A DNA stretch of 64,000 nucleotides from Candidatus Anstonellales archaeon (GTDB taxonomy: Archaea; Micrarchaeota; Micrarchaeia; Anstonellales; J096). Every line of letters starts with the position of its first letter. The stretch's first letter is position 1. Location of the stretch: the NCBI GenBank assembly GCA_038890615.1, contig JAWAFI010000001.1:368843-432842 (forward strand), given 5' to 3'. This document shows, one piece after another, positions 1 to 64,000 of this stretch. Both the position numbers and the translations under genes were made by a program. The notes beneath the pieces are model-generated. The model ran no database searches, had not been told where the DNA came from, and saw only the letters and a list, made by a program, of their open reading frames with translations.

Positions 1-2
1 TT

Positions 3-404
3 ATAGCAACAGATGTTGCAGCAAGGGGCATTGACATCTCAAGCATTGACCTTGTAATCAACTACGACATCCCGGAGGATTCTGACTCTTACATACACAA
101 GGTAGGAAGGACTGCAAGGGCTGATGAGAAAGGGGAGGCAGTGAGCATAATCTCCAACATGGAAGAGCATAGGAGGATTGAGGAATACTCTTTCAGGACA
201 AGGGCGCCGATAGAAGAGATAAAGGTTGCTGACTCTTACAAAGGGCGCGAGTATTATGAGCCAAGGCAGGAGGACATCGTGTTGAGGAGGCCAACCTTTG
301 GCGTTGTTGAGAGGCGCAGAAGCACAGGCTCACACAAAAGAAGAGTTTATGGAAGGACCCAAAGTGGCAGGGGCCATGGCCACGCAAGGGGAAGGCGTGG
401 CTAA
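3..404 (+). CDS. DEAD/DEAH-box RNA helicase, C-terminal part (truncated by window start)
   Basis: Frame from nt 3 reads [12 protein letters not shown] (motif V)...NYDIP...[11 protein letters not shown] (motif VI), then an Arg/Gly-rich tail. Confidence 0.9.
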
Positions 405-408
405 AGAA

Positions 409-1359
409 TCACCCTAAGATATAATTGAAGAAGTATCCAGTAAGTACAAACGAAATGAAAAGGCTAACCACAAAGATTGCAAGAAGCTTTGGCTTAAGCA
501 CCTTCCGCAGTATTATTATTTCAGGGAGGGAAAGCCCTATAACACTCATCATGAATGCAAGCGCAGTTCCTATGGCGACCCCTTTTGAAATAAGGACTCC
601 AATTATTGGAATCATGCCTGCTGCGTTTGAGTAAAGGGGTATTCCTACAAGCACTGCTAGAGGCACTGCCAGAGGGTTGTCCTTTCCTGCTACTGAAGCA
701 AGGAAGTCACCAGGGGCATAGCCATGTATTATCCCTCCTATTCCAATACCAACTAAAAGGTAAGGCAACACCCTCGTTGTTATGTCCTTTGATTCAGAAA
801 TTCCAAATCTAACCCTTTCCTTCCAATTCATCTGCTTTTCAACAACCTCATTTGCCTTTATCTTGTATACAAAGTCTTCAACTTCGCTTTCAAGGCCCAT
901 CCTGCCTATGGCTATCCCCGTAGCTGATGCAATGATAATTCCGCTGCCTATGTAAAGTGTTGCAATCTCCCATCCAAACATGGCCAGAAGCATTGTTGCT
1001 GCAACCTCATTTATCAATGGGGACGCTATCAGGAAAGAAAAGGTTACGCCTAGTGGAACCCCTGCCTCTACAAAGCCAATGAAAAGAGGAACTGCGGAGC
1101 AGGAGCAAAAAGGTGTAGGTACCCCAAGTAACGCTGCCATCACATTCCCAATCCCTTCTCTCTTCCCCCCAAGCCATTTCTTCACCTTTTTAGGGGTAAT
1201 GAAAGTCCTTGCTATGCCTATAAAAAACACAACTGCTGCAAGAAGCAAGGTCACCTTTATTGAGTCATAAACAAAGAAGTTTATTGCAGAACCAAGGCTG
1301 CTTTCTTCTGATAGCCCAAGCAATGAATAGGTTAACCAATCCGCAAACTCCTTTATCAT
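409..1359 (-). CDS. ArsP/DUF318-family permease
   Basis: Multi-TM protein with TPFCSCS, SPLINE and GIPLYSN motifs; downstream of arsR and a small thioredoxin. Confidence 0.9.
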   Translation of the reverse strand: MIKEFADWLTYSLLGLSEESSLGSAINFFVYDSIKVTLLLAAVVFFIGIARTFITPKKVKKWLGGKREGIGNVMAALLGVPTPFCSCSAVPLFIGFVEAGVPLGVTFSFLIASPLINEVAATMLLAMFGWEIATLYIGSGIIIASATGIAIGRMGLESEVEDFVYKIKANEVVEKQMNWKERVRFGISESKDITTRVLPYLLVGIGIGGIIHGYAPGDFLASVAGKDNPLAVPLAVLVGIPLYSNAAGMIPIIGVLISKGVAIGTALAFMMSVIGLSLPEIIILRKVLKPKLLAIFVVSLFISFVLTGYFFNYILG

Positions 1360-1595
1360 TTGGCACCCTCTACTATCCTCCTAAGCTCCTCTACCTCCGG
1401 AATACTTCCTTGGCAAACAATTTCACTATCTATCACCAGCGCCGGGGTTGAAATCACCCCGTATTCTGCGATCTTTTCATAGTCCTGCACCTTCTCTATA
1501 TCTGCTTTTACTCCTGCAAGGTCAAGAGCTCTCTTTACATTTTCCTCAAGCATTCTACATCTTTTGCACCCGATTCCCAATACCTTTATTTTCAT
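1356..1595 (-). CDS. Small redox-active disulfide (thioredoxin-family) protein
   Basis: MKIKVLGIGCKRC CxxC, YGVISTPALVID; ATG at 1595 after GGTGG RBS-like site. Confidence 0.9.
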   Translation of the reverse strand: MKIKVLGIGCKRCRMLEENVKRALDLAGVKADIEKVQDYEKIAEYGVISTPALVIDSEIVCQGSIPEVEELRRIVEGAK

Positions 1596-1596
1596 A

Positions 1597-1839
1597 TTAC
1601 CACCTAGCAATATCTTTGAGCACATTCAACCCTTTTTTGGATAGGGAATAAATTCTTCTTGACCCCTCCTCCCTAACCTTTACCAACCCAGCCTCTAGGA
1701 GAACTTTTAGATGCTGGGAACAAGCCGGCTGGCTTACCTTAAGGTGACTTAGAAGTCTGCATGCGCACTCTTCACCCTTGGCTAGCCTTTTCATTATTTT
1801 AAGCCTGTTTATATCAGCAACTGCCTTCAGCACTTTCAT
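1597..1839 (-). CDS. ArsR/SmtB-family transcriptional repressor
   Basis: ECAC metal-site motif, SQPACSQHLKVL..AGLV winged HTH. Confidence 0.9.
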   Translation of the reverse strand: MKVLKAVADINRLKIMKRLAKGEECACRLLSHLKVSQPACSQHLKVLLEAGLVKVREEGSRRIYSLSKKGLNVLKDIARW

Positions 1840-1845
1840 TTAATT

Positions 1846-1867
1846 CATATAAGTATAAACTTATATG
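1846..1867. promoter_or_regulatory. Putative ArsR operator (perfect 9-4-9 inverted repeat)
   Basis: CATATAAGT-ataa-ACTTATATG lies between an AT-rich TATA-like box (~1868-1876) and the arsR ATG at 1839. Confidence 0.75.
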
Positions 1868-1881
1868 TTTTTAAAACTTTG

Positions 1882-3009
1882 TTAATAAAGCGTTTCCTCT
1901 ATCTTATAGAATTTCTCAGAAATGGGCCCAACAAGGAAGAAGGAGCCAAAAACAAGCACGCGCTCATGCTCCAATGCTTTTTCTAATGCCTTCCACATGT
2001 CTGGCTCTGCAGAGCATCCTAGCTTATCAGCAATCTCGCTAGCAGGCGTGCATTCCATAGGCCCTGGGAATTCAGTTGCTATTATCTCCTTTGCTTTTTT
2101 AGGCATGAAAATATTTTCAACTTTTTTTCCTTTTCTGCATGCGAACACAACTGCCAAGTCCTTTTCCTTGTAGCAGTCAATATGCCTGCTTACCTTTTCC
2201 CAGCCTGCAGGATTCTTGGCCACATCAAGTATTATCCCGCCAACCCTTTCAAACCTGCCATGGAGCTTTGCGCTGGCAATACCCTTTTCGATTGCATCAC
2301 CCCCAACCCCAATGATTCTGCACAATGCTGATGCAATTGCTGCGTTATCCTTCTGCCAAGGCCCTTCCATCCCTATTTTGCCAAAATAAGGGGCAGGCCA
2401 GATAACCTTTCCTCGCATTTTCCTTATCTCTTCAAGCGCCTCCCCTTGCTCAAGGGTTATTGCTGTTATGCCTTCTTTGATTATCCCTGCCTTCTCTTTT
2501 GCTACTTCCCTTAAAGTGCTTCCCAATATATCCTCATGATCCATTGAAACTGATGTAATTGCCACAGCCTTTTGCTTGCTTATTGATGTAGGGTCATGTG
2601 CCCCTCCTACACCTGCCTCTACCACTGCATAATCAACCCCTTCATCTGCGAAGTAGAGATATGCCATAGCTGTGAGATGCTCAAAGAATGAGAGGTTTCC
2701 TGCTTGCTTAACTTCCTCAAACAATGAGCAGAACCTCTTTTCCCCAATTAGTTTCCTGTTCACGACAATCCTTTCAAGGAGTGTCTGCAAGTGGGGGGAC
2801 ATGAAGAGGCCTGCCTTTAACCCATCTGCCTCCATTGAAGAATGCACCATCGCAGCAACAGAGCCCTTCCCATTAGTCCCAACAATATTGACTGCATCAA
2901 ATTTTTCCTGCGGGTCCCCAAGGTTCTTCAATGCCTTCCTAAACCTCTCTAAATCTGTGCCCATCTTAGGCATTGAGTAAAGAAAATCTCTTACCTCTTC
3001 AAAGCCCAT
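1882..3009 (-). CDS. folC: Folylpolyglutamate synthase/dihydrofolate synthase family
   Basis: VGTNGKGSV P-loop, SPHL, ERI, VEAGVGG..DPT, DHEDILG, EKAGI, GRFE, FGSFFL. Confidence 0.9.
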   Translation of the reverse strand: MGFEEVRDFLYSMPKMGTDLERFRKALKNLGDPQEKFDAVNIVGTNGKGSVAAMVHSSMEADGLKAGLFMSPHLQTLLERIVVNRKLIGEKRFCSLFEEVKQAGNLSFFEHLTAMAYLYFADEGVDYAVVEAGVGGAHDPTSISKQKAVAITSVSMDHEDILGSTLREVAKEKAGIIKEGITAITLEQGEALEEIRKMRGKVIWPAPYFGKIGMEGPWQKDNAAIASALCRIIGVGGDAIEKGIASAKLHGRFERVGGIILDVAKNPAGWEKVSRHIDCYKEKDLAVVFACRKGKKVENIFMPKKAKEIIATEFPGPMECTPASEIADKLGCSAEPDMWKALEKALEHERVLVFGSFFLVGPISEKFYKIEETLY

Positions 3010-3484
3010 AAAAATCCCTTCGCAATGATGCAATTGCACATATGCCTGTAATTAGGAGAGCTGCAGCAAGAGGGCATGCTCCACCAGGCCCTTTGCCCTT
3101 GTCAATCACATTGTCAACAGACAAGAAGTAGCCGCTGAACCACTCATCTCCCCTGAATTGCATGCTGCCGCTTATCCTGCCGCCTGCATAAAATGGGTTT
3201 GCCTCATATTCCTCCTTGCCTACAATTATTTTTGATTCCTTTGAGCGGCTTATGTATTCCCAGTCGCATCCCCTACCATTGACATACTCCTGCGTAGTAT
3301 AATTTTCTATATTGAGCTTGACAGAGTAGTACTCTATTCGGCGCTTTTCCCCAAACATACTGTTTATCTTCTGTTGCACATGCTCTACAGAAGCCACTTC
3401 AGCAGTTATGCTGCAAATAGGCATTGGAGCAGCAGGAACTGCCCAGGCGAAGCCCAAGAGCAAAAGGGCAACAGCATATTTCAT
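2999..3484 (-). CDS. Hypothetical secreted protein with C-terminal Cys + TM tail
   Basis: N-terminal signal peptide; C-terminal GPGGACPLAAALLITGICAIASLRR. Confidence 0.7.
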   Translation of the reverse strand: MKYAVALLLLGFAWAVPAAPMPICSITAEVASVEHVQQKINSMFGEKRRIEYYSVKLNIENYTTQEYVNGRGCDWEYISRSKESKIIVGKEEYEANPFYAGGRISGSMQFRGDEWFSGYFLSVDNVIDKGKGPGGACPLAAALLITGICAIASLRRDFYGL

Positions 3485-3626
3485 GCCTTTCCTTGTGCAT
3501 TACCATTTTAAACCCTTACAGAACCTTTAACCCACCATCTAACTTAATTCAACCATTAACAGTCAATCTCCAACACATTACCTGTTTTAGGCATACATTT
3601 TTAAACAAAATACCACAAACAAAATT

Positions 3627-3998
3627 ATGGGGGAACTTCAGTATAGGTTAAGAAGAGGGCGACCTATAGACACTGTTAAGCTTCCAATGCCATTGCTTGA
3701 CAGTGGAGCAGTAGGGAATGAGATATTTGCAAAGAAAGTAGAGAATTTGATAGCCAGCAGGGTGATTCCAAGGGAAGATGCAAGGGCTCCATTAATCGCA
3801 TTGCGAAACAACAACAGGCAGATGGCTCTGGAATCCATAAAGGGGCTCCTAATGTCCCCTGATCCTGACAAAGTAAGCTCAGGTATAGAACTTGCAAGGG
3901 CTTGCAAGGCAACTGAGCTCAGCCACATGATTAAACCACTGGAGAGAAGCCCTGCCCACGCAGAGAAGGCAAAATTTGCACTCAGGGACCTTTCTTAG
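3627..3998 (+). CDS. Hypothetical protein, possibly HEAT-like helical
   Basis: 123-aa ORF with upstream TTTTTAAA TATA-like box; no recognised family. Confidence 0.6.
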   Translation: MGELQYRLRRGRPIDTVKLPMPLLDSGAVGNEIFAKKVENLIASRVIPREDARAPLIALRNNNRQMALESIKGLLMSPDPDKVSSGIELARACKATELSHMIKPLERSPAHAEKAKFALRDLS

Positions 3999-4031
3999 CA
4001 TCCTTTTTAGTAAACTACTTTTAAGGAATGC

Positions 4032-5324
4032 TTAACCTTCTTCTATCTCTTCTATGGATTCCTTTAGCTTCCTTTCCTTGTCTGCTATTATTCTAACATT
4101 CCCTATATCTTTCCTCCCCCATACTCCGCTTATGCCTTTCTCTGCATTGGCTATCTTTGAATATGCTTCCTCAAGAGTATTTCCCTCTGCATAGAGTACT
4201 AATGACCTGCCCTTCCCTGAGTAAAGCGCCCTGTTTGCTTCGCTTACATTGTGGTGCAGGAGCAAAGCCCCTGACCTTATTATCTCCATCTCATTTATCT
4301 TTACCTCCCTTGGCTGGGTTATCTTTGGGAAGCCAACAGGCACATATACCTTGGCTATGCTCGCCCTGTTTTTGAATTCCAACTCAAACGGCTCTTCATT
4401 CGCCATCCTAACTACAACATCCACCAAGTCCCCATTTATGAGCGAGAGCGCATTTATTCCATCAGGGACCCAGATTGCAGGCACCATCGTTTCAAACGAA
4501 ATGTTTTTGCCTACATGCCAGCCAAACTTGGCAACACCCTTGTAGCCGTGCTCAAGGAGCTTTTTGGATGCCCTCTTGACCGCATCATAAACTTCCTCTT
4601 TTTGTGCTTCGCTAAGGAAAAAGAGCTGCTCTGCAGTATAGCTGCCCATCCCTTTTGTCCCAGGCCCCTGGTTTTCCTCGTAAAGCCTGTTCTCGCTGTA
4701 AATTATTGGGGAAAATTTCATGCTCTTCCCGTTGCTGAACCCGTAAACCGCGAATGCCTGCCCTGTCTCCCTCCCTCTTAAATAAGCTTCCCCGTGCTTT
4801 GATATAACCTTGGCAATAGCCTTCTTTGCTATCGTTGTGCTGTCTTTCTTGTGGTTCCAAAAGTAGTAGTCAAAGTAGCCCTTCATCTTCACTGGCGATA
4901 TGAATACAGAACCTATTTCTTTTGCAAAAGAAAGCGCCTCATCAACGTCTTTTGTTATTTTATGTGGCAAGTGATGCTTAGTGGAGCTTTCTATTATCTC
5001 TGAAAGTTTTTCCCTGTCGGTGCAGCATTCGCACTGCTCTTTTGTTGCTGTAGCTACCTTTACGCCAACCTTCTCAAGGGCATCTGCAAACCCTGCGCTT
5101 ATCGATGGCCAGTCTGTGATTATGCTGTACTCTATGCCTTCCTTGAGAGCCCACAGCGCTGCAGCGCTAGGCGTTATTTTTTCAAATATGAAACTCTTTG
5201 TTGCTATCCTCATTGCCCCTGGGTTTGGCCTTCTTGCAAGCACAAACACCTCTGCTGTTTTTGCGCATGCCCTTGTCAATACATGAACACTTGCCCCGCC
5301 CCTGCCTGCGCACATTATCTTCAT
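4032..5324 (-). CDS. Divergent phosphoribosylamine-glycine ligase (PurD)-like ATP-grasp protein
   Basis: MKIMCAGRGG, NPG, GPGTKGMGSY, GRSLVL, RKDIG follow the PurD layout, but key motifs are degenerate. Confidence 0.7.
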   Translation of the reverse strand: MKIMCAGRGGASVHVLTRACAKTAEVFVLARRPNPGAMRIATKSFIFEKITPSAAALWALKEGIEYSIITDWPSISAGFADALEKVGVKVATATKEQCECCTDREKLSEIIESSTKHHLPHKITKDVDEALSFAKEIGSVFISPVKMKGYFDYYFWNHKKDSTTIAKKAIAKVISKHGEAYLRGRETGQAFAVYGFSNGKSMKFSPIIYSENRLYEENQGPGTKGMGSYTAEQLFFLSEAQKEEVYDAVKRASKKLLEHGYKGVAKFGWHVGKNISFETMVPAIWVPDGINALSLINGDLVDVVVRMANEEPFELEFKNRASIAKVYVPVGFPKITQPREVKINEMEIIRSGALLLHHNVSEANRALYSGKGRSLVLYAEGNTLEEAYSKIANAEKGISGVWGRKDIGNVRIIADKERKLKESIEEIEEG

Positions 5325-5410
5325 TTGCCCCCCTCCAGAATTTTTTCAATGAATCCAATAACCCTGAAAGCTAATGAGCTCCTGCATTCCTTCAATACTT
5401 CAAACTTCAT
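5321..5410 (-). CDS. Small 29-aa ORF (MKFEVLKECRSSLAFRVIGFIEKILEGGK), not in ORF track
   Basis: Fills the gap between the MBL gene and the PurD-like gene; its TGA overlaps the PurD-like ATG (ATGA). Confidence 0.45.
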   Translation of the reverse strand: MKFEVLKECRSSLAFRVIGFIEKILEGGK

Positions 5411-5414
5411 TTTC

Positions 5415-6404
5415 TTATTCATAGACAACTGAATAGCCTGATGCATTTACTGTTACAATTACTGTGCCTCCTTTGAAGGTCTCATACAACGCTATTCCTT
5501 TTGTGTTCAGCTTATTCTCTATGCTGTACCTGCTGTTTGTTGGTTCGTATGAGGAGCCAGTGATCACTGCCTTCTCAGGCGAAACCTTAAGCAGGAAGAT
5601 GTCTGTTGCGGCAGTGCCAAACCCAGTGCCGTAGTATGGCACCTCAAGGACCTTGCAACCTATTTCTTTGTCAAACTTGTTGGCAAGGTATCCCTGTGCC
5701 CCTCCAAGTATGTTTCCAGTAAGGAGTATGCACGAGCCCCTGTCCCTTATTGCCACAACAATGCCATTGTTCTCCTTCTCTTCCTCCTTGGTTGAGAACA
5801 CAAAGGTGCCGTCTTCTTTCACGTTTGGGTTGTACACAGTTATTTCCATCCCATTTATGCTGTAAGCCTTGGGGTGCCTTACCTTTTCGTAGATCCTTGC
5901 CTTTGCTTTTGCATAAGCTACATTGCCTTCATCGTCCCCTATCCCATTTGTCCACATGCTTTCAATTACGAACTTATCAGCAACTGCTTTGAGCTCATCA
6001 GTCCTGCCAGCAACGCTGTTGCTAACTATAAGGAGTTCAATGTCATCTGCACCTAATGCCTTTATCTTGTCAGCTGTCCCTTCAACCCCAGCGTCAAAAA
6101 GTATGTCAACATCACCTTTCTTTATGTATACTGTTTCCCTGTGCCTGTTGTCATCTGTCTTGAAGAAGTAAACCTTCATTGTGCTTTCAGGGTTGTAAAC
6201 ATAGCCGACAGTGTAATTGCTGCCTTCCACTTCGCCTGAATAATTTGCCTGCCCCCCTACTGTTGAGTTCTGTTGCTCTCCAAGCGTTATTTCGAACTGG
6301 AGGTTTTTCTTTCCACTGCTGCTGCCTCCGCCATCACTTGGTTGCGAAGTGCAGCCAAACATCGCTGCAGCCAAAATAATTAGCAAGATGAATTGCACCC
6401 TCAT
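5415..6404 (-). CDS. ComEC/Rec2-like metallo-beta-lactamase-fold lipoprotein, metal ligands lost
   Basis: Signal peptide + FGC; MKVYF, ILFDAG, ENNGIVV, LLTGN, KVSPEKAVIT; no HxHxDH. Confidence 0.75.
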   Translation of the reverse strand: MRVQFILLIILAAAMFGCTSQPSDGGGSSSGKKNLQFEITLGEQQNSTVGGQANYSGEVEGSNYTVGYVYNPESTMKVYFFKTDDNRHRETVYIKKGDVDILFDAGVEGTADKIKALGADDIELLIVSNSVAGRTDELKAVADKFVIESMWTNGIGDDEGNVAYAKAKARIYEKVRHPKAYSINGMEITVYNPNVKEDGTFVFSTKEEEKENNGIVVAIRDRGSCILLTGNILGGAQGYLANKFDKEIGCKVLEVPYYGTGFGTAATDIFLLKVSPEKAVITGSSYEPTNSRYSIENKLNTKGIALYETFKGGTVIVTVNASGYSVVYE

Positions 6405-6441
6405 GCATTAAGATGCACTATTAGGTTTAAATACTGAACGG

Positions 6442-7746
6442 TCAGTTGCCCATCAGGACCTGGTATGCTTTGCTTCCTTTGCTTACATAAACCCCCTTAA
6501 GCTTTGGATCAGCCATTCCAACCCAGTCAAGCACTACCCCATCCTTGCCATCTTCAAGCACAACCTCCCATTCCAGCTCTGAAAATTCCAAGCTCTTTGT
6601 GCACCACCCTTGGCCTATTTTGGCATTCCAGAGTATTGCAAGGTCTTCCTCCCCATAAACCCTTTCTCCCATTGCCATTGCCATCTTTTCATTGCTGCAG
6701 CTTCCTTTGTCAAGCTTGCATATCACCAGCCTTATCTTGTCAGCGCTATCGTTTACTAGAATGGATGTTCCCTCAAAGGCAAACTGATTTTCCCCAACCC
6801 TAACAAAGCCCTTGCCCTCTTGGAATTCGCACCCAACAGGGTTTAGCACAACCCTCTCCCTTTCCTTCCCTAGGCAGAGCTTTGAGGAATGCGTTTCATT
6901 GTTGTACTCCAAGCAGGTGGTCAGATAAGTTGAGTTCCCGAATGGAATGCTTAGTGGTCTTAGTTTTGCTTCCCCTCCTAAGCCGCTCATTGCAGGTATT
7001 GGGTCTTTCATTATTATCCTGACCCCTCCTTCCTCAAGGTCTTCCTCCCCTGCATACTCCTTTCTATTCAAGGGGTCGCTGATTGCAAAAGTGAATGAAG
7101 GCGGCTTGGGCTTTTGCCTCTCTACAGAGGTAGCTTCCACTACAAACACCAGCTCATCTTCAGTTGCCTCAAACCTGAAAACAAGCCCGCTTGTCCCAAA
7201 AAGCTCAATCTCCTTTCTGTCTTCTACCTCAATGAAGCTGCCATCCATATAAACCTCAACCCTTCTCATCCCAGTATCGCTTACAGCCCTCCTTATCCTC
7301 CATTTTGAGTCCTTGAAAATCACCCCATCAACAAGCATTATTGAATTCCCTTCTGTGCTTTTTAGCACATCAAAGCATCCTTGGGCACACACTGAAAGCA
7401 AGGAATATTCCTTGCCAAGGAACATCACATTTATGCATTCCTCTGGGTATTCAGCATAGTAAACTGCCTCTAACAATGCCCCCCTGCCCCTAATCACTGC
7501 AGGCACAAGCCTTATGCCTTGCTTTTCTTTTCCTGAGCACCCTCCTTCAAGCATGCTCAAGCTCTCCCCATCAAGCTCAACAGGGCTGAATCTGCCTTCA
7601 TATGCCCTTACCACTACAACGTCCTGCTTTCCTTCTGTTGCGCTTGTATTTTGGCCAATGCTTCTATTGGCGCTATTCCCATCTTCAGGCTGTACGCATC
7701 CCAAAAAAGCCAGCGCAAGACCAAGCGCAACCAAAAGCCATCTCAT
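6442..7746 (-). CDS. Hypothetical secreted/lipoprotein, beta-rich surface-protein-like
   Basis: MRWLLVALGLALAFLGC signal/lipobox; several N-x-S/T sequons. Confidence 0.65.
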   Translation of the reverse strand: MRWLLVALGLALAFLGCVQPEDGNSANRSIGQNTSATEGKQDVVVVRAYEGRFSPVELDGESLSMLEGGCSGKEKQGIRLVPAVIRGRGALLEAVYYAEYPEECINVMFLGKEYSLLSVCAQGCFDVLKSTEGNSIMLVDGVIFKDSKWRIRRAVSDTGMRRVEVYMDGSFIEVEDRKEIELFGTSGLVFRFEATEDELVFVVEATSVERQKPKPPSFTFAISDPLNRKEYAGEEDLEEGGVRIIMKDPIPAMSGLGGEAKLRPLSIPFGNSTYLTTCLEYNNETHSSKLCLGKERERVVLNPVGCEFQEGKGFVRVGENQFAFEGTSILVNDSADKIRLVICKLDKGSCSNEKMAMAMGERVYGEEDLAILWNAKIGQGWCTKSLEFSELEWEVVLEDGKDGVVLDWVGMADPKLKGVYVSKGSKAYQVLMGN

Positions 7747-7821
7747 TGGCATTAATTCGTGGGCATAATTTAAAAACCTTCCAAACAAAAACCATTTTAA
7801 ACCAGAAGCGCAACTTTCTCC

Positions 7822-8886
7822 ATGGCTCTCAAAGAGCTTCAAATAAGGATGCTCCTCTTGGCACTTCTGCTGCTCAGCCCTTTATGGGCAGCCCGCCTTT
7901 ATGGCTCAATATCAATACCCGAGGGCTCAATGGTGCATAATGCAACCCTTCTCATAAAAGGGGAGGGATTCTCCTACCTCTATTCCCTCTACGGAAAGCA
8001 AAACTATTCACTTGAGCTTCCAGAGGGCAACTATACCATAACTGCTGAATTCGTCTCAGCTGATGGCTTGCTGCTCTATTCATTCTCCAACAAGACCTCG
8101 CTCTCACAAGACACAAAGCTTGACATCCTCTTTGTGCCCCCAAAAGAGGAGTTTCCTTATTGGCTTATCATACTTGTATTTTTCCTTATGCTTGTTGCGC
8201 TTTTCTTTTTCTACCAGCGCTACCAAGAGGAGCAGTGGAGGTATTACCAAGAGGCGCAGAGGCAGAGCCAGCTCGATGCAGAGACGCCTAAATCCCCGGA
8301 AGATGAGCCCAAAAAGGCAAAGGAGAGCAAGCCAGCAGCCAAGAAGGAAGCAAAGGCAAGGAATGCCATTAAAGAGGAAAAGAAGGAGCCAAAGGAAGAG
8401 GAGGGCAAGGCACATAAGGAAAAGATTGAAGAAATAAAGAAGGGCCCAAAGGAAGAGAAAGAGGAAAAGCCAGAGCCCATTGCATCATTTGAGGTTGAGT
8501 TTGAAGGCGAGGAAAAGCAGGAAAGGCCAAAGGAGAGCGAGCTGCCCTCTGATTCTCGTAAGCTCATCCTTGAGCTGAAGCTGCACAGAGGAAGGATGCT
8601 GAAGAAGGACCTAAAGAGAATCCTCAAGTACCCTGATTCAACCCTTGACCTTGTGCTTGCAGAGCTGGAGGATTACGGCTTCATAAAAGTAAGCAAGGAG
8701 GGAAAAGAGAAGGTTGTTGCCCTTTCAGGCATTGAAGAGGAAAATAAGCCAACACAAAGGCCAGCCCCTTCCAAGGAGCCAAAAGCCCAAAGAGCAAAAG
8801 CAGGCAAGAGCCGGGAAAGGCTGCCAGTGAAAAAGCCAGCAAAGAAAAAGCCAAGCAAAAGAAGAAAGGCAAAGCATAAAAAGTAG
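7822..8886 (+). CDS. Membrane protein: extracellular beta domain, TM, K/E-rich linker, cytoplasmic winged-HTH and basic tail
   Basis: Signal peptide, YSLELPEGNYTITA, TM FPYWLIILVFFL..., DSTLDLVLAELEDYGFIKVSKEGK wHTH. Confidence 0.75.
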   Translation: MALKELQIRMLLLALLLLSPLWAARLYGSISIPEGSMVHNATLLIKGEGFSYLYSLYGKQNYSLELPEGNYTITAEFVSADGLLLYSFSNKTSLSQDTKLDILFVPPKEEFPYWLIILVFFLMLVALFFFYQRYQEEQWRYYQEAQRQSQLDAETPKSPEDEPKKAKESKPAAKKEAKARNAIKEEKKEPKEEEGKAHKEKIEEIKKGPKEEKEEKPEPIASFEVEFEGEEKQERPKESELPSDSRKLILELKLHRGRMLKKDLKRILKYPDSTLDLVLAELEDYGFIKVSKEGKEKVVALSGIEEENKPTQRPAPSKEPKAQRAKAGKSRERLPVKKPAKKKPSKRRKAKHKK

Positions 8887-8961
8887 CGGGCTCGGAGGGA
8901 TTTGAACCCCCGACCTACACCTTAGGAGAGTGCCGCGCTATCCAGGCTGCGCTACGAGCCC
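8887..8961 (-). tRNA. tRNA-Arg(CCT)
   Basis: Reverse complement GGGCTCGTAGCGCAGCCTGGATAGCGCG-GCACT-CTCCTAA-GGTGT-AGGTCGGGGGTTCAAATCCCTCCGAGCCCG folds as a cloverleaf. Confidence 0.95.
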
Positions 8962-8988
8962 AAAAAAGAGCTTAATTAAGTTAGTTGA

Positions 8989-9099
8989 TTACTCCTCTTC
9001 CTCGTCTTCCCACTCTTCCTCCTCTTCTTCAAGCTCTTCCTCCTCTTCCTCCTCGTCTTCCCAGTCTTCTTCATCTTCGTCATCCAGGTCTGCAAACAT
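8989..9099 (-). CDS. 36-aa hyperacidic small protein (MFADLDDEDEEDWEDEEEEEEELEEEEEEWEDEEEE), not in ORF track
   Basis: AGGTGA RBS 5 nt before ATG, upstream TTTAAA-type boxes, clean TAA stop, mixed GAA/GAG/GAC/GAT codons. Confidence 0.7.
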   Translation of the reverse strand: MFADLDDEDEEDWEDEEEEEEELEEEEEEWEDEEEE

Positions 9100-9151
9100 A
9101 CTTATCACCTATGCTTTAAAGAATTAGAAACCATTAAATAGCTATCGCGGG

Positions 9152-10381
9152 CTATCCCATGCTTATAATCAAGCCTTCCCCAACCTCCCTTATCCTATCC
9201 AGGCTTATCTCTATGTTGGTCCCTGTGGTGCTCTTTATTACAATCCTCTCTTTCTTAGGGTCAATCCCAACTGCGCTCCCTATGAGCATCCCATTTTGGT
9301 CTATTACTTCTTTACCAACTATGCTCATCTTAAGGAGCGCCTCTGTCCTAAGCCCTTTCACCACGCTTATGCCTACAGCAGTAACAATGCCAACTGCTAT
9401 TATGCCTATAACCAAGTCGCTGAACCCTATGTATGGCTCGCTCTCATTTGTAATCCATCTTGCAAACCAGTTTATCACGAAGTATATTGCTATTATGCCA
9501 ATGGTGTACATTCCGTAGGTGGCTATCTTGTAACTCCTGTTCTTCTCAATCAGGGCATCAACAACCCCTCCTATTATGAAAAGGAAAGCCGCCCAAGGCA
9601 TTATTATCATTGCCCCTAGCACGAACTCTCCTATCTCCTTTACTCTGTCATCACTATGGATTGCCTGCATTCCCATCCACAGAGATATTATGAAAAGGAG
9701 TAAGGAAGCCCCTCCTGCTATCCATCCAGGCCTCTCCACTGAGAACTTAAAGCTTTTCAAGCTGCTGCCAATAAGCTCATCTATGCCAAAGCCCTTCAGC
9801 AAAAGGTAGAAGCCAACTATTATCCCGACATACTGCCATGGCAGGTTGAGAAGCGTTATGGCTGAAACCACAAGTATAAAAAGCGCAGGGACTCCCAGCA
9901 AAAGCCTTGCGTAGTAGGGATCCTTCAGCTTCTCGAGCAGCACAAAGTAGGTTTTTTCAAGCTCTTTTGCTTGCTTCATCACGATGTTCTTCACTGCTTC
10001 TACCTTTACCACTGTGTTAATCATAGGCAGCACTTCTTCATCTCCCACCCCATCTCCCACTACTATTGCGCTCTCTGGCTTGAAATCATAAACAATCATG
10101 TCAAGCTGCTTCTTTATCAGCTGGTTGGCAGAGTATCCCAAGTTTTTGTGGCCTGTGAGCACTGCAATCTCAACTTCCCTACCTCCCTTCTTCAATTCAG
10201 AGTATATCTGCACTGCTGCGAACATGGCGTTTGCATCAGGCTCCTCAGGGTCTGCGATTGCCATCTTAATTGCTGCTGCCTTTACATTCTCAAGCCCAAC
10301 CACAGGCCCCCTTACCTTTGCCTTTTCAAACAAGTCATTGTCTATGTCTATGCAAAGGACAAGGGTTCTCATTGCTATCAC
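9152..10381 (-). CDS. DUF373-family membrane protein with C-terminal PRC-barrel-like domain
   Basis: LVLCIDIDND, DPEEPDANAMF, VGDGVGDE, VMKQAKELEKTY; C-terminal IVGKEVIDQNGMLIG. Confidence 0.85.
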   Translation of the reverse strand: MIAMRTLVLCIDIDNDLFEKAKVRGPVVGLENVKAAAIKMAIADPEEPDANAMFAAVQIYSELKKGGREVEIAVLTGHKNLGYSANQLIKKQLDMIVYDFKPESAIVVGDGVGDEEVLPMINTVVKVEAVKNIVMKQAKELEKTYFVLLEKLKDPYYARLLLGVPALFILVVSAITLLNLPWQYVGIIVGFYLLLKGFGIDELIGSSLKSFKFSVERPGWIAGGASLLLFIISLWMGMQAIHSDDRVKEIGEFVLGAMIIMPWAAFLFIIGGVVDALIEKNRSYKIATYGMYTIGIIAIYFVINWFARWITNESEPYIGFSDLVIGIIAVGIVTAVGISVVKGLRTEALLKMSIVGKEVIDQNGMLIGSAVGIDPKKERIVIKSTTGTNIEISLDRIREVGEGLIISMG

Positions 10382-10434
10382 TTTCTACAAAAATGCTTTT
10401 AAAGGTTGAAGGTATTAAACTTAGCGGTGATTTT

Positions 10435-10836
10435 ATGAAAACAGCATTAGATGTTGAGCCAAACATTATCATCAAAAAGGTTGCAGAAAGCCTTAAAGGC
10501 GTAATCAGCAAGCCTGCTTACATAGATTTCGTAAAGAGCGGCGCGCATGCTGAGAGGCCGCCTGAGCAAGAGGACTTTTGGTATATAAGATGCGCCTCAA
10601 TACTTAGGCATGCATATGCCAACCCGGTTGTGGGGGTCAATAGGCTAAGGAGGCATTATGGGGGCAGGAAGAACAGGGGCTTGCTCCCTGAAAAGCACAG
10701 GCCAGCAGGGGGGAAGATCATAAGGGATGCACTAAGGGCACTTGAGGCAGCAGGATTCCTTGAGAGGGCTGAGCATGGGAGGAAGCTAAGCGCAAAAGGC
10801 AGGAGCTTCCTTGACAAGGTGGCGAAAGAAGCATGA
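10435..10836 (+). CDS. rps19e: 30S ribosomal protein S19e
   Basis: FVKSGAHAERPPEQEDFWYIRCASILR, YGGRKNRG, GRSFLDKVA. Confidence 0.97.
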   Translation: MKTALDVEPNIIIKKVAESLKGVISKPAYIDFVKSGAHAERPPEQEDFWYIRCASILRHAYANPVVGVNRLRRHYGGRKNRGLLPEKHRPAGGKIIRDALRALEAAGFLERAEHGRKLSAKGRSFLDKVAKEA

Positions 10837-11090
10837 GCGAGATTGATGAATCTTTAAGAAAAGAGATGCAGCTCAAGGCATTGCTAAGGCAATGCTTGGA
10901 GAATGATGCTTATGAAAGGCTTATGAATGTGAGGCTTGCGAATGAGGAGCTTTACCTAACCTCTTCTGAAGTGGTCATAGCCAATTCAAGGAGGCTTGGC
11001 AGGAAGCTCAATGATGCAGAGATGCTTACCATTCTAAGGCGCCTGAAGGGGCCAAAGCAAAGCGGCTCCATCAATATAAGGAGAAGATGA
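10833..11090 (+). CDS. DNA-binding protein, PDCD5/TFAR19 family
   Basis: LRQCLENDAYERLMNVRLAN...INIRRR; conserved position after rps19e. Confidence 0.85.
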   Translation: MSEIDESLRKEMQLKALLRQCLENDAYERLMNVRLANEELYLTSSEVVIANSRRLGRKLNDAEMLTILRRLKGPKQSGSINIRRR

Positions 11091-11094
11091 TTTT

Positions 11095-11247
11095 ATGGCA
11101 AAAGACCTTAAGACAAAAATGAGGCTTGCAAAAGCTGCAAGAAGGACAAAAGGGCTTTCAAATTTCGTTTTAGTAAGGACAAGGAGAAGAATAAAGAGTG
11201 CAGGGAAGCGAAGACATTGGAAAGGCCCAAAGCTTAAGCTAAGGTGA
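11095..11247 (+). CDS. rpl39e: 50S ribosomal protein L39e (50 aa, not in ORF track)
   Basis: MAKDLKTKMRLAKAARRTKGLSNFVLVRTRRRIKSAGKRRHWKGPKLKLR; syntenic position. Confidence 0.9.
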   Translation: MAKDLKTKMRLAKAARRTKGLSNFVLVRTRRRIKSAGKRRHWKGPKLKLR

Positions 11248-11251
11248 TGCT

Positions 11252-11647
11252 ATGGAAGAGCGCATTTACACAATAAGCCTGAGGGAGGCATTCAGCCACA
11301 GCAGGGCAAAAAAGGCAGAAAGGGCTGTTAAAGAGATAAAGGAATACTTAAAGAAGCACACTAAGAAGGAAAAGGTGTCTATAAGCAATGCAATATCGCA
11401 GGCGGTCTATGCAAGGGGCTACAAGAAGTGCCCAAGGAAAGTCAAAGTAATAGTCAGAATAGAAGAAGATTCTGCAAAGGCCTACCTGTTCGGGGAAGAG
11501 CCCAAAAAGGAAGAGCCAAAGAAAGAGAAAAAAGAGGAGAAGCCTGAAGGCAAGGAAGAGCCCAAAAAGGAAGAGCCAAAGAAAGAGGAGCCCAAGGAAG
11601 GGGCAAAAAGCAAGGCAGAAAATAAGCAAGCAAAGAGCTCCACATGA
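11252..11647 (+). CDS. rpl31e: 50S ribosomal protein L31e with EEPKK-repeat tail
   Basis: ERIYTISLR, KAERAVKEIKEYLKKH, RG...PRKVKV. Confidence 0.95.
   Translation: MEERIYTISLREAFSHSRAKKAERAVKEIKEYLKKHTKKEKVSISNAISQAVYARGYKKCPRKVKVIVRIEEDSAKAYLFGEEPKKEEPKKEKKEEKPEGKEEPKKEEPKKEEPKEGAKSKAENKQAKSST
11494..11587 (+). repeat. 34-bp exact direct repeat (60-bp period) in the rpl31e tail
   Basis: GGAAGAGCCCAAAAAGGAAGAGCCAAAGAAAGAG at 11494-11527 and 11554-11587. Confidence 0.85.
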
Positions 11648-12288
11648 AGCTGTCCTACTTCAGGAACGAGAATATAGGGCTCTACTTTTTCACCAATGAC
11701 AGGGTTACTATTGCCCCTCCTGCACTGCCTGAAAAGGATGCAGAGGCGATAGGCAGGAGGCTTGGCACCAAGGTAGTGCGCACCGAGGTATGCGGAAGCG
11801 ATTTTATAGGTATTTACTGCGCAGGCAACAACAACGGCATAATAATCCCAGAAATGGCAACAAAAGAAGAGGCAGGATCCATTGAAGGGGTTGAGGTATT
11901 CCAAATAAGGAGCAGGGCAAATGCATTTGGCAACAACATAGCTGCAAACTCTAAGGTTGCCCTAGTTGGCCCAGTATACAATTCAAAGGAGAAGGAAGCA
12001 ATAAGGGATGCGCTTGATGTAGAAGTAATAGAGGTTGACTTAGCTGGCTACCCTACAGTAGGGTCTCTTATAAGGATGAACGATACCGCCTTCCTTCTGG
12101 GCTACAAGGCAGAGGAAGAGATTGATCATCTTAAGGAAATTCTTGGCATGGAGGGAAAGGCTGGCTCTGTGAACATGGGTTCGCCAATAATAAAATTAGG
12201 TTGCGTTGTAAACAACAAAGCTTATATAGCAGGATCTGCCTGCTCTGGGGTCGAGATCGGTACCATGGAAGAGGTGTTTATGCTATGA
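11644..12288 (+). CDS. eif6: Translation initiation factor 6 (aIF6)
   Basis: NENIGLY, GSDFIGIYCAGNNNGII, GNNIAAN, GSVNMGSP, SGVEI. Confidence 0.95.
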   Translation: MKLSYFRNENIGLYFFTNDRVTIAPPALPEKDAEAIGRRLGTKVVRTEVCGSDFIGIYCAGNNNGIIIPEMATKEEAGSIEGVEVFQIRSRANAFGNNIAANSKVALVGPVYNSKEKEAIRDALDVEVIEVDLAGYPTVGSLIRMNDTAFLLGYKAEEEIDHLKEILGMEGKAGSVNMGSPIIKLGCVVNNKAYIAGSACSGVEIGTMEEVFML

Positions 12289-12593
12289 TACAATACGCTG
12301 ATTTCGCAAAGCTCGAGCTGGTTGTCGCGAAGGTCTTAAGCGTGGAAGATGTGGAAGGCGCTGACAGGCTCTACAAGCTTACCCTTGACATAGGCGGCTC
12401 AACTGCTACTGTTGTGGCTGGGATAAAGGGCTTCTATAAAAAAGAGGAGCTTTTAGGCAAGCAGCTTGTATTGCTAAAGAACCTTGAGCCGCGAATAGTA
12501 AAAGGAATAAAATCAGAAGGCATGATACTGGCTACTGCTGGGTCTGTAATAACCCTGGACAGGGAGCAGCGCCCAGGGGAAAGGGTGATGTGA
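12285..12593 (+). CDS. Stand-alone tRNA-binding OB-fold protein (Trbp111/MetG-C/CsaA-like)
   Basis: IQYADFAKLEL, ADRLYKL, VVAGI, NLEPR...GIKSEGMILA. Confidence 0.9.
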   Translation: MIQYADFAKLELVVAKVLSVEDVEGADRLYKLTLDIGGSTATVVAGIKGFYKKEELLGKQLVLLKNLEPRIVKGIKSEGMILATAGSVITLDREQRPGERVM

Positions 12594-12749
12594 ATGAAAG
12601 TAAAAGGGTTTTTTAAAAAGCTAAAAAAGAGGTTCGAGATTGAGGTGGATGCAAAATCAAAGAAGGAGGCAATGGAAAAGGCCTATTCTTACTTCGGCTC
12701 AAAGATGGGCATGAAGAGAGGAACAGTTGAGATAACAGAGGTGGCATGA
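12594..12749 (+). CDS. rplX: 50S ribosomal protein LX/L18Ae (eL20) (51 aa, not in ORF track)
   Basis: MKVKGFF...FEIEVDAKSKKEAMEKAYSYFGSKMGMKRGTVEITEV; between eif6 and pfdA. Confidence 0.85.
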   Translation: MKVKGFFKKLKKRFEIEVDAKSKKEAMEKAYSYFGSKMGMKRGTVEITEVA

Positions 12750-13133
12750 ATGCAGAGCATAGAGCAGGAGTACCAAGTGCTCCTAAGCCAGAGGTCTGTT
12801 TTTGCCTCTGAGCTTGAGAACCTTGCCTCGCTTTTGGCAGTGCTTAGCGGAGCAGCTGTATCGCTTGAGGAAATGAAGAACAGCGCCTGGGTCTCGCTTG
12901 GGGCGCAAGCAGGTTTCATACTTGCAAAGGAGATAAGCGATGAGGTCCTTGTGCCAGTTGGCTTCCGCTTCTACTTGAAAATGCCAAAGGCTTCTGCCAA
13001 AGAAAAGATAGAGAAAAGGGTTAATCAAGTAAGGAAGGCAATAGCCAAGCTTAATGAAGAGGTGGAGAAGATTGAGAGGCGCATGCTTGAGATGCGCAAA
13101 GAGGCGCTGAAGGCGAGAAAAGGAGATGTTTGA
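12750..13133 (+). CDS. pfdA: Prefoldin subunit alpha
   Basis: Coiled coils flanking VSLG...DEVLVPVG..FYL hairpins; synteny before ftsY. Confidence 0.85.
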   Translation: MQSIEQEYQVLLSQRSVFASELENLASLLAVLSGAAVSLEEMKNSAWVSLGAQAGFILAKEISDEVLVPVGFRFYLKMPKASAKEKIEKRVNQVRKAIAKLNEEVEKIERRMLEMRKEALKARKGDV

Positions 13134-14103
13134 CCTACTCAAGAAGCATATAAGCAACTTTGTTGAAGGCGCAAAAGAGTTCATTGGTGAGAAGAAAAAA
13201 GAGGTTAGCCAGGAAGTTGCAGCAAAAGTAGCCACAATAGGGAAAGGGGTAAAGGAAATAGCCACTGGGGAGCTTGAGATAGAGGAAAAGGACTTAGAGC
13301 CCCATCTGCGCGAGCTTGAGATAAGCCTGCTCTCCTCAAATGTTGCCCAAGAAGCAGTGCAGCAGGTCATTTCAGACCTGAAGAAAGACTTGGTGGGCAG
13401 GAAGCTCAAAAAAGCAGAATTGAACTCTGTTGTAAAGGCATCCCTTCGCTCATCGTTTGAACGTCTCCTTATGAAGGAGCGCCCCCTGATAAAAGATTTC
13501 ATCAAGGGCAAGCCTTCTGTAATCCTTTTCTTTGGCCCAAATGGCACTGGCAAAACAACAACAATAGCAAAGGTTGCCCTTCTCCTAAAGGAGCAAGGCT
13601 ATAACCCAGTAATTGCTGCAGCAGACACATTCCGTGCTGCTGCAATAGAGCAGCTTGAGAAGCACGGAGCCAACATAGATGTCAAAGTTATAAAGAGCAA
13701 GTATGGCGCTGACCCTGCTTCTGTTGCTTACACTGCCAAGCAGTATGCAATTGCCCATTCCTGCGATGTGGTGCTTGTTGACACAGCAGGGAGGCAGGAC
13801 CTTAACAGGAACCTCATGAAGGAGCTTGCGAAGATAGCTAGGGTTTCTTCCCCCGATGCTAAGTTTTACATAGGTGAAAGCATTACAGGCAATGCGATAG
13901 TTGAGCAGGTGAATGCATTCAACAAAGAGATAAAGATTGATGGTGTAATCCTGACCAAGGTCGACTTAGACCGGAAAGGCGGCAGCGTAATATCTGTTGA
14001 GAAGGCTACAGGGGTCCCGATCCTATATGTGACAAACGGCCAGGGCTACAAAGACATAGAGCCTTTTGATGGGAAAAAATACATTGACCTTTTGCTGCCA
14101 TAA
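13126..14103 (+). CDS. ftsY: SRP receptor FtsY
   Basis: GPNGTGKTTTIAK, DTFRAAAIEQL, DTAGR, TKVD, GQGY. Confidence 0.97.
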   Translation: MFDLLKKHISNFVEGAKEFIGEKKKEVSQEVAAKVATIGKGVKEIATGELEIEEKDLEPHLRELEISLLSSNVAQEAVQQVISDLKKDLVGRKLKKAELNSVVKASLRSSFERLLMKERPLIKDFIKGKPSVILFFGPNGTGKTTTIAKVALLLKEQGYNPVIAAADTFRAAAIEQLEKHGANIDVKVIKSKYGADPASVAYTAKQYAIAHSCDVVLVDTAGRQDLNRNLMKELAKIARVSSPDAKFYIGESITGNAIVEQVNAFNKEIKIDGVILTKVDLDRKGGSVISVEKATGVPILYVTNGQGYKDIEPFDGKKYIDLLLP

Positions 14104-14172
14104 AATACCTCTTTGGTTGCCACTAAATTGTTTTTGGCAAAGATATTTAAACCACCCATGCAAATAGCTCCC

Positions 14173-15171
14173 ATGAAAAAACAGCCTTCACGAGAAAGCA
14201 CAAGCCAGCAAGAGAGCGTTATGCTCGCAGGGGCGCTCCTCGTTGGTGTTGTGCTTGGGATTGCAATAGGTTACGGTGTTTTTGTTCTTATGGCACCGCC
14301 ACAGCAGCAAATCACCCAAACAACTGCAAACAACACAACTTCCTTCCAGATAAGCAACGCAAAGATCCAAGAGCAGCTGGGCTACTTTGAGGAATACTAT
14401 GCACTAATGGGCCAGAAAATAAAGTTCACCCTTGTCTCAGCAAAGCTTAACCAAGAGGGTTTGATAGAGGCTTCTGTAAAGGAGGCAACAACAGGGCAAG
14501 AAATAACATTCTACTTTACCCAGAAATACAACTTTGTGCCCCAAGGGCCTGTAAACCTAAAGGAAGTGCTTGACCAGATAAAGCAGCAGTTTGTCATACC
14601 AACAGCAGAAAAGCCAGTGGTTAAGCTCTTCATAATGAGCTACTGCCCGTACGGCAACATAGCTGAGAATGCCATAAAGGACGTGATTCTCCTCTTAGAC
14701 AACAAGATTGATTTTGAGCCAGTTTATATAATTTCAGGGAGCAACGGCAACTACCAATCCCTGCATGGGGTAAACGAGCTGAACCAAGACATAAGGGAGA
14801 AGCTAATCTACAAAGAGTATGGCTCAAAGGTTTGGATGGAATACGTATATGCTGTGAATGCCCAATGCTCTCTAGACACAATTGAGACCTGCTGGAAAGA
14901 AGTAGCTGATTCAATGGGTATTGATTCTTCAAAGATACAGCAGAGGTACGATTCTGAGTTCAATGCAATTGCTGATGAAGAAGTGCAGAAGACCATTAGC
15001 TACCAAGTAACTGGCTCCCCAACGCTGCTAATAAACGGGAAGCCGTACAATGGGCAAAGGTCTGCAAGTGCATACTTGGAAGGGATATGCTCTGGCTTCA
15101 ATAACCCGCCTTCAGAGTGCAGCGCAGAGCTTAGCGGGGCAACATCAGCACCTTCAGGCAGCTGCGGCTGA
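14173..15171 (+). CDS. Membrane-anchored DsbA/thioredoxin-fold protein
   Basis: N-terminal TM; KLFIMSYCPYG; SLHG..E; VTGSPTLLING cis-Pro loop; start chosen after TATA-like ATATTTAAA. Confidence 0.8.
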   Translation: MKKQPSRESTSQQESVMLAGALLVGVVLGIAIGYGVFVLMAPPQQQITQTTANNTTSFQISNAKIQEQLGYFEEYYALMGQKIKFTLVSAKLNQEGLIEASVKEATTGQEITFYFTQKYNFVPQGPVNLKEVLDQIKQQFVIPTAEKPVVKLFIMSYCPYGNIAENAIKDVILLLDNKIDFEPVYIISGSNGNYQSLHGVNELNQDIREKLIYKEYGSKVWMEYVYAVNAQCSLDTIETCWKEVADSMGIDSSKIQQRYDSEFNAIADEEVQKTISYQVTGSPTLLINGKPYNGQRSASAYLEGICSGFNNPPSECSAELSGATSAPSGSCG

Positions 15172-15213
15172 GCCAAAGCCTAACCTTTTAAACTATTTTC
15201 CCCTTTTTCTTGC

Positions 15214-15873
15214 ATGCACTTGGCTTTTATACCAGATGGCAATAGAAGGTGGGCTGCAAGCAAGGGCCTCAAGCTTGCAGAGGCATATGAGGTTGGCATA
15301 AAAAAAGTCAAGGATGTTGCAGAGTGGTCGCTAAAGCACGGCGCAGACCAGGTTAGCTTCTGGGGGTTCTCAACAGACAACTTCAACCGCTCAGAGTCAG
15401 AAAAGGCGCAGTTGTTTGCCCTTTTCAGGCGCTTCCTGATGCAGGTTGTTGAGGAGCTTTCAGAGACAGATAAGGTATCAATCCTATTCACTGGGGACAT
15501 TGACAGGTTCCCAAAGGACATTGCAGACATGATGCGGGATGTTATGAGCCGCACAAAAGGCAGGTCAAAAATAATAAACATATACGCTGCTTATGGGGGG
15601 CGCGAAGAGATAGCGCAAGCAGCTGCAAACCTCTCAAAGCAGGGAAAGGAGATAACCGTTGAATCAATCTCAAAAGAGATAAGCCCCATGCTTTCTGACA
15701 TAGACATCATAGTGCGCACTTCTGGGGAGAAAAGGTTCAGCAACTTTGCCCTCTGGAAGGGGGCATACGCTGAATTCGTGTTCCTTGACAAGTACTGGCC
15801 TGAGCTGACAGAGCAGGACATAGAAAAGATATTTGCTGACTTCAAAAGCAGGGAAAGGAGGTTTGGAAAGTGA
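15214..15873 (+). CDS. uppS: cis-prenyltransferase (polyprenyl diphosphate synthase)
   Basis: HLAFIPDGNRRWA, FSTDNFNR, YGGREEI, RTSGEKRFSNF, YWP, RRFGK. Confidence 0.95.
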   Translation: MHLAFIPDGNRRWAASKGLKLAEAYEVGIKKVKDVAEWSLKHGADQVSFWGFSTDNFNRSESEKAQLFALFRRFLMQVVEELSETDKVSILFTGDIDRFPKDIADMMRDVMSRTKGRSKIINIYAAYGGREEIAQAAANLSKQGKEITVESISKEISPMLSDIDIIVRTSGEKRFSNFALWKGAYAEFVFLDKYWPELTEQDIEKIFADFKSRERRFGK

Positions 15874-16211
15874 AGGCACTTGGCAAGCTGATGAACTTGA
15901 CAAAGGGTTCGCTTATTGCAAAGGAATGCTTCTTGGTTGAAACAAATTTTGAGAGGGCAAGGGGTCTTATGTTCAGCCAAAAGAAATGCTTGGTTTTCAA
16001 ATGCGATGGCTTCCTTCCAGTCCATTCGTTCTTTGTGTTCTTCCCAATAACTTTGCTCTACATAAAAAAAAGGAGGGTTGTGGAGAAGCACCTCCTAATG
16101 CCTTTTACAGCGCATTACAAGAATAGCCACCCCGCAGAATACATGATTGAAGTGCCTGGGGAATGCAACGCAAAAAAGGGCGATAGGGTTGCTTGGGTGG
16201 AAGATAGTTGA
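15870..16211 (+). CDS. DUF192-family protein
   Basis: FERARGLMF, VHSFFVFFPI, YMIEVP, KKGDRV. Confidence 0.8.
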   Translation: MKALGKLMNLTKGSLIAKECFLVETNFERARGLMFSQKKCLVFKCDGFLPVHSFFVFFPITLLYIKKRRVVEKHLLMPFTAHYKNSHPAEYMIEVPGECNAKKGDRVAWVEDS

Positions 16212-17484
16212 GCAAGGGGCTTATAGGATCCCGCTAAAGGCCTTAAGCAGTGATGAAGAGGGCCTTCTCTCAACATTCCTTTCAAATGTTTCGCTCCAAG
16301 AATCAGAGCTTTCTTCAATAAAGGCAGAGCTTGACTCATTTGCCCATTCTCAGGGAATATACCTTGACCATGGCCAGCTTGGCTACCTTTCAGAATACCT
16401 TTTCCACCATGTATTCGGCTTTGCCTTCCTAGATTTCCTGCTAAAGGACGATTCAATAGAGGAGATAAGCATACCTCAGGTAGGCAAGAACGCATATGTT
16501 TTCATAAGGAAGAAGGGATGGCAGAAGGTCAACGCAATGTTTACAACAGAAGAGGCAGTTATGGAAACAGCCAACAAGATGGCGAAGTCATGCGGAAGGC
16601 GCATAACCTACAAGAGCCCTCGGCTTGATGCAGTGCTGCCAGATGGCTCGCGCCTGCATGCCTCCTTATTCCCAATCTCAGGGGGTGAGCTGACAATAAG
16701 GAAGTTCAGGCAAAGCCCGTTCTCCCCCCACGAGCTTTTCTCCTCTTCTACCTATCCTCTTGAAGCGCTTTCATTCCTTTCCTTCGTATTCCAGTCAGAC
16801 CTTTCAATACTCATTGCAGGCAACACAGCAAGCGGTAAAACGACTTCTTTAAACTCCTTCTTCTCATATGTGCCCCTGAATGAACGGGTTGTTATTACTG
16901 AGCAAACCCCAGAGATAAACATACCCCATGAGCACGTAGTCCGCCTTGTTGCAAGCCCTGAATCAGGGGTGGGAATGAGCGACATAATATACGACACTTT
17001 CAGGATGAGGCCTGACCGCCTTATAGTAGGGGAAGCAAGGAGCGCCCAAGAAGTCAATGCCTTGTTTGATTCCCTGCTCGCAGGTCAGGCGAGGGGTTGC
17101 TATGCAACATTCCACGCAAACAGCTCATCAGAGGCTCTCAAGCGCCTCTCCCTCTTGGGAATCTCGGAGCTTGACCTTAAGGCAATAGATTTGGTTGTTG
17201 TGCAGAAAAGGATGCTCCGCTATGACCCAAAAGAGCGGAAGAATGCCGAGCTAAGGAGGATGCTTGAGATTTTTGATGTCAAGGAAGGCAAGCAGGTGTT
17301 TATGTTCAACGGAAAAGGATGGAAAGAGAGAAGCACCCTTTCTCTCAGCCGAATCTCCTCCTCGCTTGGGATAACAGCAAAGGAGCTTTCAGCCCAAAGA
17401 AAGGCAAGGGAATCTTTCATAAGGAAGCAAAGGGATTTCAGCAGCTTCGTAAGCGCCTTCCAGAAGGAATTCTATGGACTATAA
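16147..17484 (+). CDS. Type II/IV secretion / pilus assembly ATPase (TadA/CpaF/VirB11-like); true start may be TTG 16189
   Basis: LPDGSRL, LTIRKF, Walker A GNTASGKTT, RMRPDRLIVGEAR, TFHANS. Confidence 0.9.
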   Translation: MKCLGNATQKRAIGLLGWKIVEQGAYRIPLKALSSDEEGLLSTFLSNVSLQESELSSIKAELDSFAHSQGIYLDHGQLGYLSEYLFHHVFGFAFLDFLLKDDSIEEISIPQVGKNAYVFIRKKGWQKVNAMFTTEEAVMETANKMAKSCGRRITYKSPRLDAVLPDGSRLHASLFPISGGELTIRKFRQSPFSPHELFSSSTYPLEALSFLSFVFQSDLSILIAGNTASGKTTSLNSFFSYVPLNERVVITEQTPEINIPHEHVVRLVASPESGVGMSDIIYDTFRMRPDRLIVGEARSAQEVNALFDSLLAGQARGCYATFHANSSSEALKRLSLLGISELDLKAIDLVVVQKRMLRYDPKERKNAELRRMLEIFDVKEGKQVFMFNGKGWKERSTLSLSRISSSLGITAKELSAQRKARESFIRKQRDFSSFVSAFQKEFYGL

Positions 17485-18847
17485 GGCCCCTCTCTCGTTT
17501 TTGGTTTCCATAGCAATACTCTCCCTTCTGCTCCCGCTCTCGCTCTCTTTCCTTTTCTCATCCATAATAGCCCTCATCGTGCACCAATACCCTCGGATGA
17601 AGGCAAGGGAGAAAGAGGCATTAATAGAGGCAGAGCTTCCTTATTTCTTAAGGCAGCTTGGCACATTCCTTTCGCTCGGAATCACATTCGAGAGGGCTTT
17701 GTCCAAAAGCCTCACCCCTTCGCTTGCAGAAGCCCTTAAAGGGGTAGAGCAGGCAAAAAACCTCCCTCTTTTCCTTTCAGCAAAATCATCTTCTTTTGAA
17801 TCGCTCCAGATAAGGAGGGCTCTTGCGCAGGTGGTTAATGCTTACCTCCATGGCTCAGGCAAGGAGCTAATTTCGCTTGGCAACGAGATGGCGGGCTACA
17901 TGCTCTTCTCCCTAAAGGAGAGCAGCTCAAGGATAACAACAATAGGGCTCATCTATGTTGTTGCCCTTTCTGTTGTACCAACATTCCTTATCATCCTCTC
18001 ATCTGTTTCTGGCTACCTTGAGTTCTCAATAAGCCCTGAGCTCCTTTGGGTCCTTCTAATGCTTGCTGTGCCTTGCCTTGCGTTTGCAATCCTTATGCTT
18101 GCAATAGCCTCTTCCCCACCCCATCCATTCTCCCCAAAACAAGTGAATTACTACCCCCTCCTGCTTGCTCCTGTTGCGGTTGCCTTTCCTTCATTCTCCC
18201 TGCTGTGGGCAGCGATGGGGGCGTTCTACTTTTTATATGCCTTCCTGTCAGCCCAAAAAGCAGAGGATTATTCTGACCTTTCATCTGCCCTGCTTTCTGC
18301 TTCTGCGCTCAAGGGAAGGCCTGCTCAGGAAATACTAAATGCACTTAGCACCTCAAAGTTTTTTTCAGGCATAAAAGCCCACTCCTCAAAAGACATTGGG
18401 CGGGCAATAAGGGAATTCATAAGGGGCAAGGAGGAGGTTGTTGTGCGGGTGGGTGAGCTTCTTGAGGGCGCCTACACTGCTGGCTCTGACATGGCAGATG
18501 CCTGCGGCCACTCTGCATCTGACATACTCCGCTACCTTGAATACAGGAGGGAGCTCATCTCCTCCCTTGGCATGCAGAAGTACACCATCCTTCTTGGCGC
18601 CCTGCTTATCCCTCTTATTTTATACATGGCCAATTCACTTTCCTTAAACCTCGGCTCTTATTTGGGCGAGCAGTGGGGGCCAAAGGAAGAGCTTATAGGA
18701 GCTTACTTGGTTATCTACTCCTCCTTGAGCTCATTCTACATCCCTTCTGTTTCAATGGAAAAAAAGGAAGCAGCAGCCCTTTCAGCATTCCTTTTCATAG
18801 CCCCTGCTCTTTCATTCTTTCTCCTAAGCCTTTTAAAGCCATTCTGA
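17474..18847 (+). CDS. Type II secretion F / TadC-like pilus platform membrane protein
   Basis: IEAELPYFLRQL...GITFERAL, two T2SF-like repeats, many TMs, follows ATPase. Confidence 0.8.
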   Translation: MDYKAPLSFLVSIAILSLLLPLSLSFLFSSIIALIVHQYPRMKAREKEALIEAELPYFLRQLGTFLSLGITFERALSKSLTPSLAEALKGVEQAKNLPLFLSAKSSSFESLQIRRALAQVVNAYLHGSGKELISLGNEMAGYMLFSLKESSSRITTIGLIYVVALSVVPTFLIILSSVSGYLEFSISPELLWVLLMLAVPCLAFAILMLAIASSPPHPFSPKQVNYYPLLLAPVAVAFPSFSLLWAAMGAFYFLYAFLSAQKAEDYSDLSSALLSASALKGRPAQEILNALSTSKFFSGIKAHSSKDIGRAIREFIRGKEEVVVRVGELLEGAYTAGSDMADACGHSASDILRYLEYRRELISSLGMQKYTILLGALLIPLILYMANSLSLNLGSYLGEQWGPKEELIGAYLVIYSSLSSFYIPSVSMEKKEAAALSAFLFIAPALSFFLLSLLKPF

Positions 18848-18852
18848 GCTTT

Positions 18853-19251
18853 ATGCTTATGTTTGATGCTTGGGACATAGCATACGGGCTTTTCATACTC
18901 GCAATACCTTTACTTAAAAAGAAGCCCATAAAAGAGGTGGCTATTGTAGCCATTCTTTCCTTAATAACCTTGCTTTCCCTAAAGCTCTACTTTGCAGTCC
19001 CACGGCCCTGCTCAGGCCAGGAATGGTGCCCTGCATCTTATTCATTCCCAAGCGGGCATACCTTATTTTCATTCTCTTTCTCATCATATTATGTGGGCTC
19101 TGATATATTCCTGATGCTATATGTAATCTCAGTCCTTACAGGCATGGAGCGCGTCATAAGCGGGGTGCACACGCCTGCTGATGTAGTGTTCTCGCTTGGG
19201 CTTTCAATAATTGTATCTACGCTTGCGAGGTGGATAAATGATAGGGCTTAA
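18853..19251 (+). CDS. PAP2-family phosphatase
   Basis: K...PRP, SFPSGH, RVISGVHTPADV motifs. Confidence 0.9.
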   Translation: MLMFDAWDIAYGLFILAIPLLKKKPIKEVAIVAILSLITLLSLKLYFAVPRPCSGQEWCPASYSFPSGHTLFSFSFSSYYVGSDIFLMLYVISVLTGMERVISGVHTPADVVFSLGLSIIVSTLARWINDRA

Positions 19252-19747
19252 TGAGAGGAAGGCAATCCATGTTGCAGCAGGAGCAGGCCTTATGTTCCTT
19301 ACTTACGTGGCCCAGCCCTACCTTCTCCCTATCCTTTTCGTCCTATTCATAGTGTTCCTTTTGGTTATGCACGAGTCAAAGGAAGGGGTTATGAAATTCC
19401 TTCTTCCAGGCCTTGCAGCCCCAACTGTAAACTATGTTGCAGGCCTTTGCATAGCCCTTCCCCTCCTTGAAATGAATGAGTTTAGGGCTGTGCTGGTTGC
19501 TCTTGCCCTTAGCGACAGCTTCGCTGCGCTTTTTGGGAAGCACCACCCAATCAAGCGGATGAGCAACGGAAAATCGCTTGGAGGGGCTTTTGCATTCTTT
19601 GCTACCTGTCTCCTTACTTTTCTCTTCCTTCCATTTCCAACCTTCCTTATTTTTGCGCTTGCGCTCTCCTTGATAGAGCTGCTTACACCACTCGATGACA
19701 ACCTAACAATCCCTGTTTCAGGGGCTATACTTCTTTACTTCCTTTAG
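19238..19747 (+). CDS. Dolichol/phytol kinase-like (CTP-dependent polyprenol kinase)
   Basis: RKAIH, LSDSFAALFG, KSLGG, DDNLTIP. Confidence 0.85.
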   Translation: MIGLNERKAIHVAAGAGLMFLTYVAQPYLLPILFVLFIVFLLVMHESKEGVMKFLLPGLAAPTVNYVAGLCIALPLLEMNEFRAVLVALALSDSFAALFGKHHPIKRMSNGKSLGGAFAFFATCLLTFLFLPFPTFLIFALALSLIELLTPLDDNLTIPVSGAILLYFL

Positions 19748-22303
19748 CCTGCCTTTGACCACTTCTTTCCCCCCAAAGCTGCCGCCGCATTGATAAACAA
19801 CTTCCTTTGCCCTAATTATCCCTTTTTCGCCAAAAGCCCCGAATTTCCCTTGCTTACCTATGAGCAAAGCCCCTTTTACCCCTTCCTTCCTCATCCTTTC
19901 AAGCAGGCGGTCTATAATTGAGTCCTCAACTATCTCCTCTACATAGTCCTTTCCCCTTGCCTTTTCCATTTCCTTTTCCACAATCGCCTCTTCAAGGCGC
20001 TCAACCTCCTTGCGGAGCTCCTTCCACTCATTAAAGAACCTTTCTGAGGTTTTTGGCAAGTCCTCCTTTGCTACCCTAAATACGCTAGCTGACTTTGAAA
20101 GATACTCCTCCTGCTCGTGCACATACTCAAGGGCTGCTTCCCCTACCTTGTAAACAATCCTTTCTACCCCGTCCTGAACCCCCTCCCTCCTCACTATCTT
20201 AAATAAGCCAAATTCCCCTATGTTGTCATGCATCTGGTGGGTTCCGCCGCATGCCTCAACATCAACCCCTTCAATGATCACTATGCGGAGCTCCTTGCCA
20301 GGCACAGCCCCTCCTTGGTATATCCCAAACCCATACTTTTGCTCCGCTATGTTCCTTGGGATTATCTCAATGCTTATCTTCCTTTCCTCCCTTATCCACT
20401 TGTTTATCATCCTTTCCATTTCCTTGAGCTCATTGTCTTCTATTCTCTTATAGTGGGTGATGTCAAGATGGGCTATATTCTCTGATTTCTTTGCGCCTGC
20501 CTGGTAGCAGTGCCTTCCCAACACAGCCCTTGCTGCTGCGTTTATGAGGTGAGCTGCAGTGTGGTGCTTTGCAATCCTCTTTCTCCTCTCTATGTCAACG
20601 CTGCACCTAACCTTCATTCCTTCCCTAAACTTTGAAGCATCCCTTACCTTATGGAATATAACTCCGTCCTTCCTGAAGACCTCAACAACCTCTTCTTCAT
20701 TAATTTTTCCCTTGTCGCACGCCTGGCCCCCGCCTTCAGGGTAGAAAGCGCTCCTGTCAAGCACAATGTAGTTTCCATCAACCCTAAGCACAATGGCTTC
20801 GAAATCCCCTTCTTTGCCATAGTAGAGAGGCTCTGTTTTCTCTACCCCTTCTGTCTTTAGGTCAAAGCCTCTTTCTGCTATATCCTCCTTTTCGCTTATG
20901 AGCGAATAGAAATTCTCAGGCACCTTTATCTCCAGCCCTTTCTTTGCTGCTTCCTCTGCAACATATTCAGGCGGTATCCCATTGCTCTTGTAGAGCTCTA
21001 CAAGCTTTTCAGTAGTTATGCTGCCCTTGGCTATCTCCTTCTCAACCTTTCTCCCTGCCTTTTCTATTGTTTCCCTATACTTCCTTTTCTCCTCCTCAAT
21101 TACCTTCCCTGTGCTTTCAACCCCTTCCTGCAGGTATGGGAACATTTCTTCCAAGAAATCAGCATGGAGCTCGCAAAGCTTTGCATAGTCCCATTCCCAG
21201 CCAAACTTCTGCTCAAACCCGAATGCCCTCCTCAATATCATGCGCAGGTTATAGCCGCCTCCTGAATTGCCTGGAAGCATGCCGTCTGTTGTTGTGAAGA
21301 GCACCGTTAGCACATGGTCTGCAGTTGCGTAAATCGCCTGAAGCATCCTTAGCTCATTCTCATCAACCCCAATCTCCTCAACTACTTTCCTTTCAAGCTC
21401 TTTTGCGCCTTTTGTTTCTTCCATGTTTATCCTTCCCAAGCGCATGGCATATTCTCCCATTCTCTTTTCATCCACATCTACACCTGCCTGAGCCTTCATA
21501 TATTCAACTGCCTTGGCCATAACGATCTCATAAGAGGTTGGGGTTCCATGAGTTATCCAGCTGAGCCTTGCCAGCCCTGCGCCCATGTCTATAACTTTTG
21601 TGTTGAGCTCCTTTCCGCTATCTTCGTACTGCATGAAAACGCAGTTCCCCAGCTCAAGCCCATCCTTAAAGTATTCAAGAGAAGGCCCGTAGTTGCCACC
21701 TCCTGCCCAAACATCCTCAACAAATGTAATGTCCTCCTGCCTTATTCCTAAGGCTCCAAGGTAGCCTATGTCGTGCTCTATTGCTTCTTCCTTCCAGTAG
21801 AAAACCCCTGTCTTTTCAGTGTTAAAGGCCAGCTGGCCCACCATAACAAAGTTGGTATAATGCCTTCCTGTAACCCCAACATTGTCCACATCAGGGAATC
21901 TTATGCACGGCTGGGGGATTATAACAGGGTTTGCTATTGGCTCAAGCTCGCCCCTAACTGTGTAGGGCTGGAAGTCGTTTATGCTTGCTATTGTGAAGTA
22001 AAGGTCATCCCTCCACCTTGCCACTGTTGGGAAGGGCTTGACATAGCCATGCCCTGTTTTTAAAAAATAGTCCTTTATGACATTCCAAGTTTCAATATAG
22101 CCAAGCTTTTTGCCAACCTTGCCTATGAAAGAGTAGCCAACGCATTCAGAGTCCCCACAGTACTCTCTTTCTTCTATGCTCCAGAAGCTCTTCCCGCAGC
22201 CTTTGCACTTCTGCCTGCTGAACCCCCTTTCCCTTAGCACACGAAGCTCATAGTGCTTCTTCCATTCATTGCTGAACTCCCTACGGAGCTTTTCCTTGTC
22301 CAT
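19718..22303 (-). CDS. alaS: Alanine--tRNA ligase (archaeal type)
   Basis: VARWRDDLYFTIASI, TGRH, DMGAGLAR, ADH, FYPEGGGQ, HHTAAH, ACGGTH. Confidence 0.97.
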   Translation of the reverse strand: MDKEKLRREFSNEWKKHYELRVLRERGFSRQKCKGCGKSFWSIEEREYCGDSECVGYSFIGKVGKKLGYIETWNVIKDYFLKTGHGYVKPFPTVARWRDDLYFTIASINDFQPYTVRGELEPIANPVIIPQPCIRFPDVDNVGVTGRHYTNFVMVGQLAFNTEKTGVFYWKEEAIEHDIGYLGALGIRQEDITFVEDVWAGGGNYGPSLEYFKDGLELGNCVFMQYEDSGKELNTKVIDMGAGLARLSWITHGTPTSYEIVMAKAVEYMKAQAGVDVDEKRMGEYAMRLGRINMEETKGAKELERKVVEEIGVDENELRMLQAIYATADHVLTVLFTTTDGMLPGNSGGGYNLRMILRRAFGFEQKFGWEWDYAKLCELHADFLEEMFPYLQEGVESTGKVIEEEKRKYRETIEKAGRKVEKEIAKGSITTEKLVELYKSNGIPPEYVAEEAAKKGLEIKVPENFYSLISEKEDIAERGFDLKTEGVEKTEPLYYGKEGDFEAIVLRVDGNYIVLDRSAFYPEGGGQACDKGKINEEEVVEVFRKDGVIFHKVRDASKFREGMKVRCSVDIERRKRIAKHHTAAHLINAAARAVLGRHCYQAGAKKSENIAHLDITHYKRIEDNELKEMERMINKWIREERKISIEIIPRNIAEQKYGFGIYQGGAVPGKELRIVIIEGVDVEACGGTHQMHDNIGEFGLFKIVRREGVQDGVERIVYKVGEAALEYVHEQEEYLSKSASVFRVAKEDLPKTSERFFNEWKELRKEVERLEEAIVEKEMEKARGKDYVEEIVEDSIIDRLLERMRKEGVKGALLIGKQGKFGAFGEKGIIRAKEVVYQCGGSFGGKEVVKGRLKEVKKYSP

Positions 22304-22313
22304 GTGCTTCTAT

Positions 22314-23999
22314 TCACGCTTTTCCTTGCTGGCTTTTTAATTCTTTTCTAAATTCATTAAGCTGGTTAAAAGCCAGTTGTTGTTGCCACGGATCCCCGAA
22401 ATTGATGAGAAGAATAAGATTGAAAAGCACTGTTGGGTCTTTCTTCTTTATTGCCTCCTGGACCTTTTCCTTTATAATTTTTTCATCATTAGTAGTAATG
22501 CCAAGCATGGAGGCAGCAACGCTTACCCTTGAATTTACAACTTCCTTGTACTCGGCAAGCTCTTTGCTGTCTATGAAGTATGACCTCTCCTTAAGCATAT
22601 TCACTGCTGAAAGATAGCCTACTGCTTTCCTTCCTTCGTCAGTAGTCGGATCCATCTCTGCAATCTGGTGCATATCTTTGGCGGTTTTTCCAATTACCTT
22701 GGGATCCCCATCTATTACATGCGACATTGCTAATGCGTAGCCTACAATCTCAGGTGGTGCATTGCTTTTAGCAAGCTTTTCAGCAATAGCCTTTGCCTTG
22801 TGCCTCTGGCCGTTTGCCATTGCCTTATGTAAGCTATCAATTTTTTTGTAAAGGCTCTTGATTCCATCCTGAGTCATTCTGCCATTTTCATCAACTTCAA
22901 ACTTATATCCTTTCCTTGGGTAGAACACCGTATACCATAATTCTGAAAGTTGATAGGTTGCGCTCTTCATTGAATTGTACACTGTCCTTGCGAGGTGAAT
23001 AGGGAGCTTTAATATGAATTCATCGGCAAATGACTTCACATAGTCCCCATTACTTAAAATTTCTCCTTTGCTCTTTTTCTCTGCTATTCTTTCCTTGTAG
23101 GTGCCATATGCGTCAAGCATTGCCATAACCCCTACTATAATCGGATCTGCAAAGCTTGCGCCTTGCTTTCCAATAGAAGCAAAACCGAGCCCAAGGGAAG
23201 CCCCTCCGCTGCCCCAATAAATAGGCCCGAGTGAAAGAGCAGGATTCTTTGAAATACTAAGCCCATAAATATCCCTCCTAAACTCAATTGCACTGTTCTT
23301 TGTTATTGCAAGACCTGCATAGGTACTACCGCTCTTCTCTGTTTGGCCTGATATCGAGGCGCTAAGAGAATGCTGTAGTTCTCCTTTGTCATTCACAACT
23401 GTTTGCACTCCTACGCCTCCATAAACAGTTTTAGTAGGCGTTAACCTTAAAATTTTCTTTGCAGCTCTTGAAAATCTAGCCCCTGCATAAAGGTGCTTTT
23501 CAGCTCCAGGTCTGTAAAACAGCTGCTCAAGCGCATTATTCATGAATTTCTTGGAGCTCATACTATCCCCGGGCTCAAGCACATATCCTTTTTCGGTTTG
23601 GGTTATCTTGTCGCCAATCATCTCAGGCCGGAGAACCCCTGTTTCAATCAGCACATGAATGCAGATATTCATTGCTCCCTTCCCTGCCTCACCGTTGAAA
23701 TAGAGCTTTCTTCCATTCTCTATCCTTGTTGCTGCTTCTTCAAGTATTTTTATAACTTCTGATATTCTTCCGCCTGTGCTACTGTCTGTGATGGCAATTA
23801 ACTCTGCGAGGCTTATTTTACTCCTATTCTTGAATGCTTTCTCAACTTCTTCCTGCACCTTGTCCAAATTAGTGTAGCCAACCCTGTCTGCGAAAAGCCT
23901 TGTTGATTCAATAGCTTGCTCCTTTGTAAGCATTATTTTGCTTGCATTTGTCCTGCCTTCAACAACCTTATCAAGATTTTGGATCTGTTTTTCTACCAT
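22314..23999 (-). CDS. Hypothetical 561-aa protein with central Gly-rich amphipathic beta/hydrophobic segment
   Basis: Long ORF with GAGGTGA RBS, 9 nt after the stop of the 1288-aa gene. Confidence 0.8.
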   Translation of the reverse strand: MVEKQIQNLDKVVEGRTNASKIMLTKEQAIESTRLFADRVGYTNLDKVQEEVEKAFKNRSKISLAELIAITDSSTGGRISEVIKILEEAATRIENGRKLYFNGEAGKGAMNICIHVLIETGVLRPEMIGDKITQTEKGYVLEPGDSMSSKKFMNNALEQLFYRPGAEKHLYAGARFSRAAKKILRLTPTKTVYGGVGVQTVVNDKGELQHSLSASISGQTEKSGSTYAGLAITKNSAIEFRRDIYGLSISKNPALSLGPIYWGSGGASLGLGFASIGKQGASFADPIIVGVMAMLDAYGTYKERIAEKKSKGEILSNGDYVKSFADEFILKLPIHLARTVYNSMKSATYQLSELWYTVFYPRKGYKFEVDENGRMTQDGIKSLYKKIDSLHKAMANGQRHKAKAIAEKLAKSNAPPEIVGYALAMSHVIDGDPKVIGKTAKDMHQIAEMDPTTDEGRKAVGYLSAVNMLKERSYFIDSKELAEYKEVVNSRVSVAASMLGITTNDEKIIKEKVQEAIKKKDPTVLFNLILLINFGDPWQQQLAFNQLNEFRKELKSQQGKA

Positions 24000-24008
24000 C
24001 TAATCACC

Positions 24009-27000
24009 TCAAAATATCCAATACCAGTAGCCTCCAATCCCTATTGCCCAGCTTTGCCCTACCTTTTCGAACTTTATGTCAAGCACTCCACTGCTGTCAG
24101 AGCCTTTTTTCATATCAACTGCCACCCCCATCACGAGCTCCTTTATAGGCCCTCCTTCGAAATTCGTCTTGCCCCCTCCAAGATAAAACCTTATGTCAGT
24201 AAGCGCAAGCTTTCCTTCATTATTTACCCGCAAGCTGTATATGCCTCCATGGAAGGTTAGGAGCTCGTCAGTTACATCCTTTGCCTGCGCATTGGCGTCA
24301 ATGAGGACCATGCCCTGTTTTGTGAACCCAACATACCATTTGAGCCCATTCTTTGTCCTTACCTCAATCCCTACCTCACCAAGAGTTATTTTTGCGTCCT
24401 TGAAATATTCTGCTATCTTTTCAGGGGTTATGCTCTGGGCCATATTTCCCTCCGTATAGCCCATCACCAGCGTGATATTTCCGCTCTTTATCCCAGCGTA
24501 GAGGCTATCCGTGCTAATTACGCCTTCAGAGCCGCTTTCCTTTATCTTTTTCACTACCACCCCTAGAACTGCGCTTGAGATAGGCACAACAACCTGCGCC
24601 TCTTGCACCTCAGTCATTTTTTCTGCTTGTGTGTACTCAAAAAGCCCCATTGATGCCGCAACACCTCCATCTATCTTTATGAAAGCGTTTACCCCATAAT
24701 TCCCCTCTTTCCCGTAAAGGGCTGCAAGCTCAAGCTTTCCAAGCCCCTTCTTGTTCACAGCATAAAGAGCGCCGTAGTAGGTTTGCGATAAAGCAAAGAG
24801 CGACAATGCTGATCTGCCTCTCTTCAAGTACCTTTCAATATTGCTCTTTATTCTGCCAAGCTCTGCGTGAAGCTTTCCCTTGTCTCCTTCTGTAGAATTT
24901 ATTTCATCCAGCTTTTCCTGGTATCTTTTCAGTTCTTCTCTTATATTCACGTTTATGTATGCCAGCTCAAGAAGGGCAAAGCTGAACTCCTGCGCATAAT
25001 TGTAGTAACTCAACTGGACAGTCTGCTTTGTATTGTTGCCTTTTCCATATGTTCCCTGGAGTATGATGCTGTCCATTCCAAGCAGCGTTTCTTTTGCAAA
25101 TGTGCCAAGTATAAGACCGTCCCATTCCTCCTCACTAAGATGACCTCCAAAAGTCCCACCCACCCCTGTTCCTTTTCCTGAATATCTCCTAAGGTTGAAT
25201 ATGCTTGCATCAACGGAAATATTGCCTTCTTTCATTCCATAGCTAGCAACATAGTAGTTGTTCTCTTCCTTGCTTTCCCCTGCGATTCCAAGCCACATGA
25301 AATCCTTTTTCCTGTCTCTGCCTACGAAATAGCCAGCCATCAACCCATAGTCTAGGCTTTTTTCCCCTCCTTTTATTACAGGTGGCCCGTATACTTCAAC
25401 ATAGCCGTATTTGTTTCCTTCGCTCATGAGCAACCCAACAGCGCTTGCGTTGTCTGCAGCAGCAGCGAATGCAGCAAAGTTGTTTGTGCTCATGCTCAAA
25501 AGGCCGCCAACTAATCTATCTTCGCTTGCCATTATTTTCATTTCAGCAGAGTTTCCTGACATCGCTATAAGCAATCTGTCAAGGCCCTCTTTAGGTGCGT
25601 CGAAATGCACCCTATACCAATAGCCAGTTTCAGTGTCATGGAAGTAGCCTCTTACACTGTATCCTTTCTCTGTTTTATCAAAGAAAAGCAGTGTGTTTCC
25701 CTTAAGCAGGCCTTCTTTGACCATTAGGTCAAGCGCTGTGTGGAGCTCTTCCTCCTCTTCACCTACAACCGCACTTACTCTGCCGTCAAATGTCCAGTTC
25801 TCCCCATTGGATATGTCATTAAGGATAGAGTCCAGCCTATATCTATGGAAGTCAGTGGTTATAGTAGTATCTAACCTCCCTATCCCTATAAAGCTCGCTG
25901 TTATTGTTCCATACCCTACGTCTCTTTCACCCCTATCATAATACCTTCCACTCAATACCCCCGTCGTTTCAAGAAACTTCGTTTTATCAAAAAATTTTGG
26001 GCGCTCCATCTCTACTATAAATTTGCTTAGCGAAGAAGAGAGAATCTTGAAAGGAAGGACAGGAACATACCTTTTTGTGCTGAGTATGCTCCTTGTTTCA
26101 GCGTCGAAAGGCATTCCGAAATTCGGCCTTTCATAAGGCCCTCGCAGTTCTTCCACTGCTTGTTCCCCTCTTGTGAGCATAGGGAACAATGCATTTGCTC
26201 CAGGATAGAGCGAAAATGCGGAGGGATAGCCTCGTTGGGAAATATAGAAGTTCCTTACCCACTGCTCAGTAGGACCTAGCAGGCGCATACTTTCATCTCT
26301 TATTTGGGCATTAGACCCATACCCATATATGGTGCTTGCTGCTGTGCTTAACCCCCTGTCTTGATACATTTCATTAATTAGAATTTTCATCATTTCCTGC
26401 AGGGAGAACGAAACTACCTCTTTCTTTCTTTCAAAATGCTCCACAACCTTGCTCTCAGCTTCCCAAGTGTAGTAGCTTATTATTTTTGACTCAGCCACCG
26501 TCACAGCATTAAGCACGTCTATGAAAACCCCCAAGTCCTCAATCTGGCCTAAAAGGTGGGGGTAAAAAGAGTTTATTAGTTCCAGCTTTGTTGAATCAAG
26601 CTTTACTGCCCCGAAGTGTTCGGCGAACAGCCTTAACCACTCAACTTCATCCATCTTTGAGTCCAGAACATATTCATAACCTTTCTTTTCCTCATTCCAT
26701 TTGCCCATAACTCCTACATAATTGCTTTCCCTTATAACTGGCACAAGATTGCTGTAGAACGAGTACTGTTGGAGCAGGTCAAGGTTTTTCAGGAGCGAAA
26801 CATGCTCTAGCTGCTTCTCCTTGTTTTCCTTGGTGAATGTGCCATACTGTGCTGCAAACCCCCCCCTCCACCCTTGGAACCCTTTATCATTTTCTATCTT
26901 TTGCAATGCTTTCAGCAATACTTCATAGGCGTCTTTGCCATCCACTCCGAACCATTTCTTTAGGCTTTCTTTTGGCCCATATTTTTTCTCAATAAGGTAG

Positions 27001-27875
27001 TTCACTCCCTCCCTTCCGTTCTTTTTTTCTATTTCTTTTAGAAGCTGTCTTAAATTAGCTACTGACTGGGCTGCATCAAAAGTTGAGGCATCTGCAGCCA
27101 TTGCACTACTAAGGTTAGCATATCCTTCATTAAGCTGCATTACCTTTTGCACAACATCCTCTTCTTCCCCTATAACCTTTGCTAATTTCTCCCTGTTCCT
27201 TCTTACAAAATCCTTAAGCCGTGCTGCTCCTTCAAGCTGAGAGGGCCATTTTCCTTCTTTGATGGCCTCAATCAGCAACTTATTTACATATTTCTTTACC
27301 TGTGGATCCTTGCTCATTTCACTGTAGAGCTTTTCTGCAACTAGTCTTCCTTGTGTATCGACATCCCCCACCCTTCCCAAGAGTGCTAGAGATTGGATGA
27401 AATATTTTAGCACCATGCTTTTCTGGCTTTCTGTAAGCTCTTTTGGGTTGAAATATTGTGTTTCCAATTCACTAGGCTCTTCTTTCTTCTTATCTTCCTT
27501 TTTCGTTTTGTCTTCTTTCTCTCTCCTTTCTTCAGGTTTAGGTTCTACCTTTTTAGGGACTTCTTCCCCCTTTTTCACTTTCTCCTCTCCTTTTGGTTGT
27601 GGTTCCTTCCCTGCCTTCCTCCTACCATAAACGATCTCCTCCATCTTCTCAACGATATGCTCTACGAGCTGTTTTTTAGTAAAATTTGGATTGTTTAGGT
27701 TTTTTATAAGGAATTCATCAATAAACTTATCTATCTTTTCCATCTTCCTTCTGCTTAGATTAAGGTATTCATTCCTTGGGTTTCTTCTGTTATATTTATC
27801 TATTGCCTCTAATCTGATTTCTATCATTTTTTTCCAATCATTGTTTGATATTTTTTCTTGAGCAGACACTGGCAT
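24009..27875 (-). CDS. Giant hypothetical protein (1288 aa): helical N-half, beta-strand-rich C-half ending GGYWYWIF
   Basis: Uninterrupted ORF, AGGTGG RBS, upstream TTTAAATAT box. Confidence 0.85.
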   Translation of the reverse strand: MPVSAQEKISNNDWKKMIEIRLEAIDKYNRRNPRNEYLNLSRRKMEKIDKFIDEFLIKNLNNPNFTKKQLVEHIVEKMEEIVYGRRKAGKEPQPKGEEKVKKGEEVPKKVEPKPEERREKEDKTKKEDKKKEEPSELETQYFNPKELTESQKSMVLKYFIQSLALLGRVGDVDTQGRLVAEKLYSEMSKDPQVKKYVNKLLIEAIKEGKWPSQLEGAARLKDFVRRNREKLAKVIGEEEDVVQKVMQLNEGYANLSSAMAADASTFDAAQSVANLRQLLKEIEKKNGREGVNYLIEKKYGPKESLKKWFGVDGKDAYEVLLKALQKIENDKGFQGWRGGFAAQYGTFTKENKEKQLEHVSLLKNLDLLQQYSFYSNLVPVIRESNYVGVMGKWNEEKKGYEYVLDSKMDEVEWLRLFAEHFGAVKLDSTKLELINSFYPHLLGQIEDLGVFIDVLNAVTVAESKIISYYTWEAESKVVEHFERKKEVVSFSLQEMMKILINEMYQDRGLSTAASTIYGYGSNAQIRDESMRLLGPTEQWVRNFYISQRGYPSAFSLYPGANALFPMLTRGEQAVEELRGPYERPNFGMPFDAETRSILSTKRYVPVLPFKILSSSLSKFIVEMERPKFFDKTKFLETTGVLSGRYYDRGERDVGYGTITASFIGIGRLDTTITTDFHRYRLDSILNDISNGENWTFDGRVSAVVGEEEEELHTALDLMVKEGLLKGNTLLFFDKTEKGYSVRGYFHDTETGYWYRVHFDAPKEGLDRLLIAMSGNSAEMKIMASEDRLVGGLLSMSTNNFAAFAAAADNASAVGLLMSEGNKYGYVEVYGPPVIKGGEKSLDYGLMAGYFVGRDRKKDFMWLGIAGESKEENNYYVASYGMKEGNISVDASIFNLRRYSGKGTGVGGTFGGHLSEEEWDGLILGTFAKETLLGMDSIILQGTYGKGNNTKQTVQLSYYNYAQEFSFALLELAYINVNIREELKRYQEKLDEINSTEGDKGKLHAELGRIKSNIERYLKRGRSALSLFALSQTYYGALYAVNKKGLGKLELAALYGKEGNYGVNAFIKIDGGVAASMGLFEYTQAEKMTEVQEAQVVVPISSAVLGVVVKKIKESGSEGVISTDSLYAGIKSGNITLVMGYTEGNMAQSITPEKIAEYFKDAKITLGEVGIEVRTKNGLKWYVGFTKQGMVLIDANAQAKDVTDELLTFHGGIYSLRVNNEGKLALTDIRFYLGGGKTNFEGGPIKELVMGVAVDMKKGSDSSGVLDIKFEKVGQSWAIGIGGYWYWIF
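27703..27861. repeat. 159-bp direct repeat copy 1 (partner 31242-31400)
   Basis: Identical except C27748 vs T31287; encodes QEKISNNDWKKMIEIRLEAIDKYNRRNPRNEYLNLSR[R/K]KMEKIDKFIDEFLI. Confidence 0.95.
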
Positions 27876-27936
27876 CTATCCACCTATAAAAATAAGGGCT
27901 GGGCATATATTTAAACCTAATCTTTCTTTCCCTATT

Positions 27937-28698
27937 ATGGAAAAGCAGGAGAAACTAATTACAGAGCTTATGGCCGCCGAGAGAAAATATCTCGAGCTCC
28001 ACTTCATTACCCTCTATAAGCTCACAACAGGAGTAGAAGCAGAGCAAGAGCTGCAGGAAAAGGCAGAGCTTGAGAGAAGGATAGCAGAGCTCCATTCAAA
28101 GCTTTCAGGCTTAAAGCTCTTCTTCCCATTCCAAAACAACATAGAGGCGCTTACTGCAAGGATTTCTGCCCATACAGAGCAGGAGGTTGTAAAGGCGCTG
28201 AGGGAGAAGAGCGGGGAGCTCTACGAGCTGATAAAAAGCAGAGGTGTTTTGATAAGGCAGAACTTTGACAGGCAGGAAGATATTGCCCGTTTGATCTGCT
28301 TTGTCAATAGGCTTGGTGGTTCAGAGGAGATAATAAAGATGGTGAAGGAAGGAAAGTGGGACAGGGAGATGCAGGTAAAGGATGCTGCTGAGCTTGCCAA
28401 GCACCTTAACAGGGCAGGCATAACCTGCAAGGCTCAAGGGGATAAGGTAGTGCCTGGGGAGATGGAAGAGAAGGAGCGCCTTATCCAAGTTGATGAAAGG
28501 AAAATTTGGCTTCCAGCGCAGAAGGCAGAAGAGCTTGAGAGGCTCCTAAAGGAACTCAACGAGGTAAACCTCAAGATACAGCTGAAGAACGCAGAGAGGC
28601 AGATAAAGGTGTTCAGCGAGCAGGAGGAGAAAGATTTCACTGAGCTCCAGATTAAGTATTTAGAGCTGATAAAGAAAAAGAAGGAGATTATAGGTTAG
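27937..28698 (+). CDS. Hypothetical coiled-coil protein
   Basis: 253-aa E/K/L-rich ORF with heptad pattern at both ends. Confidence 0.75.
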   Translation: MEKQEKLITELMAAERKYLELHFITLYKLTTGVEAEQELQEKAELERRIAELHSKLSGLKLFFPFQNNIEALTARISAHTEQEVVKALREKSGELYELIKSRGVLIRQNFDRQEDIARLICFVNRLGGSEEIIKMVKEGKWDREMQVKDAAELAKHLNRAGITCKAQGDKVVPGEMEEKERLIQVDERKIWLPAQKAEELERLLKELNEVNLKIQLKNAERQIKVFSEQEEKDFTELQIKYLELIKKKKEIIG

Positions 28699-28700
28699 AG

Positions 28701-30326
28701 TTACTCAAAATCTTCCTTCTCTGACTCAGGAGCCTTTGATGTTGTGCTTCCCTTTGCACTTATTATATCATCAATCCTAAGCATGAGCCTTGCTGTCTCT
28801 GTTGCGCTTGCAATTGCCTGCCTCTTGACTTTAGTTGGTTCAAAAATGCCTTTCTTCTTCAGGTCTCCTACTTCCCCTGCCATAACGTCGACGCCATATA
28901 TATGGCCCTTCTGGTGCATGTTCCTTAGCTTCACGATTGTTTCAATTGCATCCATGCCAGCATTCTCTGCAAGCGCCTTCGGCACTGCTTCCAATGCATC
29001 TGCAAATGCCTGTATTGCAAGCTGCTCCCTCCCTCCTATCTGCTTTGCATATTCGTTGATCTTGTTGCTTAGTGCCATCTCTGCTGCGCCTCCGCCTATA
29101 ACATAAGAGCCCTCTTCAATTGTTGAGATCACAGCTCCCCTTGCATCTACAATAGCCCTCTCAACCTCGCTAACAACATGCTCTGTGCCTCCTCTTACGA
29201 ATATTGTAACGCTCTTTGGGTTCTTGCAGTTTTCTACAAAAACCATAGCTTCCCCGCTTATTTTCCTTTCTTCAACAAGGCCTGCATATCCCAAATCACT
29301 TTCTTTTAAGTCATCCAAGCTTGTGACTATCTTCGCCCCTGTTGCCCTTGCAAGCTTCTCCATGTCGCTTTTCTTCACCCTCCTAACTGCAAGGATTTTC
29401 TCCTTTGCTAGGAAGTGCTGTGCTGTGTCATCAATGCCTTTCTGCACAAAGACCGCAGTAGCCCCGCTCTTCTTTATCTTCTCAACCATGTCTCTAAGCA
29501 TCTTCTCTTCCTGCTTTAGGAAGCTCTCAAGCTGCTCTGGCCCTGTGATCTCTATCTTTGCGTCAGTCTCTGTTTTCTCAATCTCAAGGGCTGAATCAAT
29601 AAGTGCTATCTTGGCATCCTTGACTAGCTTAGGCATCCCAGGATGGACCACTTCTTTGTCAATAACAACCCCTTTCACAAGCTTGGTGTCCATTATCTCC
29701 CCGCCTGCCTTTTTCTCTATCTTTATAAGCTCAGAGTCAATGCTTTTCTTGCCATCCTTGTTTTCTACCACTTGGAGCACTGATTCAACGACATAGCCAG
29801 CAAGCACCTCTTTTTCTGCAGGGCTGCCTATTCCTTTTGATCCCATTGCAACAAGCGCTATCTTTGAAAGCACATCCTTGCCGTCTGCGCCCGTTGAAAT
29901 CTCCTTAAGGAATTCCTCTGCCTTTGCAGAAGCGAGCTCGTAGCCCTTTATTATAGTTGTTGGGTGTATTCCTTGCTCTAGCAAGTCCCCTGCCCTCTTA
30001 AGCAGATTACCTGCTATTACCACAGAGGTAGTGGTGCCATCTCCTACCTCCTTGTCCTGCGTCTTTGCTATCTCTACCATAAGCTTTGCAGCAGGGTGGT
30101 CTACATTCATCTCCTCAAGTATCGTTGCTCCATCATTTGTTATCACTATGTCCCCCATGTCTGTCACAAGCATCTTGTCCATGCCTTTTGGCCCAAGAGT
30201 TGTCTTTATTATGTTCGCTATCGCATAGCCAATGGCTATGTTTATCCTCATTGCATCCCTGCCTATGACCCTTTGGGAGCCTTCAGGCAATACCATTACC
30301 TGCTCTCCAGTTACCTGTTTAGCCAT
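28701..30326 (-). CDS. ths: Thermosome (group II chaperonin) subunit
   Basis: [40 protein letters not shown]. Confidence 0.98.
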
Positions 30327-30421
30327 ATTCCTCACCTCACAAAATATACACTAATTTTGCTCAGAGTATTTCTTAAATCTTTAATTTTAGCAAATCTTTA
30401 TAAATTTTTGCATTAAACTCC

Positions 30422-31618
30422 TTACTTGTTTTGTTTTTCTCTCATCTTTTCTTCTTCAGCGGCTATTTTCCTCTGTTTCATTAGCAAGTCTATTTCGTAA
30501 GGATAAAAAACCTTAGAGATGCCCGACGTCATGAACGTTATAGCGTCTTCAAGAGGACATTTTGGGTCTTTTATACATGCCTTGGCCAACTCAATAAGCA
30601 TAAGTTCTTCTGATTCTGTGAGTTGTCCTCTATATTTTTCATTTATCTCTTTTATATTGTAAGAAAAAATAACATAGTCTCCTTGTTCTAGCATCCTTTT
30701 AAGCTTTTTCCTAAATTCCTCCAATTGATTATTTATTTCCTGAAAACCTATATCAGTATTTGCTCCTGCGAGCATTAGATCAACGATCTTTTCAACTGGG
30801 CAACCAACCACAATGCAATTATGAAGTTCTTGCCCTAATTCATTAGCTCTTTTCTCTCCAATCTCTGCTCTTCTCGTTTTATTTATCATCAATAGCATAT
30901 CTCTATCACTTGGATTAAGATTTTTTTCTTTCATCCCTCTTATTACCCTCTCCCTTAAATCCTTTTCTATCCCTATTTTCTCGATGCTTTTTGAGGCTTT
31001 TTCCATATTTGGTGGGGCAGGTTTTTTCTCTTGGACATTGCTCTTTGGTGCTTCTTCTGATGGAAGTTTTGTTGGTGGAGGAGAGGCATTAGTTTTTTCT
31101 ACCACAGTAGCATTGGCTTTAGTTCTCTGCCCATCAACTGATGTTACAGGGCTGTTATAAGTTTTCTTTACTCCAGCAATCTCTTCCATTTTTTTTACTA
31201 TGCTTTCTACGAGCTGCTCTTTACTTAGCTTGTTTATATTATTTATAAGGAATTCATCAATAAACTTATCTATCTTTTCCATCTTCTTTCTGCTTAGATT
31301 AAGGTATTCATTCCTTGGGTTTCTTCTGTTATATTTATCTATTGCCTCTAATCTGATTTCTATCATTTTTTTCCAATCATTGTTTGATATTTTTTCTTGA
31401 TGTTCTTTCGTCTCTTTTGCCCCACCACGGTTGCTATAGCTAGTGGTAGCTGATGTTCCGCAAGCAATGCTAAAAGAGAGAAACATGGCTAGAGCTGCTC
31501 CTGCTAATTTTTTTAGCAACCATTTCTTTGTTGGTTTCTCTTCTGCCAACGGCTCTAAACACTTAAACTTTGTTTTATAGGTCTCTTTTCCTTTTTCGGT
31601 AATTGTTTTGCTTTTCAT
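30422..31618 (-). CDS. Hypothetical putative lipoprotein/membrane-anchored protein sharing a module with the 1288-aa protein
   Basis: KKWLLKKLAGAALAMFLSFSIACG hydrophobic segment + Cys; Pro-rich linker; AT-rich. Confidence 0.8.
   Translation of the reverse strand: MKSKTITEKGKETYKTKFKCLEPLAEEKPTKKWLLKKLAGAALAMFLSFSIACGTSATTSYSNRGGAKETKEHQEKISNNDWKKMIEIRLEAIDKYNRRNPRNEYLNLSRKKMEKIDKFIDEFLINNINKLSKEQLVESIVKKMEEIAGVKKTYNSPVTSVDGQRTKANATVVEKTNASPPPTKLPSEEAPKSNVQEKKPAPPNMEKASKSIEKIGIEKDLRERVIRGMKEKNLNPSDRDMLLMINKTRRAEIGEKRANELGQELHNCIVVGCPVEKIVDLMLAGANTDIGFQEINNQLEEFRKKLKRMLEQGDYVIFSYNIKEINEKYRGQLTESEELMLIELAKACIKDPKCPLEDAITFMTSGISKVFYPYEIDLLMKQRKIAAEEEKMREKQNK
31242..31400. repeat. 159-bp direct repeat copy 2 (partner 27703-27861)
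   Basis: 158/159 identical by direct comparison. Confidence 0.95.
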
Positions 31619-31631
31619 GAGTGTTATTTTT

Positions 31632-31943
31632 CTAATCTCTCTTTTTAAATTTTTCTATGCTTACCTTTCCTTTTTCTATATAATGAGGGGTTCCTTTTGG
31701 TATTACTATCTCCTCTCCTTTCATGAGCATAATCTCTCTAGTGCCTATGTGAACTACGCTGTCCTCAAGTGCTATATAACGTTGGCTTTTTTCATGGATG
31801 TGCTCTTTGAATGAGCCCCTCGCACTCCTGTTTTCTCGCTCATTCCAAGAAAGCGTTATATCCTTTCCCTCCTTCTTGACTATAAAACTTTTCCTCCATT
31901 TTTCCCCCTTCTTCTTAAATAAGCCTAAAATCCTCTCTTTCAT
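31632..31943 (-). CDS. Cupin-domain protein
   Basis: EHIHEKS...GEEIVIPKGTPHYI cupin motifs. Confidence 0.75.
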   Translation of the reverse strand: MKERILGLFKKKGEKWRKSFIVKKEGKDITLSWNERENRSARGSFKEHIHEKSQRYIALEDSVVHIGTREIMLMKGEEIVIPKGTPHYIEKGKVSIEKFKKRD

Positions 31944-31944
31944 C

Positions 31945-32406
31945 CTAATCCATCTCCCTTGCTGCCTTGAAGCTCAACTCAAGTATGCCGTTTTTGTACC
32001 TCTTCTGCATGCTCTTGAAGTCTATGCCCTTTACTGCTATCCTTTTCTTTACCTTCTTCCCATCAAACCTTTGCCCTTCTATTACTATCCCTCCTGTGGC
32101 TTCCTTCACTTCTATAGTTTTCTCTTCTACTCCAGGCATTTCCATTATAACTTTTACCCCTTCCTTGCTAGGGATTATGTCAACAAGGAACCCTTCATCT
32201 TCTGGCTTGAAGCCCTCATTGTAAATCGTTTTTGGCTTGCCGTCGCTGCCTATCCTTATAGTTACTGAATAGCCTTTTGGCATATGCTCCCTGCTCTGCC
32301 TCTTGGGTATGCTGAATAAATCATCATCAAACCCGAACATTCTTTTTATCATCTTTCGCATTATCTCAAACTCGTCTTCAAAGTCGTCTTCCATAAACAT
32401 CACCAT
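31945..32406 (-). CDS. hsp20: Small heat-shock protein (Hsp20/alpha-crystallin)
   Basis: GYSVTIRIGSDGKP, LVDII, MEMPGVE, YKNGILEL. Confidence 0.9.
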   Translation of the reverse strand: MVMFMEDDFEDEFEIMRKMIKRMFGFDDDLFSIPKRQSREHMPKGYSVTIRIGSDGKPKTIYNEGFKPEDEGFLVDIIPSKEGVKVIMEMPGVEEKTIEVKEATGGIVIEGQRFDGKKVKKRIAVKGIDFKSMQKRYKNGILELSFKAAREMD

Positions 32407-32498
32407 CTAATAATACTTAACAACCATTTAATAATCTTGCCCTAACCAATGCCAAAATATTTAAAAACAAGCACAATATAGCAGAAAGAGGGGATCTA

Positions 32499-33731
32499 AT
32501 GGATACAAAGAAGTTCCTTGCCTTTGCTGGTTTGGCATTAGTAGTTACAGCTCTGCTTTACTTTTTCGCCCCAAGGGACAAGGGTATTTACCTTGATGCA
32601 ATAATAAAGTCAATGGAGCAGGAATCGCTCGCAAGACCTGTTTCTATAAGTGGTTATGAGAACAGCACATCAATGGAAAGGGCATACCAGATAAATTATG
32701 ATGGGGCAAATGCCATGGTGAAGGCAATATACGCTTTCTACACAAAGAGCTTGTATGTGATGAATGGCACTGAATACGTTTGCCTTTCTTACCAAGGAAG
32801 CTACGCTTGCGACAAGCAGACAAGCAATGACCTAAAATCCATCATCGTTACAAAGGACCAGGCAGAAAGGATAGCAAAAGAAATGAAATTCCTATGGGCA
32901 AACAAGGCTCTTTCAATAAAGGGTATTGAAGAAACCTCTGAGTGCACAAAAATTGAGTATGTTATTGATTACACCAAGCTCACTACAGCTCAGCTTAGGG
33001 AAATCGGGCTGAGCCCAACTGATTCTGTTGTTTACATTGGCTCATTTAGGCATGTCTTATGCTATTCAAAGGATTACAAGCCTGTATATAGGGAGCTTTA
33101 CTATGCCTTGAATGGCAACCAGTACTCTTATAAGAGAGGGTATAAGTTTGAGGAAGGGAGCACAGTTTTCAGCCCTGCTGCTGATGCCCAGAAGTACGCA
33201 GAGGTAAAGGCATCAATAAACAACGTGCTTGTCCAGCTTGAAAAATGCCTATCCTCCCCAAGCGCAATCCAGTGCATAGAAGGAGTTGCTTACCATGAGG
33301 ACAATGAGCAGATATGTGGCATCTTAGAGGACCAAGAGCGCTGCAAGCTTAGGATTTTGGTTGGAAAGGGCAAACCTTCGCTTTGCGAAGGGCTCAGCGC
33401 TCTAAAAGACGACTGCTATGGTCAATACGCACTACAGCTTGGCAACACCTCACTGTGCGAAAAAATCTCCTCAGCCCAGAAAAAGCAGGAATGCATATCA
33501 ATGATCAGCAGCCGCTGCTACTCTGATTCTGATTGCGCCATAGGGGGTTGCTCAGGCGAGCTATGCGGCCTCAAAGGCGAGGAGATGGTAAGCACCTGCA
33601 TATACAAGCCAGAGTACGATTGCCTTAAATATAGCTCATGCACATGCATAAGCGGAAAGTGCCAGTGGAAGCGCACAGGTGAATACTTAGATTGCCTCTC
33701 AAGCCTCGGTAAGGCTGAGGCAGAAGGCTAG
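32499..33731 (+). CDS. Membrane-anchored Cys-rich protein with C-terminal eight-cysteine-cluster-like domain
   Basis: N-terminal TM; CYSDSDCAIGGCSGELCG...STCIYKPEYDCLKYSSCTCISGKCQW. Confidence 0.8.
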   Translation: MDTKKFLAFAGLALVVTALLYFFAPRDKGIYLDAIIKSMEQESLARPVSISGYENSTSMERAYQINYDGANAMVKAIYAFYTKSLYVMNGTEYVCLSYQGSYACDKQTSNDLKSIIVTKDQAERIAKEMKFLWANKALSIKGIEETSECTKIEYVIDYTKLTTAQLREIGLSPTDSVVYIGSFRHVLCYSKDYKPVYRELYYALNGNQYSYKRGYKFEEGSTVFSPAADAQKYAEVKASINNVLVQLEKCLSSPSAIQCIEGVAYHEDNEQICGILEDQERCKLRILVGKGKPSLCEGLSALKDDCYGQYALQLGNTSLCEKISSAQKKQECISMISSRCYSDSDCAIGGCSGELCGLKGEEMVSTCIYKPEYDCLKYSSCTCISGKCQWKRTGEYLDCLSSLGKAEAEG

Positions 33732-33735
33732 CTCT

Positions 33736-33755
33736 CTATCTTTGTGAAAAGATAG
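33736..33755. terminator. Short hairpin between convergent genes (possible terminator/RNA-end structure)
   Basis: CTATCTTT-GTGA-AAAGATAG, 8-bp stem with GNRA loop. Confidence 0.3.
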
Positions 33756-33788
33756 GCAGCAAGGAGCACGCATGCAGCCAAGAAACCC

Positions 33789-34841
33789 TTATATCAGCAA
33801 AGGTATGGCATTGAAGGCAAGCCTTGAAAGCTGGACTATGGTATTCCTGTTTATGGCCTTGCTTACCCTTTCCATCTCCCCATACTTGCTTAGCAGTGTG
33901 TCTATCTCAAGGGCTTTTAGCATAACTCCAAAATCATATAGCCTTCTGTTGTCCATCCTTCTTACCAAAGCCATTATATACCTATGGAGCAGAAGGTCCT
34001 TGAGGTAGCTTGCCCTCCACTCCTTCTCATAAGCATCGGAGTTTCTGGTTTTGCCTGCTATTGCGCCGCAGCTCATTCCTATAATGACCCCCCCTCCTGT
34101 TGTCTGCTTTACCTGCCCTGCTGCGTTTCCTGCAAGCAGCACCTGCCTTCCATTGACCTCCATAGAGGTTATTTCTCTTAGCTGCATTGGGATTACATTC
34201 ATCCTCTCAACCTTTGCGCTCATGCCTATGCTCCTTGTGAAAAGCGAAAAGCTGCTTATTGGCTCGCCAAAAGTTCCTATGCCAAATTCTGCTGTCCCAT
34301 CCCCTTGGGGTATGACCCAGCCAAAAAGCCCAACCCACCTTGAGTCAATGTAAACCCTCACTATGCTTTCATCAGGCCATCTGCAATAACCTTTTGCAGT
34401 CCTTACAAACCTCTTTATGTCAGGAAAGCCAAACCTCCTTGCTACTGTTGAGAACGCCCCATCAGCCCCTATTATGACATTGCCCCTGAAATGATCAGCC
34501 CTTTTCCCCAGATGGAGCTTTGCTCCGTTGTCAACTGCCTTCTGGGCAAGCGCCTTGTCCCATCCCTTCCTGTCCACCACATAGGCCACTCCCTCCCTTC
34601 CCACGAATATTTCCTTGCCTCCAAAGCTTATGATTGCCCCATCTATCCTGTTTAGCACATGCTCCTTCCAGTTTATGTACTTGCGGAGCCCTTCCATGCC
34701 ATCCCTTGATAAAAGCCCTGAGCAGTGGGATGGCTCCCCAACCTCTTTCTTGATTTCATAAATATCAACCCTTTCCCCTGCTTCCAATCCCTCTATTGCA
34801 GCAGTGCATCCTACAGGGCCTGCGCCTATTATTTCTATCAT
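33789..34841 (-). CDS. Geranylgeranyl reductase-family FAD oxidoreductase
   Basis: IIGAGPVG, GEPSHCSG, DRKGWD, GADG, FGWVIP, GNAAGQVKQTTGGG. Confidence 0.85.
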   Translation of the reverse strand: MIEIIGAGPVGCTAAIEGLEAGERVDIYEIKKEVGEPSHCSGLLSRDGMEGLRKYINWKEHVLNRIDGAIISFGGKEIFVGREGVAYVVDRKGWDKALAQKAVDNGAKLHLGKRADHFRGNVIIGADGAFSTVARRFGFPDIKRFVRTAKGYCRWPDESIVRVYIDSRWVGLFGWVIPQGDGTAEFGIGTFGEPISSFSLFTRSIGMSAKVERMNVIPMQLREITSMEVNGRQVLLAGNAAGQVKQTTGGGVIIGMSCGAIAGKTRNSDAYEKEWRASYLKDLLLHRYIMALVRRMDNRRLYDFGVMLKALEIDTLLSKYGEMERVSKAINRNTIVQLSRLAFNAIPLLI

Positions 34842-35590
34842 TACTCTACTTCCATCCTTGGGGCAAGGTAATAAACCACTGTTGCCCCTCCTACTTCATA
34901 CGTAACCTTAAGGGGGCTGTCTGTCTCAAGATAGAGAGTAATAATGCTGCCTGCGCTGCTCCCTTTCACAATGTCGTCAAGGTAATTTAAGGGGAATGTA
35001 GCCCTTACATTCCCTTCTGCCTTCATCTCCAAAACCTCTTCTCCCTCCTCATATTCGCTTACCATCCTGGAATTCTCACCTGCAACTTCTAGCCTCAATA
35101 CCCCATCGCTTATCAAGAACCTCAAGTGGGAGCTTATGAGCTTAGCGTCCTTTATGCTTTCCTTAAGCAGCGAATCATTCATCTTTATGTAATTTTTGTA
35201 GCTTATGGGAGGCTCTTTCTGCACTCCCTCCCCTAAATCAAGCAGGGGCATCCTGAAGGTCCTTTTCCTTTTTCCGCCTACGAATTCCACAACCATCTCA
35301 TTCTTTTCAAGCGATACCACCAGCTTCTCATCAGGCCTTGCCCTGTCAAGCACCTTTATAAGCTTCTCTATGTCAACCCCGAAGCTTTCCTTTTTCTCCT
35401 TCTTGCTGGCGTCGTACATTGAAAAAGCAGAGGAAGGCATGAAGAAGGAGACCATTGAAATCTGCGATGGGTCTATTGCCTTCAGCCTCAGCCCTTCAGG
35501 GGTTGCCTCGAAAACACCCTCCCCAACGAGGTTTGCTATTGAGGAAACGGCATCCCTGAAGCTCTTTGCATTCTCAACACTCATTTTCAT
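34841..35590 (-). CDS. pcn: Proliferating cell nuclear antigen (sliding clamp)
   Basis: LKAIDPSQISMV, FPLNYL, PLKVTY, YYLAPR. Confidence 0.97.
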   Translation of the reverse strand: MKMSVENAKSFRDAVSSIANLVGEGVFEATPEGLRLKAIDPSQISMVSFFMPSSAFSMYDASKKEKKESFGVDIEKLIKVLDRARPDEKLVVSLEKNEMVVEFVGGKRKRTFRMPLLDLGEGVQKEPPISYKNYIKMNDSLLKESIKDAKLISSHLRFLISDGVLRLEVAGENSRMVSEYEEGEEVLEMKAEGNVRATFPLNYLDDIVKGSSAGSIITLYLETDSPLKVTYEVGGATVVYYLAPRMEVE

Positions 35591-35680
35591 GAGTTCACCG
35601 CAAATATGAGCAGGGCGCTATTTAAAAAGCTTGCTTTAGGCATTAACAAACCTTTTTAAAAAGGGTTGCGAACATCACTT

Positions 35681-36190
35681 ATGGGAAAAGGCGAAGAAAT
35701 TGACGAAACCAAACTTTACGAGATGGCAAAGAAGGCAACAAGCGAAGGGGCTCTTTTCGCATCGCTCTACTTAGACATACACGGAGCAGATGAGAAGAAG
35801 CTTCAGAATGTTGCAGTTGAGCTGGTCAATAGGATGATGAAGGAGCAAGGGGTGTTGTTCGTTTTCGGAAAGATAGAAGAGCCGATCCTTCAGGAAGGTG
35901 TGTATTCTACTCTCGTGGAGGTTAAGGCAATAGTGGCTGACATTAATTCCCTCGCAACCCTGACATATGTTTATACCCCTGTTTCAGTTGACCTGATAAT
36001 GCCGGATGAGGTCAAGCTTACCTCATCGCAAGTCGGCTCCCTTATGGTCTACATCTCTAACCAGAGCTTTAACTGGAAAAAGATTTACATAGAGAGGATG
36101 CGCACAAAAGAGGAGGCAGAGGCATTTGCAAAGGAGGTGCAGGCAAGGGAGCAGTTGGGAAAGAAGCTTTTGGAAGGTGAGGGCAAATGA
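35681..36190 (+). CDS. Hypothetical archaeal protein
   Basis: ORF divergent from pcn; ATGA-coupled to the KaiC-like gene. Confidence 0.75.
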   Translation: MGKGEEIDETKLYEMAKKATSEGALFASLYLDIHGADEKKLQNVAVELVNRMMKEQGVLFVFGKIEEPILQEGVYSTLVEVKAIVADINSLATLTYVYTPVSVDLIMPDEVKLTSSQVGSLMVYISNQSFNWKKIYIERMRTKEEAEAFAKEVQAREQLGKKLLEGEGK

Positions 36191-36930
36191 ACAATTTTTC
36201 AAAAAGCGGAATAAGAGGGTTTGATGAGCTCCTTGAAGGCAAGGGCTTCATGAAGGGCTCTTTGATAGCACTGAGCGGCCCAACAGGAGTGGGGAAAAGC
36301 ACATTTGCAATGCAGTTCCTTGTCAATGGCGCAGTGCTCTACACAGAGCCAGGCGTGTATATAACCATAGAAGGAGGGAGGGATTCATTGCTCCTGCAAA
36401 TGAACGCATACAACTGGGAGCTAGATCGCCTTGAGAAAGAGAAGAGCGTGCTTATCTTGGACTACCCAATAGAGGAGGTTGACCAATTCCTTACAAGGAA
36501 CAGCGCTGTGAAGGACCTTGTAGAGAGCGTTAGCGCTGAGAGGGTTGTCATTGACTCTATACTGCCGCTGGCTCTCATGAAGACCACAGAGGAGGAAAGG
36601 CAGTCAATGTTCATAAACTTGGCATCTAACATAAAGTCATGGGGCGCAACAACCATTGTGATTACAGAAGACTCACCAGTTGACAGCACAGTGCCGCAGA
36701 CGCGCTACCATTTCGAGAACTTCAGCGACACCTGGATATATATGTCATACGACAGGCAGGGCAAGGATGTTTCAAGGGAGATAGAGATAGTAAAGGCAAA
36801 GGGTGTAAAGCACTACATGGGCAAGAGGCCCATAGAGATAAGCAAGGAAGGGGTTTCTGTTGCACTGCCTGAATGGGAAGGGGAAAAGAATAAAAAGATA
36901 TTGCAGGATAAAAAGCTCAGGAGGAAATAA
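36187..36930 (+). CDS. KaiC/RAD55-like RecA-superfamily ATPase (single domain)
   Basis: SGIRGFDELL, GPTGVGKST, RVVIDS, REIEIVKAKG. Confidence 0.9.
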   Translation: MNNFSKSGIRGFDELLEGKGFMKGSLIALSGPTGVGKSTFAMQFLVNGAVLYTEPGVYITIEGGRDSLLLQMNAYNWELDRLEKEKSVLILDYPIEEVDQFLTRNSAVKDLVESVSAERVVIDSILPLALMKTTEEERQSMFINLASNIKSWGATTIVITEDSPVDSTVPQTRYHFENFSDTWIYMSYDRQGKDVSREIEIVKAKGVKHYMGKRPIEISKEGVSVALPEWEGEKNKKILQDKKLRRK

Positions 36931-36931
36931 A

Positions 36932-37450
36932 ATGTATTATCTTTACAAAGTAGAAGATACCATAAGGGTTCCGCCAAACAGAGTAGGGAAAGACTTGAAG
37001 CAGGCAGTTCTTGATATAGCCAGGGAAGAATATGAAAGGAGAGTGCTAAAGGACATTGGCTTTGTGCTTGGGGTTTTCTCTCCTGAAATATTAGGCGATG
37101 GAAAAGTTATCCACAACGACCCAGGGGTTTACTACTCAGTGAGGTTTGACCTTTTGGCTTACAAGCCAGAGGTCAACGAGGTTGTATATGGGGTAATAAA
37201 GGATGTTGTTGAATTCGGAGCATTCACTATCATTGGGCCATTCGAGGCATTGCTCCACATATCGCAGATTGGGGCAGAGAAATACACCTACAACAAGAAG
37301 GAAGGCATCCTTGTCTCTTCTGGGAAGAAAAACACCATAAAGCCCGGCGACAAACTCATAGGGAAGATTTCCACAGCAAGCATGAAAGCAGTCTCAGATG
37401 TAAAGATAGGGATAACTTTGAGGGCAAATGGGTTGGGGATGATTAGATGA
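36932..37450 (+). CDS. rpoE1: RNA polymerase subunit E' (Rpo7)
   Basis: DTIRVPP, GVYYSVRF, EFGAF..IGPFEALLHISQI, IGITLRANGLG. Confidence 0.95.
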   Translation: MYYLYKVEDTIRVPPNRVGKDLKQAVLDIAREEYERRVLKDIGFVLGVFSPEILGDGKVIHNDPGVYYSVRFDLLAYKPEVNEVVYGVIKDVVEFGAFTIIGPFEALLHISQIGAEKYTYNKKEGILVSSGKKNTIKPGDKLIGKISTASMKAVSDVKIGITLRANGLGMIR

Positions 37451-37635
37451 TAGGCTGCAAGCAGTGCCGCTCTGTATGGAACGAAAATAAGATGGAGAGA
37501 TGCAAGGAGTGCGGGAGCACAGAGTTAAGCGATAAGTTTGGGGTTTATTTCATATTGATTGACCCAGAAAAATCAGAGGTGTCAAAGGAATTGAAAATAA
37601 CTAAGAAAGGAAGGGTAGCATTGCTTTTTGCTTAG
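37447..37635 (+). CDS. spt4: Transcription elongation factor Spt4 (RpoE'')
   Basis: CKQC...CKECGS Zn ribbon, IDPEKSEV; follows rpoE1. Confidence 0.9.
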   Translation: MIGCKQCRSVWNENKMERCKECGSTELSDKFGVYFILIDPEKSEVSKELKITKKGRVALLFA

Positions 37636-37671
37636 GCATATCAGTTAAGGTTTAAATTACTGAAAGCAAGA

Positions 37672-38673
37672 TTGTATATGCAAAAAGAGGAGCAAATTAA
37701 AGTTTTAAAGAAGGGCAAGGGAAAGCTCCTTAGCCCAGAGGAAGAGCAGAGATTTAAGGAAACGGTTGTATCAGAATACGAGAGAATTCTCAAGCAAGAA
37801 ATTTCATCTTGGCCTATTTTTGAAAAAAGGGGATGGAAATCCTTGGGCAACCTTCGTTTTAGCGTTAGCTTGAAAGAGGACGGCTCTATTGCTGATTTTA
37901 GCCTTTATAAGTGCGATGGGGCATTAGAGCATCTGAACAGGGCACATATTTTCCAGGACTTGCCGAAAGAGGTTAAATCGATTTTCAATAAAGTTTTCCC
38001 TGATTTTGTTGAGCAGCTTAAAAAAGAAGGGGGTGTTGGCACTAGGGGGGAATTTTTTGTGGGTGCAGATTTAGATTTAGTGGAAAACAGAGAAGGGGCT
38101 CCATTCTATTTTGCAAGATTAACCCATGAGCTGCATACCGGCACTGGCATGATCCGTACAGTAAAAAAGATAACAGCCTTCATTGTCTTTAGCAAGCTGC
38201 AGGAAGCAAACAACGACTGCTACGCCCTTGCCAATTTCCTTAAGAGAGTCACAAACAGCGCAATCTACATTACCCCTCATGAGCAGGCCAAGCAGCATAA
38301 GAACGGGGTTAGCAAAAAGAAGAGGCTGAAAATTCTTGAAGAAAAGGTTTCATCCCTGCAAAAATTGAATGAAACGATGAAGTCCAAGCTTGTTGGGCTG
38401 GAGAATGATAACGCTGGGCTCAAGGCAAAGGCCTTAACTTACGAGGGGCTTCTTAAAAATGCAGAGGCAGACATCTCTGCGATGAAAGCAAAGCTTGATG
38501 CATATGAGCGCTACTTAAATGAGAAAAAAGAGTATACCAAGAAATTTGCCTCCAGTTTAAATTCCCTTGCAGATGCAATTGAGGGCTCTTTGCCTGTGCT
38601 TTTCAAAAAAAGGTTCAAAGAAATTGCAAGGAGATTGAGGCAATTGGCAGAACAGCTAAAGGAAAATCATTAG
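37672..38673 (+). CDS. Hypothetical protein with C-terminal coiled coil
   Basis: 333-aa ORF after TTTAAA box; likely ATG at 37678. Confidence 0.7.
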   Translation: MYMQKEEQIKVLKKGKGKLLSPEEEQRFKETVVSEYERILKQEISSWPIFEKRGWKSLGNLRFSVSLKEDGSIADFSLYKCDGALEHLNRAHIFQDLPKEVKSIFNKVFPDFVEQLKKEGGVGTRGEFFVGADLDLVENREGAPFYFARLTHELHTGTGMIRTVKKITAFIVFSKLQEANNDCYALANFLKRVTNSAIYITPHEQAKQHKNGVSKKKRLKILEEKVSSLQKLNETMKSKLVGLENDNAGLKAKALTYEGLLKNAEADISAMKAKLDAYERYLNEKKEYTKKFASSLNSLADAIEGSLPVLFKKRFKEIARRLRQLAEQLKENH

Positions 38674-38745
38674 GCAGGCCGCATAAAAAGCAAATGTATT
38701 TAAATCCATTGTGGCATACTCCTATAGGAAACTCTGGTGATTTTA

Positions 38746-38976
38746 ATGGGGAGAGGAAAAGAGAGATTGCTCACTTGTGATTCTTGTGGGAGGCAAGTCC
38801 CAAGGGACAAGGCTGTTGAGTATATAAAGGGCGCTTCAGTAGGCGGCTCTGAGCTTGCTGAATCAATCATAGTAAGCCCAAAGAAGGTATATTACTGCGT
38901 AAGTTGCGGAAAGCACAGGAAAATCTTTGAGAAGAAGAAGGAAGCTGCGGCAAGGAGGCGAGAACGATGGTTGTGA
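38746..38976 (+). CDS. rps26e: 30S ribosomal protein S26e
   Basis: MGRGKE..TCDSCGRQVPRDKA...YYCVSCGKHRKI. Confidence 0.9.
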   Translation: MGRGKERLLTCDSCGRQVPRDKAVEYIKGASVGGSELAESIIVSPKKVYYCVSCGKHRKIFEKKKEAAARRRERWL

Positions 38977-39278
38977 AAGAAGATGAAATATACATTGATG
39001 GCAGGCGCTACAACGTTTTCTATCTTGATGGCATAAGCAACATACCGCTCATAGTGATAAAAGCCAAGAACGGATACTTGGCAAACAGCATGCTCAGCTT
39101 TGAGACAGCAGAAAAGGTAGGGGATCTAGCTGTGTTTGTGAACAATGTAAAGAAGATAGAAGACATGGCAAAGGCAAAGGTAAGGAAGCATACCTCATGG
39201 GCAGGAAATCTTGGCATAAAAGAAGGCACAAGCGCTAAAAGGGCCCTTGAATTATTAGACAAAGGAAGGACTAACTAA
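38967..39278 (+). CDS. YunC/DUF1805-like protein
   Basis: PLIVIKAKNGYL, AEKVGD, VKKIED, LGIKEG..AKRAL. Confidence 0.7.
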   Translation: MVVKEDEIYIDGRRYNVFYLDGISNIPLIVIKAKNGYLANSMLSFETAEKVGDLAVFVNNVKKIEDMAKAKVRKHTSWAGNLGIKEGTSAKRALELLDKGRTN

Positions 39279-39279
39279 G

Positions 39280-39642
39280 CTACTGGCAACTTTTATCTGA
39301 GTAAATGCAATTTACTATATTGTAAACGCGCACAGAGCAATCCTCTACAAGGTCAATGTCTGAGATATAACCGCACACTGTCACATTCTTAGTTATTGAG
39401 GCAACATCAAAGTAGCATTGGTCTCTATTCCTTTTGTCTTTGTCTGTTATCTGTGCGCATGAAGAAACGCCTGAGAACACCTGCCCCCTTATTGCGTATA
39501 TGTAAGCGTTGTCCTGGTGGCAGGCGTTCCTTTGTTTCTCATATGGAAGCTGTGAGCAGTCGCTTGGGTTTGGTATTATAATGCAGCCAGAAAAGAGGAG
39601 CGTGAGCAAGACAGCAGCAACAAGCTTAAGCATTTGAAACAC
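39280..39642 (-). CDS. Cys-rich putative lipoprotein
   Basis: LLFSGC lipobox-like; repeated C-x(9-11)-C..DxCY..VA....N..VC pattern. Confidence 0.7.
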   Translation of the reverse strand: MFQMLKLVAAVLLTLLFSGCIIIPNPSDCSQLPYEKQRNACHQDNAYIYAIRGQVFSGVSSCAQITDKDKRNRDQCYFDVASITKNVTVCGYISDIDLVEDCSVRVYNIVNCIYSDKSCQ

Positions 39643-40729
39643 CCAATGCCTCTATAACCTGCTCTTTAGGCACGCTTAGGCTAATGTACCTGCTCTGCCC
39701 CCTCAGCCCTTTGCTTGTGTCTTTCATAGTAATGAACCCAAGCATCTCAAGCTCATTTATATAAGCCCTAACCCACCTGCCGCTCTTTGGCTTTCTTCCC
39801 CTTTCCCTGCAAACCCTCAGGTATTCTTCCATGACCTCCCCACTTACAACACTCCTTTCCCCTGCCATAAGTGCCTTCCTTCCAGTTGCCCTTATAACTG
39901 CTAGCATCACAAGCTTTGCATGGTCTGGGAGAGTATTAAGTAGCTCCTTGGCTATGTCAACCTCCACTCCTTCTTTGGCCTCTTTCACTGCTTTCTCCCC
40001 AACGCTTTCGCTCCCTTCACTCTGCGCTATGTCAACTGCTTTTGAAAGCAGCTGGAGTGCATACCTAGCATCCCCGCTTTCCTGCGCTGCTGTTGCTGCA
40101 ATAATGTTTACAGCAACCTCTTCAACCTTCCCTTTCCCAAGCTCAATCCTCTGCATAAGGATGTCCTTTATCTGCTTGGCATCATAAGGAGGGAATACCA
40201 GTTCTGTTTGGTAGAGGGTGCTCTTTGTCCTTGGGTCAAGCCGCTCCTTGAAAGCAAGGTTGTTTGATATTCCCACTATGGTTATGCCCCCGTTTTTTAT
40301 CTCATCATTAGCCCTTGTAAGCATGTATATAAGCTCATCAAGCTCTTTTACTCCATCAACCTCATCTAGAACTACTATCAGCTGCTTCCCTCCTAAATAC
40401 CCTACTAGCTTCTCATAAAGGTAGGCCTCCCCAAAGCCAATCTTGTCTATTAAGCCAAGCTTTTCAGCAATGTATTGCATAACCCTGTACTTTGTTGAAT
40501 AGATTTTGCAGTTTACATAAACACTCTCAACTTTGAGCGAGCTAACAGCCTTCTTCACAGTGCATGTTTTGCCAGTGCCTGTCTTCCCATATATGAAGAT
40601 GTTGGTTGGCTTTTTGTTTTCCTCTGCTGGCTTCAGGAGCTCAACTACTTTCTTTACATACTCCTCTCTATTTGGGAGCATATCTGGAACATAGTGAGGG
40701 GAAAGGACCCCCCTGTCCTGAAACAGCAT
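39626..40729 (-). CDS. cdc6: Orc1/Cdc6 replication initiator
   Basis: LSPHYVPD.LPNRE, YGKTGTGKT, LDEVD, LDPRTKS, FPPY, GDARYAL, ELEMLGFI. Confidence 0.95.
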   Translation of the reverse strand: MLFQDRGVLSPHYVPDMLPNREEYVKKVVELLKPAEENKKPTNIFIYGKTGTGKTCTVKKAVSSLKVESVYVNCKIYSTKYRVMQYIAEKLGLIDKIGFGEAYLYEKLVGYLGGKQLIVVLDEVDGVKELDELIYMLTRANDEIKNGGITIVGISNNLAFKERLDPRTKSTLYQTELVFPPYDAKQIKDILMQRIELGKGKVEEVAVNIIAATAAQESGDARYALQLLSKAVDIAQSEGSESVGEKAVKEAKEGVEVDIAKELLNTLPDHAKLVMLAVIRATGRKALMAGERSVVSGEVMEEYLRVCRERGRKPKSGRWVRAYINELEMLGFITMKDTSKGLRGQSRYISLSVPKEQVIEALGVSNA

Positions 40730-40763
40730 AAAAGCATTTTAATAATGCCTCTTTAAATCCTTT

Positions 40764-41768
40764 ATGGAAGAGGAAGGCATTGCTTTTGAGGCTAATGGGC
40801 TGTTCTACAATCCTCACATGAGGCTTTCTCGCACTCTCTCATCCCTTGCCCTTTCTACGCTTCCCCCAATGGATATACTAGATGGCTTCTGCGCTTCTGG
40901 CATAAGAGGCATCCGCTATGCAAAGGAAAATGGAGCAAAGTCCCTTGCTTTTGTTGACTGGAGCAGGAAGGCGATAGCGATTTCTCTATCAAACGCAAAG
41001 GCGAATGGCATAGATGCTCAAGGCTTTGTTTCTGATTTCAACAGGCATGTGCTCAGCAGCTCTTATTCATTCTATGAGCTTGACCCTTTTGGATCACCCT
41101 CCCAGCACATATATCCAGCCCTCTACTCCTGCTCTTACTTAAAAGCCTCATACCTCTCAATTACAGCAACCGATCTTGCAGTGCTTTGCGGAAAGGAAAG
41201 AGAGGCATTGGCTAGGAATTACCTTGCTTTTAATACAACAAACGATTATTGCCATGAGAGCGCTGCAAGGATAGTGATAGGCTTTGCTGTTCGCCTTGCA
41301 GGGATAATGGGGCTTTCTTTCACCCCCCTCCTCACCTTTTACTACCGCCATCAGATAAAGGTGATAGGAAAGGTTGAGAAGGGGAAGCTGAAGGCATATG
41401 AGTCAGAGGCAAAGGTTGGGATGCTTGGTCCAATAGGTCCACTCTGGCTTGGAGACCTCCATGACAGGGAAACTCTCCAGAAGATGGCTGAAGAGAATAA
41501 CAGAAGGAGCTACACCGACAAAGAAAGGGTTGCAAAGATGCTCTCCCTAATGGAAGGCGAGCTTGGCACCCTCCCTTTCTTTTATTCCCTTCATTCACTT
41601 TCTTCATCAGCAAAGTTGGCTGCAATCCCCAAAATGGCTTCGCTGCTTGAGGCTATAAAGGCGCAGGGCTACTATGCTGTGCAAACGCATTTCTCTCCTT
41701 TAGGAATACGCACAGATATGCCTGAAAAAGAGGTCATTGCCTTGATGAAAAACCTTAGCCCTGCCTAA
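40764..41768 (+). CDS. trm1: tRNA (guanine-26,N2)-dimethyltransferase
   Basis: FYNPHMRLSR, ASGIRGIRY, LDPFGSP, TATDLAVLCG, GPLWLG.LHD, THFSP.GIRTD. Confidence 0.93.
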   Translation: MEEEGIAFEANGLFYNPHMRLSRTLSSLALSTLPPMDILDGFCASGIRGIRYAKENGAKSLAFVDWSRKAIAISLSNAKANGIDAQGFVSDFNRHVLSSSYSFYELDPFGSPSQHIYPALYSCSYLKASYLSITATDLAVLCGKEREALARNYLAFNTTNDYCHESAARIVIGFAVRLAGIMGLSFTPLLTFYYRHQIKVIGKVEKGKLKAYESEAKVGMLGPIGPLWLGDLHDRETLQKMAEENNRRSYTDKERVAKMLSLMEGELGTLPFFYSLHSLSSSAKLAAIPKMASLLEAIKAQGYYAVQTHFSPLGIRTDMPEKEVIALMKNLSPA

Positions 41769-41822
41769 TCAGGGCATTCGTTTTTTGTATTGAGTAGGTG
41801 CTACCTTTATTTAAATTTATTT

Positions 41823-42515
41823 TTACTTCTTGTTGCTGGGCTGTGCACTCTCTATCCAATACCTCTCAACATGCTCGTACTTATGCTGTATTTCAAGTTC
41901 GCCTAAATAGCTTAGCTTGGGCGGTTTCTTTACCTTCTGAAAGGGGAAAAAGTCAATGAGCAATATAGATGGATCCGATCTATTCAAAAACTTAAGAAAA
42001 TCCTGCCCATTATCAAACCATACTTCATAAGTCGGGTCGACAATATACCGCTTTCCTTCTAAGTGGATAAATAAGACTGCGTGTTGATGGCCAATTAGTA
42101 TATTCATATTATTTCTATTTGTTTCTTTATAAACAACAACCCCAACAAGATTTGCATTATAACCTCTTTCCCTTAAGAACTGCAAGGCCAGAGCGCTTTT
42201 CTCAAAGCATACTCCTTTCTTTCCAAGCCGCTTTACATCCAAAACATACTTGTCTTTATAGACTGGTTCACCATACTCGATAATTCTGGAGAGCTCAAAA
42301 ACTTCCTTTGAAAGCTCCTCAATGTTTTTTGACCTTTGCCCATCCTCGCTCTTCTTGAACCTAGCAAACTCTATGCATACGGTGTTTGGTTGGCTCATGG
42401 TTGCAAGAGGCGAGAAATAATACTCCTTTTCCTTCAATGATGTATAGCTGTGACTTTGTATACTAAGAAGGGCACCTGCAAATACAATCTCTATCAGCGC
42501 CTTTTTTAGCTTCAT
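41823..42515 (-). CDS. Secreted transglutaminase-like / papain-fold Cys protease candidate
   Basis: Signal-like N-terminus; GVCFEKSAL...RGY, HAVL, YIVDPT give a Cys-His-Asp triad pattern. Confidence 0.65.
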   Translation of the reverse strand: MKLKKALIEIVFAGALLSIQSHSYTSLKEKEYYFSPLATMSQPNTVCIEFARFKKSEDGQRSKNIEELSKEVFELSRIIEYGEPVYKDKYVLDVKRLGKKGVCFEKSALALQFLRERGYNANLVGVVVYKETNRNNMNILIGHQHAVLFIHLEGKRYIVDPTYEVWFDNGQDFLKFLNRSDPSILLIDFFPFQKVKKPPKLSYLGELEIQHKYEHVERYWIESAQPSNKK

Positions 42516-43127
42516 GATTGTTCCTCCACCTTCTTCCTCTCTCTTTCTCTTTCTTTAGGAAGTAGGGGTCCTCCTGGTGTCAAATCCTCCTTTGGGACAT
42601 GATAACTAGATACTAACCCTTTCTTTATTTCTTCATTTAGCTCATTGAAGAACTTACGCAACTCTCCCATATCCCATTTAGTAAATCCATTTAATCTTTC
42701 TATACCTTCCATCGATGTCTGCTTCAGAGGGGAAATTGTTAAATCAGCTCCAGAAACAAATCCAACTAGTGGCAAGCTCTTTAAAAGATAGCTAACCAGA
42801 CTCTCAGCATCATTTATATTTAATTGACTCAAATCACCGCCTGCTTCACAATAATGATAAAGTTTCTCTAGCCTCATTGTAATGTACCTTAACGCCGTGC
42901 CTATCATCTCTTTTTTTTTCAAAATTACTTATTTTATTACTTATTTTATTACTACTCAACATAAAGTCTATATTAGACTTAACCTGTTCAAGTAAGTTTT
43001 GCAGATTAAGATTGGTGTCACCTCCAACTCTTTCTAATAAAAACTCCCACATTTCTTTGTGATGGTAGAGGCGGCTCTGTTCTTCTTCCATTGGTTTTTG
43101 TTTCGTTGCACACATACAATCACCCAT
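42512..43127 (-). pseudogene. Hypothetical gene apparently frameshifted at an A9 tract (ORFs 42846-43127 and 42512-42922)
   Basis: TTT GAA AAA AAA AGA; removing one A gives FEKK-EMIGTALR, fusing the two ORFs. Confidence 0.5.
42924..42953. repeat. 12-bp tandem repeat, 2.5 copies (ATTACTTATTTT), encoding SNKI repeats
   Basis: attacttatttt attacttatttt attact. Confidence 0.8.
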
Positions 43128-43160
43128 TATATCTATTGCACAGATATTTTTTAATCATGA

Positions 43161-43236
43161 TGGGCCGGATGGGATTTGAACCCATGAACCTCTCGATTAT
43201 CAGTCGAGCGCTCTGGCCGTGCTGAGCTACCGGCCC
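43161..43236 (-). tRNA. tRNA-Ile(GAT)
   Basis: GGGCCGGTAGCTCAGCACGGCCAGAGCG-CTCGA-CTGATAA-TCGAG-AGGTTCATGGGTTCAAATCCCATCCGGCCCA. Confidence 0.95.
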
Positions 43237-43294
43237 TTCTATAAGGCTTAACCACCTCCAACATTTTAAAACCTATCAGCGCCTCCCTCTTTTG

Positions 43295-43312
43295 GTTAGG
43301 CAGTTGCCTAAC
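43295..43312. promoter_or_regulatory. Perfect 8-2-8 inverted repeat, candidate operator
   Basis: GTTAGGCA-gt-TGCCTAAC between divergent tRNA-Ile and the ArsR-type gene, just upstream of TTTTTATAA. Confidence 0.5.
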
Positions 43313-43379
43313 AAAGTGCCCCTTATTTTTATAAGAATAAGCATAAAAAGCATAAGCAGCCATACAAGAAGGTGAAAGC

Positions 43380-43925
43380 ATGGGTGACATAATAATTGAC
43401 AGGGAAATGCTCAAGGCAATAGGCGCAGACACAAGGATAGGGATAATCAAGGCGCTTGGAGAGAGGAGGAAGATGCTCAGCGAGCTTGCAGATGAGCTCA
43501 AGGTTTCAAAGCCCACTGCTTTGGAGCACCTCCAGCAGCTTGAGCGCGCTGGCCTTATAAAAAAGATTGATGAAGGAAGGAAATGGAAGTACTACGAGCT
43601 CACAGAAAAGGGCCTAGGCCTTGTGCACAAGGAAAAAGTGCCTGTAAGGGCTTTCATAATGTTAAGCATAAGCATACTTGCTTTTGCTGCTTCTTTTCTT
43701 ATTTTCCAAGGCGCTTTCACCAGCAGCGAGCCGGAGTCTCTAAAAGTTATGGCTGGCTACAATGGCTTTGCAGACGTGGCTGCAGGTGCAGAAGCAGCCA
43801 AGGAAATTCCTCCTAGTGCCCTTCATTCTCAAACAGGGTTGCTACTTTTGGCAGGGCTGCTCTTGCTTGCAGGCATAGTGCTTATGGCTTTCACAAAGGC
43901 AGAGTTTGAAAGCAGGAGGCTCTAA
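43380..43925 (+). CDS. ArsR-like wHTH transcription factor with two C-terminal TM helices
   Basis: LKAIGADTRIGII, LSELADELKVSKPTALEHLQQLERAGLI, RKWKYYELTEKG, then hydrophobic segments. Confidence 0.85.
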   Translation: MGDIIIDREMLKAIGADTRIGIIKALGERRKMLSELADELKVSKPTALEHLQQLERAGLIKKIDEGRKWKYYELTEKGLGLVHKEKVPVRAFIMLSISILAFAASFLIFQGAFTSSEPESLKVMAGYNGFADVAAGAEAAKEIPPSALHSQTGLLLLAGLLLLAGIVLMAFTKAEFESRRL

Positions 43926-43965
43926 GGGACAGGCAGCATTTTAACATTATCGCAGAAAACCGATT

Positions 43966-45138
43966 ATGGTTGATGCAGTGCGCGTCATGTTTGACCTTGG
44001 CGCAATATTAGTTGCATCCTTTCTTGGCGCCTCTATTTTTGAAAAGCTGCGCCTGCCTCCAGTAATCGGAATGATACTTGCAGGCATCCTGCTCAGCCCG
44101 TTCACTCCTGGATTCACTGTGGAAAGCAGCGCGGAGATAAAGCTCTTTGCCGAGCTTGGGGGAATTCTCCTTATGTTCGTGCTCGGGCTCCAGTTTGAGT
44201 ACCACCTGATGAGAAAGCTCAGCTTCAACGCATTTATCCTTGCAGGTGTGGCTTCGGTGGCCACATTTCTTGCAGGTGCCTTTGCAGCCACAGCAATAGG
44301 GATGAACTTTGCAGAGGCCCTGATAATAGGCTCATTCATGGTTTCCACGAGCACCACAATGGCGCTCAAGCTGCAGGGCGACCTGAACTACAAGAAGATG
44401 AAAAATTCAAAGCTGATGGCTGCAGCCATTGTAATTGACGACCTTTACGGATTCATAGTGCTCGGTCTAATAAGCGGCTACCTTGGAGTAAAGGCAGGCA
44501 CATTTTCTGATGTTTTGGTGTCTTCTTTTTCGATGTTGCTTGCAATAGTAGCCATTTTCTTTATAGGCGTCAAGGTTGCCCCAAAGGTGTTTGAGATTTT
44601 TGAGAAGCACTTTCCCTCCAGCTCCTTCACTATTGGCGCTGCTTTCTGCCTGATGCTTGTGTACACACTCACTTGGTTTGAGGTTTCCCCGTTCATAAGC
44701 GCATTCCTCGCAGGCACTATAATCACATCAAGCATAAGGTACAAGGACGTGCTCGATTCCGTGATGCCGATAAGGAACCTCTTTGCAAGCGTTTTCTTTG
44801 TGAGCATAGGGCTCATGCTTAATCCATTCCTTATGCTTGGGGCAATTCCGCTTGTGCTTTTCATGACTTTCGTTGGGGTGGCCTCCAAATGGGTTGCAGC
44901 AAGCGGCGTGCTCATAAAGCTCCACTCGGACAGGGAGGAAGCATACAAGCTCGGAATGCTCACTGCACCAAGGGGGGAAGTGCTGCTCATAATTGCTGAA
45001 AGCGTGGTTGCTGCAGGTGTTGTTTCAGAAGTTTTCCTTTCTATTGCAACAGGAATTGTGCTGCTGAGCGCGTTCATCCCAGCAATACTTTGGCGCATTG
45101 ATTTTTTAGGTGCAAAAGTAAGCCAGCTCTCTCCATAA
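43966..45138 (+). CDS. Cation:proton antiporter (CPA2/Kef-like)
   Basis: LPPVIGMILAG, FAELGGILLMFVLGL, STST, IDDL, FFVSIG, APRGE. Confidence 0.9.
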   Translation: MVDAVRVMFDLGAILVASFLGASIFEKLRLPPVIGMILAGILLSPFTPGFTVESSAEIKLFAELGGILLMFVLGLQFEYHLMRKLSFNAFILAGVASVATFLAGAFAATAIGMNFAEALIIGSFMVSTSTTMALKLQGDLNYKKMKNSKLMAAAIVIDDLYGFIVLGLISGYLGVKAGTFSDVLVSSFSMLLAIVAIFFIGVKVAPKVFEIFEKHFPSSSFTIGAAFCLMLVYTLTWFEVSPFISAFLAGTIITSSIRYKDVLDSVMPIRNLFASVFFVSIGLMLNPFLMLGAIPLVLFMTFVGVASKWVAASGVLIKLHSDREEAYKLGMLTAPRGEVLLIIAESVVAAGVVSEVFLSIATGIVLLSAFIPAILWRIDFLGAKVSQLSP

Positions 45139-45140
45139 GG

Positions 45141-46106
45141 TTAGGCAGCAATCTCTCCTATCTGCAGGTAGAATATGGTTGCCAGGTAAATCAGGTAGAT
45201 AATCAGGAATATAGCCCCCCCAAGCCTGTTGAGCTGCTTGTTTATTGATGCAACATAAAGCAGCAATACGTTTGAAACTACTGCAAAAAGCAAGGCGGCT
45301 ATGAAAACAGGCATTATTAGCGATATGGAATGGATAGCAGCAGCAGTGCCAAGCACAAGCGTTATGTTAGTCATGTTGCTCCCTATTGCATCCCCTAATG
45401 CCAGCCCATAGCGCCTCTTCTTTATTGCCTGAAGGTCTATTGAAATCTCAGGCAGTGAAGTACCTACAGCGATTATTGTTGCGCCTATGAAGCTTTCTGA
45501 TATACCAAGCATTCTTGACAGCGAAACAGCTGAATCTACTACAAAGCTTGCGCTTACGAGCACAACCAATATCCCACCAGAGAAAAACATGAATGAATAT
45601 AAGGCCTCTTTTTTTGTGATTACACCAATTCTGTTCCCATCAACGCTTTTCTTGCTGAGTGTGTAAGCTACATATCCCCCAAATAGGAGAAGCAGTATCA
45701 CCCCTTCTAAAAAACCCAGCGACTGCTTGCCTATGCTGCTGTTGAATATTATGTAAGCAGATATTATGGTGGTTAGCAGAAGGACTATAGCAATGTCGTT
45801 TAGCGTTCCTTTCCCTATCTTTAGCCCATAAATAAAACCGCCGAGCCCAAGGACCAGCAGTATGTTTGCTATATTTGAGCCAAACACATTGCCTGCTGCT
45901 ATTGCACCCTCTCCTGCAGTTGATGAGAGAACTGAAACAGATAGTTCAGGGAGGGAGGTGGCAACAGCCAGGAGTATAAACCCAACTGCTAGCTGGCTTA
46001 TTCCAAAGAAATTTGATAGCTTTACTGCGCTCTCAACTACAGTGCTTGATGATTTTGCTAGCACTGCCAAAGATACCAAAAGGGTTATTCCCTCAATAAG
46101 CGCCAT
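45141..46106 (-). CDS. Ca2+/Na+ antiporter (CaCA, YrbG-like)
   Basis: ATSLPEL..GNVFGSNIAN and GTSLPE..GDAIGSNMTN alpha repeats. Confidence 0.93.
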   Translation of the reverse strand: MALIEGITLLVSLAVLAKSSSTVVESAVKLSNFFGISQLAVGFILLAVATSLPELSVSVLSSTAGEGAIAAGNVFGSNIANILLVLGLGGFIYGLKIGKGTLNDIAIVLLLTTIISAYIIFNSSIGKQSLGFLEGVILLLLFGGYVAYTLSKKSVDGNRIGVITKKEALYSFMFFSGGILVVLVSASFVVDSAVSLSRMLGISESFIGATIIAVGTSLPEISIDLQAIKKRRYGLALGDAIGSNMTNITLVLGTAAAIHSISLIMPVFIAALLFAVVSNVLLLYVASINKQLNRLGGAIFLIIYLIYLATIFYLQIGEIAA

Positions 46107-47429
46107 TCAGCCAGCCTCTTTTGCCTTTGCTATAAGCTCCTGCAGTATGGGAGGCGTTGCCAAAGTGGTTAGAAGCGCCATTGTAGCTATCACTGAATAT
46201 TCTGGAGTGGTGAGTACCCCACTAGTAAGCCCTATAGAAGCAACTATAAGCGCTACCTCTCCCCGTGGTGCCATTCCAAACCCAACTATGGCAGCCTTTA
46301 GTGCGTCCAACTTTGCAAGAAATGCAGCTGCTCCGCATCCTACTACTTTTGTAGCTATTGCAATCACTGAAAGCATAAGTATTGGCACAAGGAATTCAGC
46401 CAGTGCATTTACATCCATTATTGTTCCCAGAGATATGAAGAATATTGGCATGAAAAGCATCTCAAGCCCATAAGTTTTCTCCTCTATTTCTTTGTGGTGC
46501 CTGCTCCTGCTTAGTACTATGCCTGCCATAAAGGCCCCGACTATTGCTGATAGCTTTATGAATTCTGCCAAGTATGCATAAAATAAGACTAGAGCAAGAG
46601 CAATCATAAACCTCCTTGGGCTCATTGGCTTTCTATCAAGGTATTTCACAAAATAATCCCCTGCAATCACGCTTCCCCCCAGGAAAACAATTGCAGTTAC
46701 AAGAGTGATGAAAAGAGAGGATACCATCATCTTCTCATCTGCAGACCCTGCAACGTTAATGACAAAAGAAAGCACAAGAAGGCCAAGTATGTCATCAAGC
46801 ACTGCTGCGCCTATTATCAACTCAGCAAACTTCTCTTTCAGAAGTTTGAATTCTTTGAGAATTGCGACAGTAACCCCAACAGAGGTTGCTGTGAGAGCTG
46901 CCCCAACAAACATTGAGTATACAAAGCTGCCCCCTTCATAAATTGCATACATGTATCCAACGCCAAAAGGAAGGAGAACTCCAGCAATGGCTACTGCAAG
47001 ATTCTCAAAAGAGAACACCTTATCAACCCTATTGTGCATCCCTACCTTGAAGAGCAATATAACCGCCCCAAGCTGCGCAAAAACCCTGAGCACGCTCTCA
47101 AGCCTGAGTATGTCCGGCGGCTCATCAGGCATGCTTATTAGAGTGTGGAATGAGCGAAGGAAATCCCAAGACAGGTGGAGGAAGCTTGGGCTCATAAGAA
47201 GGCCTAGCACCATGAGGAGCATCACTGACGGCTGCTTAGTGTAGACAACTGCTATCTCACCTGCAACAGCGAGAAGAAGAAGGAAAACTATCTCAAAGTA
47301 TATGTGCTTATCTTCCTCTACCTCCCCAAAAATGCTTGTGCGGACTACTGAAACAACCAGAAGGATGAATATTCCTAATACAAGGGGCCCTATTAATGGG
47401 GATATGCTCTCTACTGCTTTCCTGTACAT
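46107..47429 (-). CDS. Cation:proton antiporter (CPA2/NapA-like)
   Basis: ALTATSVG, AAVLDDILG, IVGAFMAG, PIFFISLG, GMAPRGEV. Confidence 0.92.
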   Translation of the reverse strand: MYRKAVESISPLIGPLVLGIFILLVVSVVRTSIFGEVEEDKHIYFEIVFLLLLAVAGEIAVVYTKQPSVMLLMVLGLLMSPSFLHLSWDFLRSFHTLISMPDEPPDILRLESVLRVFAQLGAVILLFKVGMHNRVDKVFSFENLAVAIAGVLLPFGVGYMYAIYEGGSFVYSMFVGAALTATSVGVTVAILKEFKLLKEKFAELIIGAAVLDDILGLLVLSFVINVAGSADEKMMVSSLFITLVTAIVFLGGSVIAGDYFVKYLDRKPMSPRRFMIALALVLFYAYLAEFIKLSAIVGAFMAGIVLSRSRHHKEIEEKTYGLEMLFMPIFFISLGTIMDVNALAEFLVPILMLSVIAIATKVVGCGAAAFLAKLDALKAAIVGFGMAPRGEVALIVASIGLTSGVLTTPEYSVIATMALLTTLATPPILQELIAKAKEAG

Positions 47430-47516
47430 TGGCTACCATCAATGCAACCATACCATCTTTTATATACCTTTCCATGACCATAAGAACTTTTTTAAATGGG
47501 CGCCCCATTCCTTACC

Positions 47517-47861
47517 ATGGCATTTTCATTAGCTGTATTTTTGCTGGTTCTTGCTGCCAACTTAGCTTTTTCGCAAAGTGCAGAGCAATCATGCTATTCA
47601 GAGAAGGTGCAAGGGGAAGCTTGCTACATGCAGTGCTGCCGTAGTTTGGGTTATGCTTGGGATGGAGAAGGGTGCAGTGTGCCAGATGCAGACCGAAATT
47701 ATGTTGCTATGCAGTGCAGCTACTGCACTGACCGCTACCTTTCTTGCATAGATGAATACAACATGTATTCCAATCCACAGACCAGCAGTACAGACACTTC
47801 TTGCTGTTCTGGCTTTGCGCTGCTGGCTGCGCTTATCTTGGTTTCTTCCAAAATCAGTTGA
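47517..47861 (+). CDS. Small secreted Cys-rich protein, paralog A, CC+TM C-terminal tail
   Basis: Signal peptide; CYMQCC..LGYAWD...C; TSCCSGFALLAALIL. Confidence 0.8.
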   Translation: MAFSLAVFLLVLAANLAFSQSAEQSCYSEKVQGEACYMQCCRSLGYAWDGEGCSVPDADRNYVAMQCSYCTDRYLSCIDEYNMYSNPQTSSTDTSCCSGFALLAALILVSSKIS

Positions 47862-47873
47862 GAGGTGGCCAAA

Positions 47874-48209
47874 ATGAAGGTATTTGCAATAATAGTTGCC
47901 CTCTTGCTTGTTCCTGCTGCATTCCCAGCCACATGCGAGCAGGAGTGCTGCTTTGGGTCAGGAGGGGTTTGGGATTCTAAAAGCAATTCTTGTATAACCC
48001 CAAAGTTTGAGCAGTATTTTGACTGCTACTTGAATTGCGATGATGAAGGTCAGCATACCTCTGATTCAGGAGGAGGTTATCACTCAGACACAGGAGGGTA
48101 CAACCCAGGAGCTTCTTCAGGCACATCTCCAGGCAACACTTCAAGTACTTCCTGCTGCCCTGGCTTTGCTCTGCTCGCTGCTCTCGGCTTGCTTATGCGC
48201 AGGGTTTAA
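47874..48209 (+). CDS. Small secreted Cys-rich protein, paralog B
   Basis: GAGGTG RBS; CEQECC..GGVWD...C...YFDCYLNCD; TSCCPGFALLAALGLLMRR. Confidence 0.85.
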   Translation: MKVFAIIVALLLVPAAFPATCEQECCFGSGGVWDSKSNSCITPKFEQYFDCYLNCDDEGQHTSDSGGGYHSDTGGYNPGASSGTSPGNTSSTSCCPGFALLAALGLLMRRV

Positions 48210-48265
48210 TGACTCCTGCAATAGCATTAAAAACTTGCTTTCTATGATTGCTTAGGGGTGCAATT

Positions 48266-48523
48266 ATGAAAACAGCCTCAACATTGCTTTTTTTGATTGC
48301 ATTGCTTACTTTTGCTTTTGCGCAGTCATGTGAGCAGAGATGCTGCGATAGCGCAGGCGGCTACTGGGATTACGCAGAAGGCACTTGTGAGGATCCTGAT
48401 TATAGCGAATATTTTGAATGCAGCTTGGATTGCGATGGCGGAAGCAGCTCATCATCAGGCTGCTGCGGATCTGCCGCAATCCTGCTTGGGATTGCAGGGG
48501 CTGCTTTCATAGCAAAAAGATAG
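48266..48523 (+). CDS. Small secreted Cys-rich protein, paralog C
   Basis: GGGGTG RBS; CEQRCC..GGYWD...C...YFECSLDCD; SGCCGSAAILLGIAGAAFIAKR. Confidence 0.85.
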   Translation: MKTASTLLFLIALLTFAFAQSCEQRCCDSAGGYWDYAEGTCEDPDYSEYFECSLDCDGGSSSSSGCCGSAAILLGIAGAAFIAKR

Positions 48524-48626
48524 TCAGCTAGCTTTCGCCTTTCTCTTTTCATTTTCAGAAATCTCTATAGTTTCCTCTATACTATAACCTACCATCACTT
48601 TTTAAAACCGCTGCAAAGCAAAGAGT

Positions 48627-49964
48627 ATGCTGGGCAGCGGCCCAAAGATGAGGAAAATGGAGCACAGATTCGCTGAGGAAATAACCCTTACTTTTGAAGT
48701 GCTAAAGTGGGCAGTTCTAGCAACGATAATAGGCATAATTGTTGGCATATCAACAACCGCTTTCCTGAAGCTCCTTGAGCTTACCATTGAAACAACAAGG
48801 CAGAGCAGCTACTATTTCCTGATACTGCCCCTTTCTTTGTTCCTCAATGCCCTAATACTCTATTATGTCTTCCCAAAGGCAGATGCCCACACTGCAAACA
48901 AGGTGCTTGAGTACCTCCACAAGTGGAAGAAGATACCGTTGCTTTCAATCCCAAAGGTCTTCTTCCTACCTGTGCTTACTATAGGGACGGGAGGCTCTGC
49001 AGGAAAGGAAACCCCTGCTGCTGATGTTGGCGCAGGGATAGGCTCTGCCCTTGCTGATTTGCTCTCGTTCGATGCCGTAGGAAGGAGGAAGATGATGCTT
49101 TGTGGCCTCAGCGCAGGGTTTGCAGCTGTCTTTGGAACTCCTCTGGCAGGCGCTATATTTGCAGTGGAGATACTCTTTGCAGGGAGCATACTTTACGAGG
49201 CAATACTTCCATCCTTCATAGCAGCAATGGTTTCGCATTTTGTCTCATCAGGCCTTGGCATAGTTTACTTTTACAACCCCATAAAAATATACAGCACTTT
49301 TGACTGGGACTTCCTATTCTACATTTTGCTGGGTGGCATTTTCTTTGGGGCGTGCTCAATAATTTTTATAGAAATGATGAAATTTGCCAAGTTGGTTTCT
49401 GAGAAGCTTGCCATATGGGAGCCGGAGCCGATGAAGGGCTTGATAGGGGGAGGCATGCTTGTGATTCTAACATTCCTTTTGGCATCGCAGCAGTATCTTG
49501 GGCTGGGGCTCGAAACAATAGAATCAAGCCTGAACGGCCAGCCGACAGAATAGTACTCGTTCTTAGCAAAAGGGGTTTTTACAGCAATAACGCTTAACTT
49601 TGGGGGTACAGGAGGCACAGTTACGCCAATCTTCTTTATAGGGGCAACAGCAGGCAACCTGTTTGCGCAGCTCACAGGCAAGGACATAGTGCTTTTCTCA
49701 GCAATAGGAATGGCAGCGCTCCTTGCGGGTGTTGCAAACACGCCGATTGCAGCAACAGTAATAGCAATGGAGCTTTTCGGCACATCAGTTGCGCCTTTTG
49801 TAGGAATAGCAGCAGTGATAAGCTTTGTGATAAGCGGCAAGAGGAGCATATTCTCAGCACAAGTCCTTACAATAAAGAATGTAGAACAGCCCTTGCTCAA
49901 TGAGCCAGAAACAGAGACAATAGAGAGAAGATTCAACATAGAGAGGCATAAACAGCACCTTTAA
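48627..49964 (+). pseudogene. ClC-family anion channel/antiporter interrupted by one in-frame TAG (49551-49553)
   Basis: GGSAGKETP, VFGTPLAG..FAVE before the stop; same frame continues YSFLAKGVFTAITLNFGGTGGTVTPIF...ANTPIAA..AMELFG. Confidence 0.85.
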
Positions 49965-49969
49965 ATTTA

Positions 49970-49990
49970 TTATTGCAAAATATGCAATAA
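49970..49990. promoter_or_regulatory. 8-5-8 inverted repeat in intergenic region (operator or terminator)
   Basis: TTATTGCA-aaata-TGCAATAA. Confidence 0.3.
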
Positions 49991-50045
49991 AGTGTTCTTA
50001 ATTAAAAAACGAAACCAATAAATATTAAAGGGTGGTAATAATTCC

Positions 50046-51392
50046 ATGCCCGATGAAGTGGTTTCCCTGCGGAAAAGGGCATTTGTGGAGGCAATGAAGA
50101 AGGCAGCTCTGGAAGAAAGCCAGCTGTCCTTATCTTCATGCATAGAAAAAGGGAAAAACCCCCTTCTTGAAAGATGCGTGCTGAAGGAAGGGAGATTTTA
50201 TGATGATCCTCAGCTTGTGTTTGTGCTTTCAGGAGGGGGGGTAAAAGGGGCTTTCTACGTGGGTTTTTTGAAGGAGCTTAGAAGGCAAGGGATAACGCCT
50301 GACTTGGTTGTGGGAACAAGCGCAGGCGGCCTTGCTGCAATAGCCCACGGCTTAGGCATGTCAGCAGAAGAGATGGAAGAACTTATGGGCCCTGAGGTAG
50401 TTGCAAAGATGAAGAGCCCGCTTAGAGTATTATGGGCTCTAATCAAGGGCAAGCTTAGAGGGGTGATAGACCCAACACCAGTCGCCAAGATATTTGAGAG
50501 AGAGGCAGCAAAGAGAGGCATATACACAGTTGGGCAGCTGCACAACAGCGTGGCAACAGCAGTGCTTCGCTCAAAGACAGATGTAGTTCTGTTTGGCAAC
50601 TCCAATGGCACCAAGCTGTCACCAGAGGTGCCTGTTGGCGTTGCAGCTGCTTCAACAATGGCAGTGCCTGGAGCAGTATTGCCTCCTGTTCTTAGGAACA
50701 GGGTAGTGCACATACTTGACCGCTTTTTGAAGGCAAAGTTCTTTGGCTTTGAGCGCTCAATCAAGCAGTTCCATGTGCACAAAGACATGTGCCTTGATGG
50801 AGGGGTGCTCCAGAACCTGCCGCTTGAAACAGCCACTACAATAGTTAATGAGACAACAGAAAGAGGCGCTGTTTTTGTTGCAGTGAACCTTGGCTACACA
50901 GGCCACCTTTGCAGGTACCCTGGAAAGAGGTTCTTCCACACAGTGAAAGAGATATGGAAGCGCGAAAAATTGGGAATGGCAATGCTGAAGACCTTGAAAG
51001 AGATTGTGAAGAGACCCAAAGAACTAATTGAAGACATATGCACAAACAACATGGTAAGGCTTGGGGTTGATGCGCTTGAGATAGCGGCGTACAGCAGCCT
51101 AATACCCAGCTTGATGACAACTCCTTACCCAGTGCTCCTTGTAAATGCCAATTATGACGAATCCCTTTCTGAGATAGGCATTTTCCAGGAAGACAGCTGG
51201 GACATGCTTGTAGAGAGGGGCGAGAAGGCAGCAAGGAACATGCTGGCGAGGCTAGGCATGGGAGAGAAGGACGATGAGACACTTAAGAGAGCAGAAAAGG
51301 CCCTTATAAAAAAGCAAAGGAAGAGTGTATTTGCACGCAATAATCTCTTCCAAGAGCCAGACATAAGTGCTGCAAATACCCTGACCGTTTAG
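50046..51392 (+). CDS. Patatin-like phospholipase/esterase
   Basis: LSGGGVKG oxyanion loop, GTSAG nucleophile, LDGGVLQNLP catalytic Asp. Confidence 0.9.
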   Translation: MPDEVVSLRKRAFVEAMKKAALEESQLSLSSCIEKGKNPLLERCVLKEGRFYDDPQLVFVLSGGGVKGAFYVGFLKELRRQGITPDLVVGTSAGGLAAIAHGLGMSAEEMEELMGPEVVAKMKSPLRVLWALIKGKLRGVIDPTPVAKIFEREAAKRGIYTVGQLHNSVATAVLRSKTDVVLFGNSNGTKLSPEVPVGVAAASTMAVPGAVLPPVLRNRVVHILDRFLKAKFFGFERSIKQFHVHKDMCLDGGVLQNLPLETATTIVNETTERGAVFVAVNLGYTGHLCRYPGKRFFHTVKEIWKREKLGMAMLKTLKEIVKRPKELIEDICTNNMVRLGVDALEIAAYSSLIPSLMTTPYPVLLVNANYDESLSEIGIFQEDSWDMLVERGEKAARNMLARLGMGEKDDETLKRAEKALIKKQRKSVFARNNLFQEPDISAANTLTV

Positions 51393-51450
51393 GGAGCTGG
51401 TCGAGTCAAAGCTGCATTCCCCAGCATCAGCCATATCCTTTTAAACCAGA

Positions 51451-51522
51451 TGGACTCTGGGGGATTCGCACCCCCGGCCCCTCGCGTGCAAGGCGAGTGC
51501 TCTGCTACTGAGCTAAGAGCCC
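51451..51522 (-). tRNA. tRNA-Ala(TGC)
   Basis: GGGCTCTTAGCTCAGTAGCAGAGCA-CTCGC-CTTGCAC-GCGAG-GGGCCGGGGGTGCGAATCCCCCAGAGTCCA; G3:U70 present. Confidence 0.9.
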
Positions 51523-51535
51523 TTGAATCTTTATG

Positions 51536-51760
51536 CTACGGAGGGGATATAAATATTACGCTGTCGCCCCTTAGCAGGACTCTTCCAAAACCCTTTTTCA
51601 CTTCATTCTGCACTACCATCTCTGCTTTTTCCAGCACAATGTTCATATGGACATCATAAGCAACTAATACCCCTCTGAACTCAATCCCTCCTTTAAGCCC
51701 TACTATTACGTTGTTGTTGAGCGAGCTTGTCAGCACATCAAAAGGCCTTTTTTCTGTCAT
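51536..51760 (-). CDS. Sm-like (Lsm/SmAP1) protein
   Basis: RPFDVL, LKGG.EFRG.L..YD.HMNIVL, LLRGDSVIFISP. Confidence 0.95.
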   Translation of the reverse strand: MTEKRPFDVLTSSLNNNVIVGLKGGIEFRGVLVAYDVHMNIVLEKAEMVVQNEVKKGFGRVLLRGDSVIFISPP

Positions 51761-51780
51761 TAATAGCACCTAACCTTTAT

Positions 51781-52251
51781 TCAATCTACTCTCTTTAAAT
51801 GGCTTTCTGTGCCGCTTTGCTCTACTATGTAGCACTCGTCAGCATGCCCTTTAAGGGCTGAGCCAAAACCTATCTCAGTGCCTATTATTATCACTTTCTT
51901 TCCATACTCTTTTGCCTTTATTATTGCAGGGACAAAGTCAATGTCGCGAGTTACTAAAAAAATTATGTCTGCTTTGTCCTTAGCCACAGTGTCAGCAACA
52001 TCAACAGCAAGCGTAACATCAACATCCCCTGAGGTTACCTCAACCTTGAACCCTTGATTGACCATTGCCTCAATAAGCTTTTCAGATGCATGCTGATCAA
52101 GATATACCCTTGCCAGCGTAATATCCCCATACTTTGCTGCGAAATCCCTTACCATTTTCACATCTATGGTTGAGCCTTTCCTTATACTATTCGGCCCATC
52201 TACAAATATAGCTACCTGCTTCCTGCCTAGCAGATCCCGCAAAAATGCCAT
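51781..52251 (-). CDS. NYN-domain (PIN-like) protein
   Basis: IFVDGPN, KLIEA..NQGF, DVDV.LAVD, TRDIDFVP, KAKEYGK. Confidence 0.9.
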   Translation of the reverse strand: MAFLRDLLGRKQVAIFVDGPNSIRKGSTIDVKMVRDFAAKYGDITLARVYLDQHASEKLIEAMVNQGFKVEVTSGDVDVTLAVDVADTVAKDKADIIFLVTRDIDFVPAIIKAKEYGKKVIIIGTEIGFGSALKGHADECYIVEQSGTESHLKRVD

Positions 52252-52265
52252 GCTATCTTTTATGC

Positions 52266-52940
52266 TTACAATTTAAAAAGGGTTCTGCTGTTTTTTTCAG
52301 TTGCTCTTTCAGCCTCGCCCCTTTCTATACCCAGGACTTCTGCTATGTAAGACACTGATTCCAAAACGCTCTCTGGGCTTTTGCCTATGTATGGAGCATC
52401 GCTCTCAACCAAAAGCCTTTCAAGCCCTGCCTTCTTTATAAGCTCCTTCCTAGATGAGCTCCTAATTGGAGGGATGGTGAAATAAGCACCAGTTGAAAGT
52501 GCTTCTTCTATGTTTTTGCCAGAGAAGCAGTGGAGTATTGCTTGCGGCTGCCCTTTAATGAGCTCAACAACACGCCTTTCTGCCTTGCGTGAATGGACAA
52601 CAACCGGCTTGTCCAGCTCCCTTGCTTTTGAAAGGAAAAGCGAAAAAACCCTTTCCTGCTCTGCCTTTTCTGCTTCAGTTTCTGCCCATTTCCAGTCAAG
52701 CCCTATCTCTCCTATTGCATTAGGCCCAACCTCTTCAACATAAGACAGCTCTGAATCAATATCTACCTTTTCCAGCTTAAGCGTCTGCGGAGCTACGCCT
52801 ATTGCAAAAGGCACCCCAAACCTCTTGTTAAGGGCTTCAACCCCTCTGTTTGAGGTTGGCGAAAACCCAGTTGCCACTATCGTTATTCCTGTTGGCGAAA
52901 ACCCAGGTATTTCAGTAGGATGGCAGTGGGCATCAATCAT
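52266..52940 (-). CDS. tatD: TatD-family hydrolase
   Basis: MIDAHCH, IGEIGLD, VHSR, LHCFSG, LVESDAPY. Confidence 0.93.
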   Translation of the reverse strand: MIDAHCHPTEIPGFSPTGITIVATGFSPTSNRGVEALNKRFGVPFAIGVAPQTLKLEKVDIDSELSYVEEVGPNAIGEIGLDWKWAETEAEKAEQERVFSLFLSKARELDKPVVVHSRKAERRVVELIKGQPQAILHCFSGKNIEEALSTGAYFTIPPIRSSSRKELIKKAGLERLLVESDAPYIGKSPESVLESVSYIAEVLGIERGEAERATEKNSRTLFKL

Positions 52941-52988
52941 AACAACATTTAAAAAACCTCTCTTAATAACCTTATCGAAGGTGTTGAA

Positions 52989-53387
52989 ATGGCAGAGGAG
53001 AAGATATTCGCTTCAGCAAAGGATTTGAAGGTAGGAAAGTATGTGTTGGTGGACGGAGTGCCTTGCAAGGTAATGAGCATAGACATATCCAAGCCCGGCA
53101 AGCACGGCTCTGCAAAGATGAGGGTAGTTGCATTGGGCATATTTGATGGGTCAAAGAAGGTTTTCCTGACCCCCACTGATGGAGAAGTTGAGGTGCCGAT
53201 AATAACAAAGAAGGATGCGCAGGTTCTAAGCGTTGAAGGGGATTCAGTGCAGGTTATGGATTCGCAGACATATGAAACCTACTATCTTCCCATACCTGAA
53301 GAGTTGAAAGGGCAGATAACAGAGGGTAGCCAGCTTGAGCTTATGGAGGCAATGGGTAACAGGAGCATAGTGAGGGTAAAGGGGTGA
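52989..53387 (+). CDS. eif5a: Translation factor aIF5A
   Basis: SKPGKHGSAK hypusine loop, GIFDG, QVMD..TYET. Confidence 0.97.
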   Translation: MAEEKIFASAKDLKVGKYVLVDGVPCKVMSIDISKPGKHGSAKMRVVALGIFDGSKKVFLTPTDGEVEVPIITKKDAQVLSVEGDSVQVMDSQTYETYYLPIPEELKGQITEGSQLELMEAMGNRSIVRVKG

Positions 53388-53391
53388 TTGG

Positions 53392-53688
53392 GTGGAAATA
53401 CTTGAAAGGAAGCAGAACAAGCTGCTTGAGAGGGAAGAGATTGTGCTTTTGCATGAGTTCAAAGGGGCAACCCCTGACAGGAAGCAGCTTAGGGCTGATG
53501 TCAAGGCAGTGCTTGCAGTGCCTGACAGCAGGTACATAATAAGCAAAACAGAATCATTGGCAGGTACACATAAGATGAAGATATTCGTGCATGTTTACAA
53601 GAGCGAGCAGCAGCTGAGAAAAGTCGAGAATAAGCACCTTCTAATAAGGGACGGTTTCATAGAAAAGGAGAAGAAAGAGGGGGCATAA
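53392..53688 (+). CDS. rps24e: 30S ribosomal protein S24e
   Basis: [31 protein letters not shown]. Confidence 0.9.
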
Positions 53689-53689
53689 T

Positions 53690-53827
53690 ATGACAGAAAA
53701 ACCAAAGAAAAAGTATTCCTACAAGAAAGGCCAAAAGGACTGCCCTAGGTGCGGCCCTGGGACCAAGCTTGCTGAGCACAAAGACAGGCGCTCCTGCGGC
53801 AAGTGCGGCTATTTTGAGAAGAAATGA
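53690..53827 (+). CDS. rps27ae: 30S ribosomal protein S27ae (45 aa, not in ORF track)
   Basis: [45 protein letters not shown]. Confidence 0.93.
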
Positions 53828-54117
53828 TGGCAAAAAGCCATGCAAAAGGAAGCGAGATGGTGCTGGCAGTTTGCGATGAAGAGCTCCTAGGCAAGGTTTT
53901 TGAAGATGGAAGCATAGTGCTTGACTTAAAGAGGTACAAGGCTTTCTACGATGGGAAGAAGGTTAGCGAAGAAGAACTATTGGCCCTTGCCAGCCTTGCC
54001 ACATCAATAAATGCTGTAGGCAGCGGCGCATTGGTGCTTGCCAAGAGAGGCATATGCGACGAGAAAAACATAAGGTATATAAAAGGTGTGCCTCATATCC
54101 AGATATACAAGCTATAG
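53824..54117 (+). CDS. DUF424-family protein
   Basis: [30 protein letters not shown]. Confidence 0.9.
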
Positions 54118-54126
54118 GTGGAAACC

Positions 54127-54522
54127 ATGAGGGGAATAACAATAATACTCGAGGATAAGCTCGGGGTGCTTGCGGACCTTTCTTACATATTGGGGAAGGA
54201 GAAGATAAACATAGAAACAATCTCAGCCCACACTCTTGGCGGAAAGGCAATTGTCTACCTCACAGTGGACAACTATGCAAAGGCCTGCTCTGTGCTAAAG
54301 AAGAACGGCATAGAGGCGCTTACTGAAAAGGAGCTGGTTATAAAGCTTGTAGATAAACCAGGCTCACTTTACGAAGTGGCAAAGCAGATGAAAGAAAATG
54401 GAATAAACATAAGAGAAGTGCATATAGTTTCAAGGGATGGTAAGGAAACAGTAGTATCCCTTATAGTTGACAAGGTGCAGAAGGCAAAGGCCCTTCTAAA
54501 GGACAAGCTTATCTATGAATAG
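54127..54522 (+). CDS. Tandem ACT-domain protein
   Basis: LEDKLGVLADL...INIE and DKPGSL..VA.....GINI. Confidence 0.85.
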   Translation: MRGITIILEDKLGVLADLSYILGKEKINIETISAHTLGGKAIVYLTVDNYAKACSVLKKNGIEALTEKELVIKLVDKPGSLYEVAKQMKENGINIREVHIVSRDGKETVVSLIVDKVQKAKALLKDKLIYE

Positions 54523-54525
54523 CAT

Positions 54526-55752
54526 TTAGAGATTGTACCTTTCCCCAACCTTCGGGGCTATTGCGTCCCACCCTTCCTCTTTAAGCTCTGCAGCGAATTC
54601 ATCGCAATGGTCGCCGTGCATAAGGAAAATCTTCTCAGGATTAGTGCTGTTTATGAGCTTGAGCAGCCCTTCTTTGCCTATATGGGCTGAAAGGTCCATA
54701 TAGCGGACTGCTTGGTCTACTTTCATCAAGCCCTCTTCCATCTGGAGGGTGCTGTTCTCAAGCAGGAGCGAGGCGTTTGTGCCTGGTATTGGGAACCCAG
54801 TGAGAACTATTGCGGCATTCTTCGGAGCCCTTTCGATATATCCCAGCACAGGCCCGCCTTCGAGCAGCCCTGCAGTAGTTACTATGACATTTGCCCCTTT
54901 TAATGCCCTTTCTCTGTCTGCATTGCTCTTTACGGGCTTTGTGCTCCTGTACGCCTTTGCAAACTCGACCCCTTTGCTCAGGTATTCTGGGTAGCGCATG
55001 TAGATCGCAGACACATCCTTTGCCATCCCATCAACATAAACCTTGGCTTCAGGGAGGTGCTCATGCATTATCATTATCAGCTCCTGCGCCCTTCCTACTG
55101 CAAATGCAGGGAATATTACAGGGAAGCCCTTTTCCAAATACTCCCTAACAAGCTCTGCAAGCGCTTTCTCCACTTCCTTCCTTGGAGGGTGGTCCTTGTA
55201 AGAATATGTGCTTTCTATGAGCAGGTAATCGCACTCGCCTTTGTAAGAATAGCCGTTGTGGAGCTGCATCTGCTCATCCTTTATGTCCCCTGTATAAAGC
55301 AATTTCTTCCCTTGAAACTCGGCTTCTATCATGGAGCTCCCAAGTATGTGCCCTGCATCGTACCACCTGAACCTTGTTTGCCCCATCCTCAGCTCCTGCC
55401 TGTAAATCATTGGCAGCCAATTCTTCTTTGCCTTCTCTACATCCTTTTTCTTGTAAATCTCACCATTGGAAAGCTTTATTGAATCATTGAAGAGGACGCT
55501 TGCTATCTCCATTGTGGGCGGCGTGGAATAAAAGGAAGGCTTTGAATATTGGTAGAGCGCAGGTATATAGCCAGAATGGTCAAGGTGTGCATGGCTTAGC
55601 AGCACAGCATCAACCCTATCACTGAACCTTTCAGGGTAGCGGTCCTCTCCAATCATCTTTACCCCATAGTCAAGCAGCACGCTCACATCTGTTTTTAGGA
55701 GAACTGCGCTCCTTCCAACCTCCCTGGCAGCCCCTAAAAAATGTATGTCCAT
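54526..55752 (-). CDS. beta-CASP metallo-beta-lactamase ribonuclease (aCPSF2-like)
   Basis: LGAAREVGRS, SHAHLDHSG, AGHILGS, YTGD, ESTY, FAVGRAQE, SAH, MHGD. Confidence 0.93.
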   Translation of the reverse strand: MDIHFLGAAREVGRSAVLLKTDVSVLLDYGVKMIGEDRYPERFSDRVDAVLLSHAHLDHSGYIPALYQYSKPSFYSTPPTMEIASVLFNDSIKLSNGEIYKKKDVEKAKKNWLPMIYRQELRMGQTRFRWYDAGHILGSSMIEAEFQGKKLLYTGDIKDEQMQLHNGYSYKGECDYLLIESTYSYKDHPPRKEVEKALAELVREYLEKGFPVIFPAFAVGRAQELIMIMHEHLPEAKVYVDGMAKDVSAIYMRYPEYLSKGVEFAKAYRSTKPVKSNADRERALKGANVIVTTAGLLEGGPVLGYIERAPKNAAIVLTGFPIPGTNASLLLENSTLQMEEGLMKVDQAVRYMDLSAHIGKEGLLKLINSTNPEKIFLMHGDHCDEFAAELKEEGWDAIAPKVGERYNL

Positions 55753-55792
55753 AGGAAATAAACAGCTTCAACCTTTTTATATCTTCCCTATG

Positions 55793-56170
55793 CTAGATGT
55801 CAACCACAACCCTTATCCTATACTTCCCTCCTTCTATTCCTGCGGAGCCCATATGGAAAGTAGCTGCTTTTGCTTGGTTCCTGCAAGGGCCTCTCTCAAA
55901 TTCGACCTCTGCTTTCCATCCTTCTACCTTTTTAACCCTCACAGGCCTCAGCTGCTCTGAGTCAACAATCGCAATAAGGGAATTGAGAAGGCAAACTGCC
56001 CTTTCCAAGTCATCCTCCCCCTTTCCCTCAAAAGCCAATGTTTCCTCTGGCTTTTTGCCCCTTTCCATTAGCCCTATAAGCCCTTCAAGCGCGTAGAGCG
56101 CTGCCTCTTCCTGGCTCTTTCCTTCTGCAACTATAAGTATGTCAGCTGTGTGCTCTTCGTAGGTAAACAT
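55793..56170 (-). CDS. Archease
   Basis: EHTADI, KAATFH, VVVDI C-terminus. Confidence 0.93.
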   Translation of the reverse strand: MFTYEEHTADILIVAEGKSQEEAALYALEGLIGLMERGKKPEETLAFEGKGEDDLERAVCLLNSLIAIVDSEQLRPVRVKKVEGWKAEVEFERGPCRNQAKAATFHMGSAGIEGGKYRIRVVVDI

Positions 56171-56206
56171 AACAAGCATTTAAACCCTATGCACTATTTA
56201 AGCTTG

Positions 56207-57172
56207 ATGCATTTTGTTTTCCCTGAGCTTGAGAGGATGCGCCCAAGGTTTGAGTGGGCGCTTAAAGAGCTTGAGCAAAGCAAGTCAATAAAAGTGCGCT
56301 ACCATCTTGATGCTGATGGGATAGTGGGCGCAGCGTATATACTTGAGGCATTTGGCTGCGCGTTTGAAGGGCAAAAAAGCCCGCATTATGCCTCATTGGA
56401 AGAGGACCTGCGCTCTTCGTTTGACTGCATAGTGCTTCTTGACATAGGAAGCACTGAGGAAAAGCTGGAGGATGTGCTATCGATTGCAAGTGCAAAGCGC
56501 CTAATAATCATAGACCACCATCCTGCCCCTGCAGAGCTTAAGGAGCATAGCTTAAACCCTTGCTTCCATCTTGAATCTGGCTCGCGCTATCCTGCTGGAT
56601 ACTTGGCTTATGAGCTTGCCCGCTGCAAAGGGGTTGAAAACGATTGGTACAGGTTGGCAATAGCAGGCGACAAGAGCGACATAGGATATAGTGGAGAGGA
56701 GAGAGACATAGCAACAGTGATTGATTACCTTGCCCACCACAACGTGAAGCTAAAGGACATAGTTAGGGCGCTCAAAAGCAAGGATGATCTCCTTTACTAC
56801 CTTCCAGAAATGGCATCGCTAAAGGAAGTAGTCATTTCAAAGATAGAGGCGTCTGCATCGAAACAAGGCGTTGTAAAGGTTGTTGATTTAAGGCCATTCT
56901 TCGGCAGTTTCCCAGGCGCAGGGAAGGCCCTTGGGATGGCTTGCGAGGCGTGGAAGGGCTACATCGTGGTCGGCACTGGAGAGAAGACAGTGCTTGTGAG
57001 GACAGACAAGGACATAGGGCTCGGCTTGCTCGTTTCCCATATAAAGAAGGCATTTGGGGGGAAGATAAGGAGCGCAGGCGGGCATAGCAAGGCAGTTGCC
57101 ATAATAACTGAAAAGGGATATGAGAATGTAGTCAGGGACGAATGCATTAAGTTTTTAAATAATCTCCATTAA
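56207..57172 (+). CDS. DHH-family phosphoesterase (RecJ-like)
   Basis: HLDADG, LLDIGS, IIDHH, LNP, GGHSKA; start uncertain (56189 or 56207). Confidence 0.85.
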   Translation: MHFVFPELERMRPRFEWALKELEQSKSIKVRYHLDADGIVGAAYILEAFGCAFEGQKSPHYASLEEDLRSSFDCIVLLDIGSTEEKLEDVLSIASAKRLIIIDHHPAPAELKEHSLNPCFHLESGSRYPAGYLAYELARCKGVENDWYRLAIAGDKSDIGYSGEERDIATVIDYLAHHNVKLKDIVRALKSKDDLLYYLPEMASLKEVVISKIEASASKQGVVKVVDLRPFFGSFPGAGKALGMACEAWKGYIVVGTGEKTVLVRTDKDIGLGLLVSHIKKAFGGKIRSAGGHSKAVAIITEKGYENVVRDECIKFLNNLH

Positions 57173-57193
57173 TTATAACTAAGGTTGAATATT

Positions 57194-57889
57194 ATGGTTC
57201 AGGATATAAAAGGGCTCATTGAGGGAAAAGAAGAAAAGAAAAAGGCGGTGTTTTCCATGGCAAAATTGGATGAAGCTTTTGTGGAAAAGGTAGTAAAGAA
57301 GTACAGCAAAGCTGCAGGGCAAGACAGGGAGAGGACAAAGGAGGCGCTCACAAACCTAATCAATGGAAACATCAGGTTTGTAAAAGGCACCCCAAAACCA
57401 AGGGATTTTGTTGCAGAGACAAGGAAGACAGTTGAGGAAGGGCAAAAGCCATTTGCTGCGCTTGTGGTCTGCTCTGACTCCAGGAGCCCTGAGCTTGCGG
57501 TTTTCGATGCCGGGGTTGGCGAGATATTTGTGATAAGGGTGGCAGGGGTAGTGCCTGACAAGTGGGGGCTTGCAAGCTTGGAATACGCAGTGGGCCACTT
57601 AAAAGTCCCGCTAATAGGCATATTGGGCCACGACAAGTGCGGGGCCGTTACTGCTGCTTTTGGGGGTTCAAGTGAGCACGGCCATCTGGAAGGCCTGCTT
57701 GATAGCATAAAAGAGAATATAAAAGGGGCAAAGGACTTGCAAGAAGCTATAAAAGCCAATACGCTTTCTGTAAGAGGAAGCATTATCGCTCACAGCGATA
57801 CAATTGCCAAGGCATACAGCTCAGGCAAGGTTGTCATTGTGCCGCTCCACTATAGGATGGCAGATACGCTTGAGGTTGAAATTCTTTGA
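57194..57889 (+). CDS. Beta-class carbonic anhydrase with N-terminal extension
   Basis: GNIRF, GQKP, CSDSR, GEIFVIRVAG, SLEYAV, GHDKCGAV. Confidence 0.93.
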   Translation: MVQDIKGLIEGKEEKKKAVFSMAKLDEAFVEKVVKKYSKAAGQDRERTKEALTNLINGNIRFVKGTPKPRDFVAETRKTVEEGQKPFAALVVCSDSRSPELAVFDAGVGEIFVIRVAGVVPDKWGLASLEYAVGHLKVPLIGILGHDKCGAVTAAFGGSSEHGHLEGLLDSIKENIKGAKDLQEAIKANTLSVRGSIIAHSDTIAKAYSSGKVVIVPLHYRMADTLEVEIL

Positions 57890-59073
57890 GCGAAGAAAAG
57901 AAGAAGCACAAGCTGAAGAGGCTAATAAAGAGCTTTGAAACTTTTAGAGGCGGGAATACAGAGCTTATAAGCGTTTATGTGCCAAAGGGCTACCCGATCC
58001 ACGAAGTAAGGAATAGGCTAAGGGAGGAGATGAACCAAGCAGGCAACATAAAATCAAAGACAACAAGGACGAATGTGCAGGATGCCTTGGAGAAAATACT
58101 TGCTTACCTAAAGTTTTATAACCAAACCCCTGAGAATGGCTTGGCTGTTTTTGCAGGTAATGTTTCAAGCGACCCATCAAAGAGAGACATTCAGCTTTTT
58201 GCGGTAGACCCTCCATACCCTATTGACATAAGCGTTTACAGGTGTGACAGCACATTCTTCATGGAACCCCTTAAGAAAATGCTTGATGCGAGGCAGAGCT
58301 ATGGCCTCATAGCAATGGATGGCAGGGAAGCTACTTTTGGAATCCTAAAAGGGACAAACTTAATGGTAATCACGGAAATCTCTTCCTTTGCGCATTCAAA
58401 AGTGAGGAAAGGAGGGCAGTCAGCAAGGAGGTACGAAAGGCTCATAGAAGAGCAGAGGGAGATTTACTACAAAAAGATAGGGGAGACAATGGACAAGGTA
58501 TTCCTTGAAACAACCCAAGGGGTAATAATAGGAGGCCCAGGGCCTGCAAAGGAGGACTTCCTTAAGATGAGGCCCTTCAACTATCAAATCAAAATCTTGG
58601 GCGTGGTAAACACTGGCTACACAGACGAGTATGGCCTGCGAGAGATAGTGAACAGCATGTCATCCATACTCGATAACCAAGAGGCAGTGAAAGAGAAAAA
58701 GATAGTAAACAGGTTTTTGCAGGAGGTAATAAAGGATGGGCTGGCAACTTATGGCTATGGCCCAGTGAAGGGCGCCATATTGAGTAAGCAGGCGTCTTTG
58801 GTCATGCTTTCTGAAGGCCTTGAAATGTATTTCAGGAAATACAGGTGCAGGAAGTGCAGGCAGGAGTTTGAGGTCATAGAAAAAAAGAATGAGCGCCAGA
58901 AGCACTGCGGAGATGACCCTGAGCTTTTAGAAGACAAAGACCTTGTGGAATACCTCTCCGATCTGGCAGAGGAAATGCAGATTGAAGTAGCGCTTATATC
59001 AACAGACACAGATGAAGGCATCCAGTTCCTTAATGGCTACGGAGGAATAGGGGCGCTGCTAAGATATAAATGA
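57886..59073 (+). CDS. prf1: Peptide chain release factor aRF1
   Basis: TELIS, NIKS, YRCDSTF, GGQSARR, GGIGALLRY. Confidence 0.97.
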   Translation: MSEEKKKHKLKRLIKSFETFRGGNTELISVYVPKGYPIHEVRNRLREEMNQAGNIKSKTTRTNVQDALEKILAYLKFYNQTPENGLAVFAGNVSSDPSKRDIQLFAVDPPYPIDISVYRCDSTFFMEPLKKMLDARQSYGLIAMDGREATFGILKGTNLMVITEISSFAHSKVRKGGQSARRYERLIEEQREIYYKKIGETMDKVFLETTQGVIIGGPGPAKEDFLKMRPFNYQIKILGVVNTGYTDEYGLREIVNSMSSILDNQEAVKEKKIVNRFLQEVIKDGLATYGYGPVKGAILSKQASLVMLSEGLEMYFRKYRCRKCRQEFEVIEKKNERQKHCGDDPELLEDKDLVEYLSDLAEEMQIEVALISTDTDEGIQFLNGYGGIGALLRYK

Positions 59074-59656
59074 TGGAGCATAGTGCTGCTGGGTTGCTTT
59101 CTTCCTGCTTGCTATCTGTTGGATTATATGGAGGGGGTACATAGGTGCTGCCTCCTGACTCATTAATGCTCTCCTGCACCTTTTCTTCTTGCACAGGCTC
59201 CTGCTCTTCTTTTTCTTGCCCTTCATCTTGCATTCCAGGTGCTTCTACCTCCTCATTTGCTTCATCTTGCGGCTCAGTGCATTGAAGTATGCTAAACTGT
59301 GCCTCCTTGCTCATATAGCCGCTCTTCTCTATCCTCAGCACAAACATCTTTTTTAGCAGCTCCTCCTTGCCAACGTATGTGTTTGCTGCCTTGCCTTGAG
59401 CATCTGTTTTTGCAGTTGAAATCAGCTGGTAGGAGTAATCAGCATAGAAGAGGTAAGCACTGACCCCTCCTATCTCTTCACCTGTTGAGTTGTCTCTGAC
59501 AGTGGAATAAACCTTCATTGCTTTGCAATCAACCTCAACATCTAAGCGCATGGTTTTTCCAGAGCCGAAGTCTTTTTCAGTTAGCGCTGGATGGAAGGCA
59601 AGCGCATGAGCAACTAAAACAACGAGCGCTAAGAGCGTTGCACTTTTATTGAGCAT
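59030..59656 (-). CDS. Hypothetical secreted protein with acidic linker and C-terminal Cys + hydrophobic tail
   Basis: Signal peptide, KTDAQGKA...IEKSGY beta-sandwich-like segment, ALCSIIYILAAPLFLR. Confidence 0.75.
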   Translation of the reverse strand: MLNKSATLLALVVLVAHALAFHPALTEKDFGSGKTMRLDVEVDCKAMKVYSTVRDNSTGEEIGGVSAYLFYADYSYQLISTAKTDAQGKAANTYVGKEELLKKMFVLRIEKSGYMSKEAQFSILQCTEPQDEANEEVEAPGMQDEGQEKEEQEPVQEEKVQESINESGGSTYVPPPYNPTDSKQEESNPAALCSIIYILAAPLFLRSH

Positions 59657-60072
59657 GTTTGATTCCCCCCACCCACTCCTATAGTAAGCCGTGTGTTCTC
59701 TAATTTGCTTTCCCCAAAAGGCACTATAACCACAGAAGGCACAGCGTTCATCTTCTCATAACACATCTCAATCCTATCCTTCTCAAGCTTTGACAAACTC
59801 AAGTCACCAGAGTAGTAGTAAAAGCAACTGCCATTCTCTATGCTGTAAACTTCAACAGATTTGCCCATCAGCCCAACGCTGTAGGCAATGTCTATTCCGC
59901 ATTGCATAACCCAGGTTCGAATGGGCTCTTCTGCATTAAGGTGTGTGATGATAGTAACCTTGTCAGCCATTAGCAGGTTTTCATAGAAATTCCTCTGGTC
60001 GTTTTCATAAAGAAGGTTTGCTACCAGCACCAAGTCAAGCAATGCAAGCGCTATTATGGTAAATGTTTTCAT
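59629..60072 (-). CDS. Hypothetical membrane-anchored protein
   Basis: N-terminal TM; four-Cys domain similar to the C-terminus of the upstream gene. Confidence 0.75.
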   Translation of the reverse strand: MKTFTIIALALLDLVLVANLLYENDQRNFYENLLMADKVTIITHLNAEEPIRTWVMQCGIDIAYSVGLMGKSVEVYSIENGSCFYYYSGDLSLSKLEKDRIEMCYEKMNAVPSVVIVPFGESKLENTRLTIGVGGGNQTCSIKVQRS

Positions 60073-62018
60073 TTTATCAGCTTTGCTATTGCACAGGTCT
60101 TGAAGTCGTTCTCCTGCCCATATATGTTCAACTCGTCCTTGTAGAACAGGAAGTAAGAAACCCTTTGGCTTCCTTCGTTAAAGTTTAAGTAGAACCCATC
60201 GCTGCTCTCAAGGCAGTCTGAAACTAGGAGGCCGTTCTTGTAGCACTTGCCAGAACTGAGCTTGTAAACATTGATTTTCTTCCCCTTTTCCTCAAGCACC
60301 TTCTTTACCTTCTCTGCGCATACATCCATCTGTATTTCTACCCTTGAGCTCTGCGGGCTCAAAACTATGTTGACATTGGGAATCTCCTCTATGCGTTCAA
60401 ATACATTTTCTATGTTTACACTCTTTACCCCTTCTTCTGCGCTAAGCACTATCATCGGCAGCACAAGGGCAATAAGCATTAGCGCCAGTGCGCTTAGCTT
60501 TGCCCAATCTTGGGAGGTGTAGGAGAGCAGCAGTGATACTACGAAAAGCGCGAAGAAGAGCGTTGCAACAATGCTCAGCAGTATGTAGAAATGCATGTTG
60601 TTCTTTATATTCTCCCTTTGCTCATAGCTGAGTGGCGCAGTAATCTGCTTTAAGTTTTTAAGCAGCGCCTTGGTTTGCATGCTTACATTGCCCTTTACCA
60701 CTGTCTCAAGCTCCTTGCGCATCTCTTCGTTGATTGCAGCGTACCTAACCTTCAAGTCAGAGAGCTCTGATGGCTCAAGCCCTTCTGAAAATACATTGTT
60801 TAGTATGGTTACATTCTCAGCATACTTGTTGGTGCTGCTTGGCTTCATGCCCTGTATCATGAAAAGAAGCCCATTTGCCTCATCCTTTGCGCTTAGCGCC
60901 TGCGAATAGAGCTCAAGGTCTTCTGTAATTGTTATGTTTAGGACCTTAACTAGCCGCTGGTATTCTTCAATGTCATCATCAAGAGCTGTTGTATTCCTCT
61001 CGCTTATCTTGCTCTCTATCTTCTTGCCAAGAGCATCAAGGTCATTTAAGGTTCTTGATAACCGCTTGTCATCAACAACAGCCATTGTTTCATTTACTAG
61101 GGAAGCCATTCCTTCTTTCTTATCCTTGAGGTCAAGGTAATTTTCCTCCATTTCATGGAGGTATCTGCTTGTTTCCTTATAAGCAATCCTTGCTGCTGTT
61201 TCATTCTCAACTATAGCTACAGTTCTTTCCAAATCAGCTATGGCACTGCTCTTTGCCATTGTAGCATTCACTATCTCCTGCGCTTTGTATATGTTCGTTT
61301 CGTTTAGTATTAGGTCGGGGCATATTCCATAGCAATTGGGGCAGTTTTCCCCTGGCGCAGGGTAGCGGAACCTGCATGTCTCTATGTCCTTTCTGTACTG
61401 GTCAAGCTTTGAAAGCGAGGATGATATGTTTTTTAGTATTTCGCTCTGGTTTTCTATGCCCATTGACAATATCTTTGATATGGCTTCTGCTATTATTGTG
61501 TCTGTTTGGTGGCTGGCTATGCCAAATTTAAGGTCCTCAGGGTAAATAATCATGTAGTCATTGCACCCTATCGCCTTTGCATATGCTGCGCATATGAGCT
61601 TGGCAGATTCATTGCAGCTTTTTTCGTCATAGCAGTCCTTCACATGGTAAGCCAAGGCTTGCCTGCAGGCGTATTCTTCCTTGCCTGGCCATTTCTGGCC
61701 ATCGTTCCTGCTCGCATTGTAAAGGAGCAGGTAATCAACTACCTTCTGCCTGTCTGCCTGCTTCATCAAGAAGCCTGCGCTGGACATCTGGTAAAGCTTC
61801 TCTTCTATCCCTTCAGTTGCAAGCTCTCCGTTGTAAAAAAGCAGTGCAGGCTTCTGGTTTATAAAAACAAGCTCGTAAAGGTTGCCATTGTCGGTTACAT
61901 TGAGTATGCTCAATGTAGCGTTGCTTTCGTTAAGGTAGATGTACTCAGAAAAATCGCTGGCGTTTATTGAAAATGCTAGCGAGGCTAATAGCAAAAGGGG
62001 GATCATGCATTTTAGCAT
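60069..62018 (-). CDS. Hypothetical secreted/membrane protein: Cys-rich region, coiled coil, 2 TM, C-terminal domain
   Basis: Signal peptide, CPNCYGICP, many N-x-S/T sequons. Confidence 0.8.
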   Translation of the reverse strand: MLKCMIPLLLLASLAFSINASDFSEYIYLNESNATLSILNVTDNGNLYELVFINQKPALLFYNGELATEGIEEKLYQMSSAGFLMKQADRQKVVDYLLLYNASRNDGQKWPGKEEYACRQALAYHVKDCYDEKSCNESAKLICAAYAKAIGCNDYMIIYPEDLKFGIASHQTDTIIAEAISKILSMGIENQSEILKNISSSLSKLDQYRKDIETCRFRYPAPGENCPNCYGICPDLILNETNIYKAQEIVNATMAKSSAIADLERTVAIVENETAARIAYKETSRYLHEMEENYLDLKDKKEGMASLVNETMAVVDDKRLSRTLNDLDALGKKIESKISERNTTALDDDIEEYQRLVKVLNITITEDLELYSQALSAKDEANGLLFMIQGMKPSSTNKYAENVTILNNVFSEGLEPSELSDLKVRYAAINEEMRKELETVVKGNVSMQTKALLKNLKQITAPLSYEQRENIKNNMHFYILLSIVATLFFALFVVSLLLSYTSQDWAKLSALALMLIALVLPMIVLSAEEGVKSVNIENVFERIEEIPNVNIVLSPQSSRVEIQMDVCAEKVKKVLEEKGKKINVYKLSSGKCYKNGLLVSDCLESSDGFYLNFNEGSQRVSYFLFYKDELNIYGQENDFKTCAIAKLIK

Positions 62019-62941
62019 GTGCTATTCACCACAGTTGTGTTTAAAATACTTTCACATCCTTCTGGAGCCAAAGCGAAAGCAGTGCATACTGCTTCTTTTA
62101 TGCCATTTGCGCTTATAGTGTCATTGTATGCTGCTCCGTTTATGTAAACTTTGGTTCCCTTTGCAATTCCCTTTGCATAGCTTACATCCATTGCCATTAT
62201 GCTTGCGTTTATAGAAGTAGTATTTATGAGCAGGTCCTCTGCTACAGCATCAACGCAGCTACTTTCAGTGCAGTTGCTTGATTCTATTAAGAAGGCCTTC
62301 CACTTAGTTGAACCTGAAGTGCCGAATATATACCTTCCGTATAAGGCCTTCTGCGCCTCTACTGACCCTGCTTCAGAGCAAACCCCTTCATAGCATTTTG
62401 ATGGGTCAGATGTTTCGTTCTGGAGATATACCTTGTATATGAATAGCAATTTCACGCTGGCATTTATGGCTTGCTGGACTTCTGTAATTGCATTCATAGT
62501 TTCCTTGTCATTGCAGCCATCAAGCACAACCCCAATGGAAGCTCGCTGCTCCTGCTTGAAAATCTCCTTCTGCTTGGCAATGTTTGCCTTAAAGCCTTCT
62601 ACAGTGTACACAGCAGGGTAAAGGTAAGTTAGGTTGGAGGATATGAAGGCGCTCATCTTAGTGCCATTGGTTGAGAAATAAACAAGCTCTATGTATTCCC
62701 CATGGTCAATGTAGGTTGCGAACACCACTTTGTCGCTTTTCCCTTCTTTTATCAGAATGGCATCGTTTATGGTCTGAACTAGGCTATTTGCTGTTTCGTT
62801 TATCTGGGCTTCAGTGGGCTTTGATGGCTCAAAAGGCTTTGCTTCCTGCTTCCCTATTGTATAGCCTATATACCCAGCTATAATTAGCAATGCAAATGCT
62901 GCAGCTATAATTACTGCTTTTTCCATATAGGAGATTTGCAA
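62012..62941 (-). CDS. Degenerate DsbA/thioredoxin-like membrane-anchored protein (paralog of 14173-15171)
   Basis: Same architecture: TM, beta domain, YINGAAYN..ISANGIKEAVCTAF..APEGC vs LINGKPYNG.RSASAYLEGICSGF..PPSEC. Confidence 0.65.
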   Translation of the reverse strand: MQISYMEKAVIIAAAFALLIIAGYIGYTIGKQEAKPFEPSKPTEAQINETANSLVQTINDAILIKEGKSDKVVFATYIDHGEYIELVYFSTNGTKMSAFISSNLTYLYPAVYTVEGFKANIAKQKEIFKQEQRASIGVVLDGCNDKETMNAITEVQQAINASVKLLFIYKVYLQNETSDPSKCYEGVCSEAGSVEAQKALYGRYIFGTSGSTKWKAFLIESSNCTESSCVDAVAEDLLINTTSINASIMAMDVSYAKGIAKGTKVYINGAAYNDTISANGIKEAVCTAFALAPEGCESILNTTVVNSTC

Positions 62942-62966
62942 AGGTTTTTTATTATTTGCCTATTGC

Positions 62967-63989
62967 TCATATCCACCCTTTTCTCTTGAAATAGTAGACA
63001 AGGCTTGCACCTACAAAAAGCATCAGCAGGAGAACTGCAGGGTATCCAAAAACCCAATCAAGCTCAGGCATATACCTAAAGTTCATGCCATATATGCTTG
63101 CTATGAAGCTTAAGGGTATGAAAACAGTTGTTATTATGGTAAGGAATTTCATTATCTCGTTTAGGCGGTTGTTTATGCTTGAAAGGTATACATCGAGCAT
63201 GCCTGAAAGCATTTCCCTGTAGGTCTCAACGTTGTCTATTATCAAAACAATATGGTCATAAAGGTTCCTGAAGTAAGCCTTGGACTGCTTTGTGATAATC
63301 TTCGAATCTGTTTTTTCTATTGAGAGCACAACCTCCCTTGCCGGCCATATTGATTTCCTTAGCATTATCATTTCTTTCTTAAGTTTCCTAAGCCCCTCAA
63401 GGGTTTTTGGGGTAGGGTTCTTTACTAGCTCCTGCTCTACCTCTTCTATTTTCTCTCCTGCAAGCTCAAGCGCAATGAAGTAGTTGTCGAGTATCGTGTC
63501 TATTATTGAATAAGCAAGGTAATCTGTCCCTGTTTTCCTTATCCTCCCCTTTTCCTCCTCTATAAGCCGCTTGACCCCTTGGAGCAGGTCATCTTTGCTG
63601 TTCTCTTCGAATGTTATAAGCACATCCCTGCTTAATATCATGCTTATCTGCTGCTCTGTTATACTCTTTTTTAGGTGGTTGTAGCCAATCATCCTCATTA
63701 CTATGAAAAGGTAATCTTCGTGGTCCTCAAACTTTGGCCTCTGCCTAGTGTGCATTATGTCCTCTTGAACAAGGTGGTGGATTCCAAAGTAGTTGCATAT
63801 TTTTTCTACTACAACAGGCTCAAGCCCCTGCACCCTTATCCAAGTGGTGCTTCTTTTCCCTTTGTAAGGGAAGCATTCCTCAGCTTTTAATGCCTTCTTT
63901 TCATAGAATTTGCTTCCTTCGTAGTCAAGTATTGTTATAATTGCCCTCTGTTCTTCCCTGCTTCCATTCATGCTTTTTCTATTGCTCAA
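62967..63989 (-). CDS. corA: Magnesium/cobalt transporter CorA
   Basis: EDIMHTRQRPK, DYLAY.IID.I.DNYF, NEIMKFLT, YGMNF..MPEL.W.FGYP. Confidence 0.97.
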   Translation of the reverse strand: MSNRKSMNGSREEQRAIITILDYEGSKFYEKKALKAEECFPYKGKRSTTWIRVQGLEPVVVEKICNYFGIHHLVQEDIMHTRQRPKFEDHEDYLFIVMRMIGYNHLKKSITEQQISMILSRDVLITFEENSKDDLLQGVKRLIEEEKGRIRKTGTDYLAYSIIDTILDNYFIALELAGEKIEEVEQELVKNPTPKTLEGLRKLKKEMIMLRKSIWPAREVVLSIEKTDSKIITKQSKAYFRNLYDHIVLIIDNVETYREMLSGMLDVYLSSINNRLNEIMKFLTIITTVFIPLSFIASIYGMNFRYMPELDWVFGYPAVLLLMLFVGASLVYYFKRKGWI

Positions 63990-64000
63990 GTGCTTAAAAC

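Follow-up and report, generated by a model that had tools for sequence, protein, structure and literature searches.

The window, a stretch of 64,000 nucleotides from a Candidatus Anstonellales archaeon, carries on its minus strand a gene for a protein of 1288 amino acids (P0001) and, directly downstream, a gene for a protein of 561 amino acids (P0002). They form a genuine gene pair, which is undescribed and confined to one lineage. The features considered, with positions numbered along the window, were the following:

30422..31618, minus strand: 398-aa open reading frame with the head domain of P0001 behind an N-terminal hydrophobic segment (ORF and sequence comparison)
27906..27915, minus strand: TTTAAATATA, TATA-box-like element located 31–40 nt upstream of the P0001 ATG (sequence only)
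24009..27875, minus strand: P0001, 1288-aa open reading frame, member of family A (giant Micrarchaeota proteins with a predicted barrel tail)
27462..27875, minus strand: K/E-rich head, the N-terminal ~138 residues of P0001, duplicated in the 398-aa open reading frame
24009..25508, minus strand: C-terminal strand-rich module, P0001 residues 790–1288, with ~29 antiparallel strands, predicted porin-like (AF2, VIA-align and Foldseek)
24786..24995, minus strand: helical hairpin, P0001 residues ~961–1030, between strands 12 and 13 (both AF2 models)
24004..24010, minus strand: GAGGTGA, Shine-Dalgarno-like motif for P0002, on the P0001 stop codon (sequence)
22314..23999, minus strand: P0002, 561-aa open reading frame with helical ends and a central Gly-rich, weakly hydrophobic block, in the position of family B
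23100..23444, minus strand: central Gly/aromatic block of P0002, residues ~186–300, including SLGPIYW (composition)

Both open reading frames agreed with the original prediction, the larger one ending in ...GGYWYWIF. They are separated by 9 nt (spacer GGTGATTAG), and the GAGGTGA proposed as ribosome-binding site of the second gene shares bases with the TGA stop codon of the first one. The view of the locus as a two-gene unit held in part: the order of a family A gene followed by a partner recurs in two other genera, but the pair is not isolated, as alaS adjoins it, beginning 10 nt past the stop of the 561-aa gene. A thermosome gene lies upstream of the pair, and type IV pilus-type genes occur within a few kb of it, both here and in g4. 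The GC content over 22–28 kb is 0.41–0.45, versus 0.44–0.48 nearby. A viral or mobile origin of the pair was considered and rejected, as there was no PHROG match and the flanks are core genes. The Rfam search of the window returned three tRNAs only. The scan for bacterial-type promoters and terminators remained at the level of shuffled sequences, and TTTAAATATA can be taken as the putative promoter of P0001.

Concerning the proteins themselves, neither P0001 nor P0002 gave a sequence match in Pfam, NCBIfam, PHROG or PDB, and a PDB profile search yielded only coiled-coil noise (E of at least 0.037). The Pfam, NCBIfam and PHROG searches also covered the neighbouring proteins, again with no match above threshold. 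P0001 lacks a signal peptide, as had been stated (best 14-residue Kyte-Doolittle mean of 0.35 in the first ~100 residues), and it shows a single, borderline window resembling a transmembrane helix, near residue 1090. Its head is 59% identical to the 398-aa open reading frame over residues 5–138, rising to 84% over 77 residues. P0002 displayed no export signal and no window resembling a transmembrane helix. The central Gly-rich run attributed to it was found at residues 201–300, with 15% Gly and 14% charged residues.

Predicted fold of the C-terminal part of P0001

Two separately built AF2 models of P0001 were obtained. Both show a helical N-half, as anticipated although at low confidence, followed by a next-neighbour antiparallel meander of ~29 long strands. 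In both, the strand region is broken by one helical hairpin, which corresponds to the single inserted coiled coil of the original prediction (helices 811–844 and 850–880 in the numbering of model 1; 174–205 and 211–238 in that of model 2). The confidence of the models was low, with mean pLDDT of 50.1 and 57.4 and pTM of 0.37 and 0.45 for models 1 and 2, respectively, and with pLDDT of 25–45 in the last 160 residues of model 2.

The composition of the C-terminal part was as claimed: the last 600 residues contain 10–17% Gly and 7–14% aromatics, and the aromatic-rich last strand (...YWYWIF) ends in Phe. Two other traits ascribed to this half were not borne out. The strands, described as short, run long in the models (10–18 residues), and strict alternation of hydrophobic and polar residues is at chance level: 24 residues lie in alternating runs of at least 8, compared to 21.2 ± 13.5 in 500 shuffled sequences, 208 of which reach the observed value. 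The two faces of the predicted strands (21 strands considered) differ on average by 1.17 Kyte-Doolittle units, with many charges and with several strands charged on both faces.

In structural comparisons by VIA-align, where the typical best Z for unmatched models is 7–8, the wide search with model 1 gave SusC (Z 13.2, rmsd 3.7, 246 aligned residues), maltoporin (12.9), OmpT (12.5), PopA (12.4) and CymA (12.2). With model 2, 25 of 50 rows were membrane barrels (ScrY 12.2, maltoporin 11.9, OpdQ 11.8) and the other 25 were helical hairpins matching the insert, which resembles coiled-coil hairpins with Z 9–10. No soluble beta fold appeared among the matches listed by VIA-align for either model. 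Foldseek gave no match at E ≤ 1e-3 with either model, the best E values being 1.8e-3 to 3.3e-3. With model 1, outer-membrane barrels filled the first 23 rows of the list and most of the remainder (E 3e-3 to 0.1), while the list of model 2 also included the ApoB100 beta-belt, the teneurin YD shell, beta-propellers and OspA, with TM values of 0.1–0.25. In the ESM Atlas, the feature matches of P0001 were all below 0.9; a porin cluster at 0.82 was among them, which is taken as a lead only.

The description of P0001 as a beta-barrel-like protein was partly upheld, in that the models contain an antiparallel meander whose best non-helical matches are membrane beta-barrels, bacterial or organellar (VIA-align Z 11–13, rmsd 3.7–7.5 Å), but these matches were obtained on low-confidence models of pLDDT 50–57. 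A porin-like fold of the P0001 tail is plausible on this modelling.

Family A and its partner genes

Full-length homology to P0001 was found in 17 other proteins, 1146–2122 aa in length, giving an alignment of 18 sequences. The family is sparse: a profile search of 1.84 billion protein representatives gave 9 clusters at E ≤ 1e-3, and its members occur in 15 of 401 genomes of the Micrarchaeota phylum, as open reading frames of 1146–2131 aa. The relatives carry the names Micrarchaeota or Anstonellales, and identity across the family is 15–19%. The homology runs collinearly through the helical domain and on to the C-terminus, with profile matches covering positions 1–1089; by BLASTP, P0001 and a g4 protein share two collinear blocks (E 1e-11 and 7e-4). 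A word-indexed homologue search with P0001 gave P0003 as the sole match (62% identity), to which the family alignment used as query added none, and the alignment of P0001 with P0003 found no relatives in metagenome contigs. Full-text literature searches on archaeal barrels and Micrarchaeota envelopes gave no description of the family. It is undescribed and, here, found only in Micrarchaeota.

The members share one plan, in which a helical N-half and a middle of poor model quality are followed by ~12 strands, the helical hairpin and ~17 strands. The C-terminal module measures 379–505 aa across 18 aligned members, and the hairpin is kept in all of those aligned. A terminal F or W follows an amphipathic strand in 12 of 19 aligned members; the ending is IPIG, IPID or GGG in the five members of g4 type, namely P0005 and four g4 sequences. 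Sec-type signal peptides, i.e., a hydrophobic N-terminus after basic residues, were recognized in 5 of the 14 relatives examined, with an Ala-x-Ala-type site readable in the three whose N-terminal sequence was covered far enough. The long forms have N-terminal extensions of 200–500 aa, and one relative bears N-terminal TPR repeats.

Wherever upstream DNA was available (six relatives, three each in g4 and g15), the family A gene is immediately followed by a partner gene of 644–838 aa, designated family B. In these two genera, every family A form lacking a signal peptide has such a partner after it, and neither member of their pairs has a signal peptide or a transmembrane helix. The long relatives bearing a signal peptide have no partner gene, and the family B profile detected no fused B-like part in the long forms. 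P0002 occupies the family B position, on the same strand as P0001 and directly downstream of it.

No homologue of P0002 was found among 60 relatives, in metagenome contigs, in genome contigs or by word-indexed search, and the ESM Atlas gave no usable match (its own model of P0002 has a pTM of 0.41). With a family B profile of five sequences, P0002 ranked 9 of 2562 genome ORFs and the hhalign probability was 0.2%, which is not significant. With a profile of eight sequences, it ranked 1 of 2562 (E 0.041), and hhalign gave a marginal E of 0.0026, with a probability of 11.7%, over 437 collinear columns. When aligned with five family B proteins, P0002 shares an invariant G258-P259 column, in an alignment that carries no statistical support. 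If P0002 belongs to family B at all, it would be as a strongly diverged member, judging from its sequence.

Comparison with known envelope proteins

The best structural matches of both models are Gram-negative porins and other outer-membrane proteins (ScrY 1a0s, maltoporin 1mpr, OccD/OccK, MOMP 5ldt, OmpT 5oyk, BtuB, Cir and SusC 5t3r), with which P0001 shares a predicted long antiparallel next-neighbour meander and a C-terminal strand ending in Phe. Unlike them, P0001 has ~29 predicted strands, such barrels usually having 16–22, with a helical hairpin of ~70 residues inserted mid-barrel in the model and a mostly helical N-terminal part of ~800 residues. It also differs in having neither a signal peptide nor sequence similarity to a known outer-membrane protein family, and in belonging to an archaeal host in whose genome Omp85 was not detected. 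Another comparison is with SlpA of Deinococcus radiodurans and OmpM-type tether porins (PDB 8ae1), which are likewise giant and in which a coiled coil accompanies a barrel of very large size (about 30 strands). The match was weak, with 8ae1_A coming 29th in the Foldseek list of model 1 (E 0.069) and SlpA absent among the VIA-align matches listed for both models. Unlike SlpA/OmpM, P0001 has no SLH domain by Pfam, and its helical hairpin is placed among the strands, while their coiled coil precedes the barrel.

The S-layer module SlaA/SlaB of Sulfolobales also has a large-plus-small arrangement, both proteins having signal peptides and SlaB a transmembrane anchor. The pair is similar in that a large beta-rich gene is followed by a smaller partner with helical parts; unlike SlaA/SlaB, P0001 and P0002 have no signal peptides or transmembrane anchor, and no sequence or fold match to that module was seen. 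Within the same phylum as the host of P0001, the micrarchaeal SLP_Mh (PF05123) is presented by Gfrerer et al. (bioRxiv 10.1101/2021.04.28.441871) as a protein of about 100 kDa that is abundant in the envelope. P0001 neither matches PF05123 nor has a signal peptide.

Transmembrane beta-barrels count as a hallmark of the outer membranes of bacteria and of the organelles derived from them, and none is known to be established in archaea. Micrarchaeota were once credited with two membranes, from tomograms. The host is of the small symbiotic type that had been suggested: it belongs to a DPANN lineage, its genome has 846 kb and its relatives are named Micrarchaeota. In this 94%-complete genome, Omp85/BamA (PF01103) was not found by a search that, as a control, matched 7 of 14 known genomes, and a PF05123 S-layer gene was not found either. 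Across 401 genomes, PF05123 occurs in 17 and family A in 15, with an overlap of 1 compared to ~0.6 expected by chance, so their co-distribution is uninformative. A cultivated Micrarchaeote is described as having an S-layer and no second membrane (Gfrerer et al., bioRxiv 10.1101/2021.04.28.441871), and cryo-ET of a DPANN archaeon of another lineage is reported to show, where the cells contact their host, a barrel-shaped complex in the envelope that was left unidentified (PMC11329633).

Interpretation of the gene pair

Tentatively, and at somewhat less than an even chance, the modelling can be interpreted to mean that the last ~500 residues of P0001 form a very large porin-like beta-barrel, located in the membrane of another cell or in an outer layer of the envelope. 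The strand meander would close into a barrel set in lipid or a surface layer, with the helical half of P0001 turned towards the cell. P0002 would be a highly diverged partner that may help to export, assemble, plug or anchor the barrel, whose insertion would proceed without a BAM-type machine.

The same strands could instead belong to a non-membrane structural protein, whose large beta-sheet or cage, open or closed in part, would act as an S-layer-like lattice or scaffold, with the partner as stalk or anchor by analogy with SlaA/SlaB. This reading is somewhat unlikely. The signal peptides of some relatives would suit it, as would the charged strands with little asymmetry between faces, the non-barrel meanders in the Foldseek list of model 2, the failure to find a PF05123 gene in the genome and the character of the family, large, fast-evolving and poorly conserved; yet P0001 and P0002 have no signal peptides or anchors, no S-layer domain was matched and the VIA-align matches listed include no soluble beta fold. 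The missing export signals are also in agreement with a cytoplasmic assembly (a scaffold, a cage or a membrane-associated complex), the porin likeness then being an artefact of modelling a Gly/aromatic-rich beta region at low confidence. This is unlikely: the TPR repeats of one relative and the housekeeping neighbours, thermosome upstream and alaS downstream, are consistent with it, but homologous cores lie behind Sec-type signal peptides in other relatives, the barrel class came out with both models and both aligners, and the terminal aromatic strand recurs in most aligned members.

The strongest reading of the original prediction, a pore former or host-contact device of two components that is secreted and inserts into the host cell membrane, seems very improbable. 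The absence of an export signal and of similarity to any pore-forming toxin family argues against it, in spite of the porin-like model, the conserved partner gene, the nearby type IV pilus-type genes, and the DPANN lifestyle and small genome of the host. The barrel-shaped complex at host contacts also favours it, but the organism in which it was seen belongs to another DPANN lineage.

If the porin-like reading of P0001 is extended to the phylum, Micrarchaeota would possess giant porin-type barrels of an origin other than bacterial outer-membrane proteins, assembled without BAM and, in some lineages, by a dedicated partner protein that takes the place of a signal peptide; the barrels would form pores in the membrane of a host or in an outer layer of the envelope. 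In this general form the proposal is decidedly unlikely. With P0001 and P0002, family A gains a variant that is devoid of any export signal and accompanied by a partner gene. A giant archaeal porin-tailed family working without BAM, if true, would bear on how DPANN envelopes are built, on the exchange of material between DPANN cells and their hosts, and on whether beta-barrel membrane proteins had more than one origin.

Genes of the pair and their flanks

The host genome (846 kb in 7 contigs, 94% complete) encodes, inside the window, the archaeal markers S19e, L31e, eIF6, prefoldin and thermosome; the organism belongs to the DPANN archaea, phylum Micrarchaeota. The features considered around the pair are:

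24009-27875, minus strand: P0001, ORF of 1288 aa
22314-23999, minus strand: P0002, ORF of 561 aa, same direction as P0001
19718-22303, minus strand: alaS (junction with P0002 at 22301-22316)
16147-18847, plus strand: type IV pilus/T2SSE ATPase and polytopic membrane protein, 3-6 kb from the pair
30422-31618, minus strand: ORF of 398 aa

Both ORFs of the pair, the 9-nt spacer between them (GGTGATTAG) and the GAGGTGA motif, which overlaps the TGA stop of P0001, were found in the sequence as originally predicted. The claim that P0001 has no signal peptide was borne out by the absence of an N-terminal hydrophobic segment; P0002 also lacks such a segment, and no clear transmembrane helix was found in either protein. 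The composition of the last 600 residues of P0001 (10-17% Gly, 7-14% aromatics) agrees with the Gly/aromatic-rich tail of the prediction, but the hydrophobic/polar alternation claimed for it was at chance level (24 residues in alternating runs vs 21 ± 13.5 in shuffled sequences). Nor does the two-gene unit stand free. Since 10 nt separate the stop of P0002 from the start of alaS, which has no evident Shine-Dalgarno motif, the pair may be co-transcribed with this housekeeping gene.

Upstream of the pair are the thermosome gene and a coiled-coil ORF of 253 aa. In the 398-aa ORF, an N-terminal hydrophobic segment with a Cys close behind it (a possible lipobox) precedes a copy of the first ~138 residues of P0001, the two copies being 84% identical over 77 aa. 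The GC content of this region (0.374) is the minimum of the window.

Distribution of families A and B

P0001 matched no family in Pfam, NCBIfam or PHROG. Among 5.8 billion proteins searched by word index, P0003 (62% identity) was the sole relative found. HMMER, run as a full profile search over 1.84 billion representatives, yielded nine proteins (529-1989 aa) at E ≤ 1e-3. P0001 and its relatives are here named family A. By profile search, the family occurs in 15 of the 401 genomes of the phylum, as ORFs of 1146-2131 aa; inside the taxonomic family of the host, it was found only in the host genus and in genus g4 (3/3). The members align collinearly with one another from about residue 150 up to the C-terminus, and the C-terminal module (P0001 residues 790-1288) is 379-505 aa long in 18 aligned members. 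Phe or Trp ends the protein, after an amphipathic strand, in 12 of 19 aligned members. In 5 of the 14 members examined, basic residues followed by a hydrophobic segment form an N-terminus of the kind typical for Sec signal peptides; such N-termini are absent from P0001 and from the forms of genera g4 and g15. Neither family A nor archaeal porin-like barrels were found described in any paper returned by full-text searches on archaeal barrels and Micrarchaeota envelopes. Family A is a real, lineage-restricted and undescribed family.

Two irregular loci were observed. One in-frame TAA divides the family A gene of genome G011 (locus L009, 3720-7745) into 414 and 906 aa; a sequencing error, pseudogenization or a split gene may account for it. 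Genome G161 has, just upstream of its 1912-aa family A gene, a second giant ORF (locus L029, 16334-19882, minus strand, 1182 aa, ending in LRLGGEF) for which BLAST gave no match among the other ORFs examined.

In g4 (three genomes) and g15 (G034, G040 and G336), a gene of 644-838 aa directly follows the signal-peptide-less family A gene. These partners are weakly but significantly interrelated and constitute family B, present in 10 of the 401 genomes; in two more g15 genomes, B lies at a contig start with its upstream side cut. The long forms of family A have neither a B-like neighbour nor a fused B-like part. The similarity of P0002 itself to B is marginal. No homologue of P0002 appeared in 60 relatives, the word-indexed proteins, the metagenome contigs or the genome contigs. 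Its match to a 5-sequence B profile was not significant; with an 8-sequence profile, it was the best of 2562 genome ORFs (E 0.041), and hhalign gave 437 collinear columns (E 0.0026, probability 11.7%). On account of its position after a family A gene and of the 8-sequence profile match, P0002 is probably, though not demonstrably, a very divergent member of family B.

Pilus-type genes occur not only near the pair: the g4 cluster has a pilin-like gene and two T2SSF genes next to it (locus L007, 1825-4282). The gene preceding family A in g4 weakly resembles PG_binding_1 and endolysins over a stretch of its length (PHROG endolysin 6e-5; Pfam E 4e-4, short of the cut-off), a surprising feature in an archaeon lacking murein. 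This gene lies at:

L007 12002-13027, minus strand
L008 1066-2205, plus strand
L009 7742-8857, minus strand

Predicted fold of P0001

AF2 models were obtained for residues 151-1288 (model 1, 18 sequences) and 790-1288 (model 2, 19 sequences). Model 1 (mean pLDDT 50.1, pTM 0.37) has a fair first helical domain (pLDDT 70-84), an unreliable middle (below 45) and a tail (50-79) of long antiparallel hairpins plus one helical hairpin. Model 2 (pLDDT 57.4, pTM 0.45, last 160 residues poor) displays 12 strands, the helical hairpin and about 17 further strands. The face asymmetry of the predicted strands is modest. The profile of the C-terminal module matched no solved structure by sequence.

Foldseek against the PDB gave nothing at E ≤ 1e-3 with either model. 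With model 1, outer-membrane barrels occupied the top 23 rows and most others (BtuB 3.3e-3, OccD2 3.7e-3); the model 2 list was mixed (BamA 1.8e-3, the ApoB100 beta-belt, the teneurin YD shell, propellers, Cir and OprD, with TM 0.1-0.25). VIA-align, an independent search of 48,161 chains, ranked membrane barrels first with both models (model 1: SusC, Z 13.2, rmsd 3.7, 246 aligned; model 2: ScrY, Z 12.2, rmsd 7.4, 244 aligned). Other rows were coiled-coil hairpins, matching the helical insert, and no soluble beta fold was among the 50 rows listed for model 2. The barrel-like C-terminal part originally proposed is favored by VIA-align with both models and by the Foldseek list of model 1, but the pLDDT values and the Foldseek E-values above 1e-3 weigh against it; the tail resembles BtuB, OccD2, SusC and ScrY in low-confidence models.

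Envelope context and possible role

Neither an Omp85 gene nor a PF05123 S-layer gene was found in the 94% complete host genome; the spread of PF05123 across the phylum is uninformative either way. Gfrerer et al. (bioRxiv 10.1101/2021.04.28.441871) describe Micrarchaeota as earlier interpreted to be two-membraned, and the cultivated A_DKE as having a PF05123-type S-layer. Johnson et al. (PMC11329633) show, in the envelope of another DPANN archaeon, an unidentified barrel-shaped complex located at host contacts. A porin-like barrel is the best-supported reading of the P0001 fold, to which we give somewhat less than an even chance on the basis of low-confidence models, and it is at odds with the absent export signals and the absent insertase.

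The pair of P0001 and P0002 is real, conserved in its arrangement and so far undescribed, and its family is restricted to one lineage. We infer that the pair might act as a pore, as an anchor or in contact with a host.
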